In this document: one piece after another, positions 1 through 17,140 of the stretch
Numbering within the stretch: the first letter of the stretch is position 1
Layout of the letters: the number at the start of each line of letters is the position of its first letter
The notes under the pieces: generated by a model
What the model was told of the DNA's origin: nothing
Seen by the model: the letters and a program-made list of their open reading frames with translations, nothing else
Database searches by the model: none
Assembly: GCA_036170245.1 (NCBI GenBank)
Contig: JAVHOV010000026.1
Location: 16,377-33,516, forward strand
Reading direction: 5' to 3'
Length of the DNA: 17,140 nucleotides
Source of the DNA: an archaeon
GTDB taxonomy: Archaea > Iainarchaeota > Iainarchaeia > Iainarchaeales > JAAZKV01
Position numbers and translations under genes: made by a program

Positions 1-2909
1 GTGCGTACATCCACAACCTATCAAACCATTCTTCTAATGGCGCTCTCGTTTCTACAACTTGGTTTTTCACAAGGTCTCGAAATAGATTAATTATTTTTAG
101 GGATGGCTTCGTGCTTAGATGCATTCAGCTCTTATCCACTACAGCGTAGCTACCCAGCATTGCCTTGTCAGACAACTGGCACACCAGAGGCTGCGACGCT
201 ATGTTCCTCTCGTACTCGTAGCATCTTCCCCTCAATTAATCAACAACTCCAACAGATAGTATCCAAACTGGCTCGCACCGTTCTTAACCCAACTAACGTA
301 CGGCTTTAATGAGTAAACCCCTCCACCCTTGGCTGCTCATGCACAGCCAGGATGCCATGAGACGACGGCGAGGTAGCAAACCGCGAGGTCGATGTGAACT
401 CTTACTCGCGACAACTCAATTACTCCCAGGATAGGTTCATTGTAAGACTAGGGCCCTATTAAGAGGCGCACTAGCGTTCGCTAGACCCAAGTTTCCTTCC
501 AGCGTTTTATGCCATTAAAAACACTGTTAAGCCTGCTTATGCTCTTGCACTCTACGTCGAATTTCTGACTCGACTGAGCAGACCTTTGGGCGCTCCTGAT
601 ATCTTTTCAGGAGCGTGCCGCCCCAGCCAAACTACCCACCAAATGCTGTCCCCGAAAAAGGTAAGCAGTATGTTTTCATGAGGATGGTGTTACATTGTTG
701 CATCCGTAGCTCCTGACGAAACTACTTCGATTGCTCCCATCTACACTGTACGCATAAAACCATACCACAACATCAGGCTGTAGTAAACTTCCGTGGGGTC
801 TTCTCTTCCCGTTGGAATTCCGCAGCATATACACAGCGAAGTATGTTCATTCGGCTTAACCTAGGGACAGTAGGAATCTCGTTACTTCATTGGTGCAAGC
901 CGCCAATAAAACGGCAAGGTATTACGCTACCGTGAGAGCCTCAGAGTTAGGCCCGCTCTTCACAAGGGCTTAGATCCGTTGAAACAGATTTTAACCTACT
1001 TGCAGTGAGCAGAAGTCAGTCTCTATACAAACCATTGCTGGCTAGCAGAGACCTGTGTTTTTGTTAAACAGTCGGACTCCTCTTGTTATTGAAACCTGCA
1101 ATCTACATTGCAGGCACCACTTATACCGAAGATACGTGGCTAATATGCCGAGTTCCCTTAGGTTTAATTCCCCGAATACGCCTTAGCTTTTTCTGCCAGG
1201 GGCACTCTTCCTAGTTCTTGGTACGGTTTTCTAGAATCATATACTCTCTTTTTTCATGGACGCCAGGCCTCGCTAAAACATTGCTGCTCGTCCAAGTTTG
1301 TTCACCTTCTCGCCATTACAGCTCTCCGGAGAACTATCCTTGTTGAATCACACGACGGTGTGACAACAGCTAGCCCAATATGTCAAAAGAATATATATCG
1401 TTGCCGAACTTATCTAGAAAGTACGCGACTATGAACGCGTTTCCCTTTCCTGTGCGCCCTATTATGGGCACAGTTAGGACCGACTAACTCTTAGCTTATG
1501 ATAAGCGCTAAGAAACCCTGGCCCTTTCGGCGGAGGTGATTCTCACACCTCTATCGTTACTACTAATGCAAGGATCCATATCGCGAAAAGCTCCATTCGT
1601 ACTTACGTACAAACTTCTAAGCCATCCGCGCACCTACTTACAAAGATTCTTTCTAACTGAAAAAATTTCTACGTATCGGCAGTTGGTTTTAGCCCCGATA
1701 ATCTTCGCTGCCAGTAGCCTAGGTGGGTGAGCTGTTACGCTTTCTTTGAAGGATGGCTGCTTCTAAGCCTACCTCCCCACTGTTTTAGGATACTGACTAG
1801 CTTTACTAACACTTAACCAACATTTAAGGGCCTTAACGTAGAGCTGGGTTCTTACCCTTACGGATGCAAACCTTACGCCTGCACCCCTACTCCCGACTTC
1901 TGCGATGAATATAAATTCGGAGTTTGGGAAAAAAGTCAATCCTTTCGAATCGATACTTCTTAACCAGTATCTCTACATCATATTCCATCTCCATCGAAGC
2001 AACCCTCAGAGGTTTTTCAGCAGGAGCCTGCTATCACCAGATTCGGTTCGCTTATTACGCCTAGTCCCAAATCACCCAAGAAGATAGACTATCACTGGTT
2101 GCGGCCCTCCACCCCCCTCAAAGAGGGCTTCGGCCTGTTAAGGACTAGCTCATCTGGTTTCAGGTCTGGTCGCAGTGACTAACGCTATGAACGCAACACC
2201 TGATCGCTCGAAGCGACTGCGTGTTCTCGGTTTCCCTACGGATGCCCCCTTGAAAAGGGTTATCCTCGCCACTACAACAAATTCCCTTGCTCGTGCTTCA
2301 CGACGTACGACCCGACGCTGAAATAAATTATATACACAACCTCACGATTGTTTCTATAACTTACCTTTCCTTTCACGCCGAGCCTCGCCCGTAACCAGGT
2401 AGTTTCAGGTGCTTTTAAGCTCCTATTAAGGATACTTTTCAACTTTCCCTCGCGGTACTAGTACTCTATCGGTCTAGAGACATATTTAGGGTTGGAAGTC
2501 AATCCTCCCATATTCCCGCGCACTATCCAATGCACGGTACTCTCTCATTAGCAATCAAGTTTTTTTACTTCAAATACGAGACTATCACTCTCTATGGTGC
2601 TGCTTTCCAACAGACTTCTCTTCATAAAAAAACTAGTGCACTAACACCACAATTCCACATCTTTACAGAATAGGATTCAGTGCGCCCTGTTCCAATTTCG
2701 CTCGCCGCTAATTTCGGAATCCCTATTTGGTTTCTTTTCCTTCCGGTACTGAGATGATTCAATTCCCGGAGTTCCTCTTCATTACTGAATTATTCAGGCA
2801 TCTTTGGTTCAAAACCCGCATGCGGCTCGCCAAAGCTTATCGCAGCTTGCCACGCCCTTATTCAGTGCTCTAGCCTAGTCATCCACTACCTGGCGTAACG
2901 TTGCCTACT
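1..2909 (-). rRNA. rrl: 23S rRNA, archaeal type; 3' end truncated by the window edge, 5' end approximate
   Basis: Reverse complement contains the sarcin-ricin loop AGUACGAGAGGA (~206-217), P-loop CUGGGGCGG (~618-626), H69 loop UAACUCUGA, GAAGACCC with archaeal G2058, and the 5' motif GUGGAUG (2880-2886). 5' end was extrapolated from E. coli G24 = position 2886. Confidence 0.97.
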
Positions 2910-3202
2910 AACCAACGAGGGTATGAAGCACACGATTGTGTGGCCCTCGTTGGTAAAAAAGACTAAGTATTCGCTATGATATACATGACAAATCCTATGC
3001 AACAATTAATTCTGAACCAACTTTCGCTGATTCATTCCTAATTGCTTTGCCTTCCATCAGGAAAAAACTCCCGATGGGAACAATATCAATTGTAATCACA
3101 GATGTTACTCTGCAACTGCAAATTTGCTATCATCTTTCGATGATAACCTTAGTAAAACCGAAGTTTTACTAATTCGTCGAAAACTTTTACATTTCCGACA
3201 AG
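2910..3202 (-). other. tRNA-Ala to 23S internal transcribed spacer with several stem-loops
   Basis: Inverted repeats: ACCAACGAGGG/CCCTCGTTGGT (2911-2954), 3052-3080, 3128-3145 (GAAA loop on the transcript), 3149-3172 (C-UUCG-G loop), 3175-3200. Confidence 0.8.
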
Positions 3203-3275
3203 TGGACTCTGAGGGAGTCGAACCCTCGACCTCTCGCGTGCAAGGCGAGCGCTCTACCAACTGAGCTAAAAGCCC
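3203..3275 (-). tRNA. tRNA-Ala (anticodon UGC), intronless, CCA not encoded
   Basis: Cloverleaf GGGCTTT-TA-GCTC AGTTGGTA GAGC-G-CTCGC CT TGC AC GCGAG-AGGTC-GAGGG TTCGACT CCCTC-AGAGTCC-A, with the G3:U70 Ala identity pair and A73 discriminator. Typical position in an archaeal 16S-23S spacer. Confidence 0.98.
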
Positions 3276-3633
3276 TTAGTTGTATTGCTTGTCTCAAACT
3301 AGTTCCTTACCATTTAGGCAAGAACTTACATTTGAGCGCTTGCACCGCTATTTAATGGTCGATACCAATCTAATCCAATTTACAACATTATGTAGACTTT
3401 GTCTACGTGTTGACTTTATTTACTTTTTAAATCCAGAAAATTGCGATTTTCTGAGAAATAAAAATAATTGTTGAATGTGAGCGAGAAAAATACTCGAAAA
3501 CAACTTCTCTGCACTGATAATTTTTTACAAAATTATCGAAAAGAAAAAATCTAAATTTCACAATCATGGTAAAGCAAAGCTTTACTACGCCTCGCAAAAC
3601 TTTCGTTTTGCTCAGTTAAATTATTTTTTTTAT
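3276..3633 (-). other. 16S to tRNA-Ala internal transcribed spacer with several stem-loops
   Basis: Hairpins at 3293-3336, 3383-3412, 3434-3453, 3516-3537 (GUAA loop), 3568-3586, 3594-3611 (GAAA loop). Confidence 0.8.
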
Positions 3634-5119
<1,486 letters not shown>

Positions 5120-5569
5120 TAATTTGTTTAATTAAACAAAGAAATTTTCAGTTTGATCCATGATATGCTGACATCAATTTGATGCCACTTGCATGGAAAA
5201 ACATTGTACTTAATTTGGAATTGGTTTGAGCTATAATTCTCTCACCATGGCACTAATTAATAATTATTACCACTATTTAATGTACTGAATCAATATGATT
5301 CAATTCACCAATTCTCACATCCAACATCACACCAAAAAAAACTTTGGTGCTCACAATCCTTGGTCAGACAAAAAGCAGATTACTCGTGAAAGCATCCGCC
5401 AATGCCCTTACAGGGTTTATGAATATCAATTGAATCTTGACTCAAAGTCAAGGTGTTCAAATCGAGAACTTGAAGCCATTAGTACGAATACCAATAACTC
5501 AATTTTACTCTAGCAACAGGTGCCACCAGGCAAATCCCGAATTGCTATACATATATGGATACACCAACC

Positions 5570-5579
5570 TTTATAAACC
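5570..5579 (-). promoter_or_regulatory. Putative TATA box (GGTTTATAAA) of the rRNA operon promoter; start site around 5545
   Basis: TTTATAAA matches the archaeal TATA consensus. A hairpin (GCAAUUCGGGAUUUGC) begins about 25 nt downstream. The same 10-mer precedes the UbiA gene and rpl41e. Confidence 0.65.
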
Positions 5580-5887
5580 TAACGGGCACCTTTCTCGAAA
5601 ATCGAACTTTTGGGTTAAAATTGGTTTAATAGCCGAAATGAAGCATTTTATTGAACAAGAAAATTTCAAAAATTGACGAATTTTTCACTTTTTTTGACGT
5701 TTTTTGATTTTTAAGGGAAAAAAGGGGTTTTTTGATGAAAATTTGATTTTTTTAGTAAAATTTTAAGAAAAAAAAGAGATTATTGTATTAGTTCAACAAT
5801 CTTTTCAACAACTAGGGCATATTTTTGCTTTTTTAGTTTGCAAACTTTTTTTGTAATTTGGTTTTTGTTTTTTTTTAATGTTAAGTT

Positions 5888-6148
5888 TTATTTGTAACTC
5901 TTGTACCATTTTTCGTATTCTTTGTGTGTTTTAAAGCAATGCAAAACAAATATAATTTCATTTTCTATGTAATAAACTATTCTTGCTTGTTTTGTTACAT
6001 TTTCAACAAAGTAAGGCAACCCTGATTTTAAGTGTCTATTGGTTTCTTTGGCAGCGATTTTTTCAATATGCTTTCCGAACTGTTCATTTAGAGGATTTGA
6101 AATTTTCTCAAGTTCTTTTTCAGCAGTTTCAAGAATTCTTGTATCCAT
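5888..6148 (-). CDS. RelE/ParE/HigB-superfamily type II toxin (86 aa)
   Basis: RelE-fold pattern: N-terminal 'AEKELEKI' helix, 'ARIVYYI...IFVLHCF' strands, HigB-like C-terminal 'THKEYEKW'. Starts 1 nt after the RHH antitoxin stop. Confidence 0.75.
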   Translation of the reverse strand: MDTRILETAEKELEKISNPLNEQFGKHIEKIAAKETNRHLKSGLPYFVENVTKQARIVYYIENEIIFVLHCFKTHKEYEKWYKSYK

Positions 6149-6149
6149 G

Positions 6150-6386
6150 CTACCACTTGAACTTTTTTTTCATTTCTTCAAAAGATTTTGTTTTAATATT
6201 CCCTGCCTTCACTTCACACATTTCTATTTCAACTGCTTTAGCAACCAACCTTTTTTCTTCTTCTTCAAGCACTCTTTCGTAAGCCAGCAATGCTTGTCTT
6301 ATAGCTTCAGTTTGATTTCCAGCATATTCTTTTTCAATTATTTTCTGAATAATAGCTTCGTAAGGCGCTCCAACGTTAACATTCAT
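6150..6386 (-). CDS. Ribbon-helix-helix (CopG/ParD/RelB-like) antitoxin (78 aa)
   Basis: RHH pattern 'MNVNV..(helix)..YAGNQTEAIRQAL' and an antitoxin-like tail 'GNIKTKSFEEMKKKF'. Tightly coupled to the downstream RelE-like ORF. Confidence 0.78.
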   Translation of the reverse strand: MNVNVGAPYEAIIQKIIEKEYAGNQTEAIRQALLAYERVLEEEEKRLVAKAVEIEMCEVKAGNIKTKSFEEMKKKFKW

Positions 6387-6801
6387 GCTTAATCACTATA
6401 CATCTATTGTACATTAAAGTATATAAATTTTTCCATACTTCATCCTCTTCTTTTGTATTCCAAAGTTTCGCAAGTGATTTTTCACTAGCTAAATAAGTGT
6501 GAATTCCACTAACTTTTTCATTTTCTTTTTCAAAGAGTTTTATAACTACTTTTTTTATTGGATTTTTTTCCAATCTTTTTTGAACATCTTTATCTTCCAA
6601 GTAAAGTTCAACAGCTTCATTAAGATTACTCAAAGCTTCTTTTTCTGTAGCTCCTTGAGAAACTACTCCAAGTTCAGGACAAAGTGCAACAAAGTAAAGT
6701 TCTCCTTTAGTAATAACAGCAGAAAATTCTTTTTTCATCAAATCACTAAAGTACTCTTCTTTTTTGTTAAATAAATAGTTACACTTTTTAGTCAAATCCA
6801 C
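6376..6801 (-). CDS. HicB-like (UPF0150) antitoxin with an extra C-terminal 'SEKSLAKLWNTKEEDEVWKNL' motif; alternative ATG start at 6738
   Basis: HicB signature 'FSAVI..G..YFVALCPELGVVSQGATEKEALSNLNEAVELYLE'. GTG 6801 has RBS AGGAGGAG. ATG 6738 has a GTGA RBS and matches usual HicB N-termini. Confidence 0.8.
   Translation of the reverse strand: MDLTKKCNYLFNKKEEYFSDLMKKEFSAVITKGELYFVALCPELGVVSQGATEKEALSNLNEAVELYLEDKDVQKRLEKNPIKKVVIKLFEKENEKVSGIHTYLASEKSLAKLWNTKEEDEVWKNLYTLMYNRCIVIKHEC
6397..6427 (-). promoter_or_regulatory. Putative TATA box (TTTATATA, 6420-6427) and imperfect inverted-repeat operator (TATACA-N5-TGTACA, 6397-6413) of the RHH/RelE pair
   Basis: Spacing fits a promoter for the ATG at 6386. 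RHH antitoxins typically autorepress through short palindromes. The site is embedded in the 3' end of the HicB-like ORF. Confidence 0.5.
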
Positions 6802-6874
6802 AAAAACTCCTCCTTGAAGAACAAAACTAATTTTGTGCTTTAAAAGAATTCGGAACTAATTTGCCGACGTGATT

Positions 6875-7876
6875 TCACTTCTTCAATGCAACTTTTTTGT
6901 ATTCCCTAACCAAAATACCAATGTGCTTGTCAAGAGAGAATTTCTTTAAAGTATTAACCGCTTCTTTCTTTAATTTTAATACCAGTTTTTCATTTTCAAG
7001 TATTTCAACTAATTTCTCATCAGGCGTTGAAGAGTATGTCTGCACAAACCCCTTGAACATTTCTTTTACAGGAATATTTCTGATTAATACTGGTTTTCCA
7101 AATGAAGCTGCTTCAATTATAACTAACCCAAATGTTTCAGAGAATGAAGGTAGCCAGAATAAATCACACATAGAGTAAGCGCATGCCAAATCTTTCTTAT
7201 ATAATGCTCCGGTAAAAGTAAGATTTGTATTCTTGCTGTTCTCAACAAGTTCGTTAATTTCATCCTTGTTCTTTAGGTAAGGTAAATTAGGGACTTTTCC
7301 AACCCACACAAAATTGTACTGTGGCATTGCTTTGGCTGCCTCAGCAAATTCAAACACCCCTTTTCGGTATTGAATTGAAGCAACGCAAAGAACAGTTTTC
7401 TTTCCATTATTCAACTTATATTTTGATTTAAATGAATTGATTTCTTTACCAGTGACTTTTGGAAATCTATTCTTATCCAAAGGATAAGGGAGTGAAACAA
7501 GTTTCTTTTTTAATAAAGGATTTTTTGATAATTCTCTCATTATATGAGGTGAAGTAACAAACACTTTTTCACACGAAATATAAAATGTGCTTAATCCAAA
7601 ATCAAGCATACTCAAAACCATATCAGGAACTAACCCTTGAACTTCCCCGCTAGTCATGTGAGTTGAAGTAACCACTGGAGTTCGTGGCTGGTGAAGTTTC
7701 ATTCTCGCTAAATTCTCAGGTCTGCAACTGTGAACATGAATTAGATCATATTTATCATCAAGTTTTGAATCAATACTAACCTTAATCCCTCTTTTTGAAA
7801 GCTCTTTTGCAACAATATCAGCATAAACTCTTATTCCTGAATCAGGATTTTCATTAACAATAAAAAGTACTTTCAT
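6875..7876 (-). CDS. GT4-family (GT-B) glycosyltransferase, resembling CpoA/LafB-type glycolipid synthases (333 aa)
   Basis: 'DLIHVHS', 'VVTSTH', 'RKGVFEFAEAAKAMPQYNFVWVG', and the GT4 E-X7-E motif 'PSFSETFGLVIIEAASFGKPV'. GGTGA RBS upstream. Confidence 0.88.
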   Translation of the reverse strand: MKVLFIVNENPDSGIRVYADIVAKELSKRGIKVSIDSKLDDKYDLIHVHSCRPENLARMKLHQPRTPVVTSTHMTSGEVQGLVPDMVLSMLDFGLSTFYISCEKVFVTSPHIMRELSKNPLLKKKLVSLPYPLDKNRFPKVTGKEINSFKSKYKLNNGKKTVLCVASIQYRKGVFEFAEAAKAMPQYNFVWVGKVPNLPYLKNKDEINELVENSKNTNLTFTGALYKKDLACAYSMCDLFWLPSFSETFGLVIIEAASFGKPVLIRNIPVKEMFKGFVQTYSSTPDEKLVEILENEKLVLKLKKEAVNTLKKFSLDKHIGILVREYKKVALKK

Positions 7877-7900
7877 AAAAAAAACTCACCAAAAATTAAA

Positions 7901-8386
7901 TTATTGCTTAGCCTTTAATTCCTTAAACTGTAACGGAGAACCAAACGCCAAAACATTAGAAGGAACATCACTATATATTAGTGTCATCGCACTCACCAAA
8001 CTATTTTCTCCAATTGTTACTCCTGGCAGAATAAAACTTCTCGCCCCAATTAATACATTTTCTTTTAGGGTAATAGTGCCGTACCTAAACTCTTTGGTAT
8101 TAAATTCATGACATGCAAAAAAAGCATCTTGACCAATAACACAGCCATCCCCAATAGTAATTAATTCAGGAAAGAAAATATCTACTTTAAACTGAGGCAT
8201 TATTTGCACATTTTTTCCAATTTTTATTCCCATTAATCGGTAAAAGAAAGGCTTTGATTTTATTGGAGCTATTGAGGCAGTTTTTGCCAACAACCAGTTA
8301 AATGCAACTCTGTGAAAAGGTTTTATTTTCATCCACGCATAAGAACTTTCACCAATACTTGACTCGATTTTTGTTATATTTCTCAT
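7901..8386 (-). CDS. Left-handed beta-helix O-acetyltransferase, YvoF-like (polyprenylglycerol O-acetyltransferase family) (161 aa)
   Basis: Hexapeptide repeats plus motifs recalled from B. subtilis YvoF: 'PF..V..N', 'P...K...YR', 'DI.FPE.I.IG', 'HE....E.R.G', 'IGA...ILPGV.IG'. Confidence 0.8.
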   Translation of the reverse strand: MRNITKIESSIGESSYAWMKIKPFHRVAFNWLLAKTASIAPIKSKPFFYRLMGIKIGKNVQIMPQFKVDIFFPELITIGDGCVIGQDAFFACHEFNTKEFRYGTITLKENVLIGARSFILPGVTIGENSLVSAMTLIYSDVPSNVLAFGSPLQFKELKAKQ

Positions 8387-8407
8387 GTGCAGTAAGTAAG
8401 GCTTTTG

Positions 8408-8455
8408 ATATTAAAAACATTTATGCCCAAAAAAGCAATACAGCAGGTTTATAAA
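8408..8455. promoter_or_regulatory. Back-to-back TATA boxes: TTTTTAATAT (minus, 8408-8417) and GGTTTATAAA (plus, 8446-8455); both mRNAs probably leaderless
   Basis: Each box ends about 22-24 nt from an ATG (8386 and 8479) with no Shine-Dalgarno sequence. Confidence 0.55.
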
Positions 8456-8478
8456 TAACTTTTTTGATTCTATTAGTT

Positions 8479-9492
8479 ATGCAAAAAGCAAAAAGCGAAA
8501 GAACTACAAAAGCTAAATCAAAATCAATTGTAGCAAAAAAAGAAGTTGCATTAAAATCAAAGAATTACTCTTTAATTGATAAATTGTTAGGGTTTGCTGA
8601 ACTAGGAAGACCAATTGAGTGGAGCAAGTCACTATTAAACATGGGCCTTGGGGCATTAATGGCATTTTACATTTATGGGGCAGGAGTAAATTTATTCACT
8701 TTTGTAGAAGGATTCTTTTCAGTTGCATTCCTTTGGTCAGGGCTTTACGCACTAAACGATTGGACTGACTGGAAAATTGATGCAATTCATGATGTAAAAA
8801 AATTTAGACCAATTCCAAGCGGCAAAATAACTCCAAGCCAAGGATTGAATTTCTCACTTTTGTTAATTTTAGCTTCCTATTTGATTGCATTTTCTTTAAA
8901 CAACACTCTATTAGTCGGCTGCTTGACAATAATGGTAATTAATCAATTTCTTTACACAATGAAGCCATTTAGGTTCAAATCAAGAAAAGTTCTTGATGTA
9001 ATCAGCGGTTCAATGGTTAACCCCATATTTAGATTCACTTCAGGATTAGTTTTGTTTATTGGGGCAAATCAATTATTTGGCAGTTTACTTCCAATTTTAC
9101 CCTATATTTTTGTAGTGGGAGTTCAGTTTGGAGGATATTCTCTATACCGATTGTTCTCAAAGAAACATGATACAAAACTCAATATGAAAAGCAGTGTTGC
9201 TTTGATTTCTGAAGAGCGAATAAAAAGAGCTTCATATATATCACTTGGAGCAGCAGTTTTGGCTTACATTGGGCTATTGATTAATGGATTATTTTTCAGA
9301 ATTGAGTGGCTTGGATTTTTGCCTCCGCAGTACATTTGGCCAGCTGTTTTGACAGCTTTATTTACTCCAATGCTAAAAGGTGCAATACTTGACCCAATGC
9401 ATGCAGATATGTCAAAATATTACCGAAGAGCATACATTTTTGCAATAGTATTTATTGCTGCAAATTTAGTAGTAATCACAGTCTTTCCTTAA
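8479..9492 (+). CDS. UbiA-superfamily membrane prenyltransferase (337 aa from ATG 8479)
   Basis: N-terminal 'RP..W', Asp-rich motif 'YALNDWTDWKIDAIHDVKKFRPIPSG', and multiple hydrophobic helices. ATG 8479 is preferred over TTG 8464 because of TATA spacing. Confidence 0.88.
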   Translation: MQKAKSERTTKAKSKSIVAKKEVALKSKNYSLIDKLLGFAELGRPIEWSKSLLNMGLGALMAFYIYGAGVNLFTFVEGFFSVAFLWSGLYALNDWTDWKIDAIHDVKKFRPIPSGKITPSQGLNFSLLLILASYLIAFSLNNTLLVGCLTIMVINQFLYTMKPFRFKSRKVLDVISGSMVNPIFRFTSGLVLFIGANQLFGSLLPILPYIFVVGVQFGGYSLYRLFSKKHDTKLNMKSSVALISEERIKRASYISLGAAVLAYIGLLINGLFFRIEWLGFLPPQYIWPAVLTALFTPMLKGAILDPMHADMSKYYRRAYIFAIVFIAANLVVITVFP

Positions 9493-9654
9493 ATAAAAGA
9501 ATTAATTATAATTCAGATTCTAATTTAATATAAAAAAAGCCTTTTTGATTGCCCTAATTTTATCTACTCTATTATCAAGCCAATTTTTTAATAATTTCAA
9601 AAAAAGATTTAATGTTTTTAAAAAAACTTTTATTTTTGAAAAAAAGATTTTGTA

Positions 9655-9674
9655 CTGCCCAAAAAATAGGGCAG
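9655..9674. terminator. GC hairpin CTGCCC-N8-GGGCAG among oligo-A/T tracts, between the convergent UbiA gene and rpl41e
   Basis: Perfect 6-bp inverted repeat 22 nt past the rpl41e stop, flanked by T7 runs on the minus strand. Confidence 0.45.
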
Positions 9675-9696
9675 CCAAAAAAATGAATAAAGAACT

Positions 9697-9828
9697 TTAT
9701 GATCTAGCTCTTTGTCTCAAATATCTCTTTTTTCTTTTCATTCTTTTAGTTTTTTTCTTACACCATTTCCATCTTTGTCTAGCATGAGTTTTTTTGAATC
9801 TGCTAGAATCCTTTGTTCTTGTAGCCAT
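9697..9828 (-). CDS. rpl41e: Ribosomal protein eL41 (L41e, also called eS32), N-terminally extended, 43 aa; absent from the ORF track
   Basis: Translates to MATRTKDSSRFKKTHARQRWKWCKKKTKRMKRKKRYLRQRARS. Matches the eL41 pattern 'MR[AW]KW.KKR.RRLKRKRR.MRQRS'. GGTGA RBS and its own TATA box. Confidence 0.88.
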   Translation of the reverse strand: MATRTKDSSRFKKTHARQRWKWCKKKTKRMKRKKRYLRQRARS

Positions 9829-9878
9829 TCATTTTCACCATTTTGAAAAACTTATTATATAAAATGAAAGAAATAAGC

Positions 9879-9888
9879 TTTATAAACC
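9879..9888 (-). promoter_or_regulatory. TATA box (GGTTTATAAA) of rpl41e
   Basis: Identical to the 10-mer at the putative rRNA promoter, about 50 nt upstream of the ATG. Confidence 0.6.
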
Positions 9889-9943
9889 AACGCACGAGAT
9901 TGATTTTTTGATTCAAACCAATTAAAGTACACTAAATTTGCAC

Positions 9944-10087
9944 TTATTTTTTCAAAATTATTTTTGCAAGCTCTACTTTTTCCCCATCTGTTAAAGAAGC
10001 AACTAATTTCTTCATCAATTTCTTTTTTGGGCCATCAGAGAGGCTATGGAAGTAATCCAAAGCCATTTCTTCTATCTCATTATTCAT
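9944..10087 (-). CDS. Small hypothetical helical protein, 47 aa; absent from the ORF track
   Basis: ATG...TAA ORF MNNEIEEMALDYFHSLSDGPKKKLMKKLVASLTDGEKVELAKIILKK with AGGGA upstream. Fills the pyrG to rpl41e gap on the same strand and has an internal 16-aa repeat. Confidence 0.68.
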   Translation of the reverse strand: MNNEIEEMALDYFHSLSDGPKKKLMKKLVASLTDGEKVELAKIILKK

Positions 10088-10116
10088 ACAAATCCCTGAT
10101 CTTAAACTATAATTTA

Positions 10117-11748
10117 TTATTTTTGTTCCTTTAATGCTTTTGCTTCCTTAACTAAACCAAAAAACAAGGGCGAAGGATGCTCAAGTTTTGATTTCAATTC
10201 AGGATGTGATTGAGTTGCAGTAAAGTAAGGGTGAACACTTTTTGGCAGTTCAATATACTCCACAAGCAAACCATTTGGAGATAATCCACTTAAAACTAAT
10301 CCATTCTTTTTTAGAATCTCATGCATTGCGGGATTGACTTCATATCTGTGTCTGTGTCTTTCAGATGACTTAAGTGTCCCATAAAGTTCACTAACAATGC
10401 TTCCTTTCATTAAATTGGCTTCATAAGCACCAAGCCTCATTGTTCCCCCTTTACTAGTTACTTTCTTTTGCTCATCCATTAAAGTAATTATATTGTTTAC
10501 AATATTTGGATTCATTTCAGTTGAATTAGCATCAATTAAATTACATTTATTTCTTGCAAATTCCACTACTGCTGCCTGAAGGCCAAGGCAAATTCCAAGG
10601 AAAGGAATTTTATTTTCTCTAGCATATTTTATTACTTCAATTTTTCCTTCCCAACCCCTGTTTCCAAATCCACCAGGAACAATTATTCCATTCAAATCCT
10701 TCATTGCATCAGAGATACTTTGCTTTTTAGTTTCAATACTTTCAGTATCAATCATTTTAATGCAAACTTCAACATCCAAATTGGCTGAACAATGATGAAG
10801 TGCTTCAACTACACTAGCATAAGAGTCTCCTAAAGCAGTATATTTTCCACAAATCCCAATATTTAGTTTATTTGGAACTGCGCATGATTTAATATCAACC
10901 ATTTTCTTTGCAAGTTTATCCCAATTAGGAATTCCATCTTCAGGAATGTCTAAATGCAATTTATTAGAAATTATTTTTCTTACTCCTTGCTCATCAAGTT
11001 CTCCAGGAATTAAATAAACACTAGGCACATCAATTGCAGTTATTACTGAATCTTCATGCACATTACAAAATAAAGCAATTTTTTTCTTCATTTTTTCTGA
11101 TAAATATTCAGAGCATCGGCAAGCAATTATATCAGGCCAAATACCAATTTCATTTAATGCTTTAACACTCAATTGAGTTGGCTTTGATTTTTGTTCATTT
11201 ACCCCTGTAGGAATTGGAACATATGAAAGGTGTGCAAACATTACATTCTCCCTTCCCTTCTCCCAAGCTAATTGTCTTACTGCTTCAAGATAAAGAGAGT
11301 TTTCCATATCCCCAACAGTTCCTCCTATTTCAATCAATAAAACATCACAGTTCTCTTCCTTTGCAACATTGTAAAATCTATTTTTTATTTCATCAGTAAC
11401 ATGAGGAACTAACTGAACAGTTTTTCCCAAATACTCTCCTTGTCTTTCTTTATCAAGAATTGATTTGTATATTTTTCCCATTGTTAAGTTCCATGTACCT
11501 TTTGCAGTAACATTCATGAATCTTTCATAATGTCCAAAATCCATATCACATTCAGTTCCATCGTCAAGAACAAAAACTTCACCGTGTTCAACAGGATTCA
11601 TTGTACCTGGATCCACATTAAGATAACCATCGCACTTTACTGCAGCGCACTTATATTTTGAGGATAAAAGTTTTCCTATAGAAGCTGTTAAAATTCCTTT
11701 TCCAAGTCCAGAAATTACTCCCCCAGTGACTACAATAAATTTAACCAT
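10117..11748 (-). CDS. pyrG: CTP synthase (543 aa from ATG 11748)
   Basis: 'KFIVVTGGVISGLGKG', 'YLNVDPGTMNP.EHGEVFV', 'KSKPTQ', glutaminase 'GICLG', 'ERHRHRYEVN', 'QSHPE'. G-rich RBS (GGGGTGGGG) before ATG 11748. Confidence 0.98.
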   Translation of the reverse strand: MVKFIVVTGGVISGLGKGILTASIGKLLSSKYKCAAVKCDGYLNVDPGTMNPVEHGEVFVLDDGTECDMDFGHYERFMNVTAKGTWNLTMGKIYKSILDKERQGEYLGKTVQLVPHVTDEIKNRFYNVAKEENCDVLLIEIGGTVGDMENSLYLEAVRQLAWEKGRENVMFAHLSYVPIPTGVNEQKSKPTQLSVKALNEIGIWPDIIACRCSEYLSEKMKKKIALFCNVHEDSVITAIDVPSVYLIPGELDEQGVRKIISNKLHLDIPEDGIPNWDKLAKKMVDIKSCAVPNKLNIGICGKYTALGDSYASVVEALHHCSANLDVEVCIKMIDTESIETKKQSISDAMKDLNGIIVPGGFGNRGWEGKIEVIKYARENKIPFLGICLGLQAAVVEFARNKCNLIDANSTEMNPNIVNNIITLMDEQKKVTSKGGTMRLGAYEANLMKGSIVSELYGTLKSSERHRHRYEVNPAMHEILKKNGLVLSGLSPNGLLVEYIELPKSVHPYFTATQSHPELKSKLEHPSPLFFGLVKEAKALKEQK

Positions 11749-11968
11749 TCTTCCCCACCCCAAAAACAAACAAATTTTTCAAAAACCAAACCTAATTCTA
11801 CTACAATCAATTATTTGAACTAAATTTTGGTCCACCAATTAGTAATAGTAAAACTCCCACCTTCTTTAAAAAAGTGCTGTCCTAATTAATGAGAGTTTGT
11901 CTTTTCTAAAGATTAAAATACTAGATACAATGTATATTTCATTGAGCCCTTTACTATTTAATTTTTTA

Positions 11969-13752
11969 TTATTTCTTTATTATCCCAGTTTTCTGCAATT
12001 TCCATAGTGAGGCATATATTCCTTTCTTCTTTGAGAGCTCCCTGTGGGTTCCTATTTGTTCCACAGTTCCTTTTTTCATTACAATTATCTTATCAGCATT
12101 CATTATAGTACTCAATCTATGTGCAATAATTATAGTTGTTCTACCCTTCATTAATTTTTCAAGCGAAAGCCTGATTTCATATTCAGTTTTTGAATCAAGA
12201 GAACTAGTTGCCTCATCAAGAATGAGTATTTTTTTGTCAGCTAAAACTGCACGAGCAATACTCAATCTTTGTTTTTCTCCGCCAGAAAGCTTTATCCCCC
12301 TCTCTCCAACAACAGTATTTTCTTTTAAGGGCAAACTATTTACAAACTCAAACAATTGAGCCACTTTTAGAGCGTTAAATACTTCCTCTCGCGTAGCACT
12401 CGGATTTGAAAATAAAACATTGTTGTAAATAGTGTCATTGAACAAAACACACTCTTGGGGAACAATACTCAATTCATTTCGCAAAGATTCCTGAGTAACT
12501 GTATTAATATTTTTTCCATCAATTAAAATTTCTCCTTCTTGAGGTTCATATAACCGGTAAAGCAATTTTACAATAGTTGTTTTTCCGCCCCTGAATGACC
12601 TACAAAAGCAACTTTTTCATAAGGTAAAACAGTCAAATTTAAATTTTGAATTATTTTTTTCTTATTAGTATATCCAAAATTTACTCCTCTAAATTCTATT
12701 TTACCTTCTTTAACACTCAACTTTTTAGCATCAATTTTATCTTTAATTTCAGACTCAGTTTTCTTGTATTTCACTACAGCATCAAGGTCAGCTAATCCTT
12801 CATATAATCTCCTTACCCCCCAAAAGAATTCATATAATGGAAGAGTCAGACCAATGTAACTGGTATAAATAAAAACAACTGAACCCATTGTCAAGTCACT
12901 CGCCAAAAACCGAATAATTGTAAAATACATTATAGCAATTGTCCCAAATCCAATTATCATAACGTGCCCTGCTTCAGTAGTATTATAATAATTCCAAAAC
13001 TTCAACCACTTTTGGGAAGTCACAACAGATATTTTATCAAACAGCTCTTTCATTCTATTTTCTTTTCCAAAGTTTTTTACAGTTTCAATATTTGTAAAAG
13101 TATCGCTAATAAATGCTTTTTCATAATCTTCCTGTTCATTCTTTTTTACATTTGCTTCCTGCTGTTTCTTTAGTAGAATTACACTATATATCATGAAAAT
13201 TAAAGCCATTCCTACAACAACAATCGCAGAACTAATATCAAAAAAAGCAATTACAATAAAACCAATTACAAGTTTTATAATCAAGGGCCCGCCGTGAAAA
13301 GTAAAAAAATCAGTTAAACTTTCAACACTCTTCCCACTTCTAATTAACCTTGAAATCAAACTTCCTGTTCTATTTGAAGCATGAAATCTGTGAGAGAGTT
13401 CAATTAAATGATCAAAAATATCTTTTTTGATATCCTTCATCATATCTACTTCAAGCTTGTTTAGAAACAATAATCTTAGGTAACGTAAAATTCCAGCAAC
13501 TAAAACAGTAAGGAAAAATACAATTCCTAAATTGATTGCAATTTGTACAAAAGCATCTTTTGTAATTTTTAGAGCAGCAAAATCAGTTCCTGAATCAATT
13601 ATAAGTTTGTAAATATAATTTTGGCCGAATTCAATTAAGTAACCAAAAGTGATTAAACTCATTACAAAAATGAACATTACCCAATAAGGTTTAGCAATTT
13701 TGAAGTAATACTTCAAATCATCCATTATGTTATTTTCTACTACTTTAGCCAT
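11969..13752 (-). pseudogene. ABC exporter half-transporter (TMD plus NBD; MsbA/Atm1-like) split by a 1-nt deletion in Walker A; real lesion or sequencing error
   Basis: ORF 12568-13752 (TMD) ends 'GHSGAEKQLL*'. The -1 frame continues 'GKTTIVKLLYRLY...VPQE...LSGGEKQR...ILDEATSSLD...IAHRLST'. One added base restores a 594-aa protein. Confidence 0.88.
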
Positions 13753-13811
13753 ATTAATTCATTGAATAATTAGAAATAAGAATAGAATTGATGAATAAAA
13801 TTAGTTGAAAT

Positions 13812-15326
13812 TTACTTTTCAATAATACTTTCGCCAGTCATTTCTTTTGGCTTTGCAATACCTAAAATATCAAGTACAGTAGGAGCAATATCTTCTAACC
13901 CCTTACCTTTCTTTAGCTTTGCTTTCTTGTATTTCTCTTCAGGCGAAACTACAATTAACGGAACTGGATTTAAAGTGTGACTTGTCCTCCACTCAATTGT
14001 CTGATCCTCTGCATTTCCATGATCAGCAAAAACAAGTGAAGTATATCCATTTGGAAGGGCTGCATCAATTATTTTCCCAGTGCATTCATCAACTGCTTCA
14101 ATTGCTTTATGAATTGCACTTGTAATCCCAGTATGACCCACCATATCACCGTTAACTAAATTTATTACAATAAATTTGTACTTATTCTTTTTAATCTCTT
14201 CAACTAATTTCGCAGTTATTTCGTAAACACTCATTTCTGGCTTCAAATCATAAGTTGCGACCTTGGGAGAAGGAACCATTATTCGGTCTTCATTTTTATT
14301 AGGGATTTCAACTTGTCCATTAAAGAAAAAAGTAACATGAGCATATTTTTCAGTTTCACTAATTCTCAATTGACTTAATCCTGCATCAGCTATTACTTTG
14401 CCAAGTAAATTATCAAGTGAAACATCCTTGAATGCAACGTGAGCATTCATTGGGGTATAAAACTGAGTCATTGCAGTGTAATAAACTTTTAGAGGTTTTC
14501 TCTCCCACCCTTCAAACTTTTCTTCAACAATACTTTTAGTTAATTGTCTAGTTCTGTCAGTTCTAAAATTAAAGAAAATAACTGAATCATTTTCTTTTAT
14601 TCCATTGTAATCTGTCTTTTGCATTGGAACAATAAATTCATCAGTAATATTTTTTGCATGACTTTCTTTAATTGCAGTAATTGAATCACTAAATTCAGTT
14701 TTTGCTTCTCCAAGAACTAAACAGTTGTACGCTTCATGAGTTCTTTCCCAGCGATTATCCCTATCCATTGCATAAAATCTTCCACTAATTGTTGCTATTT
14801 CCCCAAAACCTAGTTGCTTTAATTTATCTTCAACAATTTTTACATTCTTCAAAGAATCCGTTACAGGAGCATCTCTCCCATCAGTAATTGCATGAATTTT
14901 TACATTTTTTAATCCCTGTTTTTTACATAAATCCAATATGGCAAGCAAGTGATTCAAGTGAGCATGAACTCCTTCAACTTGAAATAATCCAATTAAATGC
15001 AGAGTCGAATTATGATTTTTAGCATTATTAATTGCACCTAAAAAAGCTTTATTAGCAAAAAAAGTTTTGTCCTCAATACTTGCATCTATTTTTGCTAAAG
15101 ACTGAAAAATTATTCTACCTGACCCAATAGTCATATGTCCTACTTCAGAATTTCCTTGATATCCTTTTGGAAGTCCAACAGCTAAGCCACTTGCATCAAG
15201 TAAAGTATTAGGATATTCTTTCATGAGTTTATTTGTGACAGGAGTTTTTGATTCTAAAATAGAATTTTCTTTAGGATCTTTTCGATAACCCCACCCATCT
15301 CTAATAATTAGAATTACTTTATTCAT
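13812..15326 (-). CDS. gpmI: 2,3-bisphosphoglycerate-independent phosphoglycerate mutase, bacterial GpmI type
   Basis: 'DGWG', 'VGLPKGYQGNSEVGH' (catalytic Ser), 'TDGRD', 'GRFYAMDRDNRWER', 'ETEKYAHVTFFFNG', 'DMVGHTG', 'ADHGNAE'. Confidence 0.97.
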   Translation of the reverse strand: MNKVILIIRDGWGYRKDPKENSILESKTPVTNKLMKEYPNTLLDASGLAVGLPKGYQGNSEVGHMTIGSGRIIFQSLAKIDASIEDKTFFANKAFLGAINNAKNHNSTLHLIGLFQVEGVHAHLNHLLAILDLCKKQGLKNVKIHAITDGRDAPVTDSLKNVKIVEDKLKQLGFGEIATISGRFYAMDRDNRWERTHEAYNCLVLGEAKTEFSDSITAIKESHAKNITDEFIVPMQKTDYNGIKENDSVIFFNFRTDRTRQLTKSIVEEKFEGWERKPLKVYYTAMTQFYTPMNAHVAFKDVSLDNLLGKVIADAGLSQLRISETEKYAHVTFFFNGQVEIPNKNEDRIMVPSPKVATYDLKPEMSVYEITAKLVEEIKKNKYKFIVINLVNGDMVGHTGITSAIHKAIEAVDECTGKIIDAALPNGYTSLVFADHGNAEDQTIEWRTSHTLNPVPLIVVSPEEKYKKAKLKKGKGLEDIAPTVLDILGIAKPKEMTGESIIEK

Positions 15327-15381
15327 CTCAAATCAACTGCCAACCAGTCTATACAAACATCATTAGGTTTAAATTTCTATT

Positions 15382-15801
15382 TTAAACAATTTTTCTAAAC
15401 TTGAAAGTTTCTGATAACTGTCTTGCTCTTAGAGGATTTGATTTTTTTAACATTTTAAATAAAATAACTACATCTGCTTTAGTAGGAACAAGTTTTGATG
15501 CTTTTGCTTGCTTTAGATCCATATGCATCAGTTCATCAAAGTGTCTAATGATTTCAACTTCTCTTTTTGTAAGCTTGGAAGCAGAAACATCCAAAAGAGC
15601 ATTTGTAAGAGTTTTAGTTAAATTATAATTTATTTTTTCTGACTTAAACTTTGTAGTAAATGCAGCCTTTTTAGCCCGAGTTAATGCATGCCTAACCCTG
15701 ACCCCATAAACTTCATTTAATTCACTTTCATTTGCAAGTGAAGAGGCAGTGCGCAAATTGCGAACAAACCTAAGATTCTGCTTATCCACAATTTGACCCA
15801 T
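15382..15801 (-). CDS. Hypothetical Lys/Arg-rich protein (139 aa from ATG 15801)
   Basis: ORF fills the eno to gpmI gap on the same strand. GGTGG RBS precedes ATG 15801. No recognisable motif. Confidence 0.7.
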   Translation of the reverse strand: MGQIVDKQNLRFVRNLRTASSLANESELNEVYGVRVRHALTRAKKAAFTTKFKSEKINYNLTKTLTNALLDVSASKLTKREVEIIRHFDELMHMDLKQAKASKLVPTKADVVILFKMLKKSNPLRARQLSETFKFRKIV

Positions 15802-15841
15802 TTTTACTACCACCAAATATTTTCACATTTTTTTAAATATT

Positions 15842-17140
15842 TCAAGGATTCCTGAAATTATTTCCAACAAACTTAGCTTTTGCGCCAAGCTCTTCCTCTA
15901 TTCGAAGCAACTGATTATACTTAGCTAATCTTTCACTTCTGCAAGGAGCACCAGTTTTTATTTCGCCGGTTCTAAGTCCAACTACAAGATCAGCAATGAA
16001 ACTGTCTTCTGTTTCTCCGCTTCTGTGTGAAACCATAACTCCCCACCCAGCAGACTGAGACATTTTGCAAGCATTGATTGATTCAGTGATTGAACCAATT
16101 TGGTTTACTTTCAATAAAAGTGCATTAACTGCTTTCTTTTTGATTCCTTCTTTTATTCTTTTAACATTTGTAACTAACAAATCGTCTCCAACAATTTGAA
16201 CTTTGTCTCCGATTAATTTAGTTAATTTTGCGTAAGAATCCCAGTCGTCTTGATCAAACGGATCTTCAATTGAAGCAATATCATACTTATTTGCAAGTTC
16301 AGCATAATATTTTATCATTTCATCTCCGCTTTTCCAAGTAGCTTCTTTGCTCTTGAAAGTTAAATTATATGCTTTTTTATCAGCATCAAAAAACTCTGAA
16401 GCAGCTACATCCATTCCAATTCGAACTTTTCCTTGGTAACCTGCTTTTTCAATTGCAATAGTCAGTAAATCAAGTGCTTCATGTGCATCCTTAACATTAG
16501 GAGCAAATCCACCTTCATCTCCCGCATTAATTGCATTTTGTCCGTACTTCTCTTTTATTATTCCTCTTAAAGTATGGAAAACTTCCGTACCATATCTTAA
16601 ACTTTCAGAAAAATTTGGTGCATCAACGGATAGTAACATAAATTCCTGCATTGCAAGTTCGTTGCCTGCATGCTTCCCTCCATTAATTACATTAAAACTT
16701 GGCACAGGCAAAAGTACATCTTTTACTCCTGCAAGGTCAGCAATGTGCTGATAAAGTGCAACGCCCTTACTTTCAGCTCCGGCTTTGCATACAGCCATTG
16801 AAACTGCCAAAATTGCGTTAGCCCCAAACTTTGATTTATTTTCAGTTCCGTCAGCGAAAATCATTTTTTCATCAATCTTAACTTGCTCTGTTGGATCCAT
16901 TCCTAAAACTAAAGGAGCAATATATTTGTTTACATTCTCAACTGCTTTTAGCACTCCTTTTCCCATATATCTTTTCTTATCTCCATCTCTAAGTTCTAAA
17001 GCTTCATAAATTCCAGTACTTGCTCCACTTGGAACAGATGCTCTAAATAATCCTTTTTCAGTTATTACATCACATTCAACAGTTGGATTTCCTCTTGAAT
17101 CCAATATTTCTCTTGCTTTTACATTTAGTATCTTTGACAT
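15842..17140 (-). CDS. eno: Enolase (phosphopyruvate hydratase), eukaryote-like sequence type
   Basis: 'DSRGNPTVE', 'VPSGASTG', 'GDEGGFAP', 'DVAASEF', 'VGDDL', '[10 protein letters not shown]', 'SHRSGETED', '[16 protein letters not shown]'. Confidence 0.99.

Follow-up and report, generated by a model that had tools for sequence, protein, structure and literature searches.

The window, by which we mean the whole 17,140-nucleotide stretch of DNA analysed here, opens within the 23S rRNA gene of a DPANN archaeon with a small genome, which belongs to the phylum Iainarchaeota and probably to the order Iainarchaeales. The rRNA operon is complete and runs in the order 16S, tRNA-Ala, 23S:

1..2910, minus strand: 5' 2,910 nucleotides of the 23S rRNA gene (RF02540, Rfam LSU_rRNA_archaea, 2396.4 bits)
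3202..3275, minus strand: tRNA-Ala(UGC) in the 16S-23S spacer, giving the operon context
3634..5119, minus strand: 16S rRNA gene of the same operon (RF01959, 1302 bits)

The 3'-terminal 64 nucleotides of the 23S lie outside the window, beyond its start, but within the contig, where the full-length gene spans positions 16313-19286 and scores 2436.5 bits against RF02540 (cut-off 50). A search of the whole genome (867 kb, 86% complete) with the same model returned this one match, with no second, canonical 23S among the matches, and two relatives with single-contig genomes (G026 and G039) gave one match apiece; a further operon in the missing part of the genome is a slim possibility.

What sets this gene apart is its peptidyl transferase centre (PTC). 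A sequence-only reading had placed the PTC by a fixed offset (window position equals 2871 minus the E. coli number) and listed a series of substitutions. We checked the numbering by Infernal alignment, by MAFFT alignment to E. coli 23S rRNA and against the letters of the strand itself; the offset holds over 255-440 in all three comparisons, a different one applies at A2057 (window 804), and every listed substitution is present. The differences from E. coli are G2447A (424), A2448G (423), C2452U (419), A2453U (418), A2503C (368), U2504C (367), G2509U (362), G2576U (295), C2579U (292), U2586A (285) and U2609A (262), together with A at 2611 (260). The elements compared are as follows, given with E. 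coli numbers:

203..216, minus strand: sarcin-ricin loop AGUACGAGAGGAAC, unchanged
260..273, minus strand: 3' strand and loop of H93, 2598-2611; A2600C (pairs with G2593), U2609A and A2611, with A2602 kept
283..298, minus strand: 2573-2588; G2576U, C2579U (U.U with 2509) and U2586A, with C2573 and G2583-U2585 kept
310..324, minus strand: A-loop hairpin H92, 2547-2561; U2552G (319), C2556U (315) and C2551-G2557 changed to G.A (320/314), with G2553 kept
362..372, minus strand: 2499-2509, reading CUCGCCGUCGU; A2503C, U2504C and G2509U, with C2499, U2500, C2501, G2505 and U2506 kept
417..424, minus strand: central-loop strand of the PTC, 2447-2454, AGUAAUUG against GAUAACAG in E. coli, with A2450 and A2451 kept
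621..623, minus strand: P-loop G2251-G2253, unchanged
798..804, minus strand: 2057-2063, AGAAGAC; A2057 and G2058 are common in archaea, and G2061, A2062 and C2063 are kept

The A-loop changes (U2552G, C2556U and the G.A closing pair) and A2600C were absent from the earlier list. The core residues described there as intact are indeed unchanged (A2450, A2451, G2505, U2506, G2583-U2585, A2602, G2061, C2063, the P-loop and the sarcin-ricin loop), as are A2062, G2553 and C2573. The stems also pair as had been claimed: on the Rfam structure line G2515-C2569, G2516-C2568, G2593-C2600, A2067-U2443 and G2073-C2436 all form pairs, the first three being double, compensatory changes relative to the archaeal consensus, and the U/U at 2509/2579 is marked there as a non-standard pair. 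Compared with the canonical archaeal PTC, represented by the Rfam LSU_rRNA_archaea consensus and the Haloarcula marismortui 50S subunit, the window 23S has equal length and secondary structure, with zero indels across 2440-2620 and no difference in the first shell, the P loop, G2553 or the sarcin-ricin loop. Against the Rfam consensus line it is changed at 2447, 2448, 2452, 2453, 2503, 2504, 2509, 2551, 2552, 2556, 2557, 2576, 2579, 2586 and 2600, and two hydrogen bonds given for H. marismortui in the available text of PMC4652758, U2504-C2452 and C2499-A2453, are not formable as such.

These substitutions are the inherited norm of the whole order, neither an artefact nor private to one genome. 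Across about 100 species-level genomes of the order, with up to 97 scored per position, A2448G is present in 93/93, a base other than A at 2503 in 96/96, U2576 in 93/96 and C2504 in 74/96. The 2551/2557 pair is G.A in all 97 and G2552 occurs in 27 of 97, while 2509/2579 is U.U in 59, G.U in 25 and G-C in 13 of the 97. The genus of the window is the extreme, with 10-11 of the eleven substitutions first listed (7 rows); the rest of the order has 3-10, with a median of 8 (86 rows), and nine genomes from outside the order but within the class have a near-canonical PTC, with 1-4. On a FastTree phylogeny of 654 columns, from which the PTC columns were left out and in which many forks are weak, A2451, G2505, U2506, U2585 and A2602 show no change across 94 rows of the order, and repeated changes are seen at 2452 (14), 2509 (12), 2586 (12), 2609 (10) and 2453 (9).

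Every one of the eleven substitutions is also present in other archaeal phyla. Among the Thermoproteota, G2447A occurs in 12/29 and U2504C in 13/29 genomes, one sampled genome has eight of the eleven states and two have an identical GGGAGUAAUUG. A2453U is found in 25/26 Thermoplasmatota, A2448G in 27/28 and A2503C in 12/28 Micrarchaeota, and G2576U in 7/30 Nanoarchaeota. Other DPANN phyla and Methanomassiliicoccales also have A2503C, A2448G, G2576U, the G.A closing pair of H92 and U2552G/A, but their genomes reach at most five of the eleven states; Micrarchaeota instead show G2505A with C2507G, the former in 19/28. As a baseline for divergence we took those columns whose conservation reaches 95% or more among 58 sequences of Thermoplasmatota and Thermoproteota. 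Changes in the window affect 42 of 414 such columns, 6 of 45 in the PTC set and 36 of 369 elsewhere in the 3' half, and ten of the eleven positions fall below this level of conservation. The description of the PTC as hyper-divergent is not supported in that form, as it is no more diverged than the remaining 3' half. In Archaea as a whole the constraint on these sites is weaker or of another kind, and within the order they change state repeatedly.

The proposal that the substitutions covary was sound in part. Stem compensation is real and U2452 is accompanied by C2504 in 41 of 42 genomes within the order, but the combination U2452/U2504 is seen in three other phyla, and independent contrasts, with too few informative pairs, gave no statistical support (median p 1 for 2452/2504 and for 2509/2579, 0.5 for 2552/2556). 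A2503 and U2552 are known as universally modified nucleotides. A search of the host genome for the Um2552 methyltransferase (PF01728, FtsJ) found no match above the cut-off (19.4 and 18.5 against 24.1 bits), and across 215 genomes of the phylum most matches are marginal, at 25-35 bits. The few clear matches (>50 bits) occur with U2552 in G060 and with G2552 in G047 and in G181, G184, G188, G189 and G193 of family f32; no correlation between U2552G and FtsJ loss is seen. The uL3 protein of the host, in a comparison confined to archaea, has the usual GPWHP finger and aligns there without gaps to other archaeal uL3, with no striking change in the finger relative to relatives with near-canonical PTCs.

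Divergent PTCs have recently been described in Thermoprotei and Methanomethylicia, including a ribosome structure from Pyrobaculum calidifontis (Nissley et al. 2024, bioRxiv 10.1101/2024.11.12.623245). According to the main text of that preprint, these PTCs likewise carry natural, clade-wide second-shell changes in 2447-2453 and 2500-2504 while retaining the catalytic nucleotides, and they share G2447A, an altered 2453 and U2504C with the window 23S. The window 23S shows clade-wide variation in the same sense, with 2447, 2448, 2452, 2453, 2503 and 2504 changed and 2500 and 2501 canonical. Its clade, however, is Iainarchaeota (DPANN), outside both Thermoprotei and Methanomethylicia; going by the labels of the runs that contain the sequence, none of which is a hot spring, it is probably not hyperthermophilic. 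The Pyrobaculum structure, as described there, has U2500C and C2501A and is without A2503C, G2576U and the U.U pair, so that the analogy to the window 23S is partial. Up to six positions vary in the preprint, against eleven and the A loop in the window clade; A2503C, G2576U, U2509.U2579, U2586A, U2552G/C2556U and the G.A closing pair of H92 lie outside its main text. The terms DPANN, Iainarchae, 2503 and 2576 have no mentions in that text, though its Fig. 2a or supplementary alignments may include the clade. A literature search on the PTC of Iainarchaeota or DPANN, or on conservation of A2503 in archaeal 23S rRNA, found nothing on the clade's PTC, and in the available text of PMC8561730, 23S appears only as a genome statistic. 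The earlier suggestion that so many combined changes may be undescribed must accordingly be narrowed: this kind of PTC is described in the preprint, while the clade and positions 2503 and 2576 are absent from its main text. The window PTC extends the recently described natural variation of archaea to the Iainarchaeota. Acquired resistance point mutations (for example G2576U, U2504C and G2447A) are the same changes at the same positions, but they are of recent origin, occur singly and affect one copy among several. The set seen here is no recent, strain-level change; it is combined, fixed in roughly 100 species-level genomes across the order, and carried by the sole rRNA operon found.

Data from outside the assembly agree with it. 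The same PTC bases are present in contigs of three RNA-library runs, each from a different study (X6, X7 and X11), which cover window positions 150-412 and 384-851; the depths of these runs pool relatives at 93% likeness or more and are thus no measure of expression. The sole other letter in the PTC stretches is A>T at 315, seen in part of X7 and equal to the A2556 state found in relatives; the remaining differences listed (for example at 235, 508, 509 and 518) all lie outside these stretches. Expression of the 23S is likely, if short of proof, because an RNA library may contain DNA and contigs rather than raw reads were compared. The stretch is identical in a DNA run (X1), which, like three further runs of the same study, contains all sampled words; all four may be the source. 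The runs with this sequence bear the labels groundwater, lake, freshwater and wastewater. Genomes of the same genus, 97-99% identical, show the same PTC states. The sole 23S match, the RNA-library contigs, the order-wide set and the invariant first shell together support the view that this 23S is the working rRNA.

We consider it very likely that this is a native, single-copy 23S that keeps the first shell and has an alternative second shell and A-site cleft, inherited and built stepwise in the lineage. The steps would comprise A2448G, which all of the class has; A2503C/U, G2576U, U2586A/G and the G.A pair that closes the A-loop hairpin, present in nearly all of the order; U2504C and C2579U, then G2509U and C2452U, each shared by much of the order; the combination of U2552G and C2556U at the family level; and G2447A, which within this lineage would be a step of the genus only. 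Family f3, which keeps U2504, is placed as sister to the window's family (FastTree support 91, unstarred), and given this placement and the weak forks of the 654-column tree some steps may be parallel gains or reversals. By analogy with the Pyrobaculum calidifontis ribosome, as far as it is described in the preprint, the changed bases would rebuild the network of hydrogen bonds and water around 2447/2451 and 2452/2453/2499/2500/2504, and the rebuilt network would place the invariant catalytic nucleotides as in other ribosomes. The short archaeal uL3 loop may give room for such a change, and poor binding of drugs of the A-site cleft would be a by-product. We infer the activity, the structure and the drug response of the clade's ribosome alike; the insensitivity to PTC drugs proposed earlier is plausible as a prediction.

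Three other accounts must be weighed against this one. Mis-binning is frequent for rRNA operons, the host genome is incomplete (86%) and archaeal-type 23S also appears on four contigs with bacterial titles, so one might suppose that the contig is chimeric or mis-assembled, or that the rRNA is a contaminant or an extra copy in decay, the real, canonical rRNA having stayed unassembled. We regard this as extremely improbable in view of the identical stretch in X1 (possibly the source run), the near-identical RNA-library contigs from three separate studies, the same states in genomes of the same genus, and an operon that is complete, with paired helices and functional loops intact. Another possibility is drift in a symbiont with a reduced genome, in which mildly harmful PTC changes became fixed in small populations and were partly offset later, leaving a slower or less accurate ribosome. 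The 867-kb genome, the spread of the 42 altered conserved columns over the 3' half, the passage of the G-C pair at 2509/2579 to a U.U mismatch via a G.U intermediate and the variation of other sampled DPANN phyla at these sites, including G2505A in Micrarchaeota, would all suit it. Yet a very similar state is reached by Thermoproteota with larger genomes (1.3-2.0 Mb in the five with most states), conservation of the first shell is strict and the double compensations in stems are clean. This account, which overlaps with the one we prefer and differs only in the cost it claims, we think unlikely.

Rather less probable still is that the set was fixed as a shield against natural PTC inhibitors of neighbours or hosts, such as anisomycin-, chloramphenicol-, pleuromutilin- or oxazolidinone-like compounds, which would make the changes adaptive, not neutral or compensatory. 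The changed positions either form the wall of the A-site cleft or support it, unrelated phyla reach the same states, and G2576U and changes at A2503 and C2452 are known resistance mutations. In its main text the preprint of Nissley et al. refers to anisomycin resistance through G2447A and to linezolid and chloramphenicol resistance through U2504C, and it considers such an advantage for Thermoprotei too; in simulations of H. marismortui the main linezolid contacts are U2504 and C2452 (PMC4652758, available text). Against such selection, the remaining 3' half is equally diverged at conserved columns, which fits general fast rRNA evolution, and several sites have switched in both directions inside the order, unlike a fixed protective state. 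Archaeal ribosomes are, moreover, already insensitive to many bacterial PTC drugs.

This order, with some 100 species sequenced and 8-11 such changes in combination, widens the known PTC diversity of archaea to a new phylum and, judging by run labels, to habitats other than hot springs, and it adds A2503C, G2576U, the U.U pair in H90 and U2552G to the positions concerned. The usual view is that the second-shell nucleotides of the PTC are universal, and A2453C, U2500C and U2504C, as cited in the main text of bioRxiv 10.1101/2024.11.12.623245, each inactivate the E. coli ribosome. It is possible, though we put it forward with considerable doubt, that this order, and above all the window's genus, has the most remodelled natural second shell and A-site cleft so far seen in any cellular lineage, with 2447A/2448G/2452U/2453U/2504C reached independently of the Thermoproteota. 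If so, it would represent a second stable shell architecture, refractory to several classes of PTC drug and a natural template for engineered active sites, with a remodelled set that includes A2503, U2552 and G2576, in organisms whose runs bear the labels groundwater, lake and wastewater. Sets of natural changes that are compatible with one another may be of use for studying active-site epistasis, for ribosome engineering and for predicting the action of PTC drugs against DPANN archaea, and they indicate that a 'universal conservation' derived from E. coli overstates constraint in Archaea.

The window contains an archaeal rRNA operon on its minus strand, in the order 16S, tRNA-Ala and 23S (Rfam):

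1-2910, minus strand, 23S rRNA (Rfam archaeal LSU rRNA, 2396 bits; gene cut by the window start)
3203-3275, minus strand, tRNA (Rfam), called tRNA-Ala(UGC) by ARAGORN
3634-5119, minus strand, 16S rRNA (Rfam)

The remaining genes are housekeeping ones: enolase, phosphoglycerate mutase, an ABC transporter, CTP synthase, UbiA prenyltransferase and glycosyltransferases. A frameshift within the Walker A motif, adjoining an A run (12500-12660, minus strand), breaks the ABC transporter into two minus-strand ORFs, 12568-13752 and 11969-12565; this reflects a pseudogene or else a homopolymer error in the assembly.

Infernal alignment to LSU_rRNA_archaea, MAFFT alignment to E. coli 23S and the plus-strand letters all show that window position equals 2871 minus the E. 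coli number across 255-440, and bear out the eleven peptidyl transferase centre (PTC) substitutions listed by the sequence-only reading: G2447A, A2448G, C2452U, A2453U, A2503C, U2504C, G2509U, G2576U, C2579U, U2586A and U2609A. A2057 and A2611 are likewise present, while no change is seen at A2450, A2451, G2505, U2506, G2553, C2573, G2583-U2585, A2602 or G2061-C2063, or in the P loop or sarcin-ricin loop. The Rfam structure line shows pairing preserved through double changes in G2515-C2569, G2516-C2568 and G2593-C2600; A2067-U2443 and G2073-C2436 are paired, and U2509/U2579 is a non-standard pair. Further changes had gone unlisted, namely A2600C and an altered A loop (U2552G, C2556U and a closing pair changed from C2551-G2557 to G.A). 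Elsewhere in the molecule (1910/1920, 1928, 1968 and 1973), G1910C together with C1920G resembles a paired exchange in the H69 stem, and A1928C is among the changes that hit columns conserved at 95% or more in each of the four outgroup phyla; the divergence reaches beyond the PTC.

The window's genome assembly (866,866 bases in 43 contigs, 86% complete) has one 23S match, as does each of two single-contig relatives (G026 and G039). The stretch was found in 20 sequencing runs from 15 studies, of which seven are recorded as RNA and four are groundwater DNA, possibly the source of the assembly. We compared contigs, rather than raw reads, from one DNA run and three RNA-library runs of separate studies. 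RNA-library contigs of run X6 cover 150-412 with zero differences, and others cover 158-397, 384-767 and 387-851 with 2-5 differences, all of them away from PTC positions. Within the PTC stretches the sole other letter reported, A to T at 315 in part of run X7, matches the A2556 state of relatives. As these are contigs and depth figures sum related organisms, the data speak to presence in RNA libraries rather than to a measured expression level.

The lineage appears to belong to Iainarchaeota, a DPANN phylum, with Iainarchaeales as the probable order name. Screening 185,579 species genomes for bases other than A at position 2503, in conserved context, returned at least 120 stretches; among the 80 matches listed, at least 42 are 23S genes and three bear the title Candidatus Iainarchaeum, one of which, locus L089, shares its PTC stretch with a same-genus genome. 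Within the phylum, 117 of 215 genomes have the PTC stretch, and 109 of these were collected and tabulated at E. coli positions, short pieces being omitted. For comparison, four phyla were sampled evenly (30 Thermoplasmatota, 29 Thermoproteota, 30 Nanoarchaeota and 28 Micrarchaeota sequences; one unpublished genome excluded).

States in the window's order (omitting G016, G025 and G039, whose rows misalign at 2447-2454); the window's state in the four-phylum sample; minimum changes within the order (94 rows)
2447: A 6/93, exclusively the window's genus; Thermoproteota 12/29; 2 changes
2448: G 93/93; Micrarchaeota 27/28, Nanoarchaeota 7/30
2452: see 2452/2504; Thermoplasmatota 5/26, Thermoproteota 5/29; 14 changes
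2453: Thermoplasmatota 25/26; 9 changes
2503: C or U 96/96; C in Micrarchaeota 12/28; 2 changes
2504: C 74/96; Thermoproteota 13/29; 4 changes
2452/2504: U/C 41, C/C 31, C/U 21, U/U 1
2509: Thermoplasmatota 20/30, mostly paired with A2579 (19/29); 12 changes
2579: 4 changes
2509/2579: U.U 59, G.U 25, G-C 13
2551/2557: G.A 97/97
2552: G 27/97; 5 changes
2576: U 93/96; Nanoarchaeota 7/30; 1 change
2586: 12 changes
2609: Thermoproteota 21/29; 10 changes

The window's genus is the extreme of its order, with 10-11 of the eleven states per genome (7 rows), followed by 9-10 in the remainder of the family (3 rows), 3-10 (median 8) in the remainder of the order (86 rows) and 1-4 in other orders of the class (9 rows), whose nine genomes are near-canonical except for A2448G. 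The closest relative, G008, is 98% identical over the tree columns yet has G2447 where the window has A2447, so this position flipped within the genus. The 23S genes of G039 (3061 nt) and G025 (3074 nt), of the same order, are ~90-100 nt longer, and their misaligned PTC fragments suggest an insertion near the fragment 5' end.

Changes were counted on a FastTree tree of 654 columns without the PTC columns (109 of 117 rows kept; many weak forks). Across the 94 rows of the order, zero changes fell at 2448, 2451, 2505, 2506, 2551, 2557, 2585 and 2602; together with the per-site counts, this indicates that the second shell is still changing in the lineage while the first shell is fixed. Of 42 U2452 cases in the order, 41 have C2504, as do 5/5 in Thermoproteota, which suggests that C2504 comes first. 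The description of the substitutions as covarying holds for the double changes in stems; beyond the stems covariation can only be inferred, with U2452/U2504 seen in three other phyla and independent contrasts on this tree too few to test the 2452/2504 coupling. For U2552G, the genomes compared gave no evidence of a tie to loss of an FtsJ-type methyltransferase.

The claim that this PTC is hyper-divergent fares less well. Each of the eleven substitutions also occurs outside the phylum in the four-phylum sample, where one Thermoproteota genome reaches the highest outgroup count, 8 of the eleven states, and two Thermoproteota carry GGGAGUAAUUG exactly as the window does. Most of these positions are below 95% conservation in Archaea. 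Across the 58 Thermoplasmatota and Thermoproteota sequences, 414 columns reach 95% conservation; the window departs at 42 of them, 6/45 in the PTC set versus 36/369 in the remainder of the rRNA 3' half, which makes the PTC no more diverged than its surroundings. G2576U, U2552G, C2556U, G2557A and A2600C do fall at strongly conserved columns.

Several other loci merit separate mention. Position 2505 belongs to the first shell and is usually described as universal; G2505A occurs in 19 of 28 sampled Micrarchaeota (L346, L352, L358 and others), usually alongside C2507G, whose partner 2582 is also changed (2507/2582 G/C in 7, G/A in 8). The string reads CGAUAUGGGC, so this is no alignment slip. Four loci with bacterial titles (L024, L056, L092 and L097; titled Desulfonema, Clostridiales, 'bacterium' and Vogelbacteria) have an archaeal 23S PTC of DPANN or Methanomassiliicoccales type, that of L092 being of the Iainarchaeota-order type, and are probably mis-binned contigs. 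The Thermoproteota locus L300 has a ~600-nt insertion with a long open stretch in the A-loop hairpin region of its 23S, which resembles an intron carrying a homing-endonuclease gene.

Divergent archaeal PTCs have been described in Thermoprotei and Methanomethylicia, where as many as six positions vary (2447-2453, 2500-2504); the solved Pyrobaculum calidifontis ribosome has re-formed base triples and water networks, a shorter archaeal uL3 loop is argued to permit changes at 2453, 2500 and 2504, and some of these PTC changes confer drug resistance (Nissley et al., bioRxiv 10.1101/2024.11.12.623245). The main text of that preprint does not mention DPANN, Iainarchae, Micrarchae, 2503 or 2576, and its alignments of 3,686 archaeal species may include the clade; the literature searched yielded nothing on DPANN PTCs. 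In the window's genome, the uL3 finger motif is of the usual archaeal form. A different uL3 was seen in G215, titled Methanomassiliicoccus, whose protein (L373) reads GPKRPG where nine other aligned archaeal uL3s read GPW(H/T)P or SPSKP, and thus lacks the tryptophan-histidine finger adjoining the PTC; the 23S of the same genome has A2503C.

Set beside the PTCs of Thermoprotei and Methanomethylicia, that of the window is a further variant of a recently described kind rather than a unique rebuilt ribosome. It may be insensitive to drugs, and the set of substitutions is inherited within a DPANN order and probably functional.

Follow-up and report, generated by a model that had tools for sequence, protein, structure and literature searches.

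The window, i.e., the whole 17,140-nucleotide stretch of DNA analyzed here, comprises the final 17,140 bases of contig C26 in an assembly of 866,866 bp (43 contigs, 86% complete, 0% contamination). It contains an enolase gene (eno), a phosphoglycerate mutase gene (gpmI), an ABC exporter and pyrG (Table 1). The host is an archaeon, since an archaeal rRNA operon sits in the window, and belongs to the Iainarchaeota (DPANN); it comes from groundwater and has a small genome.

Table 1. Features of the window and their positions.
Feature	Positions	Strand	Basis
Archaeal rRNA operon: 23S 1-2910 (cut by window edge), tRNA-Ala 3202-3275, 16S 3634-5119	1..5119	-	
pyrG (CTP synthase), conserved neighbor	10117..11769	-	
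ABC exporter, membrane domain and ATPase, Walker A interrupted by a frameshift in this genome	11969..13752	-	
gpmI, 2,3-bisphosphoglycerate-independent phosphoglycerate mutase, bacterial/eukaryotic GpmI type	13812..15326	-	TIGR01307, 617 bits
orf144, lineage-specific ORF filling the eno-gpmI gap, no family match, missing from relatives' loci	15382..15816	-	
eno, 432-aa enolase (phosphopyruvate hydratase), eukaryote-like 'E-type'	15842..17140	-	domain and structure-chain matches
'FK' motif with short insertion form, residues 262-270 (FKSKEATWK), extra residues 265-269	16331..16357	-	alignment; coordinates by hand

The enolase gene and its genomic setting

The eno reading frame is uninterrupted over 432 codons from ATG to TGA. 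Pfam domain PF03952 (Enolase_N) matched residues 4–133 (profile 1–131 of 131, E 1.5e-58), the TIM-barrel domain PF00113 (Enolase_C) matched residues 143–431 (profile 3–294 of 296, E 1e-141), and the NCBIfam equivalog TIGR01060 'eno' scored 594.1 bits at a cut-off of 300. When the PDB was searched with the window enolase, alpha-enolase (626 bits), gamma-enolase (614 bits) and beta-enolase (607 bits) came out on top. The best chain under these eukaryote-named rows was 2pa6 with 481 bits, which we take to be the enolase of Methanocaldococcus jannaschii; all remaining rows scored 475 bits or less. The best structure match, human alpha-enolase ENO1 (PDB 2psn, 3b97, 9x4f), is colinear over 430 residues. 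Its alignment covers residues 3–432 of the window enolase with three 2-residue gaps in all, and the motifs [45 protein letters not shown] and KTGAP are kept. The metal-binding and acid/base motifs, for which residue roles come from yeast and human enolase, are identical to human alpha-enolase and across our multiple alignment. ENO1 and other eukaryotic enolases have the same active-site and metal-site motifs as the window enolase and also share an 'FK' insertion with it. Enolases of vertebrates, a plant and a dinoflagellate are about 65% identical to it (BLASTP: 65–66% to three vertebrate gamma-enolases, 65% to Acacia and Alexandrium enolase domains). We use the term eukaryote-type (E-type) as a working definition for a subgroup of enolases with greater similarity to eukaryotic than to other prokaryotic enolases, the FK insertion and branching with eukaryotes; the window enolase shows all three traits.

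A first-pass annotation, made from the DNA letters alone, had described a eukaryote-type enolase in archaeal DNA. This was borne out, well above chance level, by the 626 bits for human alpha-enolase vs. 481 bits for 2pa6 and by the archaeal rRNA in the window, and the 12 peptides quoted in its support are all present (residues 29, 39, 57, 97, 116, 132, 162, 291, 365, 381, 394 and 428). A search of the genome's proteins found one enolase in the whole assembly. To judge from its sequence, the gene product is predicted to be catalytically active and most likely interconverts 2-phosphoglycerate and phosphoenolpyruvate in lower glycolysis or gluconeogenesis; for annotation purposes it would thus be, in function, an ordinary enolase.

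The ATG of eno forms the last three bases of contig C26, and because the contig stops at this start codon, the region upstream of the gene, promoter included, is missing. Such a position at the very end of a contig could speak for an artefact by eukaryotic contamination or a chimeric contig end, and eukaryote-like enolase contaminants do exist on tiny contigs in other assemblies (L052, L068). We inspected Logan contigs of four groundwater runs, all from one study that may be the source of the assembly. In 4/4 runs a single contig spans positions 14329–17140 with 0 differences, joining eno, orf144 and 1 kb of gpmI. The per-run contig extends 79–294 nt past the window end in 3/4 runs, and its depth (7.4–10.8) equals that of the flanks (6.0–10.2). 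In each of the four runs the contigs break at 14317–14358, inside gpmI, so that they attest continuity independently up to this interval but not across it. The assembly itself shows no break between eno and the archaeal genes, as had been asked of it in the first-pass annotation, and ends at the eno start codon. Moreover, the same gene order occurs in MAGs of other projects and on near-megabase contigs with archaeal rRNA; in three genomes of the same genus, the E-type enolase lies on contigs of 788–985 kb that also bear 23S rRNA. The gene is intronless and its GC3 is that of the host (0.21 vs. 0.17–0.27 in nine neighboring ORFs), in agreement with the earlier description of an intronless gene composed like its neighbors. 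Given the run contigs, the large same-genus contigs with 23S and the matching GC3, contamination or a chimeric end is very unlikely, and the checks rule out an artefact for practical purposes. We conclude that eno is an intact, chromosomal gene of the archaeon.

The product of gpmI catalyzes the preceding step of lower glycolysis. As already stated in the first-pass annotation, gpmI is close to eno: it lies 516 bp downstream and is co-oriented. The order eno-gpmI-(ABC)-pyrG recurs among the E-type genomes of the window's family. Among 79 fetched loci of relatives, 26 contained gpmI, and all 26 were E-type; in 13 of them gpmI was found directly downstream of eno. This direct arrangement is seen in CPR loci and several Nanobdellota, among others. 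We also considered orf144 as a mobile insert and rejected it, as there was no second copy in the genome save one 30-base match at chance level, and no family match.

Relationship to other prokaryotic and to eukaryotic enolases

A peptide-pattern scan with one genome per species found 525 relatives, and labels were obtained for the best 80 of these 525. They mostly read Iainarchaeum, Woesearchaeota, Pacearchaeota, Nanoarchaeota, Aenigmatarchaeota and Micrarchaeota. Also among the best 80 of 525 are two CPR-labeled genomes and two Asgard MAGs (Hodarchaeota, Promethearchaeota) at 61% identity. Two further entries, contigs of about 1.6 kb from isolate assemblies, resemble contamination by eukaryotic DNA. 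At 64–95% identity, the relatives belong to Iainarchaeota, Nanobdellota, Aenigmatarchaeota, Micrarchaeota and one CPR bacterium; the window gene is no isolated import from a eukaryote. A protein search gave a similar picture: matches at 70–95% identity were metagenome or MAG proteins, the named ones being archaeal (Iainarchaeum, Diapherotrites, Aenigmarchaeota, Woesearchaeota), and the closest enolases carry the labels Candidatus Iainarchaeum, ainarchaeum or Diapherotrites. Seven of the 120 rows listed in this search were long eukaryote-type tandem or fusion proteins with 59–63% identity.

E-type enolases are a minority in every prokaryotic phylum sampled. They were found in 10/151 Iainarchaeota genomes, where the next best enolase has 60% identity, and in 11/301 Nanobdellota genomes (at least 64% identity; the sample includes two unpublished genomes, counted only), followed there by a continuous series of lower identities, from 63% to 52%. 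Nine of 201 Asgard genomes have an enolase at 60–64% identity, none higher, and no E-type was present among the 30 best-matching enolases from these 201 genomes. The E-type enolases of Nanobdellota, Aenigmatarchaeota, Micrarchaeota and a Paceibacterota (CPR) bacterium fall into the same clade as the window enolase (98 UFBoot/90 SH-aLRT, see below) at 64–75% identity; they have the same insertion and often an adjacent gpmI, and databases describe them only as 'phosphopyruvate hydratase'. These carriers belong to different phyla; the window's own subclade does not extend beyond part of a single Iainarchaeota family.

Identity of the window enolase is highest to other DPANN E-type enolases (mean 68%, maximum 73%), followed by eukaryotic enolases (mean 65%, maximum 67%), Hodarchaeota-like Asgard enolases (62%), and both the ordinary enolases of the same family (52%) and archaea or bacteria outside the E-type clade (52–55%). 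For the DPANN E-type as a whole, identity to eukaryotic enolases has a mean of 66% and a maximum of 74%, compared with 69% within the DPANN E-type and 70% within eukaryotes. Between Hodarchaeota-like Asgard and eukaryotic enolases, identity is 61%. These Asgard proteins (e.g., L065/L084, MAG WORE3) have 60–64% identity to the window enolase and the same C-terminal block SHRSGETED...[18 protein letters not shown]; they differ by a length of 423–424 residues, by the FK insertion, which is found in 0/8 of them, and by a position outside the clade of E-type and eukaryotes in our best tree.

The insertion site lies between the ASEF and IEDP motifs, where eukaryotic enolases have 'FK' and then 5–8 extra residues. 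This segment probably lies in the mobile loop L3 of yeast enolase. The insertion was present in 15/15 eukaryotes, in the window enolase, in 8/8 Iainarchaeota E-type, in 3/3 CPR-labeled and in 25/27 other DPANN E-type sequences. It was absent from 19/19 aligned Asgard sequences, including all eight Hodarchaeota-like ones, from 6/6 ordinary enolases of the window's family and, among the aligned rows, from other Iainarchaeota, other archaea and 4/4 bacteria. The two E-type rows without insertion, L066 and L080, occupy basal or near-basal positions in the trees. A long form, 'DFKxPxxDxS', is found in a subset of Woesearchaeota/Nanoarchaeota and in most eukaryotes, and the short form of the window is common to Pacearchaeota, CPR and other Nanobdellota. 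The window gene hence differs from eukaryotic enolase genes in that it is prokaryotic, intronless, adjoins the gpmI region, and encodes a short 5-residue rather than an 8-residue insertion.

We calculated a FastTree tree (116 rows), a quick IQ-TREE tree (71 rows, PMSF LG+C20+F+G4), a careful IQ-TREE search with this 71-row set, and later another quick tree to which 20 Nanobdellota enolases were added along the identity gradient. Rows chosen as 50%-identity representatives turned out to be often fused or truncated; three of them near the clade of interest were divergent fungal and insect paralogues and were dropped from the later trees. The eukaryote sample is thin, i.e., 13–15 rows without Discoba, Metamonada or Amoebozoa, because a profile search of named eukaryotes gave mostly dinoflagellate fusions and vertebrate gamma-enolases.

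In the careful tree, E-type prokaryotes and eukaryotes form a clade with 98 UFBoot/90 SH-aLRT, which was recovered with weaker support in the FastTree, quick and Nanobdellota-extended trees. The window enolase is united with five Iainarchaeota relatives at 100/100, and next to this group stand a CPR sequence (97/89) and Pacearchaeota; the window enolase groups with DPANN/CPR sequences and not inside the eukaryotes. The 13 eukaryote rows make up a single clade (95/87), which is nested behind DPANN rows that branch off as a ladder (nodes of 83–94 UFBoot). A Hodarchaeota-like Asgard clade (100/100) stands outside E-type plus eukaryotes. The Nanobdellota-extended quick tree likewise unites E-type and eukaryotes (82), in a clade flanked by Nanobdellota enolases, and the Hodarchaeota-like Asgard sequences lie among Nanobdellota rows of 58–61% identity; supports there are 82–91 SH-aLRT, none starred. 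The ordinary enolases of the window's family change position between the careful and the extended tree. With 13–15 eukaryote rows, no tree had prokaryotes nested inside eukaryotes, and the window enolase was not placed with the ordinary enolases of archaea or bacteria, a placement named in the first-pass annotation as speaking against it.

None of four alternative topologies was rejected at 0.05 by AU tests: the prokaryotic E-type as one clade excluding eukaryotes (p 0.146), eukaryotes with Hodarchaeota-like Asgard as a clade (p 0.375), the window's lineage with eukaryotes as a clade (p 0.090, at a cost of 19.1 lnL, i.e., disfavored), and all enolases of the family as one clade (p 0.18). The phylogenetic signal of this single gene is limited.

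Two enolase types within the window's family

Within the window's own family, two enolase types alternate. Among 38 genomes, 18 carry the E-type (72–100% identity to the window enolase), 19 an ordinary enolase (46–54%), and one had no match. The identity classes are discrete, with 72–100% vs. at most 56% and no values in between. Both classes are present inside the window's genus, g1, with the E-type found mainly in one section of it. The ordinary type was found in 11/12 genomes of genus g2, in 2/2 of g3 and in the sole g63 genome. The E-type carriers have 87–96% 23S identity to the window, the lone ordinary-type carrier of the same genus with a 23S has 84%, and the other genera have 80–81%.

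The ordinary family enolases (L114-L119) belong to the same enzyme family, come from the same host lineage and are likewise encoded once per genome. In contrast to the window enolase, to which they are only 46–54% identical, they lack the FK insertion and have their own 3–4-residue insertion after the ASSF motif; their genes adjoin neither gpmI nor pyrG, and in the same genus neither of these was detected within about 8 kb. Over the whole family, gpmI was present in 16/38 genomes, including three of the ordinary type (G043, G048, G082), and went undetected in two of the E-type (G031, G016). Strict joint transfer of eno and gpmI is ruled out by these five genomes. On a pyrG tree, the enolase type needs at least four changes. 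As a species marker pyrG proved poor, since pyrG identities overlap between the two enolase classes.

This two-class pattern is best read as lateral acquisition of the E-type and displacement of the ordinary enolase. As the AU tests are not decisive, the case for transfer in the family rests on the two-class distribution, the indels and the synteny. The imperfect co-distribution of gpmI, the four or more changes on the pyrG tree and the AU result (p 0.18) weigh against it. A rival reading is vertical inheritance, where the E-type would be ancestral in the Iainarchaeota family and the ordinary enolases its fast-evolving descendants, with no transfer into the genus. A single clade of all family enolases, which the AU test did not reject, costs an lnL difference of 17.8, and the careful tree places the ordinary clade on a long stem (0.69) as sister to the E-type clade (71/94). 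This sister position was lost once Nanobdellota rows were added, when the ordinary clade shifted to another part of the tree. Vertical inheritance also fits poorly with discrete identity classes, with an ordinary type that lacks FK but has a different insertion of its own and a different synteny, and with the ordinary type in nearly all of g2 and all of g3 and g63 when the E-type is concentrated in part of g1. We hence consider vertical inheritance improbable.

Under lateral acquisition, the E-type eno of the window's genus would most likely have come from another DPANN or CPR organism. The transfer probably brought the neighboring gpmI along, or eno landed next to gpmI, and the incoming E-type would have displaced the family's ordinary enolase. 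The E-type enzyme would be fed by the co-oriented GpmI mutase.

Origin of the E-type and the link to eukaryotes

We propose, with a probability of roughly 0.75, that the genome's sole enolase is part of a separate E-type lineage, which has a patchy distribution in DPANN archaea, reaches at least one CPR bacterium and comprises the closest prokaryotic kin of eukaryotic enolases, and that the gene was acquired laterally without a recent eukaryotic source. By sequence, tree and loop insertion, the E-type is the nearest prokaryotic relative of eukaryotic enolase, and on all three counts it is closer to it than any sampled Asgard enolase. The first-pass annotation had left two explanations, a prokaryotic clade sister to eukaryotic enolases or an ameliorated eukaryote-to-archaeon transfer that hints at contact with protists. 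The former is in essence correct, in view of the 98/90 clade and the shared insertion. The latter found no support in the form of a recent, direct acquisition from a protist: its closest relatives, with 70–95% identity, are proteins of archaeal MAGs, whereas eukaryotes reach at most 67% and the window enolase is not nested among them; composition and gene structure are not foreign; the eno-gpmI order is common to other E-type prokaryotes; and the insertion is of the short, not the long eukaryotic form.

The more ancient link to eukaryotes may have run in either direction. The whole E-type could have been seeded when a stem or early eukaryote passed the gene to a single DPANN lineage, with subsequent sideways spread among DPANN and CPR; this would shift the transfer named in the first-pass annotation to a much earlier date. 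This would agree with the rarity of the E-type (10/151 Iainarchaeota, 11/301 Nanobdellota, none among the 30 best enolases of 201 Asgard genomes), with its crossing of the domain boundary into CPR bacteria, with an identity to eukaryotes (mean 66%, up to 74%) close to that of eukaryotes among themselves (mean 70%), and with the unrejected monophyly of the prokaryotic E-type (p 0.146). We nevertheless regard it as unlikely, because the eukaryotes are one clade (95/87) inside the DPANN ladder (nodes 83–94 UFBoot), the basal rows L066 and L080 are without insertion, the Nanobdellota gradient runs continuously from 63% to 52% and flanks the clade in the extended tree, and no prokaryotes were nested in the eukaryotes, of which only 13–15 rows were included.

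The opposite direction is a tentative suggestion, doubtful in itself: eukaryotic enolase may share ancestry exclusively with a DPANN (Nanobdellota-type) lineage, or have been acquired from it before LECA, rather than descend from Hodarchaeota-like Asgard archaea, and the FK insertion would then be DPANN-derived. If so, the insertion forms would read as a series, i.e., absent in basal members, then short, then long in a Woesearchaeota subset and in eukaryotes, and a glycolytic enzyme long held to derive from the archaeal host would trace to a second archaeal partner or donor of the episymbiont type.

The window enolase bears on the origin of the eukaryotic enzyme because the E-type is the closest prokaryotic relative of animal, plant and fungal enolase. 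Among the enzymes of eukaryotic glycolysis, enolase is the textbook example of an archaeal type. Hodarchaeota-like Asgard enolases are the kind of sister group that has been published for eukaryotic ENO: in the passages on this enzyme in the most recent large study, Santana-Molina et al. 2025, eukaryotic ENO is nested in Archaea as sister to Asgard archaea with 39% UFBoot2 and is assigned to the Asgard host (PMC11976288). Our trees agree with a position inside Archaea and differ from that text in the Asgard sister; its main-text passages on ENO make no mention of DPANN (PMC11976288). We found no paper describing a eukaryote-related DPANN enolase in open-access full text and bioRxiv; the window gene is a member of an under-described enolase lineage. 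Should the relationship persist once eukaryotes are fully sampled, the origin of eukaryotic lower glycolysis would call for a donor related to DPANN or, alternatively, for an early transfer from eukaryotes to DPANN. In both cases, the eukaryotic stem would have exchanged a gene with ultra-small symbiotic prokaryotes, a concrete example that can be tested by one enzyme tree and one indel.

Near domain monophyly of enolase has been described for cultured prokaryotes, going by the enolase passages of one study (PMC12525153), and in CPR bacteria enolase is listed in another with low congruence and likely transfer (PMC7304191). From the relationships of its sequences, the E-type lineage appears to move between DPANN archaea and CPR bacteria. 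One carrier is a genuine CPR bacterium, with E-type eno and gpmI on a 957-kb contig that also holds a 16S rRNA gene (bacterial model 1378 bits, archaeal model 992 bits).

E-type enolase in a bacterium and tree placement of Asgard enolases among those of Nanobdellota

The eukaryote-like (E-type) enolase lineage to which the window eno belongs has passed between the archaeal and bacterial domains. We conclude this from locus L038 (G155:C1, labelled Paceibacterota), a CPR bacterium in which gpmI follows an E-type eno directly downstream. The same contig also carries a bacterial-type 16S gene about 73 kb away from eno.

A quick tree that included Nanobdellota enolases selected along an identity gradient placed Hodarchaeota-like Asgard enolases among those Nanobdellota sequences that are at 58-61% identity (rows L081-L089 and L160-L173), with SH-aLRT values of 82-91. 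This placement hints that Asgard-type enolase, too, was exchanged with DPANN archaea.

Genes neighbouring eno

Coordinates of eno and its neighbours in the window
Feature	Position	Strand	Remark
pyrG (CTP synthase)	10117-11769		near eno
ABC exporter	11969-13752	minus	break near 12565-12600
gpmI (phosphoglycerate mutase)	13812-15326
orf144	15382-15816	minus	occupies the gap between eno and gpmI
eno	15842-17140	minus	E-type

The phosphoglycerate mutase encoded next to eno is of the bacterial/eukaryotic GpmI type, not of the archaeal ApgM type, and its distribution in the window's family is patchy (16 of 38 genomes). The two genes are separated by 516 bp in the window, with orf144 lying inside this gap, as compared with only 6-157 bp in the loci of 12 relatives. 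orf144 gave no family match in Pfam and NCBIfam, and no homologue was found in the 79 fetched loci of relatives. A search for a second copy in the host genome returned only one 30-base match at chance level.

In this genome, the Walker A motif of the ABC exporter is interrupted by a frameshift, whereas in the relatives L002 and L003 the exporter is a single membrane-plus-ATPase gene. Contigs from four groundwater sequencing runs match the window sequence here, so that the window copy appears to be a genuine pseudogene or else a gene with a shifted reading frame. pyrG and eno are adjacent in Escherichia coli K-12 (L131) and likewise near each other in the window, which may reflect either an old linkage or coincidence.

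Other eukaryote-type, paired and fused enolases

Intronless eukaryote-type enolases were also present on short contigs of two isolate assemblies, i.e., Halorubrum sp. F4 (L052, 1652 bp) and Microbacterium arborescens (L068, 1662 bp). The former grouped with an Acacia enolase (100*), the latter with fungal and animal enolases, and both are probably cDNA-like eukaryotic contaminants. A Crocinitomicaceae MAG encodes a eukaryote-like enolase of 64% identity (L055, positions 6001-7369 of a 603-kb contig) that matched in two pieces with a gap between them. This gap could stem from a frameshift or from an intron; in the latter case the contig would be eukaryotic and misbinned.

G107, a MAG from the window's genus, contains an E-type enolase (83% identity, 3.4-kb contig) together with a second, partial enolase (56% identity, 2.7-kb contig), the contigs concerned being G107:C124 and G107:C158. 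Either both enolase types occur in one genome or the bin is mixed.

Many proteins from plankton transcriptomes and metagenomes (P0271-P0381) join enolase with PGK, TPI, PGI, PGAM or GAPDH domains or, alternatively, carry tandem enolase repeats; the named organisms among them are mostly dinoflagellates.
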